Shown: positions 1 to 53,795 of the stretch, piece after piece | Layout: each line of letters opens with the position of its first letter | How positions within the stretch are numbered: position 1 is the stretch's first letter | Source: a virus | Length of the DNA stretch: 53,795 nucleotides | Virus genome (UHGV): UHGV-0191815 | Direction: 5' to 3' (one strand) | Position numbers and translations under genes: made by a program | The notes under the pieces: model-generated | Told to the model about the DNA's origin: nothing | Database searches by the model: none | The model's input: the letters and a program-made list of their open reading frames with translations, nothing else

Positions 1-1
1 A

Positions 2-1363
2 GCCTCAATAAGCAATCTTGAAAGTAAAACTGACGCCAGCGTTTCACGTCTCGATCAGGCTATCGCTGACGAATCCAGCGCACGCAGCCAGGCAGTGAGC
101 AACGTTAACGCAAGCATTTCAACGCTCGACAAGAAAACCGACGCCAGCGTTAAACGCCTGGATCAGGCTATTGCTGACGAGGCCAGCGCACGCGCTGAAG
201 CTATCAGTGGTGTGAATGCATCAATTTCAACACTTGATGGCAAGGTCACAAGCAACGTGACTCGTATTGACAAGGCCATTGCCGACGAAACGAAGGCGCG
301 CACTGACGCGATAAGTAACCTTAACTCATCGCTTACCAGTACGATTAACTCGAAGGTGTCTGAAGTGTCAACGGCGCTTTCCACGCATGAAGCATCAAGC
401 GCGGAAAAATTTAGCCAGATTTCAGCGTCTTTCGAATCTGTAAACTCAAGCATTACAGAATGGTCGCAGTCTATGGCAACGGCTGACGAGGCACTATCAA
501 GCAAAATCGATCAGCTAACAGTGACCGTTAACGGGAACACAACGGCAATAGAAACGACGTCAAAAGCGTTAACCGACTTCAAGGGCAATGTTGATGCGAC
601 GTACTCCATCAAGCTGGCAACCGACAACAACGGCATGAAATACGCAACAGGTATGTCACTTGGTTTAACTGGCAGCGGTACTAACGTTCAATCGCAGTGT
701 ATTTTCCTTGTTGACCGCTTCGTATTGATGACCGCAGCAAACGGCACATATACAACGCCTTTCTATGTGTCTAATGGTGCAATGTATGTGAAAGAAGCGT
801 TTATTAAAAACGCATCAATAGGAACGGCTAAAATCGCAGATGCAGCCATTACTACGGCTAAAATTGCACAGCAGATACAGTCAACCAATTACGCCGCAGG
901 ATCTTCCGGGTGGATGATTAACAAAAACGGTAGCGCGGAGCTTAACAACGTAACGGTAAGAGGAACAGTGTATGCCAGCAGCGGTAAGTTCTCCGGGTCA
1001 CTTGAGGCTAAGACCTTTATCGGTGACGTTGCGAATATGTATACTGGATCTGACGTTAGCAGATTAGCCGATGGCGTACTGGAAAAAACAATAACATACA
1101 ATGACACATCTGACGCAGCGCACAGCCGACATATCTGCGTTATGGCAAACGTCAAAGGTTTTGGTGGCTGTACGATAATCATCGGCAGTTCAGAGAAAAG
1201 CCTATCTATGTCTGGCGACGAGCGCCTTGTTATGCACTCATCATCGGTAACTAGCAAGAGCGTTACAGTTAAAATTAGGGTATCCGCTCAAAATGGTAGG
1301 GGGGCTTATATAAATTCACCGACCGTCATTGTGTCGCGCGGTTCTGGTTCATTCTCAGGATAA
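2..1363 (+). CDS. J: C-terminal part of J-like tail tip / host-specificity protein; open from the window start, probably the continuation of 50603..53795 across the circular junction
   Basis: Frame starting at nt 2 has no stop from the window edge; translation begins with 36-aa repeats (NASISTLDKKTDASVKRLDQAIADExSAR) that match the repeats at the window end; the ORF-track start at 95 is an internal GTG. Confidence 0.6.
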   Translation, partial: ASISNLESKTDASVSRLDQAIADESSARSQAVSNVNASISTLDKKTDASVKRLDQAIADEASARAEAISGVNASISTLDGKVTSNVTRIDKAIADETKARTDAISNLNSSLTSTINSKVSEVSTALSTHEASSAEKFSQISASFESVNSSITEWSQSMATADEALSSKIDQLTVTVNGNTTAIETTSKALTDFKGNVDATYSIKLATDNNGMKYATGMSLGLTGSGTNVQSQCIFLVDRFVLMTAANGTYTTPFYVSNGAMYVKEAFIKNASIGTAKIADAAITTAKIAQQIQSTNYAAGSSGWMINKNGSAELNNVTVRGTVYASSGKFSGSLEAKTFIGDVANMYTGSDVSRLADGVLEKTITYNDTSDAAHSRHICVMANVKGFGGCTIIIGSSEKSLSMSGDERLVMHSSSVTSKSVTVKIRVSAQNGRGAYINSPTVIVSRGSGSFSG

Positions 1364-1368
1364 AAAAC

Positions 1369-1395
1369 AACCCCGCTTCGCGCGGGGTTTTCTTT
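1369..1395. terminator. Bidirectional intrinsic terminator between the J-like gene and the convergent lipoprotein gene
   Basis: GC stem ccccgc/gcgggg (1371-1376, 1382-1387) with an A-run upstream and a T-run downstream. Confidence 0.55.
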
Positions 1396-1643
1396 TAGTA
1401 GTTAGCTACACAGTTCGACGGGCTACCGATGCGGCGCATGTTGTGATCGAGTTCATGACACCATTGCCCAGTATACGGCAGTTTTTCAGTGTCATAGACA
1501 AGATGACCGCTTCCATCATATACAACATCTTGTGGAATCACTCCGCTATTCGGCAGGTTATGCAATGCAGCCTCTTTGTCAACAGCACAGCCAGTAAGAG
1601 ATACAGCCGCAGCAAACAAAACCACTTTGAACACGTTTTTCAT
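1395..1643 (-). CDS. Small lipoprotein (82 aa); possibly a Cor-like superinfection-exclusion protein
   Basis: N-terminus MKNVFKVVLFAAAVSLTGC has a signal peptide and lipobox (LTG|C); it sits just after the receptor-binding tail genes on the opposite strand, the position Cor takes in FhuA-dependent phages. Confidence 0.55.
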   Translation of the reverse strand: MKNVFKVVLFAAAVSLTGCAVDKEAALHNLPNSGVIPQDVVYDGSGHLVYDTEKLPYTGQWCHELDHNMRRIGSPSNCVANY

Positions 1644-1820
1644 TTTTGAATCCTCATTCTTGTTTGCTCATCCGGTTCATCCGGTGGCTTAAATATCCGA
1701 CAAAACCACATTTCGTATATTGACATAAATCAACAAATACATTTTGTGTAAGCAGAAAATGCAACATAGATCACAAAATGGTAGAATTATTCCGTTAATT
1801 AACATAATGGAGTCATTGCG

Positions 1821-4604
1821 ATGATTTACACAACTGGAACAATTGCCATTAATGGCAACACTGTTAATGGCGCGGGGACAAACTTCTCCGAGCCGCTTTC
1901 TCTCATTCGTGTGGGCTGCACGCTTATTGCTATCAGCAACCCTATCCAGATCTTTACAGTTACAGAAATCAAGAGCAGCACAGAACTGTCAGTAACGCCA
2001 GCGGCTAACCCTGCAATTGCTGCCGGAACAAAATTTAGCATTCTGCTTTCCGACTCGATCTCAGTTGATGGGCTTGCTCAGGACGTAGCTGAAACGCTGC
2101 GTTACTACCAGGGCAAGGAATCAGAGATCGCAACGGCGGTCGAGTGGTGGAATGAGTTCGGCGGTGATGGTCAGATGGAGCAACTTCTTGCCGACATTCG
2201 CACAGAAACGGCGCAATCAACCGCCAACGCTCAAAAAACAGAATCAGACAAAAACGCAGCGGCATCATCAAAAACAGCAGCAGCAAACTCAGCAACCGCA
2301 GCAAAAGCGTCACAGGATGCAGCAAAAGCCAGTGAAACAGCATCCAGCAACAGCAAAAAAGCGGCGGCTACCAGTGAAACCAATGCGGCAAAATCAGCAG
2401 CCGATGCGCTTAACTATCGCAACCAGGCACAGGCCATCACCGGATCTAACATCGGTCTTTCCTCAAATCCTCGAGACTGCCCGGATATTTCAGGAAACCC
2501 ATCAGGTTATCTTGGCTTTCTGCGCATCATGGAAGGGGCTACCGGGTGGCCTTCTATTGCTTCAGGTGAGCGCTATTTGTCTGGCTTTATTTGCCCGACT
2601 TTAGGCAGTGTCCCGGCATTTTCTGGTCTTTTTATAGGGCATATTACCGGCAGTGCTTACACTTATAAGTGGAGCGAATCAACAGGACCGCAATGGGCTA
2701 GACACGCAAGAAAAGATGAATTAGATGAGAATAGCTCACCACAGTTCAGATCTGTAAGTTTAAAAAGAGTTAGTGACTCGACTACCGGATGGGTTGCAGG
2801 AGGTCTTTTATCTAGCGTTTTGGTTGGTACATCAGGATCAGAACGTGTTTACGGTGGACTATACCCTGAGACAAACCTTTCTTTGCCTGACCAATTAACA
2901 CTACATTTGAGATCTGGCGGCGTGAACAGATACGCAAGCCTTAACGTAAACGGTGAATTTATAGCTGACTCTTTCAAACCTAAAAACGCTGAACAGACAA
3001 GGAGAAACATCAACATCCCAACCATAGGCGGTGGCGAGATAATAACAATCGAAGCACCGGAAGGCGTTGAGGATGGGAAGTATTACCCTATAATTATAAA
3101 CGCCAGTTATTACAGCGCGTACATAACTGGCTATCAGATCGATATTGTTACAGCGTCTGGCGCAGGTAATTACCCAATGAACTGTAACACCTTTTCGGGG
3201 TATGTAAGGACTGGTGGGTGGAGCGACAGAAAAGACGGCGGTTATGGTTACTATAATCGTTATAGTGATAAAGAAATCGCTTTACAATCTATCTGCAGTT
3301 CCAGCAAAGACAAAGATAATTTGCTCTTTGTTTTTGTTGAAGCAAGGGCATTTCCTGTTAAAATGCGCTTGCCTGTAGGCGTAACAGCAGAAGCACCAGC
3401 GGCCCAGGTTGTGTATGATAGTGGTAAAGATACAGAAACGATAATCCCGTGGGGTGTATCAGATCCGCTTAGTTCATATAAAAACCTGCAGGTTATGTTT
3501 GACTTCAGGATGGGTCGGTGCGGCTTTTATTCTGCAACGACTGAAGGACTTTATTATATTTGTAGCGGTGGCAGGGTCGGCCTGTTTAACGGAATTACCG
3601 TTGGCGAAGAAATATCTATGACGATGCCAAAGCTAACTATAAATGGCATGATAGGATCATCTAATGGTTACGTTGCACAAACTGACGCTGATTGGAATGG
3701 TCAGCAGTCAGATGGCATAAGCAAGTTTAAACCTATTGCTGGCAATGTTAACACGCCTGAAAACAGCCTAACTTATGGTGGTTTTCATGTTGGATTTAGC
3801 AATAGCCACGCAACTCAATTCGCCGGGCGCAATTCAAAATTCTACGCAAGAAGTTTTGAGGCCGGAGTAGATAAAGGTTGGCGTAGGCTTGCGACGCTTA
3901 ACGATAATCTTGTGCAAAGGTGGACGGGATACCAGGAATTTAAATCAACTGATTTTTATTCCGATACATTCTCAAGAAAACTATCTTTTAAAGTAACAAC
4001 GTCGACAGTAAGAAACGGAGCATTCGAGCTTTGGGGTGATCCAAACAGACCTACCGTTCTTGAGTATAAAATAAGAAATCCAGAGACAGATACAGCACTA
4101 AAATATGCGTTTTACGCGCAACAGAATACTGATGATTCAATAGTATTCAACGTTAACGGCGCTGTGACATGTGTTACAGTGACCCAATCATCAGATCGCG
4201 ATCTGAAGGACAACATTCAGGTTATAGGTGACGCTACCGAAGCAATCCGTAAAATGAACGGGTACACCTACACGCTCAAGGAAAACGGCCTGCCTTACGC
4301 TGGTGTTATCGCTCAGGAGGTCATGGAAGCGCTGCCGGAAGCTGTTGGATCGTTTACTCATTACGGTGAAGCGTTACAAGGCCCAACAGTTGACGGCAAC
4401 GAGCTACGCGAAGAAACTCGTTACCTAAATGTTGATTATGCAGCGGTTACTGGTTTACTTGTCCAGGTGGCACGCGAAACAGATAACCGCGTCACAGAAC
4501 TGGAAGAAGAAAACGCCAGCCTGCGAGCCAACATTGCCGCAATGGATGAGCGCATCGCAAAACTTGAAGCGCTTGTCAGTAAGTTGACCGGAAGCGAAAA
4601 ATAA
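1821..4604 (+). CDS. Side tail fibre protein with C-terminal intramolecular chaperone (peptidase S74-like) domain
   Basis: 927 aa; N-terminus has Ala/Ser/Thr-rich fibre repeats (KAAATSETNAAKS); C-terminus has SDRDLKDNI...YTYTLKE...GVIAQEV...coiled coil, typical of self-cleaving fibre chaperone domains; RBS ggag upstream. Confidence 0.75.
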   Translation: MIYTTGTIAINGNTVNGAGTNFSEPLSLIRVGCTLIAISNPIQIFTVTEIKSSTELSVTPAANPAIAAGTKFSILLSDSISVDGLAQDVAETLRYYQGKESEIATAVEWWNEFGGDGQMEQLLADIRTETAQSTANAQKTESDKNAAASSKTAAANSATAAKASQDAAKASETASSNSKKAAATSETNAAKSAADALNYRNQAQAITGSNIGLSSNPRDCPDISGNPSGYLGFLRIMEGATGWPSIASGERYLSGFICPTLGSVPAFSGLFIGHITGSAYTYKWSESTGPQWARHARKDELDENSSPQFRSVSLKRVSDSTTGWVAGGLLSSVLVGTSGSERVYGGLYPETNLSLPDQLTLHLRSGGVNRYASLNVNGEFIADSFKPKNAEQTRRNINIPTIGGGEIITIEAPEGVEDGKYYPIIINASYYSAYITGYQIDIVTASGAGNYPMNCNTFSGYVRTGGWSDRKDGGYGYYNRYSDKEIALQSICSSSKDKDNLLFVFVEARAFPVKMRLPVGVTAEAPAAQVVYDSGKDTETIIPWGVSDPLSSYKNLQVMFDFRMGRCGFYSATTEGLYYICSGGRVGLFNGITVGEEISMTMPKLTINGMIGSSNGYVAQTDADWNGQQSDGISKFKPIAGNVNTPENSLTYGGFHVGFSNSHATQFAGRNSKFYARSFEAGVDKGWRRLATLNDNLVQRWTGYQEFKSTDFYSDTFSRKLSFKVTTSTVRNGAFELWGDPNRPTVLEYKIRNPETDTALKYAFYAQQNTDDSIVFNVNGAVTCVTVTQSSDRDLKDNIQVIGDATEAIRKMNGYTYTLKENGLPYAGVIAQEVMEALPEAVGSFTHYGEALQGPTVDGNELREETRYLNVDYAAVTGLLVQVARETDNRVTELEEENASLRANIAAMDERIAKLEALVSKLTGSEK

Positions 4605-4634
4605 GAGGTGATGTGCGAAGAACATCGCCGCGCG

Positions 4635-4662
4635 AAACGAGGCTAACGCCTCGTTTCTTTTT
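4635..4662 (+). terminator. Intrinsic terminator after the tail fibre gene
   Basis: Stem aaacgaggc / gcctcgttt with loop taac, followed by cttttt. Confidence 0.6.
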
Positions 4663-4917
4663 GTGTACCAAATTGTGACCAAATTGATAAATCAAAAACA
4701 AAAACAAAACATAACACATTGAATACAAATGAATTTTTCATTAAGTTATCCATTCAAAAGATAAGTAGGTAACGCCATTTCTATCATTTCACATCGTGTC
4801 ACATCGTCACCGCTTCACATTGATTTTAAAAGAAATATTTATTCTATCGTGTCATATCGTTCCCTATCGTGTTACTATCCATGCGTAAAATGTGTGTACC
4901 AAATAGTGACCAAAATT
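4662..4917 (+). promoter_or_regulatory. Integrase upstream region with repeats; candidate attP / arm-type binding sites
   Basis: Two near-identical 23-bp direct repeats tgtgtaccaaatWgtgaccaaa (4662-4684 and 4893-4915) flank an AT-rich stretch carrying short 10-bp-phased repeats (acatcgtgtc / acatcgtcac at 4791-4810; tatcgt at 4845, 4855, 4865). Confidence 0.35.
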
Positions 4918-6117
4918 ATGCTTACAGATACCAAATTACGAAACATTCACGGCAAGCCATACGACGGCCCGGAAGAAGTACCGGACGCTGGCGGATTGTC
5001 TGCCAGGATAAGCCCGCGCGGAGTTATATCTTTCCAGTATCGCTACCGATTCAACGGCAAGCCTCGACGGATGAAGATTGGCACATACGGAGAAATAACA
5101 CTCAAAGAAGCGCGGGCGGCGGTGGCGGAGCATAAGGAAGTGCTAAACTCAGGCCGAGATCCATCGGTAGCAAAAAGAATGCACCTTTCCCGCGTTACGA
5201 CACGGGCAACGGTTGAGGATATTGTAAGGGAGTACATGGAATCGCCGCAGGCAAGGAACATGGTCAATTATAAGCAGGTTGAGGCCATGCTAGATAAGCA
5301 CGTCATAAAACCATACGGTAGCTATATAGTCGATGATATGGACGCTATGATGTGGGAGGGGGTTTTTAGAAAGGTAGCCAGCGGTGGCGCACCAGTTCAG
5401 GCAGGTATAGTTCTCAACAGAATGAAGGCCGTAATAAAATACGCCATTCGCCGCCGCCGCGTGGATCGTGACGATATATCATTGCTGTGCGTTAAAGACG
5501 TTGGCAAAAAACCAGCGCAAGGCAAGCGAGTTTTGTCAATACAGGAGATCCACCGCCTAATCGGCCTTATAGACAGTTCAAAAATGGCGCGGCTGAATCA
5601 GATATTGATGAAGCTGATTATATTTACCGGGTGCAGGACAAGCGAACTGACAAACGCAAGGCGCGAGCATTTCGATCTTGATAGCTGCGTGTGGACGGTT
5701 CCTGGTGCATTGAGTAAGAACAGGAATGAGTTTAAGCGCGGTTTATCGGGCGTTAGCGTGGCTTTATTGCGTGAGGCTATGGATCTGCATAGCTTTAATT
5801 TTGTCTTCGTTCCTGTGCTTTCTGGAAGGGATGAGGCGGTGGATAGAAGTGTACCAAAAACAGCAGCTAGGGATTTAATGATGAGGATGGGCGGCGAGCC
5901 GTGGTCATGTCACGATCTACGCCGCACCGTGAGGACAAACCTTTCAGCGCTTGGCGTTGCGCCTCACGTCGCGGAAAAGGTTTTGGGGCACAAGCTGGCG
6001 GGAATGTTGGCTATATACGATCAGTATGACTATGTGAGGGAACAAATAGAGGCGATGAATAAGCTGGCTGATTATTACATGAAGCCCATTGACTTACAAA
6101 ATGAAATAACATCCTGA
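4918..6117 (+). CDS. int: Tyrosine integrase, P4-like family
   Basis: N-terminus MLTDTKLRNIHGKPYDGPEEVPDAGGLSARISPRGVISFQYRYRFNGKPRRMKIGTYGEITLKEARAAV matches the P4-type integrase N-terminal domain; C-terminal catalytic region has HDLRRT and Y; the ORF-track start at 4849 is an upstream extension. Confidence 0.85.
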   Translation: MLTDTKLRNIHGKPYDGPEEVPDAGGLSARISPRGVISFQYRYRFNGKPRRMKIGTYGEITLKEARAAVAEHKEVLNSGRDPSVAKRMHLSRVTTRATVEDIVREYMESPQARNMVNYKQVEAMLDKHVIKPYGSYIVDDMDAMMWEGVFRKVASGGAPVQAGIVLNRMKAVIKYAIRRRRVDRDDISLLCVKDVGKKPAQGKRVLSIQEIHRLIGLIDSSKMARLNQILMKLIIFTGCRTSELTNARREHFDLDSCVWTVPGALSKNRNEFKRGLSGVSVALLREAMDLHSFNFVFVPVLSGRDEAVDRSVPKTAARDLMMRMGGEPWSCHDLRRTVRTNLSALGVAPHVAEKVLGHKLAGMLAIYDQYDYVREQIEAMNKLADYYMKPIDLQNEITS

Positions 6118-6173
6118 TAACGGTAAAGAGAACCGCCGCGCTTTAATGCTGGCATCCCCTTAACGGGTTCAGG

Positions 6174-6206
6174 GAATGGAGTACCTGAATCCTTCCATTT
6201 TTTAAT
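6174..6206 (+). terminator. Putative terminator after int
   Basis: Short hairpin (aatgga...tccatt) followed by ttttttaat. Confidence 0.3.
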
Positions 6207-6291
6207 CAGCTTAAAAAATGCCGACTTACTCAGCCCGCCCAACATTTTTTGCACTTGCTCACGATTAATAAGGATTGTCCGACCTTATCCA

Positions 6292-6945
6292 TTATCTTTC
6301 CCCCGTGTATTCAACGTGTCCGATACATCCATCAATAATAGCTTGCGCCATATTGCGATAATCACGCGTAAATTCACTGTCACGGCTAAAGTCGATCTCG
6401 CTTGCCGCGTCGTTACCCATAACCTTAGTGGCAAGTGCGAACGCTATTCCAGCGAGCGCCTTTTCTTTAGGATCTACATACAGCCTGAAAGAGTATGATG
6501 CCAATGATTGAGGCTTCTCTTCACAATCATCTTCCTTGCTTTCACATATGCCCCATTTATCACCAACATATTTAAATTTAACGACATCGAGAACCCTCCC
6601 GCTCGTAAGACCTACACAATCAAGCCACACACCAACCGGAGGCTTTTCGCCTGCCAGCCATTCCGTTTTTTCTGGTTGCGTTTCGCAATCACTGCGCTCA
6701 TCTTCGATTAATTCATCAATGATTTCACTTTCTTTATTCATACCGTCATCATCCTTTTCAGAGAAACGTATAAAGCGCCACGTATTAGCCATCAACGTAT
6801 AAGATTCGCCGCCAACCTTAGATCCTGCGTAATACTCCGTACCAAAATCGTAATAGCTCGAAAACGTTGTCACTTCGAAAGGCGGAATATCAACGCGGAA
6901 CCTGTGAAGCATTGTGCCTATTGCACGAGGTGTTTTATTTGCCAT
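6292..6945 (-). CDS. Hypothetical acidic protein (217 aa); last gene of the minus-strand operon
   Basis: Long ORF with ordinary composition and an acidic central region (DELIEDERSDCETQPEKTE); start codon sits 2 nt downstream of the stop of the 58-aa gene. Confidence 0.55.
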   Translation of the reverse strand: MANKTPRAIGTMLHRFRVDIPPFEVTTFSSYYDFGTEYYAGSKVGGESYTLMANTWRFIRFSEKDDDGMNKESEIIDELIEDERSDCETQPEKTEWLAGEKPPVGVWLDCVGLTSGRVLDVVKFKYVGDKWGICESKEDDCEEKPQSLASYSFRLYVDPKEKALAGIAFALATKVMGNDAASEIDFSRDSEFTRDYRNMAQAIIDGCIGHVEYTGER

Positions 6946-6947
6946 AT

Positions 6948-7123
6948 TACGCCACCGTTACATTGTCAACTTTGATAAAGTATTCAGGGTGATTTTCTAT
7001 TTCGTGCTTGAAGTGCGCGTGACACAATCGCCACTCCCGCGCCTGGTTGTGGAAGTAATAAACATATTCGCCATCAATCTTATACAAAATGCCCGTAGGT
7101 TTAGCCATGTAGTAACGAACCAT
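6948..7123 (-). CDS. Hypothetical small protein (58 aa)
   Basis: MVRYYMAKPTGILYKIDGEYVYYFHNQAREWRLCHAHFKHEIENHPEYFIKVDNVTVA; its ATG overlaps the ninB stop (TAATG), suggesting translational coupling; not in the ORF track because it is under 60 aa. Confidence 0.4.
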
Positions 7124-7554
7124 TATTGCCCCCAGCGTTTTATAAATTCCTCGTTTAACTTAGTATCGCCAGACCACTGAACACCGTGTTCAGCGCCGAA
7201 CGAGTAGATCAGTTCGATTAATTCGATAAATTCTGCTTTACTCATTCTGCTTGTTGACGTACCCAGTACAACAAACCCTGATTTATCCAGGTTAGGGACA
7301 ACGCCATATTTCTTAAGTCCGGCAGTAAATACCGCTTTCCAGTCTTCCGGTGACAGCTTTTTCCCGTACCAATTGACCTGCTCGCTAACGTCTGTCAGCA
7401 GCGCCCAAAGCAACGCGTTTTGACTCAGTGAGCGGGTCTTCTCCTGGATGGTAATGACCAGCGGGCTTTTGCTATCAGGCTGGATCTCTCTTATCTGCCT
7501 GATAGCATTTTCTTTCACGGCGTCGTTTACTATCTCAAATCTAATTTGCCTCAT
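7123..7554 (-). CDS. ninB: NinB-like recombination protein (lambda NinB/Orf family)
   Basis: Collinear similarity to lambda NinB: ...PLVITIQEKTRSLSQNALLWALLTDVSEQVNWYGKKLSPEDWKAVFTAGLKKYGVVPNL...GFVVLGTSTSRMSKAEF. Confidence 0.8.
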   Translation of the reverse strand: MRQIRFEIVNDAVKENAIRQIREIQPDSKSPLVITIQEKTRSLSQNALLWALLTDVSEQVNWYGKKLSPEDWKAVFTAGLKKYGVVPNLDKSGFVVLGTSTSRMSKAEFIELIELIYSFGAEHGVQWSGDTKLNEEFIKRWGQ

Positions 7555-7748
7555 GATACACCGTTACTATTTTCACGCGGTGCACGCGCATACATGATTG
7601 CCCATAAAGAAATAAGCCTTGAACTAGACATAAAATCGTTTTTAAGTTTTTTCATATCAATGACGACAGGGCGATCAGGATCATCGCCTCGCATGTATTC
7701 CGCAATAGTGCTCATGTCTTCAACAGTCAAATCAAGTTCTTTGTCCAT
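7551..7748 (-). CDS. Hypothetical protein (65 aa, start MDKELDL)
   Basis: Internal ATG preceded by RBS aaggtgggg; the ORF-track 5' extension (7551..7832) overlaps the upstream gene. Confidence 0.45.
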   Translation of the reverse strand: MDKELDLTVEDMSTIAEYMRGDDPDRPVVIDMKKLKNDFMSSSRLISLWAIMYARAPRENSNGVS

Positions 7749-7758
7749 AATCCCCACC

Positions 7759-7965
7759 TTACACAATACGCATTGTTTTTCGTAATTCACCGCGCAACGC
7801 CTGCAACGCGTAATGAATAGGCACAAAAGCACGGTTAAATTTTACGTGCCTGTATTTGCGCATTAGTGGCGGCGTATAAACCATCGCGCCGCAAGGATCG
7901 CATGGGAATTTAAAGTGAGATTCGTCAATAAACGTTTCTACTGAATAAAAAATTACCCGTCTCAT
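7759..7965 (-). CDS. Hypothetical protein (68 aa)
   Basis: Tightly packed ORF in the operon; start overlaps the stop of the upstream gene. Confidence 0.4.
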   Translation of the reverse strand: MRRVIFYSVETFIDESHFKFPCDPCGAMVYTPPLMRKYRHVKFNRAFVPIHYALQALRGELRKTMRIV

Positions 7966-8519
7966 AATTCCAACCCCGTTTCGCCGTTAAGTTTTTCGAT
8001 CTCAAATACTGGTTTATCAGGTAGCAGGCCGTTATTTTTCCGGTATTCGTTCAGACGGCTGTCAAAGTCAAACGCCAAATCATTAGCGTGACCGAATCGC
8101 CCAGGTTTAAACAATGAGTAAAAGTTAACCCCGTGTCGGTTAGGGTCAACGCAAAGCGTTTCATCAATAACCATTAAACGCAGAGTCCGAGATAGATAAT
8201 TCCACGGAATACCCGTTTCCGCGCTAATGTCGCGCATACGCTTTTTAACGCTGTAGTCACCAAATAACGCAGCGACGCGCTCGCGACGTTCAGCATATAA
8301 CTGTTTAATACGATAACCAAGCAGTCTGCGGCGGCGTCCAAAACATGTATACACGCGCTCGACGATGCCGTTTTTTATTAAGTGTTTAATTGTCTCAGGC
8401 ATGATTCCATCCTTATCATACCCGACCAATAATCCTGTTTTCTGTCGTAACTGGTGCATTGTTGCGATGCCATCAAGTTCAAGGATATTGATAATTTTTG
8501 TTTCAATTTCAGCGCTCAT
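7962..8519 (-). CDS. Hypothetical protein (185 aa), possible winged-helix protein
   Basis: ORF with RBS gagg; immediately downstream of the helicase gene. Confidence 0.5.
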   Translation of the reverse strand: MSAEIETKIINILELDGIATMHQLRQKTGLLVGYDKDGIMPETIKHLIKNGIVERVYTCFGRRRRLLGYRIKQLYAERRERVAALFGDYSVKKRMRDISAETGIPWNYLSRTLRLMVIDETLCVDPNRHGVNFYSLFKPGRFGHANDLAFDFDSRLNEYRKNNGLLPDKPVFEIEKLNGETGLEL

Positions 8520-8595
8520 TTTTAGCCTCGTTTAAAACGCGATAACAGCCACCAGAAAGCGGTAAACTTTCCGGCAAGCTGTTTGCTAATATTGA

Positions 8596-10011
8596 TTAAA
8601 AGGATGCGTTATTCTGATTGTTTCGTTGGTTAAAACGGCTTGTGCGATGATTCATTGACTGAATGCACGCTGCGGCTGCGCGCGCCTGGTCGCATGGCAA
8701 GATATTACCGTTGTCATCAAACCGCTGGTAAACAGTTCCAGACTTACCATGACGGTTTTTTGACACAATGATTTCCATATATTCGCGAGCAACAGACTGT
8801 TCGTCGTAATATCCATCGCGGTAAACCATGATGATCCTGTCGGCATCTTGCTCAAGGTTGCCAGAATCACGAAGATCAGAATTATTAGGGCGCTTGTTCG
8901 GTCGCTCCTCAACGCGGCGGGACAATTGCGCCAGCGCCAACACTGGTACACGCAATTCTTTAGCCATCATCTTTAACGACCACGACAATTGCCCTACGGC
9001 GAGATCATGACGTTCGGCCTTAGCCAGCTTCATTAACCCGATATAGTCAATCATTACCATACCCAGGTTCGGGTGATCCTGCTTCATGCGTTCCGTTGTT
9101 GCGCGTATTTCCTCAACCGTTAACTGCGACGCGTCAACGATCCACACATCAAGGTTAGCAAGTGCGCTCATACCCTGGCCGACATGCGCCCAACCTTCAT
9201 CATCAAGTTTTACCGGATTGCGCAGGCAGTCAGTTGATAAATTACCAGCGCCAGCGATAGCCCGCTCAGTCATCTGATCGAGTGACATTTCAAGCGTGAA
9301 CAGCAAAACGCCAACCCGCTGATCTTTACTGCCAGGGTAAGGGCGTTCAGCGGCTGCGCGGGCAATTGTCAGCGCCAACGCAGATTTACCAGACCCAGGG
9401 CGTCCGGCGAGAAGCACCAAATCAGTAGCGTTAATGCCGCCCAACATTTCGTCGAGTGGTTCTATACCTGTTTTGATGTTGTCAGAATTGACACCGCATT
9501 CCATGCGCTTACTTAAAACATCCGTATATTCCTGTACCGCATCGCGCAACAGAACAGGAATGATCTTGTCTTTCGTTACCTTTAATTTTGAATACCGGGA
9601 ATCAAAATCTTTCATCGTCTCTTTGACGACCTCAAGCGTCCCCGTCTCCAGTTTGTAGCGCATATCGTCGATTAGTTCCAACATCTGCCGCCGCTGGTGC
9701 TCTTCACGTAGTAACTGTGCGTATCCCTTCAGGTTGGCAGCAGACGGGCACGATCGCGCCGTTTGCATCAGCGGTACAAAGTTTTCATTGCCAATCTCAT
9801 CACCTACCAGCAATGCATCTATGAGATTTCTGTTTCTGGCTTGCGCCCGGATAACTTCAAACGCACGTTTATAGAGCGGGATCGTGAACACTTCAGGATC
9901 AAGCGTGGCGAGAACATCTTGCGCGTTAGGAGTAAGACCGCCCAACAGCAGCCCGCCGATAACTGACGCCTCACGTTCCTGCCGTAGCGAGTTTATTTGC
10001 TCAGTTACCAT
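8596..10011 (-). CDS. Replicative DNA helicase, DnaB-like
   Basis: Walker A GRPGSGKSALAL; DnaB-type N-terminal domain (SVIGGLLLG...) and RecA-like C-terminal domain (...VLALAQLSR...). Confidence 0.85.
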   Translation of the reverse strand: MVTEQINSLRQEREASVIGGLLLGGLTPNAQDVLATLDPEVFTIPLYKRAFEVIRAQARNRNLIDALLVGDEIGNENFVPLMQTARSCPSAANLKGYAQLLREEHQRRQMLELIDDMRYKLETGTLEVVKETMKDFDSRYSKLKVTKDKIIPVLLRDAVQEYTDVLSKRMECGVNSDNIKTGIEPLDEMLGGINATDLVLLAGRPGSGKSALALTIARAAAERPYPGSKDQRVGVLLFTLEMSLDQMTERAIAGAGNLSTDCLRNPVKLDDEGWAHVGQGMSALANLDVWIVDASQLTVEEIRATTERMKQDHPNLGMVMIDYIGLMKLAKAERHDLAVGQLSWSLKMMAKELRVPVLALAQLSRRVEERPNKRPNNSDLRDSGNLEQDADRIIMVYRDGYYDEQSVAREYMEIIVSKNRHGKSGTVYQRFDDNGNILPCDQARAAAACIQSMNHRTSRFNQRNNQNNASF

Positions 10012-10029
10012 TATGTTATTGCCTCCGGT

Positions 10030-11148
10030 TTACAAAATGGAAAATTCAGGGTAATAAACAAATCGCCCGATTTCACCATGATCCGGGCTGTAAATTATTA
10101 CCGCCGCCAGGCGACGCGACCTCCAGCCTCCATTAGTCGAATACGCATCCTTGCCAGCTAACGTGCCGTGGTGCTCAACAATTCCTAGTGACGTTTCAAT
10201 GACTGTTTGATGGTGCAGATGCCCAGTGTGAGCGTAAACAGCAACCGACTTCCCGAAATCTTCGCGCCAGTCAGCTACGCAAGCAGACAATAAATTTTCC
10301 GGTTTTTTGATAGTGTGCCCGTGGTGGTAAGCAAGGAATGTTTTCCCGTACTGCGTGTGGTGTACGATAGTAGGTGACACATCAACCGTCACGCGCGGTT
10401 CATCTTCGTAAAAAGCAGCCAGCGCCGCACGCAGCCAAATCATACCAGACTGGTCATGATTCCCTGATAACACCTGGATTTCCACATCCTTATGATTTAG
10501 CAACATCTTTCCGACCGCCCGCCGGACAGACCGGATCGCCACATAAACAAGTTTTGCGTAGCGCGAATCGCAATCAAGAACGTGATTGCTTGATGGCGTC
10601 ACTGGTAACAATCCGTCAGTGTGAAGCAGGTCGCCACCGAGAAGTAAGACCGCTTTTTCACTCATAGGAGCAGCGCCAACAGCATAATCAAAGAAGTCAT
10701 TTAACACGCGTTCAGCGATCCCAGTGTCGTAGCTCTCGCCACATTCAGCTTTGTGAGCAAGTGCCCCGATGTGCAGGTCAAACACCGGATAAAGTGCCAG
10801 GCTTTTTTGAAAATCAATTTCAGGCACTGACACAGCCTCCGCGCGTGGTATTTCATTCGTGAAAGCGTCGCGGGCGGCTTGCATTAGCCGTTCCATTTCG
10901 TCGCTGTCACGGGCCGTTTTAATCCAGCGCATGACCGTATTGCCAGCATTATCGACAAGAACAGATTCACCAGTAACGCTAAAACCAGGAGCGCGGCGCG
11001 TGGATATTAAACCGCGTTTTGCTAGTTTTGCGCCCAGGCGTTCGACATTGCGTTTAGACATGCCATATTTTTCAGCGATCTGTTTATACGTTAAACCGTT
11101 TTGGTATTCAGCGATTAACTGCTCATCGCTGATTTTTCTTTGCGACAT
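10030..11148 (-). CDS. HTH domain fused to calcineurin-like metallophosphoesterase
   Basis: N-terminal HTH (LTYKQIAEKYGMSKRNVERL); phosphoesterase motifs DLHIG, GDLLHTDG, GNHD, HTGHLHH; start chosen at MSQRK with RBS ggagg. Confidence 0.65.
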   Translation of the reverse strand: MSQRKISDEQLIAEYQNGLTYKQIAEKYGMSKRNVERLGAKLAKRGLISTRRAPGFSVTGESVLVDNAGNTVMRWIKTARDSDEMERLMQAARDAFTNEIPRAEAVSVPEIDFQKSLALYPVFDLHIGALAHKAECGESYDTGIAERVLNDFFDYAVGAAPMSEKAVLLLGGDLLHTDGLLPVTPSSNHVLDCDSRYAKLVYVAIRSVRRAVGKMLLNHKDVEIQVLSGNHDQSGMIWLRAALAAFYEDEPRVTVDVSPTIVHHTQYGKTFLAYHHGHTIKKPENLLSACVADWREDFGKSVAVYAHTGHLHHQTVIETSLGIVEHHGTLAGKDAYSTNGGWRSRRLAAVIIYSPDHGEIGRFVYYPEFSIL

Positions 11149-11181
11149 AATGTTAATTCCTCCAGTTAACAAAATGTATAC

Positions 11182-11924
11182 CTATTTGCACGCAAAAAGT
11201 TCAGACACCCAAAGTTGACCCTTAGCAGTAAATAGTGATTGTACATAACCAGCATCCGAACATTTTACCACTCCATAGCCTTTGTCTACGAACCACTGCT
11301 TGAACATACGCCCTCCGCGCTTAATTCGAGTATCGTACACGTCAACCTGTTCGAGTTTTTTGTTGAGTTGCGTAGCAGTCATACCCAAAGGCCTGGCAAC
11401 CTGTGTTGCGTTGCGATACTGTTTGTTTCTCACAATCGCATCACAGACAGCCGCTTTTGGCGCTAATTCCTTGTTTTCCAGCGCCAGCCGTTCAGCTTCT
11501 TTCTGTGCTAATAGTTTTTGTTCCACCTCATCAGCCCATGCGCGAGCCGCAGCAACCGGGTCAGTGAAATCCGGCAAAGCTGGTTTAAAACCGTAATGTC
11601 CATTTTCACGCAAAGCAGGGAGAACATCCTCGCACACCCAATCCTGGAAGCGCTCAGCCGATTCTATTTTTGATCGCATCACAAGGCGGTAAACATCTGA
11701 TTCATGGATTAGCGTTACGCCTTGCGGGATTGGAGCGAATCCCAAATGTTCCATTTCAGAACATTTTATTTTTATCAATGACTTACAGTGATCTTTGATA
11801 GCTTTTGTGGCGTAGCGTAACCAAGCGCCCGCGCCACATCCATTGCAACAAAAGCAGGTTTACCATCATAAATTACAGCAGTGATTTTATTGTCATCAAA
11901 ATTAAAGCACATCAACTCAGACAT
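11182..11924 (-). pseudogene. Antirepressor (Bro-N + KilAC/ANT domains) interrupted by a frameshift near 11775-11780
   Basis: Bro-N N-terminal half (MSELMCFNFDDNKITAVIYDGKPAFVAMDVARALGY) is in ORF 11775..11984; the rest (...FQDWVCEDVLPALRENGHY plus the KilAC region ATQVARPLGMTATQLNKKL) is in ORF 11182..11778 in another frame; junction lies in an A-rich run. Confidence 0.5.
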
Positions 11925-12056
11925 TGTAATTTCTCCGTAAAACGCGCTACAACGCAAAAATCCCACCGCGTAACCCGATTGCACAGGTTGCAGTGTTTTA
12001 TTGCGTCAGATGCGCTTTTAGGTGGCTAATTTTTGATTTACAGACTGATATGAAGG

Positions 12057-12158
12057 TTATGGATTGACGAGAAGGAACAAACCGCCGAACAAAGCGACGT
12101 TAACAGCGATTGCAGCAGCGATGGCAAAAGCCAGGGCGAAAACGTGTTTACCGTCCAT
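12057..12158 (-). CDS. Putative 33-aa transmembrane peptide
   Basis: MDGKHVFALAFAIAAAIAVNVALFGGLFLLVNP; short hydrophobic ORF in an otherwise non-coding gap. Confidence 0.3.
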   Translation of the reverse strand: MDGKHVFALAFAIAAAIAVNVALFGGLFLLVNP

Positions 12159-12186
12159 TTTCAAAATCCTCTCTAAAACGCTCTCT

Positions 12187-12242
12187 AGCGAGCTAAATAG
12201 CTAAAGGTATGCAAGTGTAGCACCACATGCGATTTAGCTCGC
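12187..12242. repeat. 12-bp perfect inverted repeat (agcgagctaaat ... atttagctcgct) separated by 32 bp
   Basis: Read directly from the sequence; lies between the antirepressor and the replication initiator gene. Confidence 0.5.
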
Positions 12243-12292
12243 TGGTGAGCTTGTTTTGCGGGTAATTTTTGATTTTTGCGGATCGTGGTTGG

Positions 12293-13345
12293 TCAAAGAG
12301 CGCCTGCGCGTGTATCACGTAGCGTTTTTGGTTTAAGCAGGAAATCAAGTGTCGCAGTGAAGCCATCGCCGAAGTAAAAATCTGAAGCATTGTTTTTGAA
12401 CGTTTCAAAGTAGGCGACAAAGCCGTTAATGCTTTTGTCTTTCAGGTAGTCGGTGAACGCGTAGATCTTGCGTTCAAGATCCCGATCCAGTTCGGCAGGT
12501 GGCAACAGGCCATCAAACGTGCTGTTAAATGCCTCCACTACGTCGGCAGCGTTTGCAGTGGCTGACAGGTTGCGCCATTTTTCAGCATCAGCCAGATACC
12601 CATCAAATTTAGTTACCCGGCAAATGTTAACAGGCTTAGGAGTTCCGCCACGACTACGCCATTGCGTTAAAGCCCACTCAATCACTAATGTGATCTCATC
12701 CTCTGTGTATGCTTTACGTGTTTTTGTTTCTGTCAGTAGTTCTGTAAATGGCTTGGCATCACGACATTTGCATCCTGCCTTGTCGTTGTAGAAGGCCAGG
12801 CAACGCAACGCCGCTTCGTTTATGCCATCATGACTGACTGTTTTTTGTTCACTTTCGACAATACACGTAGTGTATATATCTTTTTCTCTTTCTTCTTCTT
12901 CTTCTAATTCTAATTCATGACCCTTTCCTGACCCGGTCATGACCCTATCATGACCTTTTTGTGTTGGATTGATTAACTTTTCTAATTTTAATTGTTCCTT
13001 CGCTGTGTTTATTGCTGCCCTATATGCGCTTTTAGAAGTCATTGATTGGTCCAGCCTTTTTAATAACTTTAAACAAGTTATGTGGCCCTGAGAACATTCA
13101 AACAAACCAATTTCGATGAAGTATTTCATCATTTCTTCTATACGTTTTTCAGTCGATCCGACGTTTCGCGCAATGATTCTCGCGTCATGTCGTAGGTCAA
13201 AAGTCAGATTATGCTGATCTACGTCATAAGTTATTAGTTCGAGGCAATACCAATAAAGCCCGTACCCTTCCAGGCCATAATCTAACAAAACGTTTTGAAG
13301 TTTTTCATCGCGGTTAGCATCGCTATCGTGCTTAAACCACTTCAT
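12293..13345 (-). CDS. Replication initiation protein (replisome organiser, DUF4373-like N-terminus)
   Basis: N-terminus MKWFKHDSDANRDEKLQNVLLDYGLEGYGLYWYCLELI is typical of phage replication initiators; RBS ggagg; iterons lie inside the gene. Confidence 0.7.
   Translation of the reverse strand: MKWFKHDSDANRDEKLQNVLLDYGLEGYGLYWYCLELITYDVDQHNLTFDLRHDARIIARNVGSTEKRIEEMMKYFIEIGLFECSQGHITCLKLLKRLDQSMTSKSAYRAAINTAKEQLKLEKLINPTQKGHDRVMTGSGKGHELELEEEEEREKDIYTTCIVESEQKTVSHDGINEAALRCLAFYNDKAGCKCRDAKPFTELLTETKTRKAYTEDEITLVIEWALTQWRSRGGTPKPVNICRVTKFDGYLADAEKWRNLSATANAADVVEAFNSTFDGLLPPAELDRDLERKIYAFTDYLKDKSINGFVAYFETFKNNASDFYFGDGFTATLDFLLKPKTLRDTRAGAL
12915..12955. repeat. Candidate origin of replication: four iterons (tcatgaccc / tcctgaccc) with exact 11-bp phasing, next to a polypyrimidine/AT tract
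   Basis: Iteron starts at 12915, 12926, 12937 and 12948; flanking tract tttttctctttcttcttcttcttctaattctaatt (12875-12912); sits in the linker region of the initiator gene, as in lambda O. Confidence 0.55.
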
Positions 13346-13348
13346 AGA

Positions 13349-13603
13349 TCATTCCTCCGGCAATGCAATATCATAAATTTCGCCGTATTCGTCAGCGCGT
13401 TTAATGAATCCTTTGCGGATTAATGAGTTTAATGCGTCAACAGTAGTATGCAGTGGCAGTTCGCAGACTTTTGCGATCTCTTCGCGTGAAGCATGTGCGC
13501 GGCCCTTGTTGTCTGCCTTTTCTGCAAACGCCATTAAGACAATTTTTTGAATCGGGCTGTTAAGTTTTACGTTCCATGCTTTGCTAATCATGTTCATACT
13601 CAT
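13349..13603 (-). CDS. Small HTH DNA-binding protein, first gene of the minus-strand early operon (Cro/CII-like position)
   Basis: MSMNMISKAWNVKLNSPIQKIVLMAFAEKADNKGRAHASREEIAKVCELPLHTTVDALNSLIRKGFI; RBS aggag 9 nt upstream of this ATG; divergent from the repressor gene. Confidence 0.55.
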   Translation of the reverse strand: MSMNMISKAWNVKLNSPIQKIVLMAFAEKADNKGRAHASREEIAKVCELPLHTTVDALNSLIRKGFIKRADEYGEIYDIALPEE

Positions 13604-13909
13604 TGTGTTTTCTCCTATGGTTAAAATGAACGCGCTGGCGGGCATCCCATTATCATTAGATAGCAGTGATTGACCGCTGAACAGATCCCGCCGTTGCGTG
13701 ATATTTGTTTTTCGCATTGCAGCGACACCTGGTTTTTAAAGAGCTTTCAAGGTATGTGCCATTTGTGCTTTCCATTATCTTTTTTCTTGCATCCTTGCAA
13801 CTATGGCCTTACCTTGTCAGCAAGTTTACAGAATGTTGTTAATAGATCAAGGATTGAAAAATACATTTTGTGACTTGCATCAAAAATTTTTAGGTTATAG
13901 GGTAGCGAT
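13604..13909. promoter_or_regulatory. Divergent immunity-region control region (candidate operators and promoters for the repressor gene and the minus-strand early operon)
   Basis: About 300 bp non-coding between divergent HTH genes; contains atacattttgtgact (13861-13875), the palindromes ttgca-tcct-tgcaa and cttg-tcag-caag, and the nut-like element. Confidence 0.5.
13713..13750 (-). promoter_or_regulatory. nut-like element on the minus-strand transcript (boxA-like GCTCTTTAAAAA + hairpin CGCTGCAATGCG)
   Basis: Reverse complement reads agCTCTTTAAAAAccaggtgtCGCTGCAATGCG; near-identical to the plus-strand element at 22441-22474. Confidence 0.45.
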
Positions 13910-14557
13910 ATGAAAACAAAATGGTATGACTTGGCAAAACAACTCATGCGGGCGCAAGGCATGAGCCAGGATTCATTGGCTGATCTTATGGGGATAACCA
14001 AAGGTGGCCTTTCTCACTGGTTGAACGGTCGCCGTGAGCCGAATCTTGAAGATATTACGCGGATCATGCGGGCGCTTGGGCGTCGGCAATTCACTGTTAC
14101 TCATGATGGTATGGTCATTGATGATTCTGTTTCTAACACGTTGCCGGGAGCGCCACCGCGTGATTTAGGTAGTTACCCGGTTGTTGACTGGAAGGACGCA
14201 GCAAACAATATGGAAGACATACGCCGATCAACATTACCACACGTTACGACTAGCGTTATTTGTTCAGATGATAGTTACTGGCTGGTTGCTAAAGGTGAAT
14301 CAATGAACGCGCCGCAAGGGTTAAGCATCCCGGCGGGTACTATGATACTTGTTGACCCGCACGCGCCAGCTATTGATGGCAAACTGGTTATAGCCCAACT
14401 GGAGGAAGGGCAGACACCGACGTTTAAACAGTTGATTACTGATGGAGGCAGAAAACTTTTGCGTTCACTTAATCCGTTGTATCCTCCGATCCCTATGAAT
14501 CCAGAATCAAAAATCATTGGCGTGGTTGTTGATGCGAAGATCGTAAACCTGCCATAA
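13910..14557 (+). CDS. CI-like prophage repressor (HTH_XRE N-terminal domain + LexA-like S24 peptidase C-terminal domain)
   Basis: HTH (SQDSLADLMGITKGGLSHWLNGRR); C-terminal S24-type region (...LVAKGESMNAPQGLSIPAGTMILVD...KLVIAQLEEGQTPTFKQL) with Ser and Lys catalytic context. Confidence 0.85.
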   Translation: MKTKWYDLAKQLMRAQGMSQDSLADLMGITKGGLSHWLNGRREPNLEDITRIMRALGRRQFTVTHDGMVIDDSVSNTLPGAPPRDLGSYPVVDWKDAANNMEDIRRSTLPHVTTSVICSDDSYWLVAKGESMNAPQGLSIPAGTMILVDPHAPAIDGKLVIAQLEEGQTPTFKQLITDGGRKLLRSLNPLYPPIPMNPESKIIGVVVDAKIVNLP

Positions 14558-14562
14558 ACATT

Positions 14563-14587
14563 AGCCGCCCGGTGGCGGCTTTTCTTT
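14563..14587 (+). terminator. Terminator after the repressor gene
   Basis: Stem agccgcc / ggcggct followed by tttcttt. Confidence 0.5.
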
Positions 14588-14679
14588 GCCATAAAAACGC
14601 CAAAACGTAAACAGAAAACCGTGTTTATTGTTTAAATATCAATGGCTTATAAATTTTATAAAAAAGTATACAAAATGTG

Positions 14680-14708
14680 TTGACTGGTGTTTTTACGTGG
14701 CGTATATT
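14680..14708 (+). promoter_or_regulatory. Sigma70-type promoter for the plus-strand early operon (PL-like), with an operator-like sequence abutting the -35
   Basis: -35 TTGACT (14680-14685), 17-bp spacer, -10 TATATT (14703-14708); gTATACAAAATGTG lies at 14666-14679. Confidence 0.6.
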
Positions 14709-14962
14709 GCGAATCAAAGGAAGGATGCAGGTAACAAAATCAACTTCCTGGCACTTTAAAAATCAGGCTTAACACCTTGTCAACCGTGGAGTAACTCCCC
14801 GATGGGGGACCGAAAGCGGCACTGATAACAAGGCGCATGGGGTGTTTAAAGCGTTACATCCCCCACGAAACCGCACGCAAGGCGACGAGTCAGCTTGCTT
14901 GGAGTGAGCAGGGTCACACCGGAAACGGCGATGATTGCGGGATTAGTTGAAAGATGTTAAGC

Positions 14963-15000
14963 CATTCTTTAACAATCTGGTCAGCCGCTGGAAGTGCGGC
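14963..15000 (+). promoter_or_regulatory. nut-like site: boxA-like (cattCTTTAACAAt) followed by hairpin GCCGC-tggaagt-GCGGC
   Basis: Lies in the roughly 340-nt leader between the promoter and the first early gene; boxA resembles the rrn/lambda boxA consensus. Confidence 0.45.
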
Positions 15001-15056
15001 AATTAACGAAGATGATTTTTTATTAAGTATCATCAAGGATATAAGGAGATCAGATC

Positions 15057-15347
15057 ATGGCAGTTACAATCATGTATGGCAAATGTGACAGTAAACTGAA
15101 TGCCAGGGAACGCAGAAGAATAAAAAGAGAAAACGAAAGAAAATCATCACCTGCAATTAATAAAACAGACAATGTGGATAAAGCTATTCGCTTTGCAAAC
15201 GAGGAAAGATGCAAACCAAATAGCATTAAAGAACATCGCAAAGGAGCAACAAAATGGTATGCGGAAAGTGAAAGCGGAAACTACTTCCACGCAACGCAAC
15301 CGCGCCAGCTTGGTGAAATCCCGCTAGACAAAGTTCGATACCATTAA
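15057..15347 (+). CDS. Putative N-like transcription antiterminator (arginine-rich motif protein)
   Basis: 96 aa; N-terminal arginine-rich motif NARERRRIKRENERK; first gene after the promoter and nut-like site; RBS aaggag. Confidence 0.45.
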   Translation: MAVTIMYGKCDSKLNARERRRIKRENERKSSPAINKTDNVDKAIRFANEERCKPNSIKEHRKGATKWYAESESGNYFHATQPRQLGEIPLDKVRYH

Positions 15348-15377
15348 TACATATCGTAAACAATATGAGGTGACGTT

Positions 15378-15500
15378 ATGGTTATTAAGGCGCTTCAATT
15401 CAAACTGGCGGTAGCGGAAATGCTTCACGATGCCGAAATGTGGAGCGCCGCGAATAAAGCCTTGTATGTAGTGTTAACAGCGAAGGAGATTAAAGAGTGA
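15378..15500 (+). CDS. Hypothetical small protein (40 aa)
   Basis: MVIKALQFKLAVAEMLHDAEMWSAANKALYVVLTAKEIKE; RBS gaggtga; stop overlaps the erf GTG start. Confidence 0.4.
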   Translation: MVIKALQFKLAVAEMLHDAEMWSAANKALYVVLTAKEIKE

Positions 15501-16138
15501 AAACAGAGTTACACAAAAAGCTGTGGACGATTCAACAAACGTTGAACGCTCCGAAAAATCAGCGTAATAATTTTGGTGGGTACAATTACAGATCGGCGGA
15601 GGATATTTTGGAGGCGGTTAAGCCACTTCTTCAAAATATAACGCTGACTGTTAGCGATGAAATCGTCCTGATCGGCAATCGCTATTATGTGAAAGCCACT
15701 GCCACACTAAGCGACGGAGAAGATGAAATTGCGGTAACTGCTTACGCCAGGGAAGAAGAAAGCAAGAAGGGAATGGATGCAAGCCAGCTAACTGGCGCGA
15801 CATCAAGTTATGCTCGTAAATACGCGTTGAACGGGTTGTTCTGTATTGACGATGCGCGAGATCCTGATACTGACGCATACGCTAAGCAGACAGGCCAGCA
15901 GCCTCGCCAACAGAAAAACCCACCAAAACAACAACCACAGCAGCAGAAAGCGCCGCCAAATCCTGATGAAGTGTTAGCGCGTTTCTGTGATGCGGCAGCG
16001 AAAGCGCCGGACGCTAACAAGTTGCGCGAGATATTCGGGAAGTGCTGGAAGCTACTTCCTAAAGATTCAGAGCAGCAACAGAAAGCCAAAGACGTTTATG
16101 ATATTCGCTTAAAAGAGATTAACGGGGAGATCGGTTAA
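15497..16138 (+). CDS. erf: Erf-family single-strand annealing recombinase
   Basis: Strong collinear similarity to P22 Erf: LNAPKNQ..FGGYNYRSAEDILEAVKPLL...DEIVLIGNRYYVKATAT..DGE...REEESKKGMDASQLTGATSSYARKYALNGLFCIDDA. Confidence 0.85.
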   Translation: MKTELHKKLWTIQQTLNAPKNQRNNFGGYNYRSAEDILEAVKPLLQNITLTVSDEIVLIGNRYYVKATATLSDGEDEIAVTAYAREEESKKGMDASQLTGATSSYARKYALNGLFCIDDARDPDTDAYAKQTGQQPRQQKNPPKQQPQQQKAPPNPDEVLARFCDAAAKAPDANKLREIFGKCWKLLPKDSEQQQKAKDVYDIRLKEINGEIG

Positions 16139-16608
16139 TGAGCTTAAATTCAATCACGCTGGGCGGTAATATCGGAAATGATATGGAAGTTCGCCACACG
16201 CAAAACGGTAAAGCTATTGGTAGCTTTCCGTTAGCTGTAACGAATGGCTACGGTGATAATAAAAGGACTATGTGGATCACTTGCCTGGTATTTGGCGAGC
16301 GCGCTGAAAAAATAGCGCCACATATTCGTAAGGGTGGAAAAATAGTGGTAAGCGGTCGCCTGGATGTTCGGCAATATGACCGGAACGACGGCACGAAGGG
16401 GACTGCGGTGGAAGTGGCTGTCAATGAGTTCGAATTCATGAACGTTAACCAGCAAGGCCAGCAGCAAGGCCAACAGCAGAAAGCGCCACCGCAGCAGCAG
16501 AGTAATAACGGTGGATATAAAGAACCGCCAATGGACTTCGACGATGATATTCCATTTGCTCCTGTAGGGTTACAATATGGCAAAAGCAGGATCTACGCGC
16601 TATCTTGA
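16138..16608 (+). CDS. ssb: Single-stranded DNA-binding protein
   Basis: OB-fold N-terminal region (ITLGGNIGNDMEVRHTQNGKAIGSFPLAVTNGYGD), Gln-rich linker, acidic C-terminal tail DFDDDIPF. Confidence 0.85.
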   Translation: MSLNSITLGGNIGNDMEVRHTQNGKAIGSFPLAVTNGYGDNKRTMWITCLVFGERAEKIAPHIRKGGKIVVSGRLDVRQYDRNDGTKGTAVEVAVNEFEFMNVNQQGQQQGQQQKAPPQQQSNNGGYKEPPMDFDDDIPFAPVGLQYGKSRIYALS

Positions 16609-16870
16609 TGCGCCGCCGATTCCGCGAACAAAAGAGCAAGTTCTCAAAGAAGCCCGTGATCAAATCGATCATGGGCTTTTTTTATGCGGCACGGCAGCGG
16701 AACGGATGGCAAAAAGATTTAGTGACCTGTACGCAAAGCAAATATGGTTCGACAACTGGCAGGCAAGTTTTTATCCACTACAAAGAAAACCGGATATGCA
16801 CTGGCCTGAATATGTCGATCCACGTATGCGCAAATATCGCGGGCGTATGGGCCAGGTCATTAACGATTAA
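16577..16870 (+). CDS. Hypothetical protein (start uncertain; 5' end overlaps ssb)
   Basis: ORF continuing the operon. Confidence 0.35.
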   Translation: MAKAGSTRYLDAPPIPRTKEQVLKEARDQIDHGLFLCGTAAERMAKRFSDLYAKQIWFDNWQASFYPLQRKPDMHWPEYVDPRMRKYRGRMGQVIND

Positions 16871-17109
16871 TGAGGTATCAAATCATGATCGAGGAAAAAG
16901 AAGTTGATAAGGAAATGCCTGACACAGCAGATGACTACGTTACTTTTGATGGTGGCCTGTATGAGTTCGATACGTCGGCTGGGTGGACTGATAAGTGGCC
17001 TCTTCCTACTCGCCAGGAACTAATGGCGCGCAAATCATTCGGCGAAGATGCGGAACGCCTTGCCAATAACAAGTGGCTTAACAAGTTTATTGCGGAGGGT
17101 GGAAAATGA
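16870..17109 (+). CDS. Hypothetical protein (79 aa)
   Basis: ORF with ATGA overlap to the next gene. Confidence 0.45.
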   Translation: MRYQIMIEEKEVDKEMPDTADDYVTFDGGLYEFDTSAGWTDKWPLPTRQELMARKSFGEDAERLANNKWLNKFIAEGGK

Positions 17110-17219
17110 ACCTTGCAAAAATTGCCGCACTGATTGCGGCCTTGTCTGTCGCTGTTGTGTATCTCAGCGTATCTCTTTATATCACGGTAGCGATCATTAA
17201 ACTTATTACTAACATGTGA
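17106..17219 (+). CDS. Small transmembrane peptide (37 aa)
   Basis: MNLAKIAALIAALSVAVVYLSVSLYITVAIIKLITNM; ATG overlaps the upstream stop. Confidence 0.4.
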   Translation: MNLAKIAALIAALSVAVVYLSVSLYITVAIIKLITNM

Positions 17220-17228
17220 GGCCAAATC

Positions 17229-17348
17229 ATGAAAGTCGGTAAGGATATTGTGACGGTCGCGTTTTGCATTATTTGTTTCCTGTTTGTGGTTGTGTTTTGC
17301 GGCGGATTTGCTGCGTTGGTTAGTCTTATTTTCAGGGGGCTGTTGTGA
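17229..17348 (+). CDS. Small transmembrane peptide (39 aa)
   Basis: MKVGKDIVTVAFCIICFLFVVVFCGGFAALVSLIFRGLL; stop overlaps the next start (TGATG). Confidence 0.4.
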   Translation: MKVGKDIVTVAFCIICFLFVVVFCGGFAALVSLIFRGLL

Positions 17349-17620
17349 TGAAAACATGGGATGCAAAGGCTGGTGATCTTGTCGTGTTGCCTGAATATCG
17401 TAATGACCCCGGCCTGGTTGTGCTTAACAGATCTGATTGCAATATGGCCCGTCCGATTCTGGTCAGATATTTGGATGGGGTGATTATAGTTCCAGTTTAC
17501 TTTGCTCGAATTGAGCTAATGGCCCGCAATGTTCGCGTTAAGCCGTTCCGGGCTTATGTTGAAGATCACTGGCGGAAATTGTTCGCCGGACTGAATGGGA
17601 TGTACGGCGTATGGCTATAA
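17348..17620 (+). CDS. Hypothetical protein (90 aa)
   Basis: ORF in translationally coupled series. Confidence 0.45.
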   Translation: MKTWDAKAGDLVVLPEYRNDPGLVVLNRSDCNMARPILVRYLDGVIIVPVYFARIELMARNVRVKPFRAYVEDHWRKLFAGLNGMYGVWL

Positions 17621-17802
17621 AATTGGTGAAGGTCAAACACCTGAAAGGCGGCGAAAAATTAATGTCATGGTGGGGGTATGAATTTATCGCCACTGCCTTT
17701 CATTTCGGACCAGGGGGCCAGGTGACAATTTTTGATGAAGATTTCGACGAGGTGGGGCAGTGGCATCTTGAGCAATATATCGAGGTGTTAGATGAAAATT
17801 AA
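17611..17802 (+). CDS. Hypothetical protein (63 aa)
   Basis: ORF in coupled series. Confidence 0.4.
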   Translation: MAIKLVKVKHLKGGEKLMSWWGYEFIATAFHFGPGGQVTIFDEDFDEVGQWHLEQYIEVLDEN

Positions 17803-18124
17803 ATTTCATAAAGCGTATGACGCTGAAAGTAACAAGCTGTCGCTATTTATTGAGTTCGAGCGCCGGATCGTGGTTGTTCCTTATGCGCGTCGCTTCAATG
17901 ATGCGGCAGGGCGGCGGCAGTTCGCGTTAGATATGCTGTTACGTGGCTGCGGCCTTATGCGCCCGCTATCTGATTTGAAACGGATGATGCCTGGATCGTT
18001 CGGTCAGATTGATGAAATTGAAATAAGCAAGGAAGAGCTAAACCGGGCGCGTGATTTGTTCCTTTCAAGCGAAGGAAACCCGTTTAATCCAGAAACTGAA
18101 ATGAGATGGCATCACCCACTATAA
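17792..18124 (+). CDS. Hypothetical protein (110 aa)
   Basis: ORF in coupled series. Confidence 0.45.
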   Translation: MKIKFHKAYDAESNKLSLFIEFERRIVVVPYARRFNDAAGRRQFALDMLLRGCGLMRPLSDLKRMMPGSFGQIDEIEISKEELNRARDLFLSSEGNPFNPETEMRWHHPL

Positions 18125-18137
18125 AAGGACAAATATC

Positions 18138-18758
18138 ATGAAAGACATCAAAACAGCTTATTCACTCGGCAGCGATGGCATGTTAATCACTCGTTACACT
18201 GAAGACGCAAGTTATCATGAAGTTGAAACGAAGGATTATCACGAAGTGATTAAAGATATGGAATCTGGCGCGTATGACGCAGATTTGAACCTGGCGTTGC
18301 AGGTTGCTGATATTGTTATGGATGCGTCGATGCGCGATTATGTGTCTTTAGACGCTGAAGAAAAAACTGCTATAGCTCGTTATGTCTTCTGCCTCACTTT
18401 CGTGAAACGCATGGAAGAGGAATATGGTCGCGTGCCAGTGCCGGAAGATCTTGATCCTCTGGCGTTCGGTAGTGCTGTTATCTTCCCGTTAGATGAAAAC
18501 CGCATGGTTAGCGCTGCACTGTATTCTGTGCGCGGTGTGATGAAGAAAATATTTGAGGCCAAAGCGCTACAGAAGTGCATTGATGAAGGGCACAACGAAG
18601 AAGACGTAAGAGCAATCATGCCGATGTTTTATGGCGAAATGGTTGATATTAACATGCGTGCGAATGATTTAGGCGTGCAGGCGGTAATAAGCGTGCTTAA
18701 TGAAGCGCGTAAAATGGCACAGCCAATGCCTGAACCTGAAAAGCGCGTACTCCATTAA
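18138..18758 (+). CDS. Hypothetical protein (206 aa)
   Basis: Long ORF with RBS; no recognisable motif. Confidence 0.55.
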   Translation: MKDIKTAYSLGSDGMLITRYTEDASYHEVETKDYHEVIKDMESGAYDADLNLALQVADIVMDASMRDYVSLDAEEKTAIARYVFCLTFVKRMEEEYGRVPVPEDLDPLAFGSAVIFPLDENRMVSAALYSVRGVMKKIFEAKALQKCIDEGHNEEDVRAIMPMFYGEMVDINMRANDLGVQAVISVLNEARKMAQPMPEPEKRVLH

Positions 18759-18857
18759 TATTGTGATTGCGATTACATAACTATACGTTTTGTGTTGTGA
18801 TCGCAAATCCGTTTTGTAAACTGAAATCGAAAGGTTTACAGCACGGAGGGAAACAAG

Positions 18858-19076
18858 ATGGCACGCGAATTGATGCTTTATTGCGTAGAAGGTGGCGTGG
18901 GACATGATTCCTACGTCGCCGGGAAAAGCTATCCAGCAGATGAAGTGCTTTCTAATATGCACTTCCGGGAAAATGAACAACAGGTGTCTGTATGGAAGCG
19001 GTGCGCTGATGGCGTTGAGATAGTCAGCCTTGAAAGATATTTGGGCAAATTTGACTACGCATTGTTCGAGGCTTAA
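18858..19076 (+). CDS. Hypothetical protein (72 aa)
   Basis: ORF with RBS ggaggg. Confidence 0.45.
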   Translation: MARELMLYCVEGGVGHDSYVAGKSYPADEVLSNMHFRENEQQVSVWKRCADGVEIVSLERYLGKFDYALFEA

Positions 19077-19167
19077 CTATGGACGATTCATTGCTATTTA
19101 TGTGCATTTGCTGGGGTTTTATTGCCTTATGCCTGTTTGTCAGATGGTTTATTGAATATCACATGAG

Positions 19168-19365
19168 GTGATCTATGAAAAGGTTGGCGAATACATGATA
19201 CCGGATAACGCTAAATTAGCCGGAATCGGTCAATTTGGTTGTTATTACTATAACTGCGTAGGTGATATTTATCAGGTCAGTATTGTTGGTGGTGTACAAC
19301 ATTTTCGTCTTATGCACTTTGAATTAAGCGCACTTAAAAAGGCGGTGTTAATGTATGAAGTTTAA
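19168..19365 (+). CDS. Hypothetical protein (start uncertain)
   Basis: ORF; possible GTG or internal ATG start. Confidence 0.35.
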   Translation: MIYEKVGEYMIPDNAKLAGIGQFGCYYYNCVGDIYQVSIVGGVQHFRLMHFELSALKKAVLMYEV

Positions 19366-19558
19366 ACAGTACAAAGACTGGAAGATTCCAGAAGAAGCAA
19401 CAAAGGCAGCGCCCGGAATTTTTTCGGGCGTTTATTTTTATATGGAAGGTAAATGGTATTTCGGCAGCAGGCCGGATCATTATTATCAAGAATTATGCAA
19501 GTCTCACACATGGGATATTAAGGAACGCGTGCAAGGTGGTGTAATAGACGAGGTTTAA
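19355..19558 (+). CDS. Hypothetical protein (67 aa)
   Basis: ORF in coupled series. Confidence 0.4.
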   Translation: MKFKQYKDWKIPEEATKAAPGIFSGVYFYMEGKWYFGSRPDHYYQELCKSHTWDIKERVQGGVIDEV

Positions 19559-19559
19559 A

Positions 19560-19796
19560 ATGGTTAAGTGTTTTTTAAACTGGTTAAAGACGTGGCTTTT
19601 GTGTACGCTTCGTGTTTTTTTGGTGTTCGGTTGCGCTATCGTCGTATTTACGCTGGGTGTGATGTTTGTTACATGGTCAGTTCCTGAATTTAACGACATT
19701 GATGGTATTCTTTTTACGGTGCGTGTTTTATTGGCTGTTAGCGCATTCATTGGTTTTTGCTGGACTGTAGCGCCTGATTGGGAAGATGAATGGTGA
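19560..19796 (+). CDS. Small integral membrane protein (78 aa, 2-3 predicted TM segments)
   Basis: Hydrophobic stretches LLCTLRVFLVFGCAIVVFTLGVMFV and LLAVSAFIGFCWTV. Confidence 0.45.
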   Translation: MVKCFLNWLKTWLLCTLRVFLVFGCAIVVFTLGVMFVTWSVPEFNDIDGILFTVRVLLAVSAFIGFCWTVAPDWEDEW

Positions 19797-20034
19797 TCCT
19801 ATGGCTTTGTTTAATATGTCAGAGCCGCAATTCAACGCCGTAAAAACTGCCGCGCGTGCGGCGCTTTCTGCCTGCAAAGCAGAGGCGGAAAGAAACGGCT
19901 ACAGCGATAAAGCTACGCGGCTGATATTAGAAAAGCATTATCGCAAGGTCGCCCCGCTAATCAGCATTGAGCGTTTTGTGTGGTTGGTTGGGTATCTCAA
20001 TAATAGATGGGGGACTGACCAGGATTATTTTTAG
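19786..20034 (+). CDS. Hypothetical protein (about 80 aa)
   Basis: ORF in coupled series. Confidence 0.4.
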   Translation: MNGDPMALFNMSEPQFNAVKTAARAALSACKAEAERNGYSDKATRLILEKHYRKVAPLISIERFVWLVGYLNNRWGTDQDYF

Positions 20035-20042
20035 TGGGGGTA

Positions 20043-20585
20043 ATGATGAAAAATGATTTCGGAGGCAGCAACACGCCAAAGGAAATTAAAGACCTGTGGC
20101 AGACGCCAAAACCAGTATTCAGGGGAATGGATCGTGAGTTCGAATTCGTCGCTGACGTTGCGGCAAATAAGGAAAATGCGCTAGTTCCGCGATATATAAC
20201 CGAAGAAATGGACACGTTGCATTATCCGTGGGGAGCGGTGGCAATGCCTGGTGATTATGTGTGGATGAATCCGCCATACTCAAATCCGGGTCCATTTGTT
20301 GATAAAGCTGCGCTCGAACATCAACGGAATCACATCGGTTGCGTGATGTTGTTGCCCGCTGACATTTCTGTTAGCTGGTTCATGAACGGCGTTGAGACGG
20401 CAAACGAGTGCCGATTGGTAACGCGCGGGCGGCTGGCGTTTATTAATGCTGCGACTGGTAAGCCAGTAAGCGGAAACAACAAAGGCAGCTTGTTTTTGAT
20501 CTGGCATCCACGGTGCAAACATGAATGCATTTTTACTCACATAACACGTAAAGAGCTATATGCAAGAGGTGCAGATAATGACTAA
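20043..20585 (+). CDS. Phage-type DNA N6-adenine methyltransferase (Dam family)
   Basis: Catalytic NPPY motif (YVWMNPPYS) and overall layout of small phage Dam methyltransferases; RBS ggggg. Confidence 0.75.
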   Translation: MMKNDFGGSNTPKEIKDLWQTPKPVFRGMDREFEFVADVAANKENALVPRYITEEMDTLHYPWGAVAMPGDYVWMNPPYSNPGPFVDKAALEHQRNHIGCVMLLPADISVSWFMNGVETANECRLVTRGRLAFINAATGKPVSGNNKGSLFLIWHPRCKHECIFTHITRKELYARGADND

Positions 20586-21075
20586 TGCAGCAGATTTACT
20601 ACGACTTGCAGCGGAAACAATAGAGCAAAGGGGCAAACAAAACGGATACGACAGAAAGCAGGAAAAATCAGCGCCTAAAATAGCCACTATATACAACGCT
20701 AAGAAGGGAGCAAATTTAACCCCACTTGATGTATGGGATCTGATGATTTGTCTTAAGGAGGCGCGTTTAGAGGCCATTTTAGCCAATGGCAGCGATCCTA
20801 CTGACACTTTAGTTGACCTAATCAGCTACAGCGCACTAAAAGCTGAGCAAATATTGAATAATCGGGATGAAGAGTTAAAGAAAAATAAGTTCACTGAAGA
20901 CAATATTAATGATGGAATAATAAATGACGCAGCAATAACAAGCTGTAAGGGATTGCCACCTTCAATGCTTAACCCTCAATGCGGTTGTATTTCAACTCGG
21001 CTTGATTTTAATTTCAAAAGATCTGAGGCTATTCGCGATAAGAGGTATGACCCAAATGAAGAAGGTGACAATTGA
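20578..21075 (+). CDS. Hypothetical protein (165 aa)
   Basis: ORF between the two methyltransferase genes. Confidence 0.45.
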   Translation: MTNAADLLRLAAETIEQRGKQNGYDRKQEKSAPKIATIYNAKKGANLTPLDVWDLMICLKEARLEAILANGSDPTDTLVDLISYSALKAEQILNNRDEELKKNKFTEDNINDGIINDAAITSCKGLPPSMLNPQCGCISTRLDFNFKRSEAIRDKRYDPNEEGDN

Positions 21076-21559
21076 CAGGTTATTGGCCTGCGTTTATGTC
21101 GCCGTTTTCGTGATCATCAACCTCATTGTTAACCATTGCGGCCCGTGTGTAATTCCGATCACTACGGTAGCCGCAGTGTGTGTAAATATGATGATCCGCG
21201 ACTTTTTGTTATATGACGGCGGTATTAAGTGGTCGGCTACAACATGCGCAGCCGCTGGCGCAATCACGGTAATGATAAATTACGATGCGGGAATGGTGGC
21301 AATTGCGTCATTTGTCGCGGTTGTTTCCGGTGCGCTTATTTCTGGCTGTGTTTACCGTGTTTTGCCTGGTGATTTCGATTCTAAGCGCTGGCCTGCAAAT
21401 ATAGCTTCAGCCATCGGGGATGCGCTGATTTTTCCCACGCTGTCGTTCATGGCGTTTATGCCGGAAATATCAGCCATGCAATTCATCTCAAAAATGGCAG
21501 CGGTGACAGTGATCACTATCATCATGCGCCGCTATTTCACGTTTGAGGGAAGAAAATGA
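21056..21559 (+). CDS. Integral membrane protein (about 4 TM segments)
   Basis: MKKVTIDRLLACVYVAVFVIINLIV...; multiple hydrophobic helices; RBS aagagg. Confidence 0.5.
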   Translation: MKKVTIDRLLACVYVAVFVIINLIVNHCGPCVIPITTVAAVCVNMMIRDFLLYDGGIKWSATTCAAAGAITVMINYDAGMVAIASFVAVVSGALISGCVYRVLPGDFDSKRWPANIASAIGDALIFPTLSFMAFMPEISAMQFISKMAAVTVITIIMRRYFTFEGRK

Positions 21560-22344
21560 GAAAGGCTAAACACTGGTTAAATAATTGGCTAAGAAACTGG
21601 GTTGTGTGGTCGCTGTACGACGGCAGCGGGTACGCCGTTAAAGACTGGGCGGAAGCGGGATATAAGTGCTATTGCTTCAACTATGACGGCGCAAATCACG
21701 GCGATTATGAAGGCGTTAAAATCATTCACCCGAATATTGAATACGTTAACGTATGGATTGATAGTCACTTCCTGGTGATGTTCTCGCCTGAATTGTCTGT
21801 TTATCCAGAGCCTGATATTATCCTGGGCTTCCCGCCGTGCGACGATCTCGCCGTGTCTGGCGCTCGCTGGTTCGCTGATAAACGGAAAAAAGATCCTGAC
21901 TTCCAGGTGAAGGCGGCTAATAGCGCAAAACTGGTAGAAAAGCTGGCGAATATGCACAACGTGCCGTGGATGGTGGAAAATCCGGTGGGAGCACTGTCAA
22001 CGCTATGGCGTAAACCGGATTTTATCTTCAATCCTTGCGCTTACGGTGGCTACCTTCCGGAAGATGACAAACATCCTGCCTTCCCTGAATACATAGCCGC
22101 CCGCGACGCATACACGAAGAAAACTTGTATTTGGTGCGGCAACGGATTTAAACAGCCGCTGTTTCGGCCTGTACCAATGCCGGACGAATTGGAAGACAGT
22201 AAACAGCACGCTAAGTTAGGAGGAAAGTCAAAGCGCACTAAGATGATCCGCTCACTAACGCCGCGAGGCTTTGCCCGTGCTGTATTCCTGGCTAACGACA
22301 GGGCCATCAATCGTAATACGCTCAACAGCGTTTTACCGGACTGA
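21556..22344 (+). CDS. Putative DNA (cytosine-5) methyltransferase
   Basis: Motif I-like LYDGSGY, motif IV-like GFPPCDDLAVSG, motif VI-like ENPVGAL. Confidence 0.55.
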   Translation: MRKAKHWLNNWLRNWVVWSLYDGSGYAVKDWAEAGYKCYCFNYDGANHGDYEGVKIIHPNIEYVNVWIDSHFLVMFSPELSVYPEPDIILGFPPCDDLAVSGARWFADKRKKDPDFQVKAANSAKLVEKLANMHNVPWMVENPVGALSTLWRKPDFIFNPCAYGGYLPEDDKHPAFPEYIAARDAYTKKTCIWCGNGFKQPLFRPVPMPDELEDSKQHAKLGGKSKRTKMIRSLTPRGFARAVFLANDRAINRNTLNSVLPD

Positions 22345-22366
22345 AATTTACAAAATGGCGTCATTG

Positions 22367-22382
22367 TGTGATTTGTGTCACA
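22367..22382. promoter_or_regulatory. Perfect palindrome TGTGA-tttgtg-TCACA (CRP-consensus-like, or a phage operator)
   Basis: Read directly; lies just upstream of a candidate promoter. Confidence 0.4.
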
Positions 22383-22398
22383 TAATGGCGCTTTTCTT

Positions 22399-22427
22399 CT
22401 TGTTTACGTGTATCCATTTTGTATACT
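22399..22427 (+). promoter_or_regulatory. Candidate internal promoter (-35 cttgtt, -10 TATACT)
   Basis: -10 TATACT at 22422-22427 with a 17-bp spacer; overlaps ccattttgtatac, a copy of the recurring motif. Confidence 0.35.
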
Positions 22428-22440
22428 GCAAACAAAATAA

Positions 22441-22474
22441 ACGCTCTTTAAAAATCCGGTGGCGCTGCAATGCG
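22441..22474 (+). promoter_or_regulatory. nut-like element: boxA CGCTCTTTAAAAA + hairpin CGCTGCAATGCG
   Basis: boxA matches lambda nut boxA (CGCTCTTA) closely; the whole element is near-identical to the minus-strand copy at 13713-13750. Confidence 0.45.
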
Positions 22475-22502
22475 TAAAAGTCACATGAAAGGAGTGTGAG
22501 CT

Positions 22503-22679
22503 ATGTCTTTCGATTATTACCAATGGCATGACGACTATGAACGAGAAAGCGTCATGCGTGCGATGTGCAACATGTGCGATACGAAGAAAGGAGAATGTAA
22601 CGAGTGCAACGAGTGTTTAGATCATTGGCTAAAGGCCGGACGCGACGAAAGGCGGAGCGAAACAGAAAATCAAAAATAA
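22503..22679 (+). CDS. Small Cys-rich protein (58 aa), possible zinc ribbon
   Basis: MSFDYYQWHDDYERESVMRAMCNMCDTKKGECNECNECLDHWLKAGRDERRSETENQK; under 60 aa so absent from the ORF track. Confidence 0.4.
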   Translation: MSFDYYQWHDDYERESVMRAMCNMCDTKKGECNECNECLDHWLKAGRDERRSETENQK

Positions 22680-22693
22680 TAGGGGTGATTTTT

Positions 22694-23305
22694 ATGCAAA
22701 ACCCTAAGAAACCAATCAGAAGGCGATGCAAATGCTGTGGCGCTTTCTTCGAACCTAAATACCACAATCAAACGTGGTGCAGTGATGACTGCCTGGATCA
22801 ACTTAAGTTCGAACAGCTATGCCGTGACCGTGAAAACGCAATGAAGGCGATTGAACGGAAAAAGCGCCGCGACAGCCAGCGGGAAGAGCGCAACCGGAAG
22901 CGGAAGGAGAAGCAGTTACACCCGCGAAGCTACTGGATACACCAAGCACAAACTGTATTTAACGCATACATCCGCGAACGTGATGCGGGGCAACCGTGTA
23001 TATCTTGCGGTACTTACTACGGTGATCAATGCGGTTGGGATGCCGGACATTACAGGACAGTAGCGGCAGCAGGACATCTTCGATTCAATGAAGATAACGT
23101 GCATCGTCAATGCAAACACTGCAATCAGAGACTGGACGGCAACATAGGAGGGTATCGCCCAGCACTGATTAGAAAAATTGGCCTTGCCAGGGTGGAAGTG
23201 CTGGAGAACAACAACGAAGTTCACAAATGGACTATCGAAGAATGTAAGGAGATCGCAAAAGTTTATCAGGCTAAGTTAAACGCCTTAAGGAGAAAGGCAG
23301 CATGA
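22694..23305 (+). CDS. ninG: NinG (Rap) recombination endonuclease
   Basis: Collinear similarity to lambda NinG: RRRCK.C...F......WCS..C...PRSYWI.QAQ...NA.IRERD...PCISCGT....QCGWDAGHYRT.AAA..LRFNE.N.H.QC..CNQ; start at ATG 22694 with RBS aggggtga. Confidence 0.85.
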   Translation: MQNPKKPIRRRCKCCGAFFEPKYHNQTWCSDDCLDQLKFEQLCRDRENAMKAIERKKRRDSQREERNRKRKEKQLHPRSYWIHQAQTVFNAYIRERDAGQPCISCGTYYGDQCGWDAGHYRTVAAAGHLRFNEDNVHRQCKHCNQRLDGNIGGYRPALIRKIGLARVEVLENNNEVHKWTIEECKEIAKVYQAKLNALRRKAA

Positions 23306-23709
23306 ACGAGTATACATTTAGCCTACCATACCCGCCATCGAACAACCGCTATTACCGACATTCACGCGGTATTCACTATATCAGCAAGGTTGGGAAAGAA
23401 TACAGGGAGCAAGTAAAAGACATCATCGAGCTATTAAATTTAAATATTAACCTGCCTTGCCGACTGGCAATAGCCATTTATGCCGCGCCGCCGGATAACC
23501 GGATCAGAGATCTGGATAATATCCCCAAATGCCTTTTTGATAGCCTTACTTATGCCGGATTCTGGAAGGATGACGGACAAATCGACGCAATAAAAATTGT
23601 TCGCTGCCAGAAGATAAAAAGCGGGCGCTTGTTTATTAAGGTACGCGAGCGCGGCGACCTGCTACCTGACATTGACGAATACGCGACTAATATGTGGGGT
23701 GACAAATGA
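23302..23709 (+). CDS. rusA: RusA Holliday junction resolvase
   Basis: LPYPPSNNRYYRHSRG....S..G..YR...........IAIY..PPDNRIRDLDNIPKCLFDSLTYAGFWKDDGQI matches E. coli / lambdoid RusA. Confidence 0.85.
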   Translation: MNEYTFSLPYPPSNNRYYRHSRGIHYISKVGKEYREQVKDIIELLNLNINLPCRLAIAIYAAPPDNRIRDLDNIPKCLFDSLTYAGFWKDDGQIDAIKIVRCQKIKSGRLFIKVRERGDLLPDIDEYATNMWGDK

Positions 23710-23888
23710 AAAACGAAATTAAAGATCTGCAAATAGATATTCAGCGCGACGAGCATGATTTAGAAACTGTGCGACAAATACAGGCTTTCCACATGCGAGA
23801 ATTGCTTGCGCTGAAAGAGCTTGAAAGAAAGCTAGTGCAGGCAATATCTGATCGCAAAAGACTGGTTGCGCGTTACTGGGGGAAATAA
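23706..23888 (+). CDS. Hypothetical protein (60 aa)
   Basis: ORF in coupled series. Confidence 0.4.
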   Translation: MKNEIKDLQIDIQRDEHDLETVRQIQAFHMRELLALKELERKLVQAISDRKRLVARYWGK

Positions 23889-24616
23889 TGAATCTGGAAT
23901 CAATTCTTAAATTCCACTTCCCAAAATCGCCGCGTTTATCAGATGAAAGCCGTGGTACGTCCCCGGATGCGCTTAATACTACGGATGCACTAACTGCCGC
24001 AGGTATGGCGCAATCGCGCGTAGAGCTTGGTTACAGTGCTTTTTTGGGGAAGATGGAACTATCACAAGCCGAAAAACATAAGGCCGTAGTTTTGCTTATA
24101 GAGCGCTTAAAGGCTATGGCAAAAGATTATGAATACGTTATTGAACTGGACGAGGCAAAACGCAATGATCTCATTATTCTTGTTGCCGTTTTCGCGTTTC
24201 GGGATTATTGCCAGAGTGCAGCGACCGAAAAAGTTTGCCCTAAGTGCGGCGGCAACGGGCTTTTACCAAATCCATATTGCGAATACACATCGACAGTTTG
24301 TTCGCGGTGCGGCGGCAAAGGCTACGTTAAAAACCATTGCCAACGTTGCAAGGGGCGCGGCGAAATACCGGATAAAGCAGCCAGTGAAGCGGCGGAAATG
24401 CCAGTGTTCAAAACGTGCCAGCACTGCGGCGGGCGCGGGTACTCGCGTTTCCCTGTAGATCTTGTCCGGCAGGCTGTTAATCAGCTTGTATTTCCGGTAA
24501 GCCGATCAACATGGTGGAAGAAATACCGCGCTTTCTATGAAGACGCCATTGCTGAGTTGTTCAAAGAAGAGGCGCGGGCTGACAACGAAATAAAACGAGT
24601 GACGCGGGGTGAATAA
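23888..24616 (+). CDS. DnaJ-type zinc-finger protein; possible late-gene regulator (Q-like position)
   Basis: Four CxxCxGxG repeats (CPKCGGNG, CSRCGGKG, CQRCKGRG, CQHCGGRG); located after ninG-rusA where lambdoid phages carry Q; function not established from sequence. Confidence 0.4.
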   Translation: MNLESILKFHFPKSPRLSDESRGTSPDALNTTDALTAAGMAQSRVELGYSAFLGKMELSQAEKHKAVVLLIERLKAMAKDYEYVIELDEAKRNDLIILVAVFAFRDYCQSAATEKVCPKCGGNGLLPNPYCEYTSTVCSRCGGKGYVKNHCQRCKGRGEIPDKAASEAAEMPVFKTCQHCGGRGYSRFPVDLVRQAVNQLVFPVSRSTWWKKYRAFYEDAIAELFKEEARADNEIKRVTRGE

Positions 24617-24816
24617 TGGATAAGCTGGAAATAAACGATCAGTTTGCTGTTATCTTGTTCGAAGATAAAACTGGCGGCGCATGGTGTAAGAAAGTAACTG
24701 GCGCGGAAGCGCGTTTAATATTGGGTATGGCAAGCGCGTTAAATGAAGGCGAATTGCCAGCCATCCCTATTAAGCCTGTCAAAATTTACAAGCGTGGTGA
24801 CGATAATGAAGCCTAA
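24616..24816 (+). CDS. Hypothetical protein (66 aa)
   Basis: ATG overlaps the upstream stop; first gene of the small-gene block. Confidence 0.45.
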   Translation: MDKLEINDQFAVILFEDKTGGAWCKKVTGAEARLILGMASALNEGELPAIPIKPVKIYKRGDDNEA

Positions 24817-25078
24817 ATTAAAAGAACATATTTACCGCCAGTTGATTAACGAGCTTGCGGATACAGCCCGATATTACGCAGGAACACAACAGCTACGCGG
24901 GCGGCTATCTTCGGTTGTTAACCGCTATATTGATGCCGGATGTCATCGCAAAGGTGAAATCACGATGGACGAGGCCATCAAGCGCCGGACGGCTGAATGG
25001 TCAGTGAGTAACACCGGATTAACCGGATACATTGAAGGCTATAACGACTGTTTACAGGATCATAGCGATGGCAAGTAA
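24806..25078 (+). CDS. Hypothetical protein (90 aa)
   Basis: ORF in coupled series. Confidence 0.45.
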   Translation: MKPKLKEHIYRQLINELADTARYYAGTQQLRGRLSSVVNRYIDAGCHRKGEITMDEAIKRRTAEWSVSNTGLTGYIEGYNDCLQDHSDGK

Positions 25079-25373
25079 AGACCTACACTTGAATCTGAAA
25101 GGGGAATATTTCCACGCTATCCGGGCTGGAAAGAAGGTGGAGGAATACCGGCTTTATAATAATTATTGGCGTAAACGCCTGGAAGGGCGTGAATATGAAC
25201 GCCTGATCATTAAATGGGGTTATCCAGCAGGACACGAAGCACACCGGATTATAAACCTGCCTTATTTTGGCTATGAAGTTAAAACTATCACGCATCCATT
25301 ATTCAGCCCTGATCCTGTTAAGGTATTCGCAATTAAATGTGATGTTAATTGGATGCTAAGAGGTGAAAAATGA
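25068..25373 (+). CDS. Possible ASCH/PUA-like domain protein (101 aa)
   Basis: LNLKGEYFHAIRAGKKVEEYRLYNNYWRKRL resembles the ASCH domain N-terminal strand-helix region. Confidence 0.4.
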   Translation: MASKDLHLNLKGEYFHAIRAGKKVEEYRLYNNYWRKRLEGREYERLIIKWGYPAGHEAHRIINLPYFGYEVKTITHPLFSPDPVKVFAIKCDVNWMLRGEK

Positions 25374-32754: not shown

Positions 32755-33240
32755 ATGACCCGCACGAAAAAGGCAAAGGCTGACGATAAAAAACCAGCCG
32801 CCAAAAAGACGGGCCGTCCACATGGCTATACAGAAGAAAAGGCATTGGAGATCTGCGAGCTTGTGTCGGACGGCGAAAGCATTAACAAGATTTCGAAGAT
32901 GCCTGGTATGCCTGCGCGTTCAACAATCCTTAAATGGTTCCGTGATGTGCCAGAGTTTTCGGACATGTACATACGCGCGAAGGAGATCGGATTCGAGGTG
33001 TTAGCTGATGAGATCATCGATCTTGCTGACGCGCCAGAGAACATCAAAAAGGAAGAATTGAACAGACACCATTTGATGATTGAGACTCGTAAATGGCTAT
33101 TAGCAAAACTGCAACCGCGTAAGTATGGCGAACGCGTTACGCAGGAGATCGTAGGCAACAGGGAAGAAGCACCCGTCCAAGTAGAAGTCACGAAAGAAGA
33201 GATCGCCCGCATTGTCCAGGAAGTAGAAGACGAGGTGTGA
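32755..33240 (+). CDS. Terminase small subunit
   Basis: Basic N-terminus, HTH-like segment (INKISKMPGMPARSTILKWF), position directly upstream of the large subunit; RBS aagagg. Confidence 0.65.
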   Translation: MTRTKKAKADDKKPAAKKTGRPHGYTEEKALEICELVSDGESINKISKMPGMPARSTILKWFRDVPEFSDMYIRAKEIGFEVLADEIIDLADAPENIKKEELNRHHLMIETRKWLLAKLQPRKYGERVTQEIVGNREEAPVQVEVTKEEIARIVQEVEDEV

Positions 33241-34721
33241 TTATGTTGACAGTCAAAGAACGAATTATTCAGTCCAAATGTGAAAACGATGGCCTGTTTT
33301 TCAATCGCTACTTTTACAAGCAAGCGAACGGAACGAAGATGTTAATCTCAGGCCATCACTTAGCTATCCGTGACGCACTGCAACGCGTTGTCAATGGTGA
33401 GATAACCCGACTCATCATCAACATTCCCCCAGGGTACGGTAAAACCATGATCGCTACCATCAACATGATGGCACGGTCCCTCGCAATAAATCCCCACACA
33501 AGATTCCTTCACGTTTCCTATTCCAACAACCTTGCGTTACTCAACTCCTCGACCGTAAGAAACATGATCTGCACGCCTGAGTATCAGGCAATGTGGCCCA
33601 TGAAGATCCGCAACGATGCTAACTCAAAATCTATGTGGTGGACCGAATACGATGGCGGCGTGTATGCAACGTCATCACTTGGACAGGTGACGGGGTTTAG
33701 GGCTGGTTACATGGAGCCAGGATTCAACGGTGCGTTAATCATCGACGACCCATTAAAACCCGCTGACGCTTATTCTGACGTGGTGAGAAAGCAGGTAAAC
33801 ACTAACTATAACGACACACTTGCTTCACGTCTGGCAGTGCAAACGACGCCTGTTATCGTCATCATGCAGCGCATCCATTACGATGATTTGTCCGGCTACC
33901 TGCTACGCGGTGGCAGTGGTGAAAAATGGCATCACCTGAACCTGCCAGTGAAGATCGACAACAGCGTTGACTACTGGGATTTGTACCCTGAAAACCAGTT
34001 CGCGATCCCTATTGCTCACAACCTGCCTGATGGCTGGCTGTGGCCTAAAAAGCACAATGACGCCCATGAAGCTGGACTGAAAGCACACAGGCGGTCATTT
34101 GAGACCCAGTACATGCAGCGCCCGCGTAAATTCGACGAAGAAGGCGCGTTATGGACTGAAGCCATGATAACCGCTGCACACCGGATGCAGATAACGCAGG
34201 ACAAGATCCGCACGGTAATAGCCATCGACCCGGCGACAACATCATCGGAGGAATCGGACGAAACCGGGATCATGGCATGTTCCGCTTACGGTGGCGGTAA
34301 GAATGCTCAGTATTCTGTTGATGGTGACTACTCAGGCCGCATGTCGCCTAATGCCTGGGCGCAAGCAGCAATGAACGCCTATGACATCCATGAGGCTGAC
34401 GCGATAGTTATCGAAACAAACCAGGGCGGTGAAATGGCAGAGGCCACGCTACGCAATGCCGGATTCAAAGGCCGCATTGTTAAGGTGCACGCAAGCAAGG
34501 GTAAATTCGCCCGCGCTGAACCAATATCTGCACTGTATGCACAAGGAAGGGTGGTCCACACTGGTGAACTGTACACGCTGGAAAATCAAATGATGGAATA
34601 CGTGCCAGCCACCGCCAAAAAATCCCCGGACCGTATGGACGCGATGGTATGGGGCATTACCGAATTAAGCCAGCCACAGGCGATGGGCCTCATGTTACCG
34701 AAGCGCCTGCGCGGATTTTAA
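33237..34721 (+). CDS. Terminase large subunit
   Basis: Walker A IPPGYGKT in the N-terminal ATPase domain, acidic nuclease-type C-terminal domain; about 494 aa. Confidence 0.85.
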   Translation: MIMLTVKERIIQSKCENDGLFFNRYFYKQANGTKMLISGHHLAIRDALQRVVNGEITRLIINIPPGYGKTMIATINMMARSLAINPHTRFLHVSYSNNLALLNSSTVRNMICTPEYQAMWPMKIRNDANSKSMWWTEYDGGVYATSSLGQVTGFRAGYMEPGFNGALIIDDPLKPADAYSDVVRKQVNTNYNDTLASRLAVQTTPVIVIMQRIHYDDLSGYLLRGGSGEKWHHLNLPVKIDNSVDYWDLYPENQFAIPIAHNLPDGWLWPKKHNDAHEAGLKAHRRSFETQYMQRPRKFDEEGALWTEAMITAAHRMQITQDKIRTVIAIDPATTSSEESDETGIMACSAYGGGKNAQYSVDGDYSGRMSPNAWAQAAMNAYDIHEADAIVIETNQGGEMAEATLRNAGFKGRIVKVHASKGKFARAEPISALYAQGRVVHTGELYTLENQMMEYVPATAKKSPDRMDAMVWGITELSQPQAMGLMLPKRLRGF

Positions 34722-34799
34722 AATCTGCCTCACAACTACCCACAAGTTTTTCTATTTTTCGCGTAGCAACGCGTAAACATGTATTCAGGAGTAAACATT

Positions 34800-36170
34800 A
34801 TGCCATCCAATTTAGAATTGGCGGTTAATGCTGCCTTGTCTCAACGCCAGGCGGCCTACGCCCGCTATGCCGCAGCCCACCCATTCACTATGGGGATAGA
34901 TGCCAAACGTGATGCCGCGTGGAGTGAATACGGATTCAAGGAAGAAATAACCTATGACGATTTGTACAAGCTGTATCGTCGCGGTGGCATTGCTCATGGT
35001 GCTGTAGAGAAGATTGTCACCACTTGCTGGAGAACCATGCCAACGCTAATCGAGGGAACCGAAGACGAGAAAGCGGAAAAGGAAACACCCTGGGAAAGAG
35101 AAATCAAGAAACAATTCGCCAACAGATTTTGGCGTGTCATTGCCGAATGTGACCGCCGCCGCCTCATCGGTCGTTATGCTGGCCTGTTGATTCACGTCAG
35201 AGATAGCCAGCCGTGGGATAAGCCTGTGACGAAAGGCACAGGTATTGCCAAATTTACCCCGGTGTGGGCTGGCGCACTGACGCCGAAGGACTTCGAAGAA
35301 GACCCGGACAGCGAAAACTATGGCCTGCCGACATGGTGGGAATACAAGGAACGCATTAACAGTAAGACCATTGCAAGAAAGATTCACCCGGATCGCATTT
35401 TCATCTTCGGTGACTATTCTGATGATGCAATAGCCTTCCTTGAGCCGTCCTATAACGCCTTTGTGTCGCTTGAGAAAGTGGAAGGGGGTAGCGGTGAATC
35501 ATTCCTGAAAAACGCTGCCCGCCAGCTTGCTATCTCATTCGATAAAGAGATTGACTTCCGTTCCCTGGCTGCAACATACGGATGCGACGTCACAGAGCTG
35601 CGCGAAAAATTCAACGAGGCGGCGGATGAAATGAATAAGGGTAACGACGTGATGATGGCATTACAAGGGGCCACAGTTAGCCCGCTGGTGACTGCCGTAT
35701 CTGACCCGTCAGCAACCTATGACGTCAACCTGCAAACCGCCGCCGCTGGTATTGATATTCCGACCCGCATCCTGGTAGGGAACCAGCAGGGCGAACGCGC
35801 ATCAACCGAAGACCTCCGCTACTTCAACAGCCGCTGTATGACCCGCAGGGAGGAAATCGGCGGTGAACTTGAGGATCTATTCCGCAAGATGGCAGATCTC
35901 CGCCTTATCAGCATGCCAATTGACGTATCAGTGATATGGGACGACCTGAACGCCATGACCAAAGCCGAACTACTGGAAGCGGCACACAAAATGGCACAAA
36001 TCAATCAGGCTTGTCTGGCTACTGGTGAAGAAATATTTAGCGGTGACGAGATCCGCGAGGCTGCCGGATACGATGGCCCAGCCAGTGTAGTAGAAACGGA
36101 AGAGGAGGACGATGATGAGGGTGAAGAAGATAATCAGGCGAATACCTCCAGCCGCGATAATGCCATCTAA
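34800..36170 (+). CDS. Portal protein
   Basis: 457-aa ORF directly after the terminase, with an acidic C-terminal tail (ETEEEDDDEGEEDN); start at ATG 34800 with RBS aggag. Confidence 0.65.
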   Translation: MPSNLELAVNAALSQRQAAYARYAAAHPFTMGIDAKRDAAWSEYGFKEEITYDDLYKLYRRGGIAHGAVEKIVTTCWRTMPTLIEGTEDEKAEKETPWEREIKKQFANRFWRVIAECDRRRLIGRYAGLLIHVRDSQPWDKPVTKGTGIAKFTPVWAGALTPKDFEEDPDSENYGLPTWWEYKERINSKTIARKIHPDRIFIFGDYSDDAIAFLEPSYNAFVSLEKVEGGSGESFLKNAARQLAISFDKEIDFRSLAATYGCDVTELREKFNEAADEMNKGNDVMMALQGATVSPLVTAVSDPSATYDVNLQTAAAGIDIPTRILVGNQQGERASTEDLRYFNSRCMTRREEIGGELEDLFRKMADLRLISMPIDVSVIWDDLNAMTKAELLEAAHKMAQINQACLATGEEIFSGDEIREAAGYDGPASVVETEEEDDDEGEEDNQANTSSRDNAI

Positions 36171-37056
36171 CACCGAAGACCCGACCATGACAGGGAAGTT
36201 ACGGTCTGGAGCTATCAAGCGTTTTAAAGCCTGCCTGAAGAAAGTTGCGGATCCGTATATTGCCATACTGGACAGGATGCAATATAGCCTGGCTGTTAAT
36301 AAGAAATACACTTTCCAGATCTACATTGACGAATTGCATGATTTGCTGGAAGACGCCAGCGACATGATTGATGAAATATTCGAGTTAACAGACCCGGAAA
36401 ACTTCTGGTTCTGGCAGGAATACGTGAAAGTGGCATATCAGCGCGGCACTTCACAGGAATATGCCAACCTCGCTAACCAGTCGGTCACATATTCCAGGGC
36501 TTATCCTGAAGTGTCGGCGGTATTAACCAGTCAGACCTATCGCACACGTCTTGCCCTGGTCCGTACCCGTGTATTTGAAGAGATGCGCGGGCTTACCGCA
36601 CAGATCAAGAAGGATATGGCCCGCCGATTAACCGAAGGCATGGCCCGTGGCTTAAACCCACTCGAAATAGCGCGCACATTGCAGCAGGAAACGCAATTGC
36701 CGCTATACAGGTGCAAACGTATTGCCCGCACTGAAATATGCACAGCGTTGCGCACAGCGCGTATGGATGAGGCAGAGGCCGCATCGGATGAGCTTAATTT
36801 GCGCACTATGCAGATGCACATTTCGGCATTGTCACCGACTACCAGGTTATCACACGCACAGCGTCACGGGAAAACGTACACCATAGAAGAGCAGCGCGAA
36901 TGGTGGAGCAAATCCCCTAATTCAATTAACTGCAAATGTAGCACTATTACCGTGCTGGTGGATGAATCTGGTAACATATTAAACAAACGAATCCTTGAGC
37001 GAGCGCAAGAGAATTACAAAGTTGCGCACGCTAAATATGGCGAAGATTGGGAGTAA
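36160..37056 (+). CDS. Head morphogenesis protein (Mu gpF-like minor head protein)
   Basis: Position after portal; about 300 aa; start uncertain (36160 or 36187). Confidence 0.5.
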   Translation: MPSNTEDPTMTGKLRSGAIKRFKACLKKVADPYIAILDRMQYSLAVNKKYTFQIYIDELHDLLEDASDMIDEIFELTDPENFWFWQEYVKVAYQRGTSQEYANLANQSVTYSRAYPEVSAVLTSQTYRTRLALVRTRVFEEMRGLTAQIKKDMARRLTEGMARGLNPLEIARTLQQETQLPLYRCKRIARTEICTALRTARMDEAEAASDELNLRTMQMHISALSPTTRLSHAQRHGKTYTIEEQREWWSKSPNSINCKCSTITVLVDESGNILNKRILERAQENYKVAHAKYGEDWE

Positions 37057-37061
37057 AAACC

Positions 37062-38330
37062 GTGAATAAAGAACTAATTCAGGTTAATACCAAATTAACC
37101 GCTAATACCATCCGCAGGGAAACGTATAACGGTCGTGAGCATATTGTTGTTCCGTCGTATACGTTGCCATTCAATATCGTTATGAATCGTGAATATTACC
37201 CGGAAGCCGAAATTATTGCTAATTATCAATCTCTGGAAGGCACGCTCGCACCACTGGGCCATCCTACGGTTAACGGTGAATTCGTTTCCGCATTTAGCCC
37301 GGAAGGTCTGAATATTGGCTTTTGTGGAGCATGGAACAGAAATGTTGAATTACGCGGCAATCGTGTCTATGTGGAAAAATGGGTGGATGTTGAAACAGCC
37401 AGCCATTCAGAACAAGGCCGCGAATTATTAAGCCGACTTGAAGCGCTGGAGAAAGGCGAAAGCAAAGATCCGATCTGGTCATCTGTTGCCGTATATCGCC
37501 AGCGTATGCCAGCTACTGAAGAAATGAAAGCCCAGGGTGCTGACAGCGTGGTTAAAATCATGTCAATCGACCACGACGCTATCCTGCTTCATGAACCGCC
37601 AGCCGCATCGCCTGAACAGGGCGTTGGCCTGATGGTTAACACTGACCAGGCGAAGCCGTTAATGGCGGTGGCAATGAAAGAAAACAGCTATCGCACGCTT
37701 GAAAGACAATTGGAAGAAGCGGCGCGTAAACTGTTCCCTGACGCCGATTATGTATATGTCGTGGACTTCACTGATAAAGAAGTGACGATTGCTACTAATG
37801 CCGAAAGTGCTCAAGTTTGCACGTATGAAAAACAGGCTGATAAAATAATTCTCAATAATGGCGAGCTTGCAACCAATGAGGAAAGTAAATCATGGTTCGC
37901 TCAGTTCGCTGAACACCTATCCAATCTTTTCTCATTAAACGAAAAAATTAAGGCCAATAAATCGGAGGACGATCCCATGCCTTTGACCAAAGAAGAACGC
38001 GCCGAACTGGTGAAAGAAATTAACGAAAGCATCACCGCAAATATGGCTAATGCAATCGCTGAAGCGCTTAAACCAGTACAGGCAAGCGTTGAAGAATTAC
38101 AGACCAATCAAAAAGCGATTAAAGAAGAGATCGCAGCAAACGCAGATAAAGAAGTAGCAGAAAAACGCGCCGCAGTAGCAAAAGTTCACGGCGAGATTGT
38201 TGCTAACGCATTAAATGGTGAAGCGTTAGAAGCAATGTTTAAATCCATGGGCAAAGCCGCGCCGATGGCAACCAACGCAGCAAGCGAAGGTAAAAAAGGC
38301 GAAGTTCCAGACTTTAACACTTATTTCTAA
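37062..38330 (+). CDS. Putative scaffolding / head maturation protein
   Basis: Position before the capsid gene; C-terminal half is coiled-coil-like and Ala/Glu/Lys-rich; GTG start with RBS ggag. Confidence 0.4.
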   Translation: MNKELIQVNTKLTANTIRRETYNGREHIVVPSYTLPFNIVMNREYYPEAEIIANYQSLEGTLAPLGHPTVNGEFVSAFSPEGLNIGFCGAWNRNVELRGNRVYVEKWVDVETASHSEQGRELLSRLEALEKGESKDPIWSSVAVYRQRMPATEEMKAQGADSVVKIMSIDHDAILLHEPPAASPEQGVGLMVNTDQAKPLMAVAMKENSYRTLERQLEEAARKLFPDADYVYVVDFTDKEVTIATNAESAQVCTYEKQADKIILNNGELATNEESKSWFAQFAEHLSNLFSLNEKIKANKSEDDPMPLTKEERAELVKEINESITANMANAIAEALKPVQASVEELQTNQKAIKEEIAANADKEVAEKRAAVAKVHGEIVANALNGEALEAMFKSMGKAAPMATNAASEGKKGEVPDFNTYF

Positions 38331-38346
38331 TTAAAAGGGGATCACA

Positions 38347-38718
38347 ATGTTTCGTTTTCGTCGTGTAAATATTGATGGCAAGTCCATCACCGAAACCCGC
38401 GCAGCAGGTGCTGAATTAAAACCTGGTGAACTGGTTAAACTGGAAGGCGGTAAATTTGTTAAAGCTACCACGGCAGAAGGTCGCTTGTATATCGTTAACC
38501 CTGCTTTCCATGAAGGCAAAACCATCGCTGATGCCATCGCAATGGGTGAAACCGTTGTTGCTGACTACTTTGAAACAGGCCGCGAATTCGCAATGCGTGT
38601 TGCACTTGGCACTTACACCAAAGATCAGGCCATCCAGGTAAACGAAGTTACTGTCGCGTACTGCCAGGAAGACGTGAAACTGGAAGCTGAAGACTTCATC
38701 CGCGTTCGCGTAGCTTAA
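38347..38718 (+). CDS. Hypothetical head protein (123 aa)
   Basis: ORF between scaffold and capsid genes; RBS aaagggga. Confidence 0.45.
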   Translation: MFRFRRVNIDGKSITETRAAGAELKPGELVKLEGGKFVKATTAEGRLYIVNPAFHEGKTIADAIAMGETVVADYFETGREFAMRVALGTYTKDQAIQVNEVTVAYCQEDVKLEAEDFIRVRVA

Positions 38719-38735
38719 TTTAAAAGGGGAAAAAC

Positions 38736-39785
38736 ATGTACTTTACTAAAGAAAACCTCGCTACCAACGCCCGTATGCAGGGCCATTGGAACGAACTGTG
38801 GGCGCAACGCAATATCTTCAACGCTCAACATGACGCCATGATTGCAGCGAACAAAGCAAACATGACTTCTGAAATGTTGGCCTGCAACGCTGTTGGTGGC
38901 TTCGCAAAAGAGTTCTGGAAAGAAATTGATAACCAGATCATCGAACTGAACACCGAGGAAATCGGTATTGAAATCGTCAACGACCTGATGGGTGTGCAAA
39001 CCGTACTGCCTATCGGTAAAACGCTGAAAATGTACAGCGTATCCGGCGACATTAGCGATGAGGTCGTGATGTCTATGGATGGCCAGGCACCGCACGGCTT
39101 TGATCACACCGAATACGGCAGCGATGGCGACCCGATCCCGATGTTTACCGCTGGTTACGGTGTCAACTGGCGTTTAGCTCATGGCTTAAACACTGTGGGC
39201 ATTGACCTTGCCCTGGACAGCCAGCGCCTGAAACTGAAAAAATTCAACAAACGCCGCGTTAAATTCTACCTCGAAGGGAATGAAAACATGGTTGTTGATG
39301 GTCATAAGGCAATGGGTATTAAAAACCACAAAAACACCCAACCACTGACCCTGACCACTAACCTGACCACTGCAACATTCGACCAACTGATCGACTTCTT
39401 CACCATTGGTGAATTCGGTGTTCTGGCCCGCAATAACTTCGTTGCAAAATACGATGTTATGTGGGTGTCACCTGAAATCATGGCTAACCTGGCCCGCCCG
39501 CACATCGTTAACGGTGCTGTCGTTGGTAGCGTGCTGCAAACGGTTATGCCGTTCGCCCCGGTTGGTGAAATTCGTCAGACCTTCGCACTGAAAGGCAACG
39601 AAATCATTGCTTATCAGCGCCGTCGTGATGTTATCAGCCCGCTGATCGGTATGACTACTGGCGTAGTGCCTGTTCCTCGCACCATGCCTACCGATAACTA
39701 CAATTTCAAAATCATGTCTGCCGAAGGTTTACAAATCACCTGCGACATGCTGGGCCGTTCCGGCGTCGTTTACGGTCATCAATAA
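38736..39785 (+). CDS. Major capsid protein
   Basis: 349-aa ORF after the scaffold gene, followed by a strong terminator; RBS aaagggga. Confidence 0.6.
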   Translation: MYFTKENLATNARMQGHWNELWAQRNIFNAQHDAMIAANKANMTSEMLACNAVGGFAKEFWKEIDNQIIELNTEEIGIEIVNDLMGVQTVLPIGKTLKMYSVSGDISDEVVMSMDGQAPHGFDHTEYGSDGDPIPMFTAGYGVNWRLAHGLNTVGIDLALDSQRLKLKKFNKRRVKFYLEGNENMVVDGHKAMGIKNHKNTQPLTLTTNLTTATFDQLIDFFTIGEFGVLARNNFVAKYDVMWVSPEIMANLARPHIVNGAVVGSVLQTVMPFAPVGEIRQTFALKGNEIIAYQRRRDVISPLIGMTTGVVPVPRTMPTDNYNFKIMSAEGLQITCDMLGRSGVVYGHQ

Positions 39786-39805
39786 TTCTTGCATTTCCTG
39801 TAACT

Positions 39806-39833
39806 CCCCGGCGCGATGCCGGGGATTTTTTTT
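39806..39833 (+). terminator. Strong intrinsic terminator after the capsid gene
   Basis: Stem ccccggc / gccgggg with loop gcgat, then attttttttg. Confidence 0.65.
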
Positions 39834-39851
39834 GTATGTGGAGTAAACAAA

Positions 39852-40238
39852 ATGGTCACTACAGAACAGGCGCGGGAATATCTTGAAAGCCAGGGTATTA
39901 ACCTGCCAGACGTTATCTTATCCTTGCTGGTGGAGCAGGCAAACATCGTTAACGAATGCCTTGATGCCAACTATCCGGCCTCCACTGCAACATTAATTCA
40001 ACTTTACCTGATTGGCCTGTTAGGACTTACCCAGGCTAACAAATACGTTTCCTCGCATACTGGTACGAACGGCGCAAGCCAGTCATACAGATATGTCGAT
40101 TTCAACCAAAAATGGAAAGCAGCCTATTCGTTGCTTTACTCCCTCGATAAACATCACTGCACCGCTGAATTGGTTCCGGCAGATCCACAGAATACCGCGC
40201 ACGCTGGGCTGTGGATAGGTAAGAGCGGGAGGATGTAA
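39852..40238 (+). CDS. Head-tail connector / head completion protein (hypothetical)
   Basis: ORF in the structural operon; RBS gtggag. Confidence 0.4.
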   Translation: MVTTEQAREYLESQGINLPDVILSLLVEQANIVNECLDANYPASTATLIQLYLIGLLGLTQANKYVSSHTGTNGASQSYRYVDFNQKWKAAYSLLYSLDKHHCTAELVPADPQNTAHAGLWIGKSGRM

Positions 40239-40240
40239 CA

Positions 40241-40426
40241 ATGTGGAACGACCTTACGTTACCTAAACCGCTATTGCCGAAGCCGTTTACCCGCGTGTGG
40301 GTGAAGACTGACACCGGGCGACAGGTGGCGGCATATCTCAATGACGCTGGCGAATGGGTAATTCTTTGCCCGCGCGTGGCTGAAACCCATCCGAGAGTCA
40401 TCAAATGGAGCAATGGCTATGAGTAA
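40241..40426 (+). CDS. Hypothetical structural protein (61 aa)
   Basis: ORF in coupled series. Confidence 0.35.
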   Translation: MWNDLTLPKPLLPKPFTRVWVKTDTGRQVAAYLNDAGEWVILCPRVAETHPRVIKWSNGYE

Positions 40427-40787
40427 GCTATCACGATTCACTTACAAGGCACTAGCCACCATTTACCCCGTGACGCGTGACGATTGGACTAACTCAGATG
40501 TCTACGGAACCCCATATCTGATTGATTGTGCATGGGAACGCACTGACGGAACCGCAACAGACGCAAACGGGAATGAGGTTAGCAACACGATAACCGTATA
40601 TACCGAACTTCTTTACAAGATGCAGCCAGTGCAGCGCCCGGAAAAAGGGTGGATGATTGCCACTGGCGACACTACTGCTATCGCTGACCCGCTGGCGGCT
40701 GGGGCCAACTTTATAACCGGGATCGTTGAATGGGACATGAGCATGTTTAACGACACACAGGATTATAAGATCGTCACAGGAGGTTAA
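40413..40787 (+). CDS. Hypothetical head-tail joining protein (124 aa)
   Basis: ORF in coupled series. Confidence 0.4.
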   Translation: MAMSKLSRFTYKALATIYPVTRDDWTNSDVYGTPYLIDCAWERTDGTATDANGNEVSNTITVYTELLYKMQPVQRPEKGWMIATGDTTAIADPLAAGANFITGIVEWDMSMFNDTQDYKIVTGG

Positions 40788-40789
40788 TC

Positions 40790-41263
40790 ATGCCACTGAA
40801 AGGCGTCAGACGAGTCCGTATGAAAATGACGGAAGAAATCAGGAGCATAGCAGAGAAAAAGACCTATGAAGTGCTATGGATGGTGGGCAACGTTGCATCC
40901 GGTATTGCATCTGGAATGACGCCAGTCGATACAGGTTTTTTGATTAACAGCATGTACCAGGATGTCGAGAAGAGCGGCAACGGCCTTCGTCTCAGGGTTG
41001 GATACACCGCCCGCTATGCTGAATGGGTGCATGACATGCCAGGGACATTAATGGGACAGCCTCGCGAGCATTTCGGGAAAACCAATAACCTTTCAGATTT
41101 CGGCCCGAAACAGGTAGTTGAGTTCGGCGGCGGTACTGGTAAGGGTTATTACTGGGCTCCTAACGCTGAACCGGAATTTTTGCGCAAGGCGTTCGAGGAA
41201 CCAGACAATTTCAATGAAATCTGGAACACGATAAAACTTGGGTACTGGACGAAACAATCATGA
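40790..41263 (+). CDS. Putative neck / tail completion protein (HK97 gp10-like)
   Basis: 157 aa; position and weak motif resemblance. Confidence 0.4.
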   Translation: MPLKGVRRVRMKMTEEIRSIAEKKTYEVLWMVGNVASGIASGMTPVDTGFLINSMYQDVEKSGNGLRLRVGYTARYAEWVHDMPGTLMGQPREHFGKTNNLSDFGPKQVVEFGGGTGKGYYWAPNAEPEFLRKAFEEPDNFNEIWNTIKLGYWTKQS

Positions 41264-41646
41264 AACGCAGCGAAGTATATGACGAAATAAGGGATTGGAT
41301 TAAGTCCCACGGGTACGACGAAGGTTATATTTTGCAGGCCCGTTTCTGGAATGAGCGATCCAATTCGAATAACGACAGGTACATTGTCATACAGCAAAAC
41401 GGCGGCGCGGCTGGTGAAGAAGCAGTAACCCGTGACTACTTCCGCATTCTGGTTATTTCAGCGCGCAATGACGCAAATATCAGTGAAGTGGAAGACCTCG
41501 CAGACGCAATACGCCAGAGTATGATAACCGAATACAAAACTGATAAAATTACACACATGAAACCAATTGGCGCTATTCCTGCAATGCAGACAAGAGAAGG
41601 GCGCTTCATCTTTACCGTAGCTTTCCAAACCATCATATCTAGATAA
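41260..41646 (+). CDS. Hypothetical tail-associated protein (128 aa)
   Basis: ORF in coupled series. Confidence 0.4.
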   Translation: MKRSEVYDEIRDWIKSHGYDEGYILQARFWNERSNSNNDRYIVIQQNGGAAGEEAVTRDYFRILVISARNDANISEVEDLADAIRQSMITEYKTDKITHMKPIGAIPAMQTREGRFIFTVAFQTIISR

Positions 41647-41658
41647 GAGGTAACTAAC

Positions 41659-42135
41659 ATGTCTCAGACTTGTGAAAAAGGTTCGTTCTTAGGCCGTGAC
41701 GTTGCCGTATTTTACGCTATCGCCTGCCCTAAAACGAAACCTGAAGAAAGCGCTTATAAAGCGTTAGGCATGATGCGTGGCAAATCTCTTTCCGTAGAAT
41801 GGGAAACCGCAGACGCCACCGCTGATAAATCAGCAGACTATACCAAAGAATCATTGGTGACTTACAAATCTGTTGCCTTCTCCGGCGACGGCGTATCCCG
41901 CACCGAAGAGATCCACAACCAGAAAGCACTTAAACGCCACGTTATTAACCCTGGCGAAACAACTGGTGCGCAGCCTTACGTCTGGTTGAAACTCGTTTCA
42001 CCGCTTGATGTAACAGAGGGTCCGTTCCTTTGCACTTCCTTTAAGGAAGAAGATCCGCACGACGATGTGTCCACCTGGTCAATTGAGTGCGAAAGCGCTG
42101 GCAAGGTCACAGTAGGTGACGTTCCTGTATTGTAA
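41659..42135 (+). CDS. Putative major tail tube protein
   Basis: 158 aa; position upstream of the chaperone and tape measure genes; RBS agaggt. Confidence 0.45.
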   Translation: MSQTCEKGSFLGRDVAVFYAIACPKTKPEESAYKALGMMRGKSLSVEWETADATADKSADYTKESLVTYKSVAFSGDGVSRTEEIHNQKALKRHVINPGETTGAQPYVWLKLVSPLDVTEGPFLCTSFKEEDPHDDVSTWSIECESAGKVTVGDVPVL

Positions 42136-42189
42136 CAGTAAATATTGACATCGGGGCCGCTTGGCCCCTTTATTTTTAAGGTGACAACT

Positions 42190-42870
42190 ATGATTCACGT
42201 TCGAACAGGACAGTTTGCGGTTGTGGTTGATGGCAGACGTTACGAATTTAATCCCTGCTTTGCTGCAATGGCTAAGATCGGCAGTGACAGGGAACTGGTC
42301 GAATACTTCGCAACGGTTCACGGTGGCAGATACCCACGGCGTATGCCGATGGATACAGACCTCCGCAATCGCATTCTGGCGCGTTGTTATGGTGAACTGG
42401 TGCAAACGTCCATACACATATTGAAATGTTGCTCAGAATGCGAAATAGGCCCGTTATTGGGCGAATGCAGCTTTACTCCTTCTGGTAAGTTGAGACTGAA
42501 ACCTGGATTGATGCCCACCAGCGATGTTATCACGCTGGCGCAACACTGCATGTTCCACGGTTTAATTGGTGACGGTCCAGAAGAAGACACTGGAGAAAAC
42601 CAGGATGGCGAGTACAAGCCCACATTCGACATCCTTGAGTATGTTTATTCTGCCGTTGCTCACCTGGGATTGTCTGAGTCTGAAGCGTGGGGCATGACAA
42701 TGACCGGATATAGGGCCGCTGTACGCGCTAAAACGCCACCAGACGAAAGAAACGAGAAAGGTAAACCAAACGTTCATATAAATAAACGTGATTATGATGA
42801 GCAAATGGGAGCGGCTAAAAGGGTGCTGGAATTAATGAAAAAACGCGAGCAAGAAAAAGCCCGGAATTAA
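42190..42870 (+). CDS. Putative tail assembly chaperone (G/GT-like position)
   Basis: Position between the tail tube gene and the tape measure gene; no frameshift evident. Confidence 0.35.
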   Translation: MIHVRTGQFAVVVDGRRYEFNPCFAAMAKIGSDRELVEYFATVHGGRYPRRMPMDTDLRNRILARCYGELVQTSIHILKCCSECEIGPLLGECSFTPSGKLRLKPGLMPTSDVITLAQHCMFHGLIGDGPEEDTGENQDGEYKPTFDILEYVYSAVAHLGLSESEAWGMTMTGYRAAVRAKTPPDERNEKGKPNVHINKRDYDEQMGAAKRVLELMKKREQEKARN

Positions 42871-42884
42871 CCGGGCCTTTATCT

Positions 42885-43187
42885 TTATTTGTATGCTGCG
42901 AATCGGCATCTTGCTTCATCAAGGTCATGAACATCGTACACGTTATCGTAAATGTAAGTTGCTACCTGTGCTTTCTGTACGTCAGTTGCGTTCGGGAACT
43001 CCATGCTTACGAAAGTCACTGCATCAACGTAGTGTTTGAACATCTTTTTGTTAACGCACAGCGCGTAAATCAATACAGCAGGCCAGCAAATCAGCGCACC
43101 AAAGAATGCCAGGAGCATATTCAGATGTTTTTTCTGAGCTACAACCATAGTTGCGACGAAGCCGATGAAGCAAATTACCAGTTCCAT
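42885..43187 (-). CDS. Membrane protein (100 aa) in reverse-oriented cassette 1
   Basis: MELVICFIGFVATMVVAQKKHLNMLLAFFGALICWPAVLIYALCV (two TM segments) then a soluble tail. Confidence 0.5.
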   Translation of the reverse strand: MELVICFIGFVATMVVAQKKHLNMLLAFFGALICWPAVLIYALCVNKKMFKHYVDAVTFVSMEFPNATDVQKAQVATYIYDNVYDVHDLDEARCRFAAYK

Positions 43188-43197
43188 GATACACCTC

Positions 43198-43305
43198 TCA
43201 ATTGCGTTTATCTTCTGTTGTCATTGCCAGCACCAGCACAGCCATCACATTAAATGCTAACCATGCTGTAATATATACATCTATAACCGTTTTGATTGCG
43301 TCCAT
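43198..43305 (-). CDS. 35-aa TM peptide (cassette 1)
   Basis: MDAIKTVIDVYITAWLAFNVMAVLVLAMTTEDKRN. Confidence 0.3.
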   Translation of the reverse strand: MDAIKTVIDVYITAWLAFNVMAVLVLAMTTEDKRN

Positions 43306-43318
43306 TCACCCGCCCCGC

Positions 43319-43405
43319 TTATTTCTTGTTTTTAAGTGCTTTCAGCATTTCTTCGATAAAGTCGGCATAATGCTCATGCTCGTTGGGTCGGTAGTAGCCT
43401 TTCAT
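43319..43405 (-). CDS. 28-aa peptide (cassette 1)
   Basis: MKGYYRPNEHEHYADFIEEMLKALKNKK; RBS gaggataag. Confidence 0.3.
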   Translation of the reverse strand: MKGYYRPNEHEHYADFIEEMLKALKNKK

Positions 43406-43574
43406 TTTCTTATCCTCTTTTGCTTCCTCCGGTTCATCCGGTCTTTTAAATCCTTTTTCTGTTTCCTGTTAGTTTTAGGGGTTTTCGCCTCCCTCGTTCC
43501 TTCGGTTGGCTGTGCCTCAAGTCTTAATCCCTTATTCCTTCGACCTTCTTTTCTCTCTCTTCCTTTGACTTCTT

Positions 43575-43614
43575 TATACAAAATGTATACGTTGAAGTGA
43601 AGACATTTTGTATA
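43575..43614. promoter_or_regulatory. Pair of inverted palindromic motifs (TATACAAAATGTATAC and ACATTTTGTATA) flanking gttgaagtgaag
   Basis: Read directly; about 40 bp upstream of the tape measure start and upstream of minus-strand cassette 1. Confidence 0.5.
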
Positions 43615-43654
43615 AAATAGGGATCTGGATCACGCTTTTTAGTGAGGTAAAATC

Positions 43655-45994
43655 ATGTCGGGTAGTTTAGGTACAATCTATTACGAAGTTGATGCAAAAA
43701 CTGGTCAGCTTCTTGTCGCTCAGAGACAGGCAGACCAGGCTTTTGACAGCATCGAGCGTGGCGCAAAACGCGCTGACCGCCAGGTGAATACGCTTAAGAC
43801 TTCAATCAAAGCACTATCCAGGGTCATCCATCTGTTACTTGCTGCTGAGGCTGTGCGCCAGTTTATTGACATGGCGGAACAAGCAAAAATGCTTCGCGTA
43901 AAAATCAAACTGCTTACAGGTGAAGCGGAGGCCACGGAACGTGTTTTCAACAGACTGAAAGATATATCAAAAGAAACAGGCCAAAGCCTCGAGGATACTG
44001 GCGACCTGTGGCAAGGGCTTGCTATATCGCTAAAAAACACATCCGCTACAGAAGGCCAGGTCTTAAACCTGGTCAGCACGCTGCAAAAACTAGGCAACCT
44101 GGGCGGCGTGTCTGCGGAACAGCTATCTAACTCCATGCGCCAGTTCCGCCAGGCTATTGATGCTGGCGTGTTGCAGGCTGAAGAATTTAACTCAATACGT
44201 GACAACACACCAACAATCATACAGGAAATGGCCCGCCAAATGGGGTTATCAATGGGTCAGTTCCGCGCTGAAATGCTGGACGGTAAGATCACGGCTGAAA
44301 GGATGCTTAACGCGATCCAGGCCGCTACGCAGGAAACAAACGAGAAGTTCGCACAGTTGCCGCGCACATCAGACATGGCCTTCAACGAGCTAAAAGTTGA
44401 GGTGATGGGCTTTGTCGAACAGTTAGACGATCTTTTCGGCATATCAGATGGCGTTGTGTCAGCAATAGACTTAATCACTGGTGGCGCTGAGGGATTAGGT
44501 AAAGGCGCAAAATTCGCCGCAACCTGTTTCAACACACTGAAAACCGCTGGTAGCGAGTTCATCGACATGTTTGACGATGTTGCTGTTAAAGCTGGTGAGG
44601 TGGCGGAAGAAATCATCAGAATGGTGACGCCAATCAAGGCGCTAATGGATGGCTACAAATGGATGAAGGAAATCATTGACAAACGCAAGGAAGAGCTAAA
44701 CAGCAACAACGAGAAGAAATTTGGCCCTACCATTGGCAAATTTATGACATTCAAGAATGACATAGAAAAAGCCACAGCCGCCTATGATGAGTTTATGCAG
44801 AAACAGGGTGAGGCTGACGATGGCAAGATCACGGGATTCGATCAGCCAGTTGGTAAGCCGAAAAAAGGCAAAAAGAACAAGAAATCAGAAGCTGATCGGC
44901 TTGGTGATGAAGGTATAAAAGTCTCCGACCAGTACAACAAGGACGCCGCCGCCATGCGTAAGGCACTGGAGAACGGCAAGGCCATTGATGCTGCGTTCGC
45001 TCAGGGCAAAATAACCCTCCTTGAGTACAAGGCCGCGCAGAAAGGGATAGGCAAGGAACTGAAAGACGAATTGGCGCAAATACCTGTCGATGAGCTACGC
45101 GACAAATGGGACCACATAGTCAGCCCGATGGACCAGCTTAAGGGCGAAATTGACCCAATCAAGCAGGCGCAAAATGAATGGGCTGTTCGAAAACAAATGC
45201 TGATAGACCTGGGCGCTACAGAGGCGCAACAGAAACAGGCGCTATTGGAATACGAACAACAGATCCGGGATCTGAAATGGGAACAATGGCAGGCGCAAAG
45301 CGACACAAACGGCCTGATTGGTGCGTGCGTCAGCGGCCTGAAAGGTGGCATGGGTAATGCCCTTACCGGACTGCTAAACGGTACTCAATCGCTAAGTGAG
45401 GTTTTCGCCAACCTGGGAAGCAGCATACTCAATACTGTTGGCAATAAACTATCAGAAATTGCCGCTAACTGGATAGCAGATCAATTGATGATGGAAACGC
45501 AAAGCAAGGCTACACAGGCAAGTACAACGGCTGGCGCTGTTGCTGCCCAGGGTGAGATCGCGGCTGCTGCGGCCCCGGCGGCGGCGGCAACTGCTGCATC
45601 GACTGGCGGTAGCTGGGCGGCGGCTGGTGCTGCGGCGCTTTCTGCGATCATGTCACTGGCAACGTCAATTTTTGGTGGCGGGCGTTATAATGGTGGTTCT
45701 GTGAATGGTGGAAGTCTGTACCGCGTAGGTGAGCACGGGATTCCTGAGCTATTCCAGACGAGCAACGGGCGTCAGTATATGATTCCTGGCGAAAATGGTA
45801 GGGTAATTCCTGGCCGCGATCTCTTTAATGGTGGCGGCATCAATATGCCTGTTAACATCACCGTACAGACCACAAACGGATTTAGCGACGAAGACGGTCG
45901 CAGACTTGAACAGACGATGGAACGCGTAGCAATGAAAATGATGGCAAGGGAATCGCAACGACCTGGAGGAATGTTGCAACCGCGCCGCAAATAA
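43655..45994 (+). CDS. Tail tape measure protein
   Basis: 779 aa, alpha-helical, Ala/Gly-rich segments; position before the tail tip genes. Confidence 0.85.
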   Translation: MSGSLGTIYYEVDAKTGQLLVAQRQADQAFDSIERGAKRADRQVNTLKTSIKALSRVIHLLLAAEAVRQFIDMAEQAKMLRVKIKLLTGEAEATERVFNRLKDISKETGQSLEDTGDLWQGLAISLKNTSATEGQVLNLVSTLQKLGNLGGVSAEQLSNSMRQFRQAIDAGVLQAEEFNSIRDNTPTIIQEMARQMGLSMGQFRAEMLDGKITAERMLNAIQAATQETNEKFAQLPRTSDMAFNELKVEVMGFVEQLDDLFGISDGVVSAIDLITGGAEGLGKGAKFAATCFNTLKTAGSEFIDMFDDVAVKAGEVAEEIIRMVTPIKALMDGYKWMKEIIDKRKEELNSNNEKKFGPTIGKFMTFKNDIEKATAAYDEFMQKQGEADDGKITGFDQPVGKPKKGKKNKKSEADRLGDEGIKVSDQYNKDAAAMRKALENGKAIDAAFAQGKITLLEYKAAQKGIGKELKDELAQIPVDELRDKWDHIVSPMDQLKGEIDPIKQAQNEWAVRKQMLIDLGATEAQQKQALLEYEQQIRDLKWEQWQAQSDTNGLIGACVSGLKGGMGNALTGLLNGTQSLSEVFANLGSSILNTVGNKLSEIAANWIADQLMMETQSKATQASTTAGAVAAQGEIAAAAAPAAAATAASTGGSWAAAGAAALSAIMSLATSIFGGGRYNGGSVNGGSLYRVGEHGIPELFQTSNGRQYMIPGENGRVIPGRDLFNGGGINMPVNITVQTTNGFSDEDGRRLEQTMERVAMKMMARESQRPGGMLQPRRK

Positions 45995-45999
45995 TTAAA

Positions 46000-46030
46000 A
46001 CCCCGGTACAATGCCGGGGTTATCTTTATT
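46000..46030 (+). terminator. Terminator after the tape measure gene
   Basis: Stem accccgg / ccggggt with loop tacaatg, then T-rich tract. Confidence 0.55.
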
Positions 46031-46205
46031 CAATTTCATCATTCTTAAATTCGCCGTTTGCATAAAGCTGTAATGCGCTTATCAGTTCGTCGGCTTGCTT
46101 TTTGTCTATTACAATCATCTCGCAGTCGCTAACGATCCATAATCTTCCATCATCTTCAACACTAAGATCAATCCTTCTGCATTCTTCAGTCTCGTTAATA
46201 ATCAT
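46026..46205 (-). CDS. 59-aa acidic protein (cassette 2)
   Basis: MIINETEECRRIDLSVEDDGRLWIVSDCEMIVIDKKQADELISALQLYANGEFKNDEIE. Confidence 0.35.
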   Translation of the reverse strand: MIINETEECRRIDLSVEDDGRLWIVSDCEMIVIDKKQADELISALQLYANGEFKNDEIE

Positions 46206-46243
46206 TATAAACCTTCATTATTTTATTAATTTAGTGAATAAAT

Positions 46244-46414
46244 TTACTCAAATCTTGTATACCCTCTTTCAATTTTCCCTCCTCTTACACTTCTTGCGAA
46301 TACGGCATCTGTGTATCTGAAAAACGGTTCTTTGTATGTCTCGCCTTTACTATCCATCCATTTTAGCACCCATGCCATACGTTTTACATTGCTTTTATTT
46401 GCCGGGTTTTTCAT
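46244..46414 (-). CDS. 56-aa basic protein (cassette 2)
   Basis: MKNPANKSNVKRMAWVLKWMDSKGETYKEPFFRYTDAVFARSVRGGKIERGYTRFE. Confidence 0.35.
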   Translation of the reverse strand: MKNPANKSNVKRMAWVLKWMDSKGETYKEPFFRYTDAVFARSVRGGKIERGYTRFE

Positions 46415-46435
46415 TTTATTTTCCTCCGCAAATCA

Positions 46436-46525
46436 CAACCTGCCGTTTCTTGCTATGTAGCTGCGAGCAAACATCACCTGCCAGATGTTCCAGATCTCCC
46501 GCCATGTGAATTTATCGTCATCCAT
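46436..46525 (-). CDS. 29-aa peptide (cassette 2)
   Basis: MDDDKFTWREIWNIWQVMFARSYIARNGRL. Confidence 0.25.
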
Positions 46526-46533
46526 ATTTCACC

Positions 46534-46788
46534 TCATTTATGCGCACCTTTTACGCCACAGTGGCGGTTGTATTCCAGATGGTCAATAATTAACCACATC
46601 TTTAAATCTTCGCTGAATAACCGCCAATCGGGGTTGATGTCAAATTTATAGCCGTAGCCATCGCGTAATTTTTTGGGGTTGGCCTCTTTTTTCAGGAAAG
46701 AATTTAATAAAGCCTTGCCTTTCTTGATGATCCGTTCCTGGGCGTTTTTCTGTGCTTTCAGGTTTTTGCTAATCATTACCAATTTCAT
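46534..46788 (-). CDS. 84-aa basic protein (cassette 2)
   Basis: MKLVMISKNLKAQKNAQERIIKKGKALLNSFLKKEANPKKLRDGYGYKFDINPDWRLFSEDLKMWLIIDHLEYNRHCGVKGAHK; RBS aaaggggga. Confidence 0.5.
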   Translation of the reverse strand: MKLVMISKNLKAQKNAQERIIKKGKALLNSFLKKEANPKKLRDGYGYKFDINPDWRLFSEDLKMWLIIDHLEYNRHCGVKGAHK

Positions 46789-46826
46789 AACATCCCCCTT
46801 TGTGCAACGTCTTTCTTATTTGCTTT

Positions 46827-46884
46827 CTGTATACAATATGTAATTGCCGAAGTGAAGCCATTTTGAAAACTAGCTATAATCATT
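46827..46884. promoter_or_regulatory. Palindromic motif ctgTATACAATATGTAa plus candidate plus-strand promoter for the tail tip operon (-35 GTGAAG, -10 TATAAT)
   Basis: -10 TATAAT at 46875-46880 with a 17-bp spacer; motif 46830-46842; gaagtgaag box shared with the site at 43591-43600. Confidence 0.45.
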
Positions 46885-46955
46885 GTGACGAAGTTCTCAT
46901 TTTTCGCGTATAAGCGCGTAAAGATGTATGCAATATGTAACTTATAGGGGGAATC

Positions 46956-47309
46956 ATGCCAGAAGTTTTCAAATGGACGCCGCAAAGAAGCTACAGCGTG
47001 ACCAGGGAACCAAATGTGTCGGTCGTTAAACTTGGTGATGGTTATGAACAGCGCCAGGTGAAAGGGATTAACACGTTGCTTGATAGCTATACCCTGGTTT
47101 TTAAAGGAAGTAGCGCCGGATGTGGTGATGGTGGAAACGTGGCGATCCAGGCTGAAGCATTTTTGAGGGCGCGCGGCGCTGTCGAGACTTTTTACTGGAC
47201 GCCTTCGATGGATGGTGTGCAAAGGCTTTTCGTTTGTCGTAGCTGGAGTATGACCAAAGACGGGCCTGTGTACACGTTAAACGCAACGTTTGAACAAGTT
47301 GTTGGCTAA
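46956..47309 (+). CDS. M: Tail tip protein M
   Basis: Collinear similarity to lambda gpM: ...KLGDGYEQRQ...SYTLVFKG...FYWTP...ATFEQVV. Confidence 0.8.
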   Translation: MPEVFKWTPQRSYSVTREPNVSVVKLGDGYEQRQVKGINTLLDSYTLVFKGSSAGCGDGGNVAIQAEAFLRARGAVETFYWTPSMDGVQRLFVCRSWSMTKDGPVYTLNATFEQVVG

Positions 47310-47324
47310 TGGTGGGGGGTTGTT

Positions 47325-47510
47325 ATGTACGGTTTTTGTGTGGTTGATAAGACTGAATCTTTTACATTATTCGCAGACTATGAGATCAACGACCTTGCTG
47401 TAAAAGCTGACAATGGCGATACATGGTATTTGCATGATATGGGTGACGGGTATGTCGGGTGCAGATCCAGGGAGGGTAAGGAGGTTTTATTTTTGGTTGA
47501 TGGTGTATAA
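47325..47510 (+). CDS. Hypothetical small protein (61 aa) inserted after M
   Basis: MYGFCVVDKTESFTLFADYEINDLAVKADNGDTWYLHDMGDGYVGCRSREGKEVLFLVDGV; followed by a terminator. Confidence 0.45.
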   Translation: MYGFCVVDKTESFTLFADYEINDLAVKADNGDTWYLHDMGDGYVGCRSREGKEVLFLVDGV

Positions 47511-47516
47511 AAACAA

Positions 47517-47540
47517 CCCCGCGCGAAGCGGGGTTTTTCT
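47517..47540. terminator. Bidirectional terminator between M-orf61 and minus-strand cassette 3
   Basis: Stem ccccgc / gcgggg with an A-run upstream and a T-run downstream. Confidence 0.55.
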
Positions 47541-47542
47541 TG

Positions 47543-47680
47543 TTAGAAATTCATGTACATCAATCCCATTGGGTGAGCGTGCGCCATGTTGTTTGCTATT
47601 GCCGCCCAGTCCCAATCAGCAGCGTGAACACCGAAGACGATCAAGCCCATTGCGATTAGCGCTAAAACTTCGATTTTCAT
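47543..47680 (-). CDS. 45-aa peptide with signal-peptide-like N-terminus (cassette 3)
   Basis: MKIEVLALIAMGLIVFGVHA|ADWDWAAIANNMAHAHPMGLMYMNF. Confidence 0.3.
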   Translation of the reverse strand: MKIEVLALIAMGLIVFGVHAADWDWAAIANNMAHAHPMGLMYMNF

Positions 47681-47691
47681 GATCCACCCCA

Positions 47692-47763
47692 TTAGCTCAG
47701 AAAGGCATAAACTATGGCAATTGCGCCAGCCACTACCAAAACATCTTCGATAACCTTATCCAT
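47692..47763 (-). CDS. 23-aa TM peptide (cassette 3)
   Basis: MDKVIEDVLVVAGAIAIVYAFLS. Confidence 0.25.
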   Translation of the reverse strand: MDKVIEDVLVVAGAIAIVYAFLS

Positions 47764-47772
47764 AATTGCCGC

Positions 47773-48021
47773 CTATAAGTTATCGCGCAGATAATTAACT
47801 CCTTTATCGGTGACGAACGAATGATTGACCTGGTTTTCGTCCGTCATGATGATGAATAGCTTTTCCTGCAGGTATTTCGCTTTTGGGTACAGCGTTAAAC
47901 AGACCTGGTACAGTATCCCGCGCTCAATCAGCAAATCAATAAATTCGTGCTCATGATAACCGATTAGGCGGGCGGCCTGTTTCAACGTGTACACATAATC
48001 GCCGTGATTGCGCCGCCCCAT
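47773..48021 (-). CDS. 82-aa protein with possible HTH (cassette 3)
   Basis: MGRRNHGDYVYTLKQAARLIGYHEHEFIDLLIERGILYQV... Confidence 0.5.
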   Translation of the reverse strand: MGRRNHGDYVYTLKQAARLIGYHEHEFIDLLIERGILYQVCLTLYPKAKYLQEKLFIIMTDENQVNHSFVTDKGVNYLRDNL

Positions 48022-48030
48022 GTTGCCGCC

Positions 48031-48381
48031 TTATTTATCGAATGCGCCCAGGTTATCAATGCAGAAGTCTTTCGCCGCTTTTTCGTATTCGCGTTTTGCC
48101 TCAGGATCGTCAGCCGGGAAGCCTTTTGCGTGGATTTCACCAGGGCAAGATTGATCCATAGAGTCTGCAAATTCAACATTGACATTGAAGTTAATATCTT
48201 TCGGGTTCATCTCTTCCACCTTATCCGGCACCTGGACCGGAGTAATATCAAAATCACGAGCGTTAGACCAACAGAGAAGCAATTCTCGACCTTCATCACG
48301 CGCTGCGGCATATGTATCAAACAGGCCCATGCGCTCCCATTCACATTTATCAGTCCACACGTCTAACCTGTATTTTTGCAT
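48031..48381 (-). CDS. 116-aa acidic hypothetical protein (cassette 3)
   Basis: MQKYRLDVWTDKCEWERMGLFDTYAAARDEGRELLLCWSNARDFDITPVQVPDKVEEMNPKD...; the overlapping plus-strand ORFs are Ser-rich and look like antisense artefacts. Confidence 0.55.
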   Translation of the reverse strand: MQKYRLDVWTDKCEWERMGLFDTYAAARDEGRELLLCWSNARDFDITPVQVPDKVEEMNPKDINFNVNVEFADSMDQSCPGEIHAKGFPADDPEAKREYEKAAKDFCIDNLGAFDK

Positions 48382-48388
48382 TTCGTTA

Positions 48389-48565
48389 ACCTCTCATTTG
48401 ACAGGTTCGATCTCGTACCCCAAAACGCGTTCGTCTTCAGCAAGTAAAAGTGCGTCAACCAGTGCCTCTCCTTCATCTTTATACATGGCAACAAGCATTT
48501 CCCTGCCATCCGCTAGGAACACCGTCAACCTCCACACCTTATCGTCCACATCACACCTCCGCGCC
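48389..48565 (-). CDS. 58-aa hypothetical protein (first gene of cassette 3)
   Basis: MARRCDVDDKVWRLTVFLADGREMLVAMYKDEGEALVDALLLAEDERVLGYEIEPVK; RBS gcaggg. Confidence 0.4.
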
Positions 48566-48592
48566 ATTTTGTTAACCCTGCTTCATTTTGAG

Positions 48593-48610
48593 TACAATAT
48601 ACATATTGTA
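48593..48610. promoter_or_regulatory. Perfect 8-bp inverted repeat TACAATAT-ac-ATATTGTA upstream of cassette 3 and of gene L
   Basis: Read directly; a candidate -35 TTGATC for the minus-strand cassette lies nearby. Confidence 0.5.
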
Positions 48611-48677
48611 AAAAACGCGATCAACCGTTCTGGTATGGTTTAGTGTGATGGCGATCACAAAATGACAAGGTGATAAA

Positions 48678-49382
48678 ATGCGCAACATACCTACAGAGAT
48701 GATTATTGATTCCGTTGATGCCGGAGTCGGCGCGGTAATTGACTTATTCGAACTGGACCTGACGCCCCTGGGTGGCGAGGTTATCCGCTTCCATTCCGGC
48801 GCGAATGGCTATTACGGCCCGGTTATCTGGAAGGGAGTGACTTACAACAGCTACCCAATCGAGGCGACTGGCTTCGAAATGAAAAACGAAGGCGTTTACT
48901 CACGCCCACAAATGGTAGTGGCAAACATTGGCGGCCTAATCACTGGGATGAATAACGATTTTAACGACCTGCGAGGGATGAAGGTTACGCGCCGCCAGGT
49001 GGAGGTGAAATACCTGGACGCCGTCAACTTCCCCAATGGCAACCCGGATGCGGATCCATCTATCGAGGCAGTATCTTTTTACGTCATTGAGGCGATGAGC
49101 GAAGAAACAGCAGACCAGGTGCAGTATGAACTGTCAACGCCAATTGATGCTGACAAGGCAGTTATCCCTGGGCGCACAATCCTCGCTGACGTTTGCCAGT
49201 GGCAATACCGGGGCGACGGTTGCGGATACAGTGGCGGGCCTGTAGCTACTGAGAAAGACGAATCTACCAGCGATCCAAAGCTGGATAAATGCAGCCACCG
49301 CCTGAGCGGTTGCCGTTTGCGTTTTCCGCGCCCGAATCCGTTACCAATTTCATGTTTCCCCGGATCAAGCAAGGTCGGTTAA
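48678..49382 (+). CDS. L: Tail tip protein L
   Basis: Collinear similarity to lambda gpL, including the C-terminal Cys cluster (...WQYRGDGCGYSG...DKCSHRLSGCRLRF). Confidence 0.85.
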   Translation: MRNIPTEMIIDSVDAGVGAVIDLFELDLTPLGGEVIRFHSGANGYYGPVIWKGVTYNSYPIEATGFEMKNEGVYSRPQMVVANIGGLITGMNNDFNDLRGMKVTRRQVEVKYLDAVNFPNGNPDADPSIEAVSFYVIEAMSEETADQVQYELSTPIDADKAVIPGRTILADVCQWQYRGDGCGYSGGPVATEKDESTSDPKLDKCSHRLSGCRLRFPRPNPLPISCFPGSSKVG

Positions 49383-49384
49383 TT

Positions 49385-50116
49385 ATGGCACTTGAAGATA
49401 AAATGATTCGCTATGCGGCAGCCCACCAGGAAGAGGAAGTGTGCGGGCTGGTGATAGATAACGATTATTTTTACCCGTGCGCTAACGTGTCTGAAACGCC
49501 TCACAACAGCTTTAAAATCTCGCCTGACGATTATATCAAAGCTGACGAATTTGGCGTTATAACCGCCGTTTTTCACTCCCATACTGACAATTCGTTGATA
49601 TTGTCAGCACGGGATCGACAACAGCAGGTTATTTCCGGCCTGCCGTGGTATTTGTGTTCCGGCGGCAGGGTGAGAAAATTTCGCCCTGTAGCGCATCTGT
49701 TAGGCCGTAAATTTGAGCACGGGAAAACAGACTGCTACTCGCTTTTTCGTGACGCATATCACCTTTGCGGCGTGGATCTGCCGGACTTTGAGCGCCACGA
49801 TGGGTGGTGGCTGCGTGGGGAAAACCTGTACATAAAGAACCTGCCATTGCACGGGTTTTTCATGGTTGACGCTCAAAGCATTCAGCCCGGTGATGTGATT
49901 ATCCGTCGGCCGTTTAAAGGCGCTGACCCATGCCACGCGATGATTTACCTGGGCGATAACACTGTTTTGCATCATGACAATGCCGGACTGTTAAGCCGCC
50001 GAGAGCAAATGCGGCCAGCGTATGTTCGGCAGACCAACTCAATATGGAGATCTGACAAATGCTCAAGTTTAGATTTACGGGCAATCTTCGAAGATATTAC
50101 GGCAAGGTGTGTTTGA
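49385..50116 (+). CDS. K: Tail tip protein K (JAB/MPN + NlpC/P60-like)
   Basis: Resembles lambda gpK (...GVITAVFHSHTDNS... and a C-terminal Cys-His region); start at ATG 49385. Confidence 0.8.
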   Translation: MALEDKMIRYAAAHQEEEVCGLVIDNDYFYPCANVSETPHNSFKISPDDYIKADEFGVITAVFHSHTDNSLILSARDRQQQVISGLPWYLCSGGRVRKFRPVAHLLGRKFEHGKTDCYSLFRDAYHLCGVDLPDFERHDGWWLRGENLYIKNLPLHGFFMVDAQSIQPGDVIIRRPFKGADPCHAMIYLGDNTVLHHDNAGLLSRREQMRPAYVRQTNSIWRSDKCSSLDLRAIFEDITARCV

Positions 50117-50589
50117 ACGTTGATACGCCAGCCCAGGGACTTGGCTTGCTGGTTGCGCAGAATCATGAGTTCAAAAAGGCGTTTTTAAGCACCCCGTTGC
50201 GCTTACGAATTGCCGGGAAAGATTATGACGAAAAGACCGCGCCCGCAGCGGTTAACAGTAAATACCCGGACGGAACCACAGTCATTGTTGCGCCAGTGGT
50301 GGAAGGTGGTATTGCGGGGATTGGCGTTGTAGGTTGGATTTTGATCGGTGTTTCGGTTGTTAGCGTTGCATTCTCGATCTTTATGTCACGCAACATGAAG
50401 ATAAAAACATCAGCAGAAAGCGCACAAGATAACACCATATCTAACAACACATACACCAGCGTTGAAAACAAGGTAGGCCAGGGTAGACCAGTGCCGATCC
50501 TGTTGGGTGAAATGAAAATAGGTTCAAACGTCGGATCGTTAGGCATAGACACAAACAACAACAGAGACGCTCTAGACGTTGTAAGTTAA
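50059..50589 (+). CDS. I: Tail assembly protein I
   Basis: Similarity to lambda gpI: N-terminal ubiquitin-like region, hydrophobic Gly-rich middle (VVEGGIAGIGVVGWILIGVSVVSVAF), C-terminal ...PVPILLGEMKIGSNV. Confidence 0.8.
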   Translation: MLKFRFTGNLRRYYGKVCLNVDTPAQGLGLLVAQNHEFKKAFLSTPLRLRIAGKDYDEKTAPAAVNSKYPDGTTVIVAPVVEGGIAGIGVVGWILIGVSVVSVAFSIFMSRNMKIKTSAESAQDNTISNNTYTSVENKVGQGRPVPILLGEMKIGSNVGSLGIDTNNNRDALDVVS

Positions 50590-50602
50590 CAGGAGAAAAA
50601 CC

Positions 50603-53795: not shown

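Follow-up and report, generated by a model that had tools for sequence, protein, structure and literature searches.

Antiterminators of the lambda-N/P22-gp24 type act processively and work via nut RNA. Lambda N is intrinsically disordered, and its RNA-polymerase-interacting region lies at the C-terminus, at about residues 73-107. Proteins of this class that carry an arginine-rich motif (ARM) can act either way on transcription, HK022 Nun being an example, and phage HK022 uses the put RNA for its own antitermination.

The closest described system is that of the coliphage mEp021. PMC11893012 presents mEp021 Gp17 as an experimentally characterised N-lambda-like early antiterminator acting on three sites, nutR1, nutR2 and nutL (PMC11893012, citing Valencia-Toxqui 2023, Arch Virol 168:92). 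Gp17 is reported to antiterminate and to be required for downstream transcripts (PMC11893012). Of the three sites, nutR1 precedes gp17, nutR2 follows the gp32 methyltransferase gene and nutL is upstream of the repressor gene (PMC11893012). The gp17 gene was found in 48 of 48 genomes of the mEp021 group (PMC11893012, Front Microbiol 2025). All of these have Arg17, 19, 20 and 24, and 45 of 48 have Arg21; phages of the group need host Nus factors (PMC11893012).

We analysed a stretch of 53,795 nucleotides of a virus genome (UHGV-0191815), hereafter called the window. A preliminary description of this DNA had proposed that an open reading frame of the early region encodes an N-like antiterminator. 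The proposal is supported by a Gp17 orthologue with 91.7% identity, by a match to phrog_271 and by the presence of three nut sites. In our estimate, it is very probable (about 0.93) that the gene encodes a processive antiterminator of the lambda-N/P22-gp24 type, orthologous to mEp021 Gp17 and working via nut RNA. Such an N-like protein is already known, as the orthologue of the published Gp17 in a group whose nut sites are catalogued.

The 96-residue protein and its relatives

Positions 14560-15500 of the window matched seven phage records (mEp021, mEp515, mEp010, mEp554, mEp044, mEp013 and MagusPhagus) with 90-92% identity. The same phages matched the first 25 kb of the window at about 89-91% identity over 63-74% of its length. 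Judged by its sequence, the window belongs to the mEp021 ("mEpimmI") group of temperate coliphages, whose members are Nus-dependent and non-lambdoid. Its gene order is identical to that of mEp021: repressor, leader, gp17, kil-like, Erf and SSB. The N-like gene is found downstream of the S24 repressor gene and of nutR1 and upstream of the kil-like, Erf and SSB genes, with nutR2 after the methyltransferase gene and nutL upstream of the repressor gene.

The N-like gene is located at 15057-15347 on the + strand (ORF scan, homology). It starts with ATG, 7 nt downstream of a ribosome-binding site (AAGGAG, 15044-15049), and encodes a protein of 96 residues with a pI of 9.8. Translation confirmed the ARM given for this frame by the preliminary description, NARERRRIKRENERK, at codons 15-29 (15099-15143, + strand). 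The motif has 6 Arg and 2 Lys among its 15 residues. The six frames of the window contain 161 ATG-ORFs of at least 60 aa. Just two of these have 15 consecutive residues that include at least 6 R and at least 8 R+K, namely the N-like ORF and that of a NinG-like protein. The exact protein is already public as DAK70789.1, under the name 'MAG TPA: hypothetical protein [Caudoviricetes sp.]'. An AlphaFold2 model computed with the family alignment had a pLDDT of 59 and a pTM of 0.24, and contained a helix at residues 16-30 (pLDDT about 72-74). The low confidence outside this helix is consistent with an N-type disordered protein, and a model of pLDDT 59, itself consistent with disorder, was of no value for a fold search.

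The protein is 91.7% identical to mEp021_17 (Gp17) over 96 of 96 residues. The eight substitutions (window to mEp021: A2T, S56G, H60R, T65V, A69T, S71N, F77Y and I88K) are all outside the ARM and none falls in residues 3-55. The two proteins therefore have identical ARMs; their length and the gene order around them are also the same, as are the three nut sites and the relative positions of these. R17, R19, R20, R21 and R24, the arginines of the Gp17 group, are all present in the window protein. The MagusPhagus counterpart is already annotated as 'anti-termination protein N-like protein'.

Homology to the N proteins of lambda and P22 was found with PHROGs, where phrog_271, 'anti-termination protein N-like', was matched at E=6.8e-11 over residues 2-95, with the caveat that mEp021-like sequences may themselves belong to that PHROG. 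The same PHROG is matched by lambda N (4e-23) and by P22 gp24 (7e-40). As the preliminary description had it, no other domain is recognisable: Pfam at its curated thresholds returned none for the protein. PF11438 (N36) gave no match, and PF25694 (N_peptide) remained below threshold, at 16.9 bits for a cut-off of 27.9. A sub-threshold match to PF25694 was also obtained with 33 of 35 members of the Gp17 family, at the level that lambda N itself reaches. PF25694 is roughly a model of P22 gp24, which scores 6e-45, whereas lambda N fails at E=0.013. The missed threshold therefore says little, since the model does not span the N family. A sequence search of the PDB gave chance matches alone, to MESH1/HDDC3 (E about 0.04) and to a designed repeat protein, and a PDB search with the family profile gave no match. 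No N chain was retrieved because the N peptides of the PDB are too short or too divergent to score.

In an alignment of 34-35 members of the Gp17 family with 65-100% identity, N15, A16, R17, R20 and R24 are invariant, while R19 and R21 are conserved in at least 90%. A second invariant block, W67-Y68..E72-S73-G74..Q81..P89-L90, lies in the C-terminal stretch, which is the most conserved part of the family. Full-length conservation with these invariant blocks extends over more than 50 clusters (65-100% identity). The family is very small, a profile search of 1.84 billion representatives having returned five matches. One of these, P0055 (115 aa), is a clear remote relative. Its synteny is the same, with an S24 repressor, the N-like gene, a 39-aa ORF, Erf and SSB, and upstream of it are found its own boxA, GCTCTTTAACAA, and a CGCU-GAAA-AGCG hairpin with a GAAA loop. 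Two other matches, short and partial, were to large repeat-containing proteins and were treated as spurious. P0053 (44% identity), considered as a divergent homologue, was rejected as a frameshifted copy that is read in the +1 frame after residue 24.

The protein was aligned with lambda N and P22 gp24 (sequences from J02459 and BK000583). The N-terminus of P22 gp24, MTVITYGK..NAKTRRHERR, parallels that of the window protein, MAVTIMYGK..NARERRRIKR; in the alignment, MTVITYGKS..GNAKTRRHERRR of gp24 faces MAVTIMYGKC..LNARERRRIKRE. The preliminary description had called the ARM internal. Its place at residues 15-29 is no peculiarity, as P22 gp24 has its ARM at the same position. In addition, gp24 is a member of the same PHROG, and its gene, as here, opens an operon that includes kil, erf and abc-type genes. 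Overall identity to gp24 is about 27%, and the C-terminal half of the window protein is unrelated to that of gp24 and more like lambda N. With lambda N, the protein shares the ARM core [ND]-A-x-x-R-R-x-x-[RK]-R, and its C-terminal motif, W-Y...G...Q...G..PL, resembles that of lambda N. The C-terminus of the window protein, RKGATKWYAESESG...GEIPLD, parallels RKNQRTWYSKPGERG...GKSIPLI of lambda N, the statistics of this likeness not being independent of the PHROG match. The two proteins differ in that the ARM starts at residue 1 in lambda N and at residue 15 here, and in that the window ARM has no equivalent of lambda Trp18. By eye, no region similar to the NusA-binding segment of lambda N was recognised in the window protein. 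Overall, the ARM aligns with those of P22 and lambda, is predicted to be helical and would bind boxB.

Nut sites and operon layout

The preliminary description had named three hairpins, at 14984-15000, 22463-22474 and 13713-13724. All three are present and, from sequence comparison, they are the published nutR1, nutR2 and nutL. Each nut site is made of a boxA of the CTCTTTAA[AC]AA type, a 7-8 nt spacer, a short G+C stem and a GNRA-like loop, and is oriented with transcription. This boxA-spacer-boxB architecture is shared with lambda, and Nus dependence has been reported for the mEp021 phage group.

The nutR1 site consists of a boxA-like sequence, CATTCTTTAACAA, at 14963-14975 (+ strand) and of the boxB hairpin GCCGC-UGGAAGU-GCGGC at 14984-15000 (+ strand; folding energy -8.6 kcal/mol, z=-2.6). 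The two other sites were obtained by exact-pattern searches and folding. The nutR2 site (22442-22475, + strand) comprises boxA CGCTCTTTAAAAA at 22442-22454, a spacer and boxB G-CGC-UGCAAU-GCG-U at 22462-22475. It is downstream of a methyltransferase-like ORF, as published, and is found at the same place in relatives. The nutL site (13712-13744, - strand) comprises boxA GCTCTTTAAAAA at 13744-13733, a spacer and boxB U-CGC-UGCAAU-GCG-A at 13725-13712, and its position upstream of the repressor gene fits that of the published nutL. The window contains exactly two copies of the 12-mer CGCTGCAATGCG, one at 22463-22474 (+) and one at 13713-13724 (-). There are likewise exactly two copies of GCTCTTTAAAAA, each 8 nt upstream of a copy of CGCTGCAATGCG.

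The layout of the window nutR1, CATTCTTTAACAATCTGGTCA-GCCGCTGGAAGTGCGGC, can be compared to CGCTCTTAAAAATTAA-GCCCTGAAGAAGGGC in lambda nutL and to CGCTCTTTACCAATCTGAAC-... in P22 nutR. BoxA and spacer of the window nutR1 are close to those of P22 nutR. In mEp021, the nutR1 boxA is CGCTCATTAACAA instead of CATTCTTTAACAA, and that of the relatives is either CGCTCATTAACAA or TGCTCTTTAACAA, the latter being the E. coli rrn boxA consensus. P22 has two nut sites, as compared to three in the window, and its boxB loop is GACAA instead of the GNRA-type loops of the window, which have U.U or U-A on their flanks.

The relative positions of the three sites are the same in about 48 relatives, drawn from IMG/VR contigs, E. 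coli prophages and sequenced phages. Among these, the nutR1 stems vary in a compensatory manner (GCCGC/GCGGC, GCUAC/GUAGC and UGCAC/GUGCA). The outermost stem pair of nutR2 is G.U, C-G or A-U, and nutL has U-A at that place. The loops are GNRA-like (GAAA, GCAA or GCGA) and flanked by U.U or U-A, with UGGAAGU as the main-class nutR1 loop. In most relatives, the nutL hairpin is UCGCU-GCGA-AGCGA. In the window, nutL and nutR2 share one UGCAAU boxB, as identical 12-mers, which is slightly unusual; mEp021 nutL has UGCGAA, and nutR2 of most relatives has UGAAAU.

The boxB of nutR1 goes along with the ARM. Among relatives, ARM NARERRRIKRENERK is paired with nutR1 GCCGC-UGGAAGU-GCGGC, and ARM NAR[KA]RRRMKRAAEQD is paired with a UGAAAU-loop nutR1, either GCUAC-UGAAAU-GUAGC or UGCAC-UGAAAU-GUGCA; the class-B ARM peptide is NARKRRRMKRAAEQD. 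The types of nutL and nutR2 are common to both ARM variants. A tentative reading of this is an N protein that would tolerate several types of loop, the 7-nt UGGAAGU as well as GNRA tetraloops closed by U.U or U-A. Such variant pairs of ARM and boxB could inform on how the specificity of N-type complexes evolves.

We also looked at the elements that surround the nut sites. The repressor gene (13910-14557, + strand), with HTH_3 and Peptidase_S24 domains according to Pfam, is the counterpart of mEp021 gp15/Rep021. It is followed by a terminator-like hairpin at 14563-14580 (+ strand, terminator scan), the counterpart of mEp021 TERM_1. Upstream of the N-like gene, and on the same strand, an early promoter-like site, TTGACT-17-TATATT, was found at 14680-14708 (+ strand). 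It matches the sigma-70 consensus at 10 of 12 positions, is the top sigma-70-like match within 12000-25000 and is kept in all relatives; it would be the promoter of the gp17 operon. The preliminary description had called the promoter PL-like. This holds for the gene content of the operon (kil-like, Erf, SSB and anti-RecBCD), which resembles that of the PL operon of lambda/P22, but the published naming, with nutR1, makes it the rightward operon.

Terminator-like hairpins are found downstream of nutR1 and ahead of the Q-like gene. Inside the rightward operon, a pattern scan gave a candidate antitermination target at 17124-17140 (+ strand). In mEp021, a terminator, TERM_2, is annotated after gp22. 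The same scan gave two strong hairpins followed by a T-run, which would act as terminators. The one at 19408-19432 (+ strand) is inside the rightward operon and has 11 pairs and the tail TATTTTTATA; the other, at 22357-22392 (+ strand), has 16 pairs and the tail TTTCTTCTTG and is about 50 nt upstream of nutR2. A gene for a Q-like late antiterminator (23888-24616, + strand; Pfam PF03589 Antiterm, E=1.8e-31) is located downstream of nutR2, NinG and RusA. Since this gene is beyond nutR2, read-through from the early operon would be a precondition for late gene expression.

The layout differs from that of lambda in that the repressor gene points in the same direction as the N-like operon. Moreover, one rightward operon contains both the recombination genes and the nin/Q genes, and a second rightward nut site follows 7.5 kb downstream. 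The data confirm that the lambda-type N/nut/Nus system is used, in a different operon layout, by a coliphage group that is non-lambdoid and gut-prevalent. For annotation, the 'hypothetical protein' DAK70789.1 can be named N-like early antiterminator and the three nut sites can be marked.

Proposed mode of action and alternative explanations

In the mechanism that we propose, transcription of the N-like gene would start from the early promoter (about 14680-14708). Its product, small and for the most part disordered, would bind the boxB of the nascent nutR1, nutR2 and nutL RNAs with its arginine-rich helix (residues about 15-30), and the adjacent boxA would recruit host NusB/NusE. Together with NusA and NusG, the complex would stay on RNA polymerase, which the conserved C-terminal half of the protein (KWY..ESGNY.HATQPRQLGE.PLD) would make resistant to termination. 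Terminators would then be read through both in the rightward operon of ~9.5 kb and in the leftward replication operon. The recombination, methylase, NinG/RusA and Q-like genes would be expressed in consequence, leading to the lytic programme. By analogy with lambda N, we infer what the C-terminal half does and in which order the complex assembles. The study of Valencia-Toxqui reportedly made use of arginine mutants, of a phage with gp17 deleted and of nut-terminator-GFP plasmids. For the mEp021 orthologue, as distinct from the present allele, the literature reports antitermination activity as well as dependence on the ARM and on Nus factors. Some features speak against the proposed function. 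PF25694 is matched below its cut-off, no N chain was retrieved from the PDB by sequence or profile, and no segment like the NusA-binding one of lambda N was recognised. The boxB loops UGGAAGU and UGCAAU differ from the pentaloops of lambda and P22, and the nutR1 boxA of the window (CAUUCUUUAACAA) departs from the GCUCUUUA core.

An ARM protein could also be a Nun-like exclusion factor, which would bind the boxB of other (lambdoid) phages and terminate their transcription. The GNRA-type boxB loops are shared with lambdoid phages, and both modes of action are established for this class of ARM proteins. HK022 Nun, likewise a small ARM protein binding boxB, terminates on heterologous nut sites. 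In contrast, nut sites are present in the window phage itself, and the orthologue of its protein is a characterised antiterminator. Three cognate sites are present in its own early transcripts, ahead of terminators, and the nutR1 boxB co-varies with the ARM variant. Moreover, the gene is the first of a lytic early operon rather than a prophage-expressed gene, and PMC11893012 reports that the mEp021 orthologue antiterminates on its own nut sites and is needed for downstream transcripts. Put-like elements were found neither by Rfam nor otherwise, a weak result since Rfam may lack a put family. Taken together, a Nun-like role appears very improbable.

Another explanation would be a small basic nucleic-acid-binding protein with some other early function, such as a translational regulator or a host take-over factor, whose likeness to the N ARM would be convergent. 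It would be compatible with the lack of a significant Pfam domain, with a family that is tiny and restricted and with the little information carried by arginine-rich stretches. However, the PHROG match spans the whole protein, beyond the ARM, the C-terminal motif resembles that of lambda N, and nut sites and synteny agree. As the orthologue also has a published function (PMC11893012), we give convergence very little credit. As for a chance ORF in a long leader, it has the small size of the frame in its favour and nothing else. The strong ribosome-binding site, the full-length conservation in more than 50 clusters and the synteny, kept even in the remote relative P0055, make it next to impossible. 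An antiterminator orthologous to Gp17 is therefore the best explanation of the data.

The leader block between promoter and nutR1

Comparison among relatives delineated a conserved, apparently non-coding and GC-rich block of about 225 nt (14737-14962, + strand) in the gp17 leader. This leader block contains a boxA-like sequence, GCACTTTAAAAA, at 14751-14762 (+ strand) and, at 14837-14950 (+ strand), an ORF annotated as 'gp16' in mEp021. It is unlikely that gp16 is coding. Changes in it are mostly non-synonymous, one relative carries a 1-nt frame-breaking insertion and PGAP made no call in 31 genomes; the leader block as a whole is left unannotated by PGAP in 31 complete E. coli genomes. PMC11893012 makes no mention of gp16, and its single 'leader' is a lipoprotein signal peptide. 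The N-like gene had been described as the first one after a promoter and a nut-like site. Indeed, the promoter-like site and nutR1 are both upstream; the mEp021 annotation, however, places gp16, probably not coding, in between.

The leader block had no plasmid match, and a 35-mer from it had no match in the GTDB species representatives. One 20-mer match in an Acutalibacteraceae MAG (GTDB) was ascribed to chance, as there was no flanking similarity. A dispersed repeat or MITE was rejected because the block is single-copy in 31 complete E. coli genomes. Rfam found nothing in the whole window at gathering thresholds, and an E-value scan of 14600-15100 gave a snoRNA match at E=0.48 alone, which is meaningless. 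A hammerhead-like reading of CUGAUAA...CGAAAC in the block was discarded, as the essential G of CUGAUGA is missing and Rfam gave no match.

RNAalifold predicted that the leader block forms a closed multi-branch domain, with a closing helix, GGCUUAACA/UGUUAAGCC, located between the boxA-like GCACUUUAAAAA and the boxA of nutR1. Compensatory changes were observed in one hairpin of the block only, and the single-sequence z-score was unremarkable (-1.2). On the basis of this model we suggest, with considerable reserve, that the gp17 leader may contain an undescribed RNA element. Its closing helix would bring the two boxA-like sequences together, and the element might modulate, in cis, the assembly of the antitermination complex or the expression of gp17, or else give rise to a leader-derived small RNA. 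It could thus inform on how N-type complexes assemble.

The leader block may act as a regulatory leader RNA, or it may be no more than a module that has spread recently. Genomes have it as a unit or not at all: the window and most relatives carry it, and about ten lack it. Accordingly, the distance from the -35 hexamer to the gp17 ATG is 377 nt with the block as compared to 139-165 nt without it. Relatives without the block that are viable include mEp013, mEp044 and mEp554. The block is confined to mEp021-like genomes, and in IMG/VR it was found just in contigs that carry the Gp17 gene. Its mean identity is 98%, as compared to 89-91% for the repressor, gp17, erf and ssb genes and to 86% for the upstream intergenic region. 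Even in a lineage with a 75%-identical Gp17 and a different nutR1 boxB, the block is still about 94-95% identical.

Arginine-rich motif and boxB variants

Two variants of the arginine-rich motif (ARM, residues 15-29) of the Gp17-type antiterminator occur among the window and its relatives, NARERRRIKRENERK and NAR[KA]RRRMKRAAEQD. The ARM and the nutR1 site, located about 60-100 nt upstream of gp17, were compared between six related contigs or genomes (L005-L007, L050-L052) and the window. With ARM NARERRRIKRENERK, the nutR1 boxB is GCCGC-UGGAAGU-GCGGC. With ARM NAR[KA]RRRMKRAAEQD, it is GCUAC/UGCAC-UGAAAU-GUAGC/GUGCA. The nutL and nutR2 types are common to both ARM variants. This pairing of ARM variant with nutR1 boxB hints that motif and hairpin have partly co-evolved. 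In the window, the same boxB 12-mer with a UGCAAU loop is found at nutR2 (22463-22474, + strand) and at nutL (13713-13724, - strand); nearly all relatives carry UGCGAA at nutL and UGAAAU at nutR2. The identical boxB at the two sites of the window may result from gene conversion between them.

A remote Gp17 relative of 115 residues (P0055) comes from a phage sequence on metagenome contig ERZ27253218 k141_244742 (L089, region 4660-4850). Its locus shows the same synteny as that of gp17, with a boxA (GCTCTTTAACAA) and a boxB (CGCU-GAAA-AGCG) of its own and without the leader block described below. With P0055, the Gp17 family is no longer confined to the mEpimmI group of E. coli.

The leader upstream of gp17

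The gp17 leader contains a GC-rich, apparently non-coding block of ~225 nt (14737-14962, + strand). Among relatives, this block is 98% conserved, as compared to about 90% for the flanking genes. It is either there or missing as a whole, being missing from mEp013, mEp044 and mEp554, and its distribution is restricted to mEp021-like genomes. The block had no match in Rfam, and it is not mentioned in PMC11893012. Its predicted fold is a closed multi-branch structure, in which one hairpin covaries (CUUGCU/AGCAAG versus AUCACU/AGUGGU).

Inside the block lies a 37-aa ORF (14837-14950, + strand) that the mEp021 annotation lists as hypothetical protein gp16. Non-synonymous changes predominate among the substitutions of this ORF in relatives, a 1-nt insertion interrupts it in one of them (L007), and it is absent from the PGAP gene calls of 31 complete E. 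coli genomes. Overall, the gp16 ORF is unlikely to be a gene.

A fourth boxA-like sequence, GCACTTTAAAAA (14751-14762, + strand), with one mismatch to the nutR2/nutL boxA, is located about 40 nt past the promoter. The closing helix predicted for the block has its 5′ strand 3 nt further on. No obvious boxB was found downstream of it. An AT-rich hairpin, GATGAT-(12 nt)-ATCATC (15013-15036, + strand), is situated between the nutR1 boxB and the ribosome-binding site of gp17, and is mostly kept in the main class. The lambda N leader carries an RNase III hairpin and, by analogy, the AT-rich hairpin could affect gp17 translation.

Neighbouring genes and signals

Unlike lambda cI, the S24 repressor gene (13910-14557, + strand; flanks 13745-13909 and 14640-14715) has the same orientation as the N-like operon. 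Next to each of the two promoter regions flanking it are copies of ACAAAATGT / ACATTTTGT (near 14671 and near 13862), which are possible operator half-sites.

Immediately 3′ of gp17, a 40-aa ORF (15378-15500, + strand) strongly matches phrog_34942, of unknown function, and weakly resembles lambda Kil (PF06301, E=1.8e-4, under the cut-off; phrog_2055, E=9e-4). The ORF could encode a division inhibitor of the Kil type.

A strong terminator-like hairpin of 16 pairs followed by a T-run (within 22357-22440, + strand) precedes nutR2 by only about 50 nt. Between the two, a weak promoter-like TTGTTT-16-TATACT was read by eye, which the scan tool did not find. Transcripts carrying nutR2 may come from read-through or may start locally. 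The Q-like late antiterminator gene (23888-24616, + strand; PF03589, E=1.8e-31) is preceded by NinG and RusA homologues, and its product includes a DnaJ-type CXXCXGXG zinc-finger region.

Follow-up and report, generated by a model that had tools for sequence, protein, structure and literature searches.

Between two longer genes in the early region of UHGV virus genome UHGV-0191815 lie two adjacent open reading frames of 37 and 39 codons, here called ORF1 and ORF2, which raise the question of whether such short, hydrophobic reading frames are genes and, if so, what their products might do. We addressed this question by comparing the locus with its relatives in sequence databases, by analyzing the predicted peptides, and by weighing the roles that they could play. 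Throughout, the window means the whole stretch of DNA that was analyzed, which is 53,795 nt long.

ORF1 and ORF2 lie in the antiterminated early operon of an mEp021-like phage

The window is collinear with the mEp021-like phages mEp554, mEp044, mEp010, mEp013, mEp515, mEp021 and MagusPhagus, with identities of 86–91%, and the region is present as a prophage in 35 of 5,426 complete E. coli genomes. By sequence comparison, the source phage is a temperate coliphage of the mEpimmI (mEp021-like) group. The literature classes these phages as temperate, Nus-dependent, and non-lambdoid, although their regulatory layout resembles that of lambda: they encode a CI-like repressor together with the N-like antiterminator Gp17, whose sites of action are nutR1 (upstream of gp17), nutR2, and nutL (PMC11893012). 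The group has been reported to be prevalent in the human gut. The original prediction, made from the letters of the window, had spoken of a lambdoid phage, a label that does not agree with this published classification. Its placement of the two ORFs in the early operon was right, as the pair is found in the Gp17-antiterminated stretch after erf, ssb, abc2, and a DUF2737-like gene. The features of this region are as follows.

13910-14557, cI-like repressor
14563-14580, terminator after the repressor
14680-14708, promoter-like site
15057-15347, Gp17 (N-like antiterminator)
15378-15500, 40-aa candidate Kil-like ORF between Gp17 and erf, overlapping the erf start
15497-16138, erf
16138-16608, ssb
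16577-16870, abc2 anti-RecBCD gene (phrog_656, E=1.6e-30)
16885-17109, plus strand, DUF2737-like upstream gene, 74 aa from a conserved ATG (a 79-aa form starts at 16870)
17094-17098, plus strand, Shine-Dalgarno GGAGG for ORF1, 7 nt before the ATG and within the end of the upstream gene; GGAGG is present in 24 of 24 aligned relatives
17106-17219, plus strand, ORF1, 37 aa, from the ATG at 17106 to the TGA ending at 17219; MNLAKIAALIAALSVAVVYLSVSLYITVAIIKLITNM
17218-17221, plus strand, Shine-Dalgarno GAGG for ORF2, 7 nt before the ATG and overlapping the ORF1 stop codon
17229-17348, plus strand, ORF2, 39 aa, from the ATG at 17229 to the TGA ending at 17348; MKVGKDIVTVAFCIICFLFVVVFCGGFAALVSLIFRGLL
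17348-17620, plus strand, downstream 90-aa gene (phrog_28396, E=4e-49)
19408-19432, strong terminator closing the early operon

ORF1 starts within an ATGA (17106–17109) that overlaps the TGA of the upstream gene, and the ATG of the 90-aa gene overlaps the TGA of ORF2 in a TGATG (17346–17350); the lengths of the two ORFs and their overlaps with their neighbors had been predicted and are borne out by the sequence coordinates. The spacer between ORF1 and ORF2 measures 9 nt in the window and 3–9 nt in relatives. All alleles of the pair retain the ATGA overlap, the Shine-Dalgarno motifs, and a stop/start overlap with the 90-aa gene, the form of which varies (TGATG, TAATG, or ATGA). The upstream gene matches phrog_28542 (E=1e-47) and, weakly, Pfam DUF2737 (E=0.0034), and its orthologue carries the PGAP label “DUF2737 family protein”. 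For the 90-aa gene, the PGAP label “toxin-antitoxin system toxin subunit” has no Pfam, NCBIfam, or PADLOC match behind it. Because the genes at 17611 and 17792, further downstream, likewise overlap the genes preceding them, the region is a chain of tightly packed genes, in which an unusual gap of 240 nt would remain without ORF1 and ORF2.

Both reading frames are conserved as coding sequences

Relatives of the locus were gathered as 27 IMG/VR loci by way of the neighboring 90-aa protein, and more were added by way of both peptides themselves. Several features of the alignments bear on coding. First, ORF1 and ORF2 are both open in all 24 unique relatives of the first set, which share 72–91% nucleotide identity, and across all loci both are intact in 39 of 40 unique segments, the exception (L075) having lost the ORF1 start by a small deletion. 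Second, the indels found within the ORFs (6 nt and 3 nt) preserve the reading frame, and indels of 1–2 nt are confined to the spacer between them. Third, minor alleles are most numerous at the third codon position, with counts at positions 1, 2, and 3 of 100, 43, and 217 in ORF1 and of 139, 85, and 181 in ORF2. Lastly, pairwise comparisons, when pooled, give dN/dS values of 0.165 for ORF1 and 0.334 for ORF2, compared to 0.178 and 0.210 for the flanking genes and 0.74–1.70 for the other forward frames. The pair is thus under purifying selection, and we consider it highly probable from these comparisons that both ORFs are translated genes.

A 143-aa antisense ORF (16935–17366) was also considered as a gene and was rejected, with stops in 13 of the 24 relatives. 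Natural disruptions of the pair are rare and comprise a deletion fusion (P0048), frameshifts (P0049, P0074, and P0075), and the loss of the ORF1 start in L075; their existence suggests that the pair is dispensable, at least for prophage persistence.

The pair is specific to the mEpimmI group

A search of 5.8 billion proteins returned only 37-aa and 39–40-aa proteins of the same family, plus a few disrupted forms; their sources were E. coli and contigs as long as about 5 Mb. An exhaustive profile search with ORF1 against 1.84 billion cluster representatives found its own family alone. Scanning genome contigs for the neighboring 90-aa protein gave no match. In IMG/VR, the matches of a pattern scan were mostly on contigs of about 50–57 kb (range 11.7–76.7 kb) and mostly in the same neighborhood, extending from the DUF2737-like gene to the 90-aa gene. 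Since the database searches return only that family and the IMG/VR scan mostly that neighborhood, the pair is, in the sequence collections covered, specific to the mEpimmI group and nearly universal in it. Neither ORF had a meaningful family match in Pfam, PHROGs, NCBIfam, PADLOC, PDB sequences, or Rfam, and comparison with Lambda_Kil and every other Pfam and PHROG family gave nothing at E<=1.

Within the group, the two peptides have been entered as Phanotate calls, ORF1 as hypothetical protein mEp554_27 (PP180005) and ORF2 as mEp554_28 or mEp044_28, and both are missing from the mEp021 record and from a PGAP-annotated (RefSeq) prophage. These entries and the mEp010 orthologues agree with ORF1 and ORF2 in length and in position between the DUF2737-like and 90-aa genes. 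ORF2 shares 95–97% identity with its copies in mEp554 and mEp010, and 3 of the 37 residues of ORF1 in the window are different in mEp554; this identity, together with the same position in an mEp021-like genome, makes the pair a member of the mEp554_27/mEp554_28 family. In the published description of the group, the word “transmembrane” has 0 occurrences in the main text, and a search of the supplementary files for both peptides gave no occurrence (PMC11893012). The mass spectrometry reported for the group concerns virion structural proteins of mEp021 (PMC11893012).

ORF1 and ORF2 are predicted single-helix membrane peptides

Both products are strongly hydrophobic, with GRAVY values of 1.78 for ORF1 and 2.03 for ORF2 and maximum 19-residue Kyte-Doolittle means of 2.44 and 3.04, respectively. 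AlphaFold2 models each as one continuous helix, spanning residues 3–35 in ORF1 (pLDDT 96.9) and residues 3–38 in ORF2 (pLDDT 88.6). Taken with the gene overlaps, hydropathy and structure prediction support the earlier description of the locus, namely two adjacent genes whose translation is coupled and which each encode a hydrophobic micropeptide with a single helix. The uncharged core comprises residues 6–31 of ORF1, with K5 on its N side and K32 on its C side, and residues 7–35 of ORF2, with the N-terminal MKVGKD on one side and R36 on the other. Among the 22 variants of ORF1, this core always measures 26 aa; among the 27 variants of ORF2, it measures 29 aa in 23. The N side (+1 to +4) is without exception more positive than the C side (0 to −2), a charge bias that, by the positive-inside rule, predicts an N-in/C-out topology for both peptides, so that the two helices would be parallel. 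Both ORFs accordingly display the generic attributes of small single-pass membrane proteins, namely a hydrophobic helix of spanning length, charge bias, and purifying selection.

Conservation within the helices differs between the two peptides. In ORF1, the N-terminal half retains an Ala-rich small-xxx-small stretch, and the C-terminal half, which is conserved, retains a polar/aromatic stripe (Y19, S21, S23, Y25, and T27); the residues kept in ORF2 are F12, F17, F19, G25, A28, A29, I34, and G37; conservation showed no clear signal of helical periodicity. A relationship between the two as tandem paralogues was rejected (hhalign probability 4%). We likewise rejected ORF2 as a lipoprotein or secreted peptide, as the VVFC of the window is not a lipobox ([LVI][ASTVI][GAS]C). 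At this site some ORF2 variants have VVSC and cysteines are not conserved, Cys24 being missing in allele type B, and cleavage at the Cys would leave only about 15 hydrophobic residues.

Three allelic cassettes are inherited as a unit

The ORF1/ORF2 cassette occurs in three allelic types.

Type A, ORF1 MN[LF]AKI... with ORF2 MKVGKD...
Type B, ORF1 MKKIAM... (35 aa) with ORF2 MRVDKN... (38 aa)
Type C, ORF1 MSMVKI... (39 aa) with ORF2 MKVCKN...

The types of ORF1 and ORF2 always switch jointly (7 of 7 cases for type B and 4 of 4 for type C). The alleles are strongly diverged, with 39–69% amino-acid identity, and are swapped as a block between flanks that remain about 95% identical. Consistent with joint exchange, the pairwise identities of ORF1 correlate with those of ORF2 at a Spearman coefficient of 0.83, compared to 0.21–0.41 between either ORF and the adjacent genes. 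Comparisons of individual loci give opposite patterns: L010 and mEp554 (L001) have flanks that are 95–96% identical around ORFs that are 58–62% identical, whereas L010 and L030 have ORFs that are 97–100% identical within flanks of 71–85% identity. These patterns imply that recombination moves ORF1 and ORF2 jointly, with breakpoints at the cassette borders. Co-inheritance suggests that the two form a co-adapted two-peptide unit; for genes 10 nt apart, physical linkage alone can produce the same co-switching.

A proposed role at the host inner membrane

We propose that ORF1 and ORF2 encode paired, N-in, single-pass inner-membrane micropeptides that, in the early phase of lytic growth, modulate a protein of the host inner membrane, a chain of steps to which, taken as a whole, we give somewhat better than even chances. 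From its context, the pair would be transcribed with the rightward early operon from a PR-like promoter downstream of the cI-like repressor in a Gp17-dependent manner. Translation would then proceed by coupling along the overlapping genes, from the DUF2737-like gene through ORF1 and ORF2 to the 90-aa gene. Each product would insert as a single transmembrane helix in the inner membrane, its basic N-terminus in the cytoplasm and its C-terminus of 2–6 residues in the periplasm. The two may act as one functional unit, co-adapted and probably hetero-oligomeric, and likely packing surfaces are, in ORF1, the small-xxx-small face formed by A7/A8, A11/A12, and A16 and the conserved polar stripe Y19-S23-T27 and, in ORF2, the G25-x-x-A28-A29 motif. 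The target of the pair would be a larger protein of the host inner membrane, which it would bind and modulate during early lytic growth as an accessory function in host takeover. We favor a modulator of a membrane protein because characterized small membrane proteins generally act in this way; among bacteria, small single-pass membrane regulators are often operon-encoded and act by binding larger membrane proteins (PMC12648545). A precedent from phages is Gp11 of PhiNM1, which acts through the host membrane proteins MurG and DivIC (PMC11237401).

Alternatively, the pair could take part in phage-phage or phage-defense conflict at the membrane, where it would block the entry of superinfecting DNA or neutralize a membrane-embedded defense effector. 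Such a role would suit both the accessory stretch in which the pair lies, next to the anti-RecBCD gene abc2, and the discrete, diverged alleles that are swapped as a unit between closely similar flanks. However, neither ORF has a PADLOC or other family match, no internal promoter above chance was found from which a repressed prophage could express the pair, and dN/dS is well under 1. In addition, the characterized exclusion proteins of the mEpimmI group are lipoproteins encoded elsewhere (PMC11893012). We regard a role in conflict as unlikely on this evidence. In a more specific form of it, which we think distinctly improbable, ORF1 and ORF2 would be an obligate heteromeric membrane complex that neutralizes a host defense or abortive-infection effector at the inner membrane, or gates DNA entry there, with the alleles as specificity variants. 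If true, the locus would be a two-micropeptide anti-defense or exclusion module of an as yet undescribed kind, and the three co-switching cassettes would be specificity variants kept by an arms race.

A Kil-like candidate elsewhere in the operon

The original prediction had likened the pair to the Kil-like, host-killing and division-inhibiting peptides of early operons. Lambda Kil is a soluble FtsZ inhibitor. The analogy is not supported, since neither ORF1 nor ORF2 matches Lambda_Kil, both are transmembrane, and a better candidate is found in the ORF at 15378–15500. This soluble 40-aa ORF matches PF06301 Lambda_Kil with E=1.8e-4 and 21.4 bits, short of the 27.6 that the gathering threshold requires. 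Among the PHROGs it matches phrog_2055, “Kil protein for bacterial septation inhibition”, with E=9e-4. A Lambda_Kil match is present in 18 of 19 members of its family (best E=6e-7), and several of its relatives carry a precomputed PF06301 match. Judged by these matches, it is the better Kil-like candidate of the same early operon.

One or both of the two transmembrane peptides might still block division or kill the host by acting on divisome or cell-wall synthesis proteins in the membrane. ORF1 and ORF2 have the character that this would call for, as small transmembrane proteins of early genes, and precedents exist. SP01 Gp56 is a small membrane early phage protein that blocks division, and Caulobacter SidA provides a precedent for a small membrane protein that acts on divisome or cell-wall synthesis proteins. 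In PhiNM1, the early protein Gp11, which is small and located in the membrane, binds host MurG and DivIC and stops division (PMC11237401). Against this, neither ORF matches Lambda_Kil or any division-inhibitor family, and with the soluble Kil-like ORF already in the operon, a second division inhibitor is unneeded to explain the genome. We therefore consider a division-blocking or killing role doubtful.

The pair does not resemble a stand-alone toxin locus

We also considered whether the peptides are membrane-permeabilizing toxins, type I toxin-like or viroporin/holin-like, that depolarize the inner membrane. Their size, their single transmembrane helix, and the polar stripe of ORF1 resemble small pore-forming toxins, and ORF1 contains a hairpin that, read on the minus strand (17140–17124), is followed by AATTTTT.

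17124-17140, GC hairpin GCCGCA-ctgat-TGCGGC in ORF1 (Ala codons), “TERM_2” in the mEp021 record

However, we rejected a role of this hairpin in termination or as part of an antisense RNA: it is no stabler than shuffled sequence (folding z=−0.69, with 44 of 200 shuffles folding as well or better), and it has no U-tract on the plus strand. Rfam gave no match, to an antisense RNA or otherwise, at gathering scores in the whole window and only chance-level matches at E<=5 in 16500–18000, and no minus-strand promoter-like site was found near 17100–17700, the total of such sites being that expected from shuffles in a consensus-based scan that may miss a non-canonical RNA. Neither ORF matches the Hok/Gef, Ldr, TisB, Ibs, Fst, or holin families, the last including the PHROG holins, and the phage has its lysis cassette elsewhere, at 29876–31059. 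Moreover, overlaps tie the two genes into a polycistronic early operon, unlike a stand-alone toxin/antisense locus, and early depolarization would presumably harm phage growth. Taken together, these points make a pore-forming toxin very unlikely. We give hardly any credence to a last alternative, in which the peptides are non-functional and the ORFs are a mere translational relay coupling the 90-aa gene to the upstream gene, or unannotated chance ORFs: the start/stop overlaps are tight, T-rich frames easily yield hydrophobic ORFs, and the mEp021 record and PGAP-annotated prophages leave the ORFs out, but dN/dS values of 0.17 and 0.33 reflect selection on the amino-acid sequence, transmembrane length and charge asymmetry are retained across alleles down to 39–47% identity, and the ORFs are intact in all but one of the 40 segments.

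Small membrane peptides elsewhere in the genome

Small membrane peptides had been predicted to recur in this genome, with an array of them in the late region. They are indeed over-represented, since the window contains 9 small transmembrane-like ATG ORFs of 30–70 aa, compared to 1.1 ± 1.3 in dinucleotide shuffles, but the late-region array proved to be mostly an ordinary lysis cassette. The genes of the cassette and two further conserved ORFs are listed below.

29876-30109, holin
30110-30601, endolysin
30589-31059, Rz
30797-30991, Rz1, embedded
19079-19171, conserved 30-aa transmembrane ORF, early operon
19560-19796, conserved 78-aa ORF with two transmembrane segments, early operon

Annotation pipelines routinely miss small membrane proteins, and here both peptides are absent from the mEp021 reference record and from a RefSeq prophage annotation. 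The genes missed in this way are as constrained as their neighbors and occur in essentially every mEpimmI member. The functional map of the operon is also corrected, with the Kil-like gene now assigned to another position in it. The pair consists of predicted small membrane proteins of a phage, and the result is an incremental one at the level of annotation. Of most interest is the cassette itself, in which two peptides are inherited together in three allelic types. Such a pair of unrelated transmembrane micropeptides offers a compact system for studying the recognition of membrane targets and of each other.

Comparison with known systems

Several characterized systems share part of the character of ORF1 and ORF2. 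Lambda Kil (PF06301) is, like them, a small peptide from the antiterminated early operon of a temperate coliphage, but it is soluble and FtsZ-directed, whereas ORF1 and ORF2 are almost wholly hydrophobic transmembrane helices without a PF06301 match. The type I toxins Hok/Gef, Ldr, TisB, Ibs, and ShoB are short hydrophobic single-helix peptides, as ORF1 and ORF2 are, and type I toxins are frequently prophage-borne; the pair differs from them in having no family match, in having neither an antisense RNA nor a promoter of its own among the elements detected, and in its operon coupling. PhiNM1 Gp11 and SP01 Gp56 are early, small, membrane-anchored, and host-directed, and ORF1 and ORF2 share their small size, early position, and membrane character; those two proteins belong to phages of Gram-positive hosts and act singly, whereas ORF1 and ORF2 are a pair, and no sequence relationship to them was found. 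Lastly, AcrZ, MgtS, MgrB, KdpF, and SidA are comparable to ORF1 and ORF2 in size (about 30–50 aa) and in having a single transmembrane helix. They have no homology to the two phage peptides, which are distinguished from them by being phage-encoded, adjacent, unrelated to each other, and co-inherited.

Conservation and natural disruption of the ORF1-ORF2 cassette

ORF1 and ORF2, the paired single-helix membrane micropeptides of the early operon, share one frame in the window (17106-17348), separated by TGA and three further codons (GQI). Stop-codon readthrough from ORF1 into ORF2 was ruled out as a conserved feature, since most relatives have the two ORFs in different frames, with a spacer shorter by 1-3 nt. 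Variants disrupting the pair were rare (proteins P0048, P0049, P0074 and P0075; related locus L075, ~2935-3110). In one, a deletion joins the first 24 ORF1 codons to an out-of-frame ORF2 tail, others carry a frameshift in ORF1 or in ORF2, and the ORF1 start is missing in L075. These natural disruptions show that the cassette is dispensable, at least for persistence as a prophage.

The window lacks an insert of ~500 bp found between ssb and abc2 in the related phages mEp554, mEp021 and mEp515 and annotated as 'endonuclease VII' in mEp554, which is why BLAST matches fall in two pieces:

window ~16608: ssb-abc2 insertion site
mEp554 locus (L001) 2045-2608; related locus L002 2049-2587: corresponding positions

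Neighboring genes and other small membrane proteins

17348-17620, + strand: 90-aa gene downstream of ORF2
19079-19171, + strand: third early-operon micropeptide (30 aa, MDDSLLFMCICWGFIALCLFVRWFIEYHMR), one TM-like segment
19560-20034, + strand: 78-aa protein with two TM segments, overlapping an ipe homologue
29202-29441, + strand: small protein with two TM segments, matching phrog_10061 (unknown function)
31986-32180, + strand: small protein with two TM segments, without a family

The 90-aa gene is named 'toxin-antitoxin system toxin subunit' by PGAP in an orthologue and 'putative toxin-antitoxin system subunit' in the mEp021 record. This naming looks unverified, because no model in Pfam, NCBIfam or PADLOC backed it. 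The 30-aa ORF, annotated in mEp554 as mEp554_35, is conserved, with 18 unique variants among related loci; a search for a family match found none. The 78-aa protein, labeled 'cell division protein FtsK' by PGAP in a prophage, has diverged allelic forms in relatives. Its coding region runs into the start of a second gene, a homologue of ipe (phrog_303, 'inducer of pleiotropic effects') from mEp021. The last two proteins listed flank the lysis cassette and could be antiholin-like or otherwise lysis-associated membrane proteins.

A Kil-like gene upstream of erf

15378-15500, + strand: 40-aa soluble Kil-like ORF between the N-like antiterminator gene (Gp17) and erf

The last 4 nt of this ORF are also the first 4 nt of erf, and its annotation is no more than 'hypothetical'. 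It probably encodes the division inhibitor of the mEpimmI group. It matched phrog_2055 'Kil' (E=9e-4) and PF06301 (Lambda_Kil; E=1.8e-4, under the gathering score), and 18 of the 19 members of its family matched Lambda_Kil, with a best E of 6e-7, identifying the predicted product as a remote relative of Lambda_Kil.

Follow-up and report, generated by a model that had tools for sequence, protein, structure and literature searches.

Two predicted stand-alone methyltransferase genes and a putative short VUT/YhhQ-family transporter gene in an early unit of an mEp021-like coliphage

Background

Why should a gene for a membrane protein lie between two DNA methyltransferase genes that have no restriction nuclease beside them? 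The question is raised by positions 20043-22344 of the UHGV virus genome UHGV-0191815, the 53,795-nucleotide stretch which was analysed as a whole and is called the window below. Anti-restriction self-methylation is the standard reading of stand-alone phage methylases, and a sequence-only reading of the locus had proposed two orphan enzymes, one of Dam type and one of C5 type. Most of what is reported here is ordinary; the transporter adds a point of modest interest.

Organization of the locus

The locus is made of four overlapping genes on the + strand, which belong to an early transcription unit; the phage is a temperate coliphage of the mEp021-like (mEpimmI) type. The DNA of the region is 86-89% identical to that of mEp010, mEp554, mEp515, mEp021, mEp044, mEp013 and MagusPhagus. 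Upstream of the unit, a terminator-like hairpin (19408..19432, + strand), composed of an 11-bp stem followed by a T-run, is the positional equivalent of TERM_3 of mEp021. A second such hairpin (22357..22392, + strand), with a 16-bp stem and a T-run, is found directly 3' of the C5 gene and is equivalent to TERM_4 of the same phage; in mEpimmI phages, nutR2 is placed downstream of the C5 gene (PMC11893012). The small protein of 82 aa encoded directly upstream of the Dam gene (19786..20034, + strand; phrog_303, E 5.9e-24; dN/dS 0.05-0.06) is a homologue of mEp021 gp29, annotated as 'ipe' (inducer of pleiotropic effects). Together with this ipe-like gene, the neighbours of the locus are NinF-like, NinG, RusA and Q genes.

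The Dam-type methyltransferase

The first gene (20043..20585, + strand) encodes a Dam-type N6-adenine methyltransferase of 180 aa, as already proposed on the basis of its NPPY motif. The assignment is confirmed by PF05869 (176.7 bits against a cut-off of 28.1, E 4.1e-52, profile positions 1-166 of 169) and by the equivalog TIGR01712 (143.2 bits, above the cut-off of 97.05), while a match to phrog_111 is also found. The catalytic NPPY corresponds to aa 76-79 (nt 20268-20279), and the dN/dS of the gene is 0.04-0.05.

By analogy with the rest of the family, GATC would be the target of the enzyme. In a k-mer analysis of the window, GATC is not depleted (z -0.78), whereas depletion is seen for the majority of the remaining 4-bp palindromes and for many of those of 6 bp. 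The lack of depletion would be consistent, if weakly, with a protection of GATC; in general, k-mer depletion may only suggest the targets of the methylases.

The C5-fold protein

The last gene (21556..22344, + strand) encodes a protein of 262 aa, matching phrog_757 (E 8e-89), which is predicted to be a minimal, DNMT3-like C5-cytosine enzyme. The C5-type call made from the letters of the sequence is sustained by this match and by three motifs, all on the + strand: DGSG (motif I, 21619-21630), PPC (motif IV, 21832-21840) and ENP (motif VI, 21976-21984). It is not sustained by the PF00145 gathering score, since the protein has no match to this profile even at E<=10, nor any other Pfam or NCBIfam match.

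The phrog_757-type family includes over 7,700 members (clusters), mostly of 225-260 aa. In an alignment of 29 diverse members, motif I reads, in the numbering of our protein, Y21-D-G-S-G25, where S24 never varies and G23 hardly does; no variation is seen in P93-P94-C95 or in E141-N142-P143, the Val of the ENV form of motif VI being replaced by Pro. The PF00145 cut-off of 22 bits is exceeded by two members of the family, P0015 (24.7 bits) and P0115 (28.5 bits), over motifs I-IV only. When the family profile was compared with PDB sequences, HaeIII and DNMT3B were the best matches, weak ones (E 0.3-0.4) in which motifs I-IV were aligned; with E. coli Dcm, only motif IV was matched. A PDB search with the single 262-aa sequence returned only an aminotransferase, a spurious match.

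The protein shows the fold of the C5-methyltransferase catalytic domain, and its best structural matches by Foldseek are true DNA methyltransferases, at TM-scores of only 0.4-0.5. Motifs II, III and VIII could not be placed by sequence, and no QxRxR is present. The candidates for motif VIII are the invariant R152 or D184-x-Y186-x-K188, preceding strand 190-195, and the stretch 'IRSLTPRGFAxAV' resembles a fused or compressed form of motifs IX and X; both proposals concern regions beyond motif IV, where the alignment to real enzymes ends. No more than about 30-45 residues (196-230) would be left for the target-recognition region, and some of them are modelled with low confidence (pLDDT 59-75).

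A C5 fold might also serve another chemistry, such as the transfer of a carboxymethyl group from Cx-SAM, as in phage CmoX, or have RNA as its substrate, like Dnmt2. The missing PF00145 match leaves some room for this explanation; the structural matches to true DNA methyltransferases argue against it, as does the name of DNA (cytosine) methyltransferase given to the family by both NCBI and PHROG, by annotation and not by experiment. Moreover, no CmoA or CmoY-type ligase was found among the scanned window proteins or in the annotation of the relatives, and genes of these types typically accompany CmoX (CmoX paper). On the whole, a different chemistry or an RNA target appears rather unlikely. Searches of the literature brought up neither an experimental study of a phrog_757-type enzyme nor a characterised member.

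Orphan methylases

No restriction endonuclease adjoins the two methylase genes, whose neighbours are the ipe-like, DUF6378, VUT, NinF-like, NinG and RusA genes, and none is annotated in the 50 kb examined of the genome of a relative, MagusPhagus (54.4 kb); the term 'orphan methylases' therefore holds. Profiles, motifs and neighbours thus agree with the initial description of a Dam-type and a C5-type methyltransferase within an early, N-antiterminated operon devoid of a nuclease. The genes gp30 and gp33 of mEp021 had already been annotated as adenine and cytosine methyltransferases (PMC11893012). The pair of methylases is ordinary and not new; the new part is the identity of the transporter.

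The methylases might alternatively be epigenetic regulators, acting on genes, replication or packaging, or be partners of an unrecognised nuclease in a pair of restriction-modification or toxin-like type. Many small unannotated ORFs are indeed found around the cassette, and regulatory effects of prophage methylases are on record in the literature. The methylase genes, however, lie behind terminators in an N-dependent early operon (PMC11893012), and should therefore be silent in lysogens. No adjoining nuclease domain is seen, NinG and RusA being junction resolvases, and the strong avoidance of palindromes in the genome is what would be expected under restriction pressure. A regulatory or paired role is thus improbable.

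The DUF6378 protein

The second gene (20578..21075, + strand) encodes the 165-aa protein which had been noticed between the methylases, and which turns out to match DUF6378 (PF19905, E 1.4e-8); P0133 is a protein of the same length and 100% identical. Alignments show a conserved helical N-terminal domain of about 95 aa and a variable tail of about 70 aa. DUF6378 is a widespread small phage protein of replication and nucleotide-metabolism modules. The AF2 model is of low confidence (pLDDT 46.5) and too poor for a fold search, and PDB profile searches gave empty or spurious results.

A possible relation to MazG-like pyrophosphohydrolases was considered because a MazG/PRA-PH gene adjoins a transporter homologue in another viral locus (L003). 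It was discarded: hhalign, with a shallow as well as with a deeper profile, aligned only the 12-residue 'KGxxLTPLD' segment, at a probability of about 1%. The PHROG label 'phosphofructokinase', attached to the same protein, was also found to be without support.

The membrane protein

The membrane protein, encoded by the third gene (21056..21559, + strand; 167 aa; phrog_4899, E 2e-45), need no longer be called unexplained: as judged by profile comparison, it is a divergent, short VUT/YhhQ-family inner-membrane protein. The direct match to Vut_1 (PF02592) is below threshold (13.9 bits against a gathering score of 27.2, E 0.073), and is colinear over positions 6-149 of 152. An exhaustive search with the profile of the transporter family collected 282 representatives; 72 of the relatives found by the profile were sampled, and 69 of them match PF02592, with a best E of 2.5e-15. 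One of the sampled sequences, P0346, is a QueF-VUT fusion. Comparison of the family alignment with E. coli YhhQ by hhalign gave a probability of 92.7% (E 4.3e-7, 139 columns), residues 8-150 being aligned to residues 14-190 of YhhQ. Several hydrophobic stretches are spread over the 167 aa in a hydropathy scan, and six transmembrane segments, predicted by TMHMM and Phobius, were reported for the membrane protein by the annotators of mEp021.

Members of the VUT/YhhQ family (E. coli YhhQ, COG1738, PF02592) are importers of preQ0 and preQ1. The most likely cargo carried by the phage protein across the inner membrane is a 7-deazaguanine base (preQ0, preQ1 or queuine); such transport is suggested by linkage only, through the QueF-VUT fusion and the DpdA neighbours described below. 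The RD, N-x6-D and FP...F...Q...K positions are kept as in YhhQ. Compared to the VUT family, the conserved Asp preceding 'VY' is missing and the DSxxFP motif has DA in place of DS; because of these differences, and of the sub-threshold Vut_1 score, the substrate could differ.

Association with DpdA and selective constraint

DpdA replaces guanine in DNA with a 7-deazaguanine base. A DpdA/TGT-type gene adjoins the short VUT transporter gene in 71 of 80 IMG/VR loci, a set that was chosen by a single peptide motif and, collapsing to 9 clusters at 70% identity, is highly redundant, and a phrog_887 DpdA gene abuts the transporter homologue in six isolated phages. DpdA being the usual partner elsewhere, a transporter placed among DNA-modification genes has a precedent; here, the partner is absent. 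When the whole window was searched by tblastn with six phage DpdA proteins and by an HMM in all six frames, nothing better than E 0.08 came up. Those window proteins that were compared with Pfam or PHROGs contain no TGT or DpdA domain, and no gene for preQ0 synthesis was recognised among them. The C5-like protein was also considered as a disguised DpdA, and this was rejected: hhalign and BLASTP show no similarity to the DpdA of PEAT2 and Opt-719, and the protein has the C5-methyltransferase fold.

The transporter gene could be what remains, in decay, of an earlier VUT-DpdA module, devoid of a present function, so that only the methylases would matter. The absence of so frequent a partner would fit this explanation, and public data contain deletion variants in which the transporter is fused to Dam (P0129) or to the C5 protein (P0127). 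Against it, the transporter gene is the most constrained of the cassette, with dN/dS values of 0.014 and 0.038 at a dS of about 0.55, and protein identity among relatives is 95-98% where DNA identity is 86-89%. All seven isolated relatives carry an intact copy. Finally, the transporters for which no DpdA was detected (those of the window and of L006, L007, L003 and L097) fall into a single clade of a neighbour-joining tree without support values, although for L003 and L097 the absence of an adjoining DpdA concerns about 10 kb only and a distant one is possible; this clade persists in three unrelated phage backbones. A mere leftover is therefore quite unlikely, and the strong conservation with no DpdA beside the transporter leads us to infer a DpdA-independent role.

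Such a role could be to supply a new, DpdA-independent route, by which an imported 7-deazapurine or other base would be brought into or onto DNA by the C5-fold enzyme, the DUF6378 protein or both. The transporter gene is directly upstream of the C5 gene and overlaps it, as it does with DpdA in other phages, and the overlap and order of the four genes are kept in L006, the transporter of which is only 51% identical. The link is loose in other genomes, however: the prophage of STEC307 retains Dam-DUF6378-VUT and lacks the C5 gene, and in RM9245 an HNH gene is inserted between VUT and C5. No common partner gene emerged for the clade with no detected DpdA, the neighbours being DUF6378, MazG-like, two phrog_2510 genes, or a ligase, and in other members of the clade neither a C5 gene nor DUF6378 adjoins the transporter gene. 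Among the 80 viral VUT loci, a C5-like neighbour is found in one and DUF6378 in none; the large C5 family is not tied to the transporter in the few contexts examined, and a transglycosylase-like fold is lacking. That these proteins provide a new pathway of DNA modification is thus very improbable.

Proposed function of the block

The reading preferred here, to which a probability of about 0.6 may be given, is that of a coupled early block, containing two stand-alone methylases and a short VUT permease with a DpdA-independent role. In this temperate coliphage of mEpimmI type, the four genes would form a translationally coupled block of the rightward, delayed-early operon, and both methylases would be made only during lytic growth. 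By modifying the replicating phage DNA, as their families suggest, they would allow the progeny to resist restriction in the next host. The permease would most probably feed the queuosine-tRNA pathway of the host, or otherwise control the 7-deazaguanine pool of the cell, during infection. It would act independently of the C5 enzyme, as indicated by the lack of the C5 gene in STEC307 and by the HNH insertion in RM9245.

E. coli makes preQ0 and preQ1 itself and has its own YhhQ, so that the gain obtained from a phage importer for tRNA queuosine is not obvious. A wider proposal, that a clade of phage VUT/YhhQ-type transporters, this one included, has a selected DpdA-independent function, either in rewiring the 7-deazaguanine or queuosine-tRNA pool of the host during lytic growth or in feeding a DNA modification by the C5-fold or DUF6378 protein, is put forward as a tentative and unlikely one.

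The two methylases are routine counter-defence genes of phages and add little by themselves. Knowledge of the target and chemistry of the C5-fold family would annotate thousands of phage genes, and the family might yield a compact DNA-modifying enzyme. To the 7-deazaguanine field, a YhhQ-type transporter strongly conserved with no DpdA found poses the question of what a phage gains by importing queuosine precursors which it does not place in its DNA; the DNA-modifying version of the wider proposal, if true, would mean that phage DNA can be modified by a new route.

Comparison with known systems

The Dam protein has no notable difference from the phage Dam family (PF05869/TIGR01712): it matches over the full length, is about 180 aa long, carries NPPY and is encoded by a stand-alone gene of the early region. 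The nearest structure to the C5-fold protein is the catalytic domain of DNMT3A/3B. Members of its family are 225-262 aa long, as compared to 324-388 aa for the matched chains of solved bacterial C5 methyltransferases, and carry a conserved insert of about 30 aa between predicted strands 156-158 and 190-195. The putative target-recognition region would be much smaller than those of the characterised enzymes of bacteria, a small one being also found in DNMT3.

The transporter, at 167 aa against the 221 aa of E. coli YhhQ, is shorter and scores below the Pfam threshold. Phage homologues of YhhQ are known from 7-deazaguanine clusters, for example in phage CAjan, where they are encoded by the phage among DNA-modification genes, as here (PMC6884629, PMC7544227), and they correlate with no specific phage group (PMC6884629). 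The VUT-DpdA module is found in Drexlerviridae (LHE71, Phc, Opt-719), in Peatvirus PEAT2 and in Obolenskvirus AB3P2, with transporters 27-35% identical. The layout of these phages is the one observed here, the transporter gene directly abutting or overlapping a DNA-modification gene; unlike in the VUT-DpdA module, the abutting gene is here of the C5-methyltransferase fold and unrelated to DpdA.

Organisation of the cassette

Over window positions 19500-23000, the DNA is 86-89% identical to that of seven mEp021-group coliphages (mEp010, mEp554, mEp515, mEp021, mEp044, mEp013 and MagusPhagus), which a 2025 paper calls "mEpimmI" phages and describes as temperate, non-lambdoid and Nus-dependent (PMC11893012). 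The gene order of the window matches the mEpimmI layout: tail-fibre genes and an integrase lie at its start, followed by a leftward block with a DnaB-type helicase and a replication initiator, then a CI-like repressor, by a rightward block with Erf, SSB, the cassette, NinG, RusA and Q, and last by lysis and structural genes.

An ORF check confirmed the four cassette genes recognised in the sequence-only reading, all on the + strand: a Dam methylase (20043-20585, 180 aa), a DUF6378 protein (20578-21075, 165 aa), a hydrophobic membrane protein (21056-21559, 167 aa) and a C5-fold protein (21556-22344, 262 aa). Translational coupling of the genes is suggested by the overlaps between successive ORFs, of 8, 20 and 4 nt. 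The unit is flanked by terminator-like hairpins, at 19408-19432 on the 5' side and at 22357-22392 on the 3' side, equivalent to TERM_3 and TERM_4 of mEp021, respectively, and in the mEpimmI phages a nutR2 site lies downstream of the cytosine-methyltransferase gene (PMC11893012). Because of the match of the hairpins to the mEp021 terminators and the placement of nutR2, the earlier wording "early operon" is right.

Comparison with mEp021 and MagusPhagus (dS 0.2-1.0) shows purifying selection on each of the four genes. The strongest constraint is found for the membrane protein (dN/dS 0.014-0.038), the corresponding values being 0.04-0.05 for Dam, 0.04-0.15 for the C5 gene and 0.19 for DUF6378. 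Deletion derivatives of the cassette occur among public relatives: in one protein (P0129) the first ~35 residues of Dam are joined to the last ~80 of the membrane protein, and in another (P0127) the first ~97 residues of the membrane protein lead into the C-terminal portion of the C5 enzyme.

The two methylases

The Dam product has a full-length match to PF05869 (E 4e-52) and scores 143 bits, over a cut-off of 97, with the NCBIfam equivalog TIGR01712 "phage N-6-adenine-methyltransferase"; the NPPY motif occupies residues 76-79. On these sequence matches the assignment to the Dam family, already proposed from the motif, is secure, and membership of the family would make GATC its target. Palindromes are strongly avoided across the window (1-53795), most 4-bp ones other than GATC and many 6-bp ones being depleted: TCCGGA and GGCGCC are each observed once, against 22.8 and 20.6 expected, and AAGCTT, CCGCGG, GATATC and CAGCTG never, against 10-15 expected. 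Depleted 4-mers include CTAG, GGCC, GTAC, CGCG and AGCT, and GATC, CCGG, TCGA, TTAA and CCWGG are not depleted. The retention of GATC is consistent with protection of these sites, of which it is no proof.

The 262-aa product of the last gene has no match in Pfam or NCBIfam, even at permissive thresholds, and belongs to phrog_757 "DNA methyltransferase" (E 8e-89). Its family is very large, with more than 7,700 clusters matched, mostly of 225-260 aa, a few of which carry the NCBI/UniRef name DNA cytosine methyltransferase. In an alignment of 29 diverse members, motif I (DGSG) has an invariant S24 and a near-invariant G23, and motifs IV (P93-P94-C95) and VI (E141-N142-P143) are invariant. Two members of the family score above the PF00145 cut-off, in the span of motifs I-IV; against PDB sequences, the best matches of the family profile, HaeIII and DNMT3B, begin at motif I, reach as far as the catalytic Cys and are not significant (E 0.3-0.4). 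The AlphaFold model built from the family alignment is confident (pLDDT 84.8, pTM 0.85), and its top 50 Foldseek matches in the PDB are all DNMT3A/3B/3C catalytic domains (E ~1e-6). Because of these alignment, profile, model and Foldseek results, a C5-methyltransferase fold is predicted, with the three best-known catalytic motifs present; the earlier C5-type assignment thus finds support in motif conservation and a DNMT3-like predicted fold.

Compared with C5 enzymes, the protein is unusual for its small size, for a conserved ~30-residue insert between predicted strands 156-158 and 190-195, and for a very short stretch where the target-recognition domain is expected. In the 29-member alignment and the AlphaFold model, motif VIII is unrecognisable, motifs IX and X seem compressed, and no position could be assigned to the cofactor-side residues. 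As a minor alternative to methylation, the protein may transfer a carboxymethyl group: the phage enzyme CmoX shows that the same fold can do so from Cx-SAM, a compound made by E. coli (PMC12783734).

The methylase genes have as neighbours DUF6378, the membrane protein, a small ipe-like protein, NinG, RusA and a NinF-like ORF; no restriction enzyme is found among them, nor in the PHROG-based annotation over 50 kb of the 54.4-kb relative MagusPhagus. The description of the two enzymes as orphan methylases, lacking a cognate nuclease, is therefore supported. A diverged mEp-like phage (L006) carries a further anti-restriction function, a Lar-type restriction-alleviation gene (PF14354; L006:8523-8750), just after Q; its counterpart in the window, ORF 24616-24816, is not Lar-like by eye.

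The DUF6378 protein

In the product of the second gene, a conserved ~95-residue N-terminal domain (PF19905, E 1e-8) is followed by a tail that varies. Among close relatives the domain is nearly invariant and the tail (window 20878-21075, C-terminal ~70 aa) is highly variable, with several unrelated-looking versions; a 99-aa homologue in L006 has no tail. At least 265 phage records contain the domain, and in five annotated contexts its neighbours are DNA polymerase, primase, ribonucleotide reductase, exonuclease, dUTPase or Dam genes. No link to any solved structure was found for it, and its AlphaFold model was unusable. The PHROG label "phosphofructokinase" found no support, and comparison with MazG-like enzymes gave no link. 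Family or fold was established for the other three cassette proteins.

The membrane protein is a short VUT/YhhQ relative

The match of the membrane protein to Pfam Vut_1 is sub-threshold yet full-length (E 0.073, positions 6-149 of 152). It has only 12 close homologues, from which an exhaustive profile search collected 282 relatives among 1.84 billion representatives. Vut_1 is matched by 69 of 72 sampled relatives (best E 2.5e-15), and one of the 72 (P0346) is a fusion, a long protein carrying a QueF-like domain at its N-terminus. QueF is a preQ0 reductase, and E. coli YhhQ is a characterised preQ0/preQ1 importer. By hhalign, the family alignment matches YhhQ over residues 8-150 (92.7% probability, E 4e-7). 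By these sequence comparisons, the Vut_1 matches of the relatives and the YhhQ alignment, the protein therefore belongs to the VUT/YhhQ family, as a short and divergent member. The sequence-only reading was right on the methylases, though these were already annotated in relatives; the membrane protein, which it left unexplained, can now be assigned to a family. This identity is not mentioned in the mEpimmI paper (PMC11893012).

Many bacterial or metagenomic short-VUT proteins of ~300 aa (P0290, P0292, P0294, P0298, P0302, P0313 and others) run on past the transporter into a signal-peptide-like stretch and a beta-rich-looking C-terminal region with a final aromatic residue. Outer-membrane barrels end in an aromatic residue. 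DUF5020 is matched by two of the 72 scanned relatives (P0282, P0381). The extended proteins, P0346 included, may be genuine fusions or the product of merged gene calls.

A transporter without its usual partner

By tblastn, the transporter matched 21 phage records, with homologues at 27-35% identity in isolated phages such as Drexlerviridae (LHE71, Phc, Opt-719 and relatives), RCIP0319, Pectobacterium phage PEAT2 and Acinetobacter phage AB3P2; no rV5-like isolate is among the 21. In all six isolated phages inspected, the transporter adjoins, and in most overlaps, a phrog_887 gene (E 1e-62 to 1e-86), whose label "queuine tRNA-ribosyltransferase" corresponds to a DpdA-type DNA transglycosylase. 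The family alignment retrieved 80 IMG/VR loci, chosen by way of one peptide motif and falling into 9 clusters at 70% identity. Of these loci, 67 have a DpdA-model match no more than 3 kb away, in most cases overlapping the transporter gene, and in 4 others a neighbour matches Pfam DpdA or TGT (71/80 in total); a C5-like neighbour is found in only one, and DUF6378 in none. Phage YhhQ genes within 7-deazaguanine clusters, as in CAjan, were already known (PMC7544227).

In the window, neither six DpdA proteins used as tblastn queries nor a six-frame HMM search gave anything better than E 0.08, and the proteins scanned contain no TGT, DpdA or preQ0-synthesis domains. DpdA is also missing beside the transporter in the nearest relatives: L006, with the same order Dam-DUF6378-VUT-C5; L007, an unrelated phage with two phrog_2510 genes as neighbours; and the rV5-like myophages L003 and L097, ~10 kb of each being visible, with a DNA ligase gene on one side and, in L003, a MazG/PRA-PH-like pyrophosphohydrolase on the other. 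In a neighbour-joining tree built without support values, these transporters group with that of the window in a single clade, and its sister group is that of the DpdA-linked transporters of Drexlerviridae.

The phrog_2510 genes are tandem paralogues (L007:5516-5926 and L007:5929-6363), also seen in L008, L009 and L010; an N6/N4 DNA methylase gene follows the pair in L007 and L009 and is absent in L008. In two rV5-like contigs (L003:6494-7198, L004:3262-3924) the short VUT lies between an ATP-dependent DNA ligase and the MazG/PRA-PH-like nucleotide pyrophosphohydrolase.

The cassette is present in 35 of 5,426 complete E. coli genomes. In the STEC307 prophage, Dam-DUF6378-VUT is followed by an HNH gene, without the C5 gene; in RM9245, an HNH gene is inserted between the transporter and the C5 gene. 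The transporter is thus not tied to the C5 gene. Both HNH endonuclease genes (L102:4511-5038 in STEC307, L103:4518-5045 in RM9245) encode 175 aa directly after the transporter, in what looks like homing-endonuclease traffic at this junction; STEC307 has a second HNH gene after NinG.

Proposed role

Beside the observed gene organisation, purifying selection and lack of a nuclease and of DpdA, the following steps are proposed. During lytic growth both methylases would mark replicating phage DNA, and the methylated progeny would be protected from restriction. The transporter would move 7-deazaguanine bases, and without DpdA its probable role is to serve the queuosine-tRNA pathway of the host or to control the 7-deazaguanine pool in another way; this is the weakest step, since E. 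coli has its own synthesis and import of these compounds.

The methylase part is not new, mEp021 gp30 and gp33 being already annotated as methylases, and each component of the cassette adds a member to a family already known. What stands out as odd is only the YhhQ-type transporter, which is strongly conserved and lacks its usual DpdA partner.

Follow-up and report, generated by a model that had tools for sequence, protein, structure and literature searches.

A terminator-type hairpin with a CRP-type palindrome at its apex may act both as RNA terminator and as activator site upstream of nutR2 in a phage of the mEp021 group

Results

A palindrome and a hairpin share one element between the methyltransferase gene and nutR2

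The palindrome R2 in the phage genome UHGV-0191815 (53,795 nucleotides, all of which were analysed and are referred to as the window) is real and very unlikely to be a product of chance: it is the apex of a terminator-type hairpin and also a member of a family of CRP-type sites. We propose, at a probability of about 45%, that the R2 element is bifunctional, serving in RNA as a terminator and in DNA as a class-I-type activator site, probably for CRP, of a conserved weak promoter. The case for the terminator comes from how far the stem extends, from its asymmetry between the strands and from where it lies; that for the class-I activator site and a real internal promoter comes from the family of motifs, from a geometry like that of lac and from the pattern of conservation.

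The window is from a phage of the mEp021 (mEpimmI) group. Seven coliphages of this group match the region at 80–87% identity in BLAST, and a 'distant' BLAST search against phages returned the same seven records and no further relatives. Of 5426 complete E. coli genomes, 35 carry prophages that match the region, also within this range of identity, and genome contigs scanned with an 18-mer anchor gave chance matches only, in unrelated taxa. The N-like protein of these phages, Gp17, is reportedly the topic of a study on mEp021-group phages by Valencia-Toxqui et al. in 2023 (Arch Virol 168:92). Besides this protein, the mEpimmI phages have three nut sites, of which nutR2 sits downstream of the methyltransferase gene; among the terminators of the group, t1, t2 and t5 have been demonstrated, and t3 and t4 have been predicted (PMC11893012). 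In the window, the methyltransferase-like ORF encodes 262 amino acids and is named DNA cytosine methyltransferase in RefSeq/GenBank, and a Pfam-A search of it gave no match at E <= 0.01. No Rfam match at gathering thresholds was found in the entire window. Downstream of the hairpin follow a small ninF-like gene (ATG at 22503) and the genes of NinG, RusA and the Q antiterminator. The features of the locus are as follows.

21556-22344, plus strand: methyltransferase-like ORF, stop codon at 22342-22344
22357-22392, plus strand: 16-pair RNA hairpin GGCGUCAUUGUGUGAU-UUGU-GUCACAUAAUGGCGCU, from the terminator scan and RNA folding; homologue of mEp021 TERM_4, the predicted t4
22367-22382 (centre 22374.5): CRP-type core R2, TGTGAtttgtgTCACA, that is TGTGATTTGTGTCACA, a perfect TGTGA-N6-TCACA
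22392-22406, plus strand: T/U-rich tail TTTTCTTCTTGTTTA after the stem, sharing bases with the stretch that separates the CRP-type site from the -35
22400-22405, plus strand: -35-like TTGTTT, 17 bp after the CRP-type core
22413-22427, plus strand: conserved block TCCATTTTGTATACT, holding the -10-like TATACT (22422-22427), 16 bp after the -35
22434, plus strand: predicted transcription start, an A after C, 7 nt after the -10, placed from the sequence
22442-22475, plus strand: nutR2, with boxA CGCTCTTTAAAAA (22442-22454) and a boxB hairpin CGC-UGCAAU-GCG within 22462-22475

The hairpin has the properties of an RNA stem on the rightward transcript

R2 forms the inner part of an imperfect inverted repeat (22357-22392), which in DNA reads GGCGTCATTGTGTGAT-TTGT-GTCACATAATGGCGCT and is followed by TTTTCTTCTTGTTT. 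The hairpin begins 13 nt past the stop codon of the methyltransferase-like ORF and was flagged by the terminator scan. It contains 16 pairs with a G+C-rich base (GGCG/CGCU(C)) and reaches -23.4 kcal/mol on its own. A 71-nt RNA covering 22340-22410 folds at -24.5 kcal/mol (z = -5.6) when transcribed from the plus strand, compared with -13.8 kcal/mol from the minus strand. All four non-Watson-Crick appositions of the stem are G.U pairs, and this holds on the plus strand only; by our own estimate, the chance that all four mismatches would be G.U on that strand is about (1/6)^4. The imperfections therefore fit an RNA stem on the rightward transcript, a property that a protein-binding site does not predict. 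The asymmetry is also seen in the mean hairpin energy over 36 variants of the locus, which is -20.3 kcal/mol for the plus strand and -12.6 kcal/mol for the minus strand. Across these variants the stem is paired in 95% of cells, a stable hairpin is found in 35 of 36, and a score of the d'Aubenton-Carafa type is positive in 33 of 36. Directly 3′ of the stem the window has the U-tract UUUUCUUCUUGUUU. This tract differs among relatives, and is poor in mEp021 (TATTCACC) and in one other relative (L038).

Beyond the 16-bp core the stem continues into an outer part, GGCGUCAUU/AAUGGCGCU, which CRP does not require, which nearly all relatives keep, and which within the CRP-type site family occurs only at the R2 copy. 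The mEp021 record (MH706966) carries the annotation 'terminator TERM_4; score=79' on exactly the homologous bases. In the records of five other mEp genomes, the R2 hairpin is missing from the deposited ARNold terminators. A covariation test of the stem on the 36 variants found 0 compensatory double changes, with one-sided changes that keep pairing in five pairs and break it in five. The stem is simply conserved, and this result is uninformative, being neutral rather than contrary to a terminator. The CGTGA state is found in 25 of 36 relatives, where it places a C x A mismatch in the stem; it is tolerated by the CRP-type site and is present also at two other members of the family (R1 and S7, below).

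These observations bear on a reading in which R2 is an activator site with its promoter and the hairpin is without terminator activity, being at most a stabiliser of the mRNA 3′ end, or incidental. Such a reading would accommodate the variable U-tract, the lack of covariation, the lack of an ARNold call in five relatives, and the family-level evidence of enrichment and geometry described below. It would leave unexplained why the outer stem is conserved though it lies beyond the core, and why the mismatches are G.U on the transcribed strand only, and we consider it quite unlikely. Just to the left of the hairpin, the minus strand at 22345-22360 carries CGCCATTTTGTAAATT, a copy with one mismatch of a promoter 13-mer (below); this copy heads into the methyltransferase gene from its 3′ end and may be an antisense promoter, or a coincidence.

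A weak candidate promoter lies between the CRP-type site and nutR2

R2 agrees with the core of a CRP site at 10 of 10 symmetric positions and has T at position 9 (TGTGAT). The sequence-only reading had described a perfect TGTGA-N6-TCACA palindrome and a candidate -10 TATACT ahead of a nut-like element, and both sequences are present: the former is TGTGATTTGTGTCACA at 22367-22382, and TATACT at 22422-22427 is followed by boxA and boxB at 22442-22475. It had further put the centre of the palindrome 35-40 bp from this -10, a distance about 10 bp short of the 47.5 bp that we measured to the first base of TATACT. The centre lies 25.5 bp upstream of the -35-like TTGTTT (22400-22405), and is at -59.5 when counted from the predicted start at 22434. 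The pair TTGTTT-16-TATACT matches 8 of 12 consensus positions and was unflagged by a promoter consensus scan; it is a candidate for a conserved weak sigma-70 promoter. The suggestion that a CRP-type site serves an internal promoter at this locus stands in part: the site agrees with the consensus, the geometry resembles that of class I, and a conserved promoter-like element precedes nutR2-ninG-rusA-Q, but the terminator-type hairpin had been overlooked.

The nut-like element is the published nutR2, because nutR2 has been placed downstream of the methyltransferase gene (PMC11893012). At this position boxA precedes a boxB hairpin whose loop is A-rich, and this boxB is identical to that of nutL (13713-13724, minus strand), which reads CGCUGCAAUGCG. 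The G.U closing pair of the nutR2 boxB (GCGC..GCGU) is replaced by C-G (CCGC..GCGG) in three relatives (L010, L039 and L040) and also in L130; this compensatory double change supports the boxB hairpin of nutR2. Farther downstream, the segment TCACA-tgaAAGGAG-TGTGA (22481-22499) can form a 5-bp hairpin that encloses the Shine-Dalgarno of the ninF-like gene (ATG 22503), and this hairpin is absent from relatives, which have AATCACCTGAAAAGGAGAGAGC. The block GTATCCATTTTGTATACT was also considered as an IHF site or a palindrome, and by inspection the matches are poor.

The half-sites and the promoter block are conserved among relatives

R2 was compared among about 50 relatives, represented by 36 anchor-derived variants and 22 BLAST-derived sequences. 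The loci from IMG/VR and metagenomes were gathered with an exact 18-mer anchor, so that conservation of the block among them is an ascertainment artefact; conservation of the promoter block was therefore counted only on the 22 BLAST-derived sequences, which are prophages. All 36 anchor-derived variants and all 22 BLAST-derived sequences keep the GTGA and T(C/T)AC of R2, where L130 shows the single C-to-T change (TTACA). At R2 and at S7 the central 4 nt vary strongly, with more than 10 variants. No relative, the 22 BLAST-derived ones included, departs from the TTGT of the -35, and the bases adjacent to it vary. In the 22 BLAST-derived sequences TCC(A/G)TTTTGTATACT is invariant as well, and the bases between the invariant TTGT and TCCRTTTTGTATACT vary; variation in this set falls between the stem and the -35 and within the initial half of the spacer. 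The interval from the site to the -10 shows a single 1-nt indel among the 36 variants. That R2 would be a chance resemblance, functionless as DNA and RNA, is barely credible: no observation speaks for it, and it is contradicted by the near-invariance across about 50 related sequences amid variable neighbours and by the enrichment and geometry statistics given below.

We also considered whether the sites could be operators of another dimeric regulator, encoded by the phage or by the host, with GTGAT-N4-ATCAC specificity and perhaps sensitivity to Dam, so that the binder would not be CRP. The sequence-only reading had already offered a phage regulator as an alternative, and the phage encodes HTH proteins. 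A G precedes ATCACA and creates a GATC, a Dam site, in 28 of 29 R2 variants (22376-22377 in the window) and in all S7 variants, and the other three central bases vary freely despite the conserved GATC; CRP offers no obvious explanation for this. GATC is not under-represented in the window (249 observed vs about 207-255 expected). On the other hand, the motif departs from the CRP consensus at none of the positions that the latter specifies, T9/A14 among them, and the geometry equals that of lac P1 in the 17-bp gap to the -35. The outer T/C base of the left half-site is not concerted among the sites of one genome; co-evolution of this base with a phage-encoded binder was looked for among sites within genomes and not seen, which argues against a co-evolving phage-encoded binder. 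For the immunity repressor in particular, an operator role of R2 is unlikely because the pL and pR regions hold no clusters of the motif, with one degenerate copy near pL and zero at pR. These considerations make a binder other than CRP very doubtful.

CRP-type sites are enriched in the window and four of them precede promoter-like elements

By our own arithmetic about 0.05 perfect cores are expected in 53.8 kb, and two were found (22367 and 48644). When at most one mismatch is allowed, TGTGA-N6-TCACA occurs at 11 sites, compared with 1.66 expected from dinucleotide shuffles. The excess is specific for the spacing, as the other spacings from 0 to 20 of the TGTGA palindrome have 0-3 sites each vs 11 at N6. 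In raw counts of X-N6-rc(X) pentamers, AATCA stood above TGTGA through A+T richness, and an unbiased screen normalised for spacing (1024 pentamers x 21 spacings) was used instead. In this screen (TGTGA, N6) ranks first of the 21,504 spaced palindromes in the window (11 vs 0.9, P = 3.5e-9). The same screen gave 7 vs 1.15 (P = 2e-4) for mEp021, a count that is not independent of that in the window because the sites are homologous; seven window sites are at homologous positions in mEp021, the four of the modules listed below among them. Phage lambda, taken as a control, has 2 CRP-type sites.

Four of the 11 sites are followed by TTGnnn 17-19 bp downstream and by a TAnnnT -10 at 16-17 bp spacing. 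By chance, 0.2% of oriented positions would show this arrangement, so that the binomial P for four of 11 is 9e-8, for gap-window limits that were picked post hoc. The four modules are as follows.

22367 (site TGTGATTTGTGTCACA), plus strand: R2 module, 17-bp gap, TTGTTT-16-TATACT
18762-18822, plus strand: R1 module, site TGTGATTGCGATTACA at 18762-18777, 17-bp gap, TTGTGA (18795-18800), 16-bp spacer, TAAACT (18817-18822)
13823-13884, minus strand: putative pL module, site TGTGACTTGCATCAAA at 13869-13884, 18-bp gap, TTGATC (13850->13845), 16-bp spacer, TAAACT (13828->13823)
48596-48659, minus strand: S7 module, perfect site TGTGATGGCGATCACA at 48644-48659, 19-bp gap, TTGATC-17-TATATT (48624->48596)

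R1 has the same spacing as R2, and mEp021 retains it. The pL site TGTGACTTGCATCAAA is degenerate and is identical in mEp021, and its module lies upstream of nutL (13744->13713). The promoter-like element of S7 points into a leftward operon of three genes (48394-48567, 48031-48381 and 47773-48021, minus strand), the third of which (47773-48021) has an ANT/KilAC antirepressor domain. At S7 the half-sites are conserved and the centre is variable in 12 relatives. None of R1, pL and S7 is in a long hairpin. Because S7 lacks the extended stem and precedes its own promoter, a role in RNA cannot explain its conservation.

These results speak against the view that the element is a terminator and nothing more, namely the t4 of the methyltransferase gene, with the CRP-type core as a by-product of the stem and the 'promoter' conserved for another reason. 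The hairpin, its tail and its position after the stop codon would all be expected of such a terminator, the mEp021 annotation and the literature (PMC11893012) describe it as one, and the promoter hexamers are weak. The N6-specific enrichment of the motif, the matching site-promoter spacing at R1, pL and S7, which have no long hairpins, and the C x A stem mismatch in most relatives would remain unexplained, and we judge a terminator alone to be rather unlikely.

We further noticed that R1, R2 and pL have in common the 13-mer CRTTYTGTAWACT around the -10, which could represent a -10 region common to these promoters, or else an operator. Counted with up to one mismatch, it occurs five times, at 13823-13835 and 14665-14677 on the minus strand and at 18810-18822, 22415-22427 and 46859-46871 on the plus strand, and copies are present at the corresponding places in mEp021. 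One opposite-strand copy is directly upstream of the -35 of pR (TTGACT-17-TATATT, 14680-14708). Downstream of pR there are two boxA-like sequences, CTTTAAAAATCAGG and CTTTAACAATCTGG (14754-14767 and 14967-15005), either of which is a candidate for the published nutR1; after CTTTAACAATCTGG comes a hairpin, GCCGC-UGGAAGU-GCGGC, that lies shortly ahead of the gp17-like gene (15057). R1 is located directly after the stop of ORF 18138-18758, and the pL site stands ahead of the repressor gene as well, 26 bp from its start codon (13910). In L086, one of the relatives, R1 reads TGTGGT..ATCGCA, where RNA-type pairing is kept via two G.U pairs and the CRP core is weakened.

Six further CRP-type sites of 16 bp with one mismatch are at 4163, 14903, 19658, 33236, 35225 and 49490, exceeding the approximately one expected. 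Five of them fall within coding sequence, that at 33236 being at the junction of two overlapping ORFs, and the sixth, at 14903, precedes the gp17-like gene in the early region. Those at 14903 and 33236 are conserved in mEp021, and the other four are unmatched there. Site S6 (46884) is doubtful, as its right half is not conserved (TCTCA, TATCA, TCTAA) and it overlaps a predicted start.

Discussion

The features, their conservation, the enrichment of the motif and its geometry are seen in the sequence; from them we infer, as follows, that transcription is terminated, that the promoter is active, and which protein binds with what effect. On the rightward early transcript, 22357-22392 would fold, and its G+C-rich base and U-rich tract would constitute the intrinsic terminator t4, which would end transcripts of the methyltransferase gene unless the polymerase has been modified by the N-like Gp17 together with Nus factors. 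In DNA, the top of the same inverted repeat would serve, 17 bp ahead of the -35, as the consensus target of a dimeric activator, for which host cAMP-CRP is the most probable candidate. The weak sigma-70 promoter would start transcription at 22434, 8 nt before nutR2. Transcripts that begin there would therefore carry their own nut site, and the expression of ninF-ninG-rusA-Q would depend on Gp17 and be tuned by the cAMP state of the cell. The two functions need not conflict, since the outer stem leaves the 16-bp core untouched.

If this bifunctional reading is true, one 36-bp inverted repeat would halt unmodified polymerase as RNA and, as DNA, recruit CRP to restart transcription before the third nut site. 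This could account for the need of the phage group for nutR2, and Q, hence lysis, would come under nutritional control. Judging from the motif and its placement, host cAMP-CRP may well tune the phage through four lac-like sites upstream of weak promoters. A broader proposal, to which we attach only a small probability, is that the mEpimmI phages carry a small cAMP-CRP regulon, with sites in a class-I position at pL, at two early-right internal promoters (one fused to t4 and feeding nutR2-Q) and at the ANT/KilAC antirepressor operon, and that CRP is an input that is missing from the present account of induction or decision. Since lysogens of the mEp021 group have been reported not to be UV-inducible and the repressor is without a cleavage site (PMC11893012), signalling of the carbon state via CRP could be this missing input. 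Together with the sites at pL and the antirepressor operon, R2 would then provide a testable hypothesis for host sensing by prevalent gut prophages that are not UV-inducible. If the bifunctional reading is not true, the element stays an ordinary predicted terminator that has already been annotated. The hairpin and nutR2 were known beforehand as annotated or published predictions, and PMC11893012 has no mention of a family of CRP-type sites or of these internal promoters.

Among known systems, the closest likeness in geometry is with lac P1. It is the archetypal class I CRP-dependent promoter in the class I/II scheme of Busby and Ebright, with its site centred at -61.5; the centres of class I sites are near -61.5, or at -71.5, -82.5 or -92.5, ahead of the -35 and on its face of the helix. 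Read from MG1655, lac P1 has 17 bp between TCACT and TTTACA, as many as separate core and -35 at R2 and R1. R2, a site predicted from its sequence, and lac P1 share the TGTGA-N6-TCAC(A/T) core, this 17-bp gap and weak hexamers, which at R2 are -35-like and -10-like. R2 differs in its spacer of 16 bp rather than 18 bp, which puts its centre at -59.5 as counted from the -10, and in having a perfect core. Unlike lac P1, R2 is embedded in a terminator-type hairpin and its candidate promoter is immediately followed by a nut site.

In phage lambda, the nin-region terminators tR2-tR4 are overridden by N antitermination ahead of Q. Both phages place terminators, a predicted one in the window, ahead of ninG-rusA-Q and after the early genes, to be overridden by a Nus-dependent N-type system, but lambda is not known to have a third nut site or an internal promoter there, and it shows no enrichment of CRP-type sites (2 sites). 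The t4/TERM_4 and nutR2 of mEp021 (MH706966) represent the homologous locus, with the same order of methyltransferase, hairpin, nutR2, ninF, ninG, rusA and Q. The mEp021 locus differs from the window in its sequence (about 84% identity), in having CGTGAT-GTGG-ATCACA with a C x A mismatch, and in its poorer U-tract; neither CRP nor an internal promoter at t4 is mentioned in PMC11893012, where 'CRP' occurs 0 times. A direct action of cAMP-CRP on a phage has been described for T1, where it acts on the promoters pir, dam and recE and ties the lysis-lysogeny decision to the metabolic state (PMC6737242). T1 is unrelated, no overlap with a terminator is reported for it, and CRP represses there (PMC6737242), whereas the geometry of the sites in the mEp021 group suggests activation.

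Follow-up and report, generated by a model that had tools for sequence, protein, structure and literature searches.

Both strands of the 53,795-nt viral genome UHGV-0191815, whose whole length is referred to as the window, carry a boxA-like sequence followed by a small hairpin. Do these elements serve N-dependent antitermination, or does the repeat have another meaning? The initial annotation had read them as N-type nut sites for three transcription units, with an arginine-rich ORF nearby as the N protein. This proposal is supported by the published mEp021 system and by our comparative data on boxA and the hairpins. We therefore consider the three elements, with a probability of about 0.9, to be N-utilisation (nut) sites that a temperate phage of the mEp021 type carries in its early transcripts. 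Features and coordinates are collected in Table 1.

Across the immunity region (13300-15400), phages mEp515, mEp021 and mEp010 are 90-93% identical to the window and share its gene order, and around nutR2 their identity is 86-88%. Matches to the window were also found in 35 of 5426 complete E. coli genomes, each at 80-90% identity. Judged by its sequence, the window is a diverged temperate E. coli phage of the mEp021 (mEpimmI) group. Downstream of nutR2, Pfam recognised NinG (5.1e-68) and RusA (8.6e-15) in addition to the Q-type protein. In the immunity region, a -10-like TATAGG was read about 7 nt ahead of the repressor ATG (13880-13912, plus strand), which suggests that the repressor mRNA may be leaderless, like that of lambda cI from PRM.

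Table 1. Features of the window around the three nut sites.
Feature	Position	Strand	Details
HTH protein and replication genes	left of nutL	-	
nutL	13712..13745	-	boxA (A)GCTCTTTAAAAA 13745-13733; spacer CCAGGTG 13732-13726; boxB UCGC-U-GCAA-U-GCGA 13725-13712
Candidate nutL promoter	13774..13800	-	TTGCAA-15-GATAAT; weak, predicted
LexA/CI-type repressor gene	13910-14557	+	Peptidase_S24 and HTH_3
PL-like early promoter	14680..14708	+	TTGACT-17-TATATT; leader, nutR1 and N-like gene downstream
Structured leader block	14751..14963	+	about 213 nt, between PL-like promoter and nutR1
nutR1	14964..15000	+	boxA ATTCTTTAACAA 14964-14975; spacer TCTGGTCA 14976-14983; boxB GCCGC-UGGAAGU-GCGGC 14984-15000
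N-like antiterminator gene	15057..15347	+	Gp17 orthologue, 96 aa; arginine-rich motif N15-A-R-E-R-R-R-I-K-R24
ERF, SSB and methylase genes	after the N-like gene	+	
Strong terminator-like hairpin	19408..19432	+	11 pairs, then TATTTTTATA; inside the early operon, between nutR1 and nutR2
Intrinsic-terminator-like hairpin	22357..22392	+	16 pairs and a T-run; TERM_4 in the mEp021 record
Candidate nutR2 promoter	22400..22427	+	TTGTTT-16-TATACT; predicted
nutR2	22442..22475	+	boxA CGCTCTTTAAAAA 22442-22454; spacer TCCGGTG 22455-22461; boxB GCGC-U-GCAA-U-GCGU 22462-22475
NinF-like ORF	22503-22679	+	followed by NinG, RusA and Q antiterminator
Q-type late antiterminator gene	23888..24616	+	Pfam Antiterm PF03589, 1.8e-31; downstream of nutR2

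The sequences that the initial annotation had quoted for the three sites were all found where it had placed them, although the plus-strand string is 34 nt long and not 35. The diverged third copy it had given at 14963-15000 is real, with boxA and hairpin occupying 14964-15000. When the whole window was searched with GCTCTTTAAAAA-N8-CGCTGCAATGCG at up to three mismatches, matches appeared only at 22443-22474 (plus strand) and 13713-13744 (minus strand), and 100 dinucleotide-preserving shuffles gave none. The likeness of these two copies forms a 40-nt island of 88% identity (13708-13747 and 22440-22479), outside of which neither the upstream promoter regions nor the downstream sequences align. 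The 12-mer CGCTGCAATGCG alone is not enriched at two mismatches (10 found, 8.3 expected). Hence, the significance resides in the composite element. As to their surroundings, nutL is opposite in strand to the repressor gene and about 165 nt upstream of it, nutR1 ends 57 nt ahead of the N-like gene, and nutR2 sits between a methyltransferase-like ORF and the NinF-like ORF.

In all three sites boxB starts at a fixed distance of 7-8 nt 3' of boxA, and the minimum free energy (MFE) hairpins form as proposed. The CGC/GCG core of the two similar copies is lengthened by G22462.U22475 in nutR2 and by U13725-A13712 in nutL, giving a stem of 4 bp where 3 bp had been described. The 6-nt UGCAAU loop does differ from the loops of lambda and P22, as had been stated, but a GCAA tetraloop with U.U on its flanks is the better description. 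Predicted folding energies are -10.1 kcal/mol for the nutR1 hairpin and -5.6 and -5.2 kcal/mol for those of nutR2 and nutL (4-bp stems, 6-nt loops). These values are not significantly better than those of shuffled sequences (z from -0.25 to -1.9), a comparison that is uninformative because the hairpins are so short. The boxA cores read CGCUCUUUA in nutR2, AGCUCUUUA in nutL and AUUCUUUAA in nutR1 of the window, with GCUCUUUAA or GCUCAUUAA in nutR1 of relatives, so the window sites all carry a boxA related to CGCUCUU(U)A. A search of the whole window against Rfam 15 at gathering score returned no match, and at E <= 10 the region 13600-15100 gave chance-level matches only.

An antitermination system of this layout has been described before. 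According to PMC11893012 (citing Valencia-Toxqui 2023), the N-like protein Gp17 of the mEp021 group acts on nutL, nutR1 and nutR2, early antitermination in mEp021 is attributed to Gp17, and the group is Nus-dependent. The same paper locates nutL ahead of the repressor gene, nutR1 ahead of gp17 and nutR2 past the cytosine methyltransferase gene. It further describes nutL and nutR2 as the most similar pair, nutR1 as more variable, and an adenine-rich stretch of the boxB loop as conserved. When the gene map of the window was compared with the mEp021 annotation and with these positions, its three sites proved syntenic with the published nutL, nutR1 and nutR2. The mEp021 sites, read from its own sequence (locus L001 of our set) as GCTCTTTAAAAATCCGGTGTCGCTGCGAAGCGA for nutL, GCTCATTAACAATCTGGTCAGCCGCTGGAAGTGCGGC for nutR1 and GCTCTTTAAAAATCCGGCAGCGCTGAAATGCGT for nutR2, align base for base with those of the window and show 2-5 differences each. 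The two phages share the three positions, the layout of boxA, spacer and hairpin, an orthologous N-like protein and its arginine positions. They differ in the loops, which are GCAA flanked by U.U at nutL and nutR2 of the window, whereas in mEp021 the nutL loop is GCGA with a closing U-A pair and the nutR2 loop is GAAA. They also differ in the nutR1 boxA (ATTCTTTAACAA in the window, GCTCATTAACAA in mEp021) and in a few spacer bases.

The N-like protein of the window is 92% identical to mEp021 Gp17. R17, R19, R20 and R24, given as invariant in PMC11893012, occupy the published positions, and R21 is also present. The arginine-rich motif NARERRRIKRENERK is conserved in all relatives. The three elements are thus the already described nut system of the mEp021 group in the form of a new sequence variant, and are not new. 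As a discovery they carry little weight, since a Gp17-dependent system with three nut sites has already been described and tested in mEp021. What possibly goes beyond the literature consulted is a block of leader RNA and a putative promoter for nutR2, both treated further below.

Selection on the sites was assessed in 43 IMG/VR loci, which were gathered through the N-like protein and not through the motif. The three intergenic regions were extracted from them by BLAST with the flanks of the window. Wherever the region was included, the site was present (nutL 42/42, nutR1 44/44, nutR2 43/43). The boxA at nutL and nutR2 is almost invariant although the flanks differ by 10-20%, reading GCTCTTTAAAAA in every locus that has the region, with the single exception of ACTCTTTAAAAA. 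At nutR1 the boxA is GCTCATTAACAA in 28 loci, GCTCTTTAACAA in 8 and ATTCTTTAACAA in 3 including the window, besides a few other variants.

The hairpins show a different kind of conservation. Most relatives have UCGCU-GCGA-AGCGA at nutL, a 5-bp stem with a GNRA tetraloop (GUGA in one of them), while the window and L002 carry a GCAA loop and U.U in place of the closing U-A pair. At nutR2 all relatives have NCGC-U-GAAA-U-GCGN', and GCAA occurs only in the window. The identical 12-mer at two sites is hence peculiar to the window, the loops of relatives being GCGA in nutL but GAAA in nutR2. For the outer pair N-N', nutL shows U-A, and nutR2 shows G.U, A-U or C-G with one U.U exception; over the 16 distinct nutL/nutR2 variants this pair takes these four standard types. 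Paired cells make up 86% at the proposed register, compared with 29-58% at any slid register, and the observed covariation score was reached by none of 500 shuffles, a result that rests on few independent events within a narrow family (N identity 75-97%). The three core pairs of nutL and nutR2 never vary and say nothing for or against the structure. In L044, the most divergent relative (N identity 75%), the nutR1 stem has changed from GCCGC/GCGGC to GCUAC/GUAGC, which amounts to two double compensatory changes, and its loop is UGAAAU. Across the relatives the loops are always GNRA (GAAA, GCGA, GUGA, GCAA) or GGAAG, and the G.U pairs can form only on the transcribed strand.

Thus, the sites are non-random, all relatives share their positions and their architecture, and the sequence comparison shows the hairpins to be under selection for pairing and loop type. 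Searches with the N protein for more distant relatives gave no confirmed relative in genome contigs and only close ones (83-95% identity) in metagenomes, which limits the power of the covariation analysis. For specialists, this natural variation could be of use: GAAA, GCGA, GUGA, GCAA and GGAAG loops are tolerated by one arginine-rich motif, the loop-closing position tolerates U-A or U.U, and one lineage, L044, has altered both the arginine-rich region and the nutR1 hairpin. In L003-L005 and L044 the gene after nutR2 is not NinF-like but another one, starting ATGAACGATGACA, and the outer boxB pair is C-G. This different downstream gene places nutR2 at a mosaic recombination junction.

How closely do the sites resemble the classical ones? 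In lambda, boxA is CGCUCUUA, boxA and spacer of nutL read CGCUCUUAAAAAUUAA and boxB of nutR reads AGCCCUGAAAAAGGGC; in the rrn operons, boxA is UGCUCUUUA, followed by the spacer ACAAUUUA (PMC2724277). The nutR2 boxA of the window (CGCUCUUUAAAAAUCC) and the nutR1 of relatives with a short leader (UGCUCUUUAACAAUCU) match the reference boxA, so that the likeness to lambda nut and rrn boxA noticed at the outset holds against the reference sequences in PMC2724277. The start of nutR2, CGCUCUUUAAAAAU, equals that of lambda nutL, CGCUCUUAAAAAUU, save for an extra U. With this extra U, the boxA of the window has the rrn-consensus form, unlike that of lambda; N activity is enhanced by a boxA of consensus form (PMC2724277).

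Lambda nut (boxB GCCCUGAARAAGGGC, spacer 8-9 nt) and the window sites share the order and spacing of boxA, spacer and boxB, an A-rich purine loop starting with G, and, for the window by prediction, a place in the leader of an early operon. Meanwhile, the boxB geometry is not the same. Lambda has a pentaloop, GAAAA or GAAGA, that mimics the GNRA fold (Legault et al. 1998, as cited in PMC3177189) and tops a stem of 5 bp, whereas the window has stems of 4-5 bp with a GNRA tetraloop plus U.U or U-A, and a 7-nt UGGAAGU loop at nutR1. A GNRA-like pentaloop (GAAAA, GAAGA, GACAA) on a 5-bp stem was not found at the three sites, whose loops belong to the same chemistry class in another geometry. In addition, the window has three nut sites against two in lambda, and its group is given a non-lambdoid genome organisation, unlike lambda, in PMC11893012. 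Both lambda N and the window protein have an N-terminal arginine-rich motif, but the latter is not detectably homologous to lambda N at the Pfam threshold: PF25694 (N_peptide) scored 16.9 bits (E = 0.009), below its gathering score of 27.9. The system would be lambda N/nut-like in its working, but these data do not establish that its protein is a homologue of lambda N.

The likeness to rrn leaders allows a second reading, in which the elements are N-independent sites where boxA alone loads Nus factors against Rho-dependent termination and the hairpins are incidental. The boxA core of the rrn leader antiterminator (boxB-boxA-boxC), UGCUCUUUAACAA, is indeed nearly identical to that of the window, with the rrn consensus CUUUA and not the weaker lambda form, and in short-leader relatives the nutR1 boxA and spacer match rrn UGCUCUUUAACAAUUUA at 15 of 17 nt. 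However, boxB is listed ahead of boxA in rrn, where it is reported not to be needed for antitermination (PMC2724277) and where no phage N protein takes part. The window hairpin stands 3' of boxA at a fixed, lambda-like distance and bears the marks of selection on pairing and loop type described above. A conserved arginine-rich N-like protein is encoded beside nutR1, and its orthologue Gp17 is the protein reported to be responsible in mEp021 (PMC11893012). We regard an rrn-type function as quite improbable.

Another reading would take the 12-mer, or all of the 32-mer, for an operator in double-stranded DNA, bound by the phage repressor or a Cro-like protein. The elements do lie near early promoters, CGCTGCAATGCG is an imperfect palindrome, and the repressor operators are not defined in the literature consulted. 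Yet the 12-mer is not conserved as DNA: the nutL of relatives has CGCTGCGAAGCG or CGCTGTGAAGCG in its place, their nutR2 has CGCTGAAATGCG, and the nutR1 stem is unrelated to it in sequence. Base pairing and a GNRA loop are what persist. The outer G.U pair of most nutR2 copies would be a C/A mismatch on the opposite strand. Moreover, the sites are predicted to lie inside transcripts, downstream of the -10 elements, and a dyad conserved as double-stranded DNA and overlapping promoter hexamers was not seen at them. A better operator candidate is TATACAAAATG, which recurs on the promoters themselves. A hairpin whose sequence drifts while pairing and loop type are kept agrees with a structure in RNA and speaks against an operator in DNA, a role that the initial annotation had named as the finding that would overturn its proposal. 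We consider such an operator very unlikely. That the repeat is a functionless product of chance or a recombination relic at a shared module boundary, as the mosaic junction at nutR2 (another downstream gene in L003 and L044) might hint, can practically be dismissed in view of the empty shuffles, the near-invariant boxA between diverged flanks and the compensatory changes in the hairpins.

As nut sites, each of the three elements would be transcribed into early RNA. Host NusB/NusE would assemble on its boxA, a single-stranded GCUCUUUAA-type sequence of rrn consensus form, and the N-like protein would attach by its arginine-rich N-terminus to the boxB hairpin, whose loop is of GNRA type. The complex would then travel with RNA polymerase and allow read-through of terminators. 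In this way the replication operon on the minus strand would be served by nutL, the genes for N, recombination and methylases on the plus strand by nutR1, and the ninF-ninG-rusA-Q segment by nutR2. Nus factor binding, the promoter assignments of nutL and nutR2, and which terminators are overcome are steps that we infer.

The promoters that would feed these units differ in strength. The PL-like promoter is the best sigma-70 match in 13000-25000 (10/12), and both of its hexamers are conserved across the relatives. Promoters had also been placed just upstream of the nutL and nutR2 copies, and candidates were found there; that of nutR2 and the exact one of nutL stand as predictions. For nutL, relatives depart from the -10 at its final T (GATAAG, GATAAC), which makes the assignment uncertain. 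For nutR2, TTGT and TATACT are invariant in 35 distinct relatives with a variable spacer between them, and the consensus scan did not flag this candidate, whose -35 matches at only 3 of 6 positions.

The intrinsic-terminator-like hairpin at 22357-22392 stands directly upstream of the candidate nutR2 promoter and 50 nt from nutR2. Its loop is variable, and the order of terminator, promoter and nut site is conserved in all relatives. A nut site 50 nt past a terminator would be most useful if transcription restarts there, and a separate nutR2 promoter is plausible from these comparisons. A likely third promoter would explain the need for a third nut site in the mEp021 group. No strong intrinsic terminator was predicted between nutR2 and Q, so the need for nutR2 is not evident from the sequence of that segment. 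Several terminator-like hairpins lie on the minus strand downstream of nutL, and t3 and t4 are given as predicted terminators in PMC11893012.

Inverted copies of TATACAAAATG flank the 22357-22392 hairpin. A related pattern was seen with the 11-mer TWTACAAAATG, which at up to one mismatch occurs 22 times in the window against 4.05 expected. Its copies include 14667, 22347, 22415(-), 13825, 43575/43604(-), 46830/46859(-), 1709/1740(-) and 48565/48602(-), among others. It abuts the PL-like -35, overlaps the candidate nutR2 -10, precedes terminator t4 and, in the late region, forms inverted pairs at a distance of about 29 nt. PL (in relatives) and the candidate nutR2 promoter have a longer form, GTATACAAAATGGAT, in common. 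The 11-mer may serve the repressor, or some other regulator, as an operator, and some of its copies may be just translation-start contexts (AAAATG).

Between the PL-like promoter and nutR1 lies a conserved block that is predicted to be a closed domain, with the closing helix GGCUUAACA (14766-14774) / UGUUAAGCC (14955-14963). It opens, 43 nt past the -10 of the promoter, with the boxA-like GCACTTTAAAAATCAGG (14751-14767). This sequence, which had escaped the initial annotation, is the closest in the window to the boxA and spacer of nutL and nutR2: their 17-mer consensus, at up to two mismatches, occurs at only three places in the window (nutL, nutR2 and 14751), with 0.09 expected. The block is present in 34 of the 43 IMG/VR relatives and in 31 of 35 E. 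coli prophages, and its identity to the window is 95.5-99.5%, compared with 80-92% for the flanks of the same relatives. In the nine relatives from which it is absent, the nutR1 boxA is canonical (GCTCTTTAACAA or GCTCTTTAATAA), whereas it is usually altered to GCTCATT or ATTCTTT where the block is present. Inside the block, the L044/L062/L063 lineage shows three double changes in the hairpin at 14894-14912 that leave it paired. The block matched no Rfam family, contains no gene in RefSeq, and does not figure in the nut description of the literature consulted. From its conservation and predicted folding, we conclude that the block is probably a conserved structured leader RNA.

Two other explanations of this region were considered and rejected. 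The mEp021 record annotates a 37-aa ORF (gp16) inside the block, but as the cause of the conservation it is contradicted by the L044/L062/L063 changes, which are non-synonymous in its frame and compensatory in the hairpin; PGAP, too, annotates the region without a gene. Neither is GCACTTTAAAAATCAGG the true nutR1 boxA, for the nine relatives that lack it keep boxA and boxB at 14964-15000, and no hairpin follows it at nut spacing.

It should be added that the leader block could tune nutR1 function or N expression, for example if it folds out and so brings the upstream boxA-like box next to boxB. We hold a wider proposal only tentatively, and think it rather doubtful as a whole: that nutR2 has its own promoter, so that the phage would have three independently initiated, possibly repressor-controlled, N-antiterminated units, and that the leader block is in addition an undescribed cis-acting RNA.

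A further feature of the N leader concerns the nutR1 spacer, of which UCUGGUC (14976-14982) is complementary to GAUCAGA (15047-15053, plus strand), located after the Shine-Dalgarno sequence and ahead of the AUG of the N-like gene. Both the MFE and the consensus folds contain this pairing, which is conserved in most relatives, L044 not among them. It recalls the structure in the lambda N leader by which nutL and the translation of N are coupled.

Follow-up and report, generated by a model that had tools for sequence, protein, structure and literature searches.

A reverse-oriented, moron-like cassette beside the tape-measure gene of an mEpimmI coliphage, with a possible role in superinfection exclusion

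The DNA analysed here (the window; 53,795 nucleotides, UHGV virus genome UHGV-0191815) is, as judged from its sequence, that of a temperate coliphage of the mEpimmI (mEp021-like) group with Escherichia coli as its host. The region described below shares 78–95% identity with those of mEp554, mEp044, mEp010, mEp021, MagusPhagus, mEp515, and mEp013. In the open reading frame (ORF) listing, three minus-strand cistrons lie between tail genes that are all on the plus strand. The cistrons are tightly packed, with spacings of 13 nt and 10 nt, and each has a separate Shine-Dalgarno (SD) sequence. The reverse-oriented cassette that a preliminary description had proposed at this site is borne out and is self-contained, and its opposite-strand genes are embedded within a co-directional tail operon, which is the layout of a noncontiguous operon. 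The tape-measure gene lies on one side of the cassette, and on the other lies a gene previously designated as the tail chaperone gene. Its position between the tube and tape-measure genes is indeed the chaperone position, but the chaperone identity is a matter of position only; the protein itself is a member of DUF6246 / PHROG 791, a family of no known function.

The first cistron of the operon (43319–43405, minus strand) is a micro-ORF encoding a 28-aa peptide (MKGYYRPNEHEHYADFIEEMLKALKNKK), and its stop codon lies 13 nt ahead of the next ATG. The peptide is hydrophilic, with the pattern of an amphipathic C-terminal helix and no hydrophobic stretch in the Kyte-Doolittle analysis. Among the 44 phages and prophages that we compared (13 from GenBank/RefSeq and 31 from IMG/VR), 38 carry it as a 27–29-aa ORF, regardless of the cargo genes that follow, although only mEp515 has a CDS annotation for it. 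Where the sequences differ, its dN/dS is 0.0–0.21, with at most seven synonymous changes per pair. A degenerate DNA pattern for the micro-ORF matched 49 loci in genome contigs, apparently by chance, in unrelated taxa of which none is enterobacterial. The second cistron (43198–43305, minus strand) encodes a 35-aa single-pass membrane peptide (MDAIKTVIDVYITAWLAFNVMAVLVLAMTTEDKRN), with one hydrophobic stretch at residues 10–30 (Kyte-Doolittle), as had been expected of it, and a dN/dS of 0.05–0.27. It is located directly upstream of the 100-aa gene in 16 of the 16 E. coli-phage relatives with such cargo, and was annotated by PHANOTATE in mEp044.

The third cistron (42885–43187, minus strand), with the SD sequence GAGGTG 5 nt ahead of its ATG, encodes a 100-aa protein with two predicted N-terminal transmembrane (TM) helices and a helical C-terminal domain of about 55 aa. 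The hydrophobic stretches are residues 1–19 and 21–46 (Kyte-Doolittle), in agreement with the two-TM protein proposed earlier, and the relatives all preserve the motif WPxVLIYALCVNK where TM2 ends. In the AF2 model (pLDDT 72.7), the helices span residues 2–19, 24–63, 69–82, and 86–95. Since the inter-helix loop (KK) and the segment following TM2 (KK..K) are both positively charged, the topology of the protein is ambiguous. Its dN/dS is 0.04–0.14 against six relatives, and in a six-frame control, its frame is the sole one with both a low omega and no internal stops. Across the three ORFs, dN/dS ranges from 0.0 to 0.27, indicating purifying selection on each of them. By the measure of this selection, all three, including the two tiny ones, are real genes.

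The proteins resemble little that is known. Searches of Pfam, PHROGs, NCBIfam, and PADLOC found no match for the 100-, 35-, or 28-aa protein, and Foldseek comparisons of the 100-aa model with BFVD and PDB returned nothing with E < 0.03. The 100- and 35-aa sequences contain neither the lipobox [LVI][ASTVI][GAS]C nor a signal peptide. The 100-aa family is an orphan, restricted to these phages: a set of 1.84 billion representatives contained three of its clusters and no homologue on a chromosome. Its sole distant homologue, P0009 (E 3e-20), is encoded by a reverse-oriented gene between the tube and DUF6246 genes of another phage, behind the same inverted-repeat element as described below. This context suggests that the promoter module travels with the 100-aa gene. 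The P0009 gene lacks a partner of the 35-aa type.

Could the plus strand encode the genes instead? In mEp554 and mEp044, PHANOTATE called the counterparts of plus-strand ORFs (43202–43600 or 42927–43253); the records PP180005 and PP180004 carry plus-strand CDSs at this place. The ORF at 43202–43600 is present in the window, where it had been suspected of being an artefact, but it is not conserved: UMNK88 has the same cassette (83% identity), and no plus-strand open frame there exceeds 61 codons. In relatives, the plus frame across the 100-aa gene has an omega of about 1–1.5 and gains stops, and for all prophages examined, the RefSeq PGAP annotation places the 100-aa gene on the minus strand. 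On this comparative basis, the plus-strand reading is already refuted, and we assign virtually no probability to it.

The minus-strand cassette is closed by a predicted bidirectional intrinsic terminator. Its hairpin, GCCCGG-AATTAA-CCGGGC (42859–42876), is followed by T-runs on either strand, begins 8 nt past the stop of the 100-aa gene, and holds the stop codon of the DUF6246 gene (42868–42870) within its loop. A terminator scan called the plus-strand terminator and a second, minus-strand hairpin at 42863–42846. In the GenBank records of mEp010, mEp021, mEp554, mEp515, and mEp013, the corresponding site bears ARNold or TERM terminator annotations for one or both strands. With this predicted hairpin, and with terminators recorded at the corresponding site of those five entries, the cassette has its own terminator, as does a moron in the sense of Juhala and Hendrix.

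Upstream of the genes lies a purine-rich leader (43406–43572, minus strand), the putative 5′-UTR, which is conserved ahead of the minus-strand genes. It contains the SD sequence GAGGA (43413–43417), 7 nt before the ATG of the micro-ORF. On the plus strand, this stretch is 77.8% pyrimidine (A 8%, C 30%, G 14%, T 48%), as compared to a genome-wide mean of 47% (sd 6%) in 167-nt windows; the most strand-skewed 167-nt window of the 53.8-kb sequence starts at 43398, and equally extreme windows make up 0.02%. The strongly pyrimidine-rich gap of about 250 bp reported in the preliminary description is accurate in its length (43406 to 43654, 249 bp) and in its purine-rich minus-strand leader, while the measured skew extends over 167 nt. 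Some of the 250-bp region, about 91 nt, is inserted sequence that 5 of the 44 relatives share, as only a comparison reveals. This leader expansion (about 91 nt net; 43463–43559, minus strand, from the alignment of relatives) occurs in the window, UMNK88/L029, L025, and L086, and is missing from the other relatives; the leader measures 166–168 nt with it and 74–76 nt without it. The expansion accompanies the 35+100-aa pair, a 138-aa cargo, or a 116-aa cargo followed by the pair, and has no Rfam match.

The leader also includes a small hairpin motif, CCGGAUGAACCGG (43429–43441, minus strand), in which the CCGG/CCGG stem is kept and the loop is variable (U, G, or A). As a whole, the minus-strand leader RNA folds no more stably than its shuffles (z = −0.05), which leaves a structured leader or riboswitch unsupported. 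An Rfam scan of 42700–43800 at E <= 10 gave best matches with E > 1, far below the gathering scores, and these sub-threshold matches all fall at the terminator except for a weak rseX match over the micro-ORF. A CsrA-type enrichment of GGA was likewise not significant (7 GGA versus 4.6 ± 1.3 in dinucleotide shuffles, with 71 of 1000 at least as high), and the GGA positions are not significantly less variable than the others (Fisher p = 0.19).

These properties bear on the idea of a membrane toxin (the 35-aa peptide) with a modulator (the 100-aa protein), which together would serve abortive infection or addiction or act like holins. A small single-pass peptide that strictly co-occurs with the 100-aa gene would suit such a module. 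Against it, the 35-aa gene lies between two other cistrons of an operon, with a strong SD sequence and no separate control; the Rfam scan and the leader fold reveal no antisense RNA or long structured leader; the distant homologue P0009 manages without the peptide; and Pfam, PHROGs, and PADLOC yield no holin, toxin, or defence family. We consider this explanation quite improbable.

Part of the leader recurs elsewhere in the window. The 15-mer ACCGGATGAACCGGA at 1671–1685, followed by a similar SD sequence and the start ATGAAAAACGT, precedes the lpp lipoprotein gene (1395–1643), so that the two leaders have in common the CCGGATGAACCGG hairpin, the SD sequence, and the first codons. The local alignment of the two leaders scores 48, as compared to 25 ± 4.6 in shuffles, of which 1 of 300 reached 52, suggesting a modest case for paralogy. 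A third copy of CCGGAT(T)AACCGG, at 25013–25027, is within a coding region and probably coincidental. At 98.8% identity, the 82-aa product of lpp matches that of mEp010, the type-C lipoprotein Lpp010, for which phage exclusion has been demonstrated (PMC11893012, section 3.7).

How might the cassette be transcribed? Farther upstream, the inverted motif pair recognized in the preliminary description proved to be a perfect 14-nt inverted repeat, TTTATACAAAATGT / ACATTTTGTATAAA (43573–43616), with 100% complementary arms (43573–43586 and 43603–43616) that are 16 nt apart. No other perfect inverted repeat in the window has arms of 13 nt or more with a loop of up to 40 nt; 60 dinucleotide shuffles contained a mean of 0.03. 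The repeat overlaps a candidate sigma-70 promoter on the minus strand (43573–43601), consisting of the −35 hexamer TTCACT (43601–43596), a 17-nt spacer, and the −10 hexamer TATAAA (43578–43573), which agrees with 9 of the 12 consensus positions. We infer a transcription start near 43566. A consensus promoter scan made no call within 42000–44200, because this −10 hexamer does not have T at position 6, a highly conserved position. In the alignment of the leader and promoter region from 29 relatives, which were found without using the promoter as a criterion, the candidate promoter is nearly invariant. One repeat arm forms the candidate −10, and the other is at about −38 to −51, the position of an UP element or operator. 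The arms are invariant, while the spacer and the −35 hexamer vary (TTCACT, TTTACT, TTCATT, TTTGCT, TTCAGT).

Paralogous copies of the element occur upstream of other accessory genes, at 46.84 kb, at 27.85 kb, and in the locus L031, and do not keep the arm complementarity. The half-site CATTTTGTATA has 13 occurrences with at most one mismatch in the window, versus 1.8 expected. The motif recurs at regulatory or accessory-gene sites, among them the lpp cassette, the present one, the one that follows the tape-measure gene, and 27.8 kb. In a crude test of intergenic enrichment, 5 of the 13 are intergenic (p = 0.0045), which is a lower bound because the greedy gene model counts spurious ORFs over known intergenic sites. 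An ORF of 24–31 aa spanning the repeat (MSLFYTKWLHFNEYILYKE...) appears in some relatives and L031; since it has no start codon in the window, mEp554, or mEp021, we did not treat it as a gene. Between the repeat and the tape-measure gene is a short, conserved region on the plus strand (43617–43654), which by sequence and alignment of relatives contains GATC sites, an invariant ATCAC, and the SD sequence GAGG. A Dam/GATC switch at this site is unlikely, as the number of GATC sites ranges from 0 to 2 among the relatives.

The repeat could instead serve chiefly the tape-measure gene, as a promoter or RNA hairpin, with the cassette proteins acting in the lytic cycle, whether in tail assembly, handling of the tape measure, or ejection of the genome. 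The cassette does lie among the tail genes, in plus-strand RNA the repeat folds into a 14-bp hairpin shortly before the SD sequence of the tape-measure gene, and a weak rightward element, TTGAAG-15-TAAAAT, is readable. However, the fold z of this plus-strand RNA is only −1.67, and the paralogous element copies, with their arm complementarity lost, argue against an RNA hairpin. The cassette is also oriented opposite to all of the tail genes, and unrelated proteins replace its cargo in viable sister phages such as mEp021, mEp010, mEp515, and mEp013. Moreover, the mEp021 record gives the label “virion structural protein” to some of the genes nearby and “hypothetical protein” to the slot gene mEp021_63; going by these labels, the cassette products would not be virion components. 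A lytic role is thus very improbable, even more so than a toxin pair.

The comparison of the 44 relatives leads back to an accessory cassette. The flanks of the slot are conserved and the cargo is swapped: in place of the segment between 42885 and about 43305, relatives have five or more unrelated gene sets, making the 35+100-aa pair one of at least six interchangeable cargoes, and the homology to mEp021 ends at about 43287, where the cargo starts. What is conserved between the DUF6246 and tape-measure genes is a dock comprising the inverted repeat with the candidate promoter, the purine-rich leader, and usually the 28-aa micro-ORF, and not the membrane protein. The cargo therefore differs among close relatives between conserved genes, as a moron does. 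The slot is never empty among the 44 relatives and is therefore not “more DNA” in the strict sense. Judging from the predicted products, the cargo is nearly always an envelope protein (membrane, secreted, or lipoprotein). Besides the membrane pair, some cargoes carry signal peptides (proteins of 137/138, 116/119, and 165 aa), and others are lipoproteins: VasI/TagO-like ones (Pfam PF11319, 2e-16), one of 245 aa, and one of 124 aa whose BamE-like match is sub-threshold. Lipoboxes are found in the alternative cargo of the sister phages.

A bolder reading, which we hold to be possible though unlikely, concerns the dock itself. The invariant repeat, the purine-only leader with its CCGG hairpin, and the 28-aa micro-protein would form a regulated “expression dock” for exchangeable envelope genes, with the half-site CATTTTGTATA as an operator/promoter element coordinating several accessory cassettes. 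The micro-protein would then be functional itself, for instance by regulating how the cargo is inserted or stabilized, or the change from lysogenic to late expression, instead of a mere coupling cistron.

What does the 35+100-aa cargo do? By analogy with known systems, the cassette looks like an ordinary prophage moron that most likely blocks infection by related phages. That it is a moron-type accessory operon in a conserved, reverse-oriented slot of the mEpimmI phages is highly probable, while superinfection exclusion as its function has a little less than an even chance; the whole explanation, an accessory operon excluding related phages, blends the two and is moderately favoured. Exclusion is plausible from the analogies with HK97 gp15 and with the phage's own Lpp. 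Our searches with Pfam, PHROGs, NCBIfam, and PADLOC, hhalign against gp15, and Foldseek against BFVD and PDB found no sequence or fold similarity to known exclusion or defence proteins, and the profile searches and hhalign in particular detected no relationship with the Imm, Sie, or gp15 proteins.

Among known cases, HK97 gp15 comes closest, with a gene that occupies the same slot, directly ahead of the tape-measure gene and behind the one at the chaperone position. Work on the HK97 gene 15 moron is reportedly also to be credited to Juhala 2000 and Cumby 2012/2015. The gp15 protein is a small inner-membrane exclusion protein with an effect that depends on the phage tail region (PMC3594210). 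Like the cassette, gene 15 codes for a small protein of the inner membrane, has a terminator next to it, and is absent or replaced in sister phages. In contrast, it is a single gene of 62 aa (YebO family) on the tail-gene strand, whereas the cassette is antisense and has three cistrons with a conserved leader and micro-ORF. The comparison with gp15 gave an hhalign probability of 0.6%, and no YebO match was obtained in Pfam at E <= 1, so the cassette is gp15-like in position and protein class only, as a predicted small membrane protein between the chaperone-position and tape-measure genes. T4 Imm and P22 SieA are likewise small phage-encoded inner-membrane proteins that block DNA entry. Their likeness to the cassette, to which the preliminary description pointed, is one of membrane-protein class; the context differs, and there is no Pfam, PHROG, or PADLOC match.

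The Lpp proteins of the mEpimmI phages themselves (Lpp021/Lpp010; PMC11893012, section 3.7) come from the same phage group and, like the cassette, are encoded in reverse orientation in the tail region with a hairpin terminator at the end. Lpp differs in being a lipoprotein with the lipobox LTGC, whereas the cassette proteins lack both a lipobox and a signal peptide, and lpp lies between the J-like and tail-fibre genes; Lpp exclusion is demonstrated, while that by the cassette is predicted only. The orientation has a further parallel in phi80 taiEcA/atiEcA, a noncontiguous operon with a defence gene antisense within the late operon, which is proposed to be on in the lysogen and silenced by late transcription (PMC11364771). 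The Tai proteins differ in that they block the tail assembly of other phages and are encoded mostly upstream of packaging genes (PMC11364771). There is no sequence relation between the two systems, and no counter-defence partner was identified in the cassette.

With the same architecture, the pair may instead serve the host in other ways, such as envelope or stress physiology, protection against colicins or type VI-mediated attack, or virulence, without any phage exclusion. The lambda Bor and Lom proteins are precedents for a role of this kind. The sister cargo fits this explanation, as the VasI/TagO-like lipoprotein is type VI-associated and neither it nor the BamE-like lipoprotein is a classic exclusion protein; the lack of a PADLOC match and the diversity of moron functions (PMC3594210) also speak for it. 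On the other hand, the position beside the tape-measure gene agrees with that of HK97 gp15 (PMC3594210), the cassette has part of a regulatory module in common with the proven exclusion gene lpp, and the 100-aa family is limited to these phages among the 1.84 billion representatives. We see service to the host as the most serious competitor, albeit an unlikely one.

Under superinfection exclusion by a moron-type operon, we propose the following course of events.

In the lysogen: Transcription would start leftward at TTCACT-17-TATAAA within the inverted repeat. The unstructured, pyrimidine-poor leader and its strong SD sequence would load ribosomes onto the 28-aa cistron, and the cargo would be translated by coupling to this cistron. 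The 35-aa single-pass and 100-aa two-pass proteins would then insert as a pair into the inner membrane, where they most likely would stop the genome entry of incoming related phages at the tape-measure-dependent step, as in the case of HK97 gp15.

In lytic growth: Antiterminated late transcription would run antisense through the cassette and thereby silence it, in the manner of a noncontiguous operon.

The mEpimmI phages are reportedly as common as lambdoid phages in a human-faecal collection (PMC11893012), and this locus is unannotated or mis-annotated in their records; the supplements of the same paper hold nothing on gp62–64. If the 35+100-aa pair excludes phages, then it would be a second, sequence-unrelated membrane protein beside a tape-measure gene that guards the DNA-entry step at the inner membrane, and would provide a handle on how tape-measure proteins cross this membrane. 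The dock with its exchangeable envelope cargo offers a compact natural example of prophages shuffling host-modifying genes, and the two real micro-proteins, of 28 and 35 aa, are of a kind usually missed by gene callers. The base composition of the cassette departs slightly from its surroundings, with a GC content of 0.43–0.45 as compared to 0.48–0.50 in the flanks.

The reverse-oriented cassette (42885-43405, minus strand) lies between two plus-strand genes, the DUF6246/PHROG 791 gene (42145-42870), which comes after the tail-tube gene and hence in the chaperone position, and the tape-measure gene (43655-45994). Its three minus-strand open reading frames are found where the preliminary description placed them, and the structural reading given there was right: this is a compact antisense operon of three selected cistrons with a terminator. 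As predicted, the 100-aa product carries a pair of hydrophobic stretches, at residues 1-19 and 21-46, and the 35-aa product a single one (residues 10-30); the 28-aa product has none. The pyrimidine-rich gap before the tape-measure gene, estimated at about 250 bp, measures 249 bp; over 167 nt of it (43406-43572) pyrimidines make up 78% of the plus strand, the strongest strand skew of any segment of this size in the 53.8-kb sequence. The inverted motif pair is a perfect 14-nt repeat with a 16-nt spacer (43573-43586 and 43603-43616), and no other perfect inverted repeat in the window has arms of 13 nt or more and a loop of 40 nt or less (shuffles give 0.03). The hydropathy, skew and repeat checks thus indicate that every element of the first observation is real and non-random.

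Read along the minus strand, the locus begins with the first repeat arm, followed by a -35-like TTCACT (43601-43596), a 17-nt spacer and a -10-like TATAAA (43578-43573) that belongs to the second arm. A purine-rich leader of 166 nt, the complement of the pyrimidine-rich stretch, then leads to a small hairpin, CCGGAUGAACCGG (43441-43429), and to a Shine-Dalgarno sequence, GAGGA, 7 nt ahead of the start of the 28-aa micro-ORF. The 35-aa gene follows after 13 nt and the 100-aa gene after a further 10 nt including GAGGTG, and 8 nt beyond the latter stands a terminator hairpin, GCCCGG-AATTAA-CCGGGC, which T-runs adjoin on both strands. The convergent DUF6246 gene has its stop codon in the hairpin loop. 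Five GenBank relatives carry terminator annotations at the corresponding position, for one or the other strand or for both.

The coding strand was examined in the homologous cassettes of mEp554, mEp044, UMNK88, E. coli N921, N1286 and strain 127 (83-95% nucleotide identity). The dN/dS values (Nei-Gojobori) span 0.04-0.14 in the 100-aa gene, 0.05-0.27 in the 35-aa gene and 0.0-0.21 in the micro-ORF, the last with at most seven synonymous and zero to five non-synonymous differences per pair. We infer that the micro-ORF peptide sequence itself is also under selection. In a six-frame control over the 100-aa gene, the gene frame is the only one in which omega is low and internal stops are absent. 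The antisense frame 42927-43253, open in the window, has omega of about 1-1.5 and gains stops in the relatives, and was rejected. The plus-strand frame 43202-43600 shrinks to at most 61 codons in UMNK88, as befits the T-rich artefact it had been suspected to be. PHANOTATE nevertheless calls plus-strand genes over the cassette or leader in the loci of mEp554 (2328-2603 and 2694-2879), mEp044 (1699-1878) and mEp010 (2798-2899). These are probably mis-annotations; for mEp554 and mEp044 we judge so because one of the two plus-strand frames has omega of about 1-1.5 and gains stops in relatives and the other collapses in UMNK88. Only mEp515 has the micro-ORF annotated; the GenBank annotations of mEp554, mEp044 and mEp010 leave it out, and that of mEp554 leaves out the 100-aa and 35-aa genes as well.

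Seven phage records match 42100-44100, namely mEp554 (95%), mEp044, mEp010, mEp021, MagusPhagus, mEp515 and mEp013, and all are members of mEpimmI, whose phages are temperate, Nus-dependent and non-lambdoid and infect E. coli; this locus receives no discussion in the paper that describes the group (PMC11893012). Relatives were collected by BLAST (13) and, from IMG/VR, by a back-translated micro-ORF pattern (a further 17) and by an inverted-repeat pattern (a further 15). Minus-strand genes occupy the slot in 44 of 44. We aligned 29 upstream regions collected without the repeat as bait, leaving out the BLAST relative mEp013, which is not alignable there. The repeat arms, the leader start, the hairpin, the Shine-Dalgarno sequence and the micro-ORF are near-invariant among the 29, and the variation falls in the repeat spacer and the synonymous sites of the micro-ORF. 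Past the micro-ORF stop, the sequence is wholly different between phages; homology between the window and mEp021 ends at about 43287. The downstream genes comprise the 35- and 100-aa pair (16 relatives), a 137/138-aa protein with a signal peptide (the mEp021_63 type), a 116/119-aa secreted protein that in some cases precedes the 35- and 100-aa pair, a 203-219-aa VasI/TagO-like lipoprotein (Pfam PF11319, 2e-16) with a 124-aa lipoprotein (sub-threshold BamE-like match) or a 106-aa protein, a 165-aa secreted protein, a 60-aa protein with a 245-aa lipoprotein and, in mEp013, a 59-aa membrane protein with the same 124-aa lipoprotein. The fixed flanking block and the swapped genes indicate that the locus is a fixed dock whose cargo is almost always an envelope protein. 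In six relatives the micro-ORF and hairpin are missing, and a shorter leader abuts the cargo directly. About 91 nt of the window's leader (~43463-43559) are an insertion that otherwise occurs only in UMNK88/L029, L025 and L086, and this insertion is found with three different cargo sets: the 35- and 100-aa pair, the 137/138-aa protein, and the 116/119-aa protein followed by the pair. The signal peptide MKRLIKAA.MAVMV.LAFNANA is near-identical in otherwise unrelated cargo proteins of 138 aa (L002, L003 and L007) and 116 aa (L006 and L023), which suggests that cargo exchange can break within the signal sequence. We consider it very probable that the locus is built as an antisense three-cistron operon that ends at a terminator, has a conserved module upstream and carries interchangeable envelope cargo.

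How might the dock be read? TTCACT-17-TATAAA matches 9 of 12 consensus positions. It was missed by a consensus promoter scan, since there is no T at position 6 of its -10, and it is for this reason that we treat it as a candidate promoter. Its conservation in the 29 aligned relatives, and the paralogous copies that lie upstream of other accessory genes and point towards them (at 46.84 kb, at 27.85 kb and in the relative locus L031), support the promoter reading. The 46.84-kb copy, TTCACT-17-TATACA (element 46830-46870, AAAATGGCTTCACTTC...CATATTGTATACA), precedes a second reverse cassette (46026-46788, minus strand) between the tape-measure gene and the next tail gene. That cassette is low in GC (0.34-0.44) and has four small non-membrane ORFs (84, 30, 56 and 59 aa), with no NCBIfam matches, and a bidirectional terminator at about 46000-46025. 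At 27790-27900 a copy of the whole module, GATCACGCTTTT ... TATACGAAATGG ... CCGTTTTGTTATAAAGAAG, lies between two small plus-strand genes and points towards a gene for 90 aa that begins at 27899. There are 13 copies of the half-site CATTTTGTATA in the window at one mismatch or fewer (1.8 expected), mostly in intergenic positions, and several copies read TATACT, a proper -10. The repeat could alternatively act as an RNA hairpin: a 14-bp stem is possible in the plus-strand RNA, but the stability of the region does not significantly exceed that of shuffles (z = -1.67). A DNA-level function fits better, because arm complementarity is not kept in the paralogues, and in the relatives the arms stay constant as the spacer and -35 vary. 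At the DNA level, the candidates are a -10 with an UP-like element beside it and an operator to which a dimeric factor would bind. A 24-31-aa ORF (MSLFYTKWLHFNEYILYKE...) spans the repeat in L004, L006, L008, L011 and L012 (offset 27 from the tape-measure start) and in L031 (1608-1703), the last set apart by synonymous differences; it is probably no gene, since the start codon is missing in the window, mEp554 and mEp021.

RNA poor in pyrimidines forms little structure and is a weak substrate for Rho. Purines make up 78% of the minus-strand leader; it folds no better than shuffles (z = -0.05), and its CsrA-type GGA motifs are neither significantly enriched nor significantly protected. In the late transcript the complementary sequence is rich in C and poor in G; it resembles a Rho-loading site, so that crossing it probably needs antitermination. 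A strong plus-strand terminator-like hairpin (42153-42168, GGGGCC-GCTT-GGCCCC then TTTATTTTTA) stands between the tail-tube and DUF6246 genes, which implies read-through or antitermination in late transcription; HK97 likewise has putative terminators around its major tail gene.

The hairpin, Shine-Dalgarno sequence and first four codons (ATGAAAAACGT) recur upstream of an 82-aa lipoprotein gene, lpp (1395-1643, minus strand; MKNVFKVVLFAAAVSLTGC...). This gene is reverse-oriented between the J-like tail-tip and tail-fibre genes, with a hairpin terminator downstream. Its upstream region (to about 1800) has ACCGGATGAACCGGA in common with the cassette leader, in addition to the Shine-Dalgarno sequence and first codons, and when aligned locally the two regions score about 5 sd above shuffles (1 of 300 shuffles scored higher). 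The product is 98.8% identical to the type-C Lpp exclusion protein of mEp010, which experimentally excludes mEp010, mEp044, mEp554 and lambda (PMC11893012, section 3.7).

We class the 100-aa protein as an orphan. A word-indexed search of 5.8 billion proteins returned eight clusters, all at least 69% identical to it, and a profile search of 1.84 billion representatives returned three; none of the three products matches a Pfam, PHROG, NCBIfam or PADLOC model. Its AlphaFold model, of medium confidence (pLDDT 72.7), shows two helices at the N terminus, a long one that continues from TM2 and, at the C terminus, two short ones, and has no significant structural neighbour in BFVD or the PDB. The best-conserved stretch, WPxVLIYALCVNK at the end of TM2, suggests a specific contact in the membrane or at its edge. 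The single distant homologue, P0009 (122 aa), is reverse-oriented between the tube and DUF6246 genes of another phage, without the 35-aa partner or the micro-ORF. The same element, TATACAAAATGG-N-CATTTTGTATAAAGAAGCC, stands upstream of it, indicating that the gene moves along with its promoter-like element, in the way a moron should.

HK97 gene 15 is the archetypal moron, whose small inner-membrane product blocks genome injection in a tail-dependent manner (PMC3594210). The cassette shares this slot and has a small, predicted inner-membrane product too; it differs in lacking sequence similarity, in lying on the opposite strand and in having three cistrons. It would work like the HK97 gp15 moron, outside that family, and no profile places its proteins as Imm, SieA or Cor/Llp-type. 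Replacement between conserved flanks and a terminator are moron features found here, and a promoter of its own and prophage expression are candidate ones. We propose that a sigma-70-type promoter of the operon's own would drive expression in the lysogen, that the micro-ORF would give efficient ribosome loading and coupling, and that the 35- and 100-aa proteins may work jointly in the inner membrane. Convergent late transcription would silence the cassette, by analogy with phi80 taiEcA (PMC11364771). Superinfection exclusion at the DNA-entry step is the best functional guess, based on the HK97 gene 15 analogy, the related leader of a proven exclusion gene and the consistently envelope cargo; the exclusion role proposed in the preliminary description is reasonable on these analogies, and we hold it tentatively, at slightly short of an even chance. 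In kind, this is an ordinary accessory cassette that a prophage carries within its tail operon, distinguished by its orphan membrane-protein pair and by an unusually well conserved expression dock that includes a real 28-aa gene.

Related motifs occur elsewhere in the window. AATACATTTTGTGAC (13858-13872) lies about 40 bp upstream of a CI-like repressor gene (13910-14557), a hint that promoters or operators of this phage may have the ACATTTTGT element in general. Ahead of the NinG gene, a perfect intergenic CRP-type core, TGTGA-TTTGTG-TCACA (22367-22382), is flanked by two CATTTTGTA(T/A)A motifs in inverted orientation (22347-22357 and 22415-22425).
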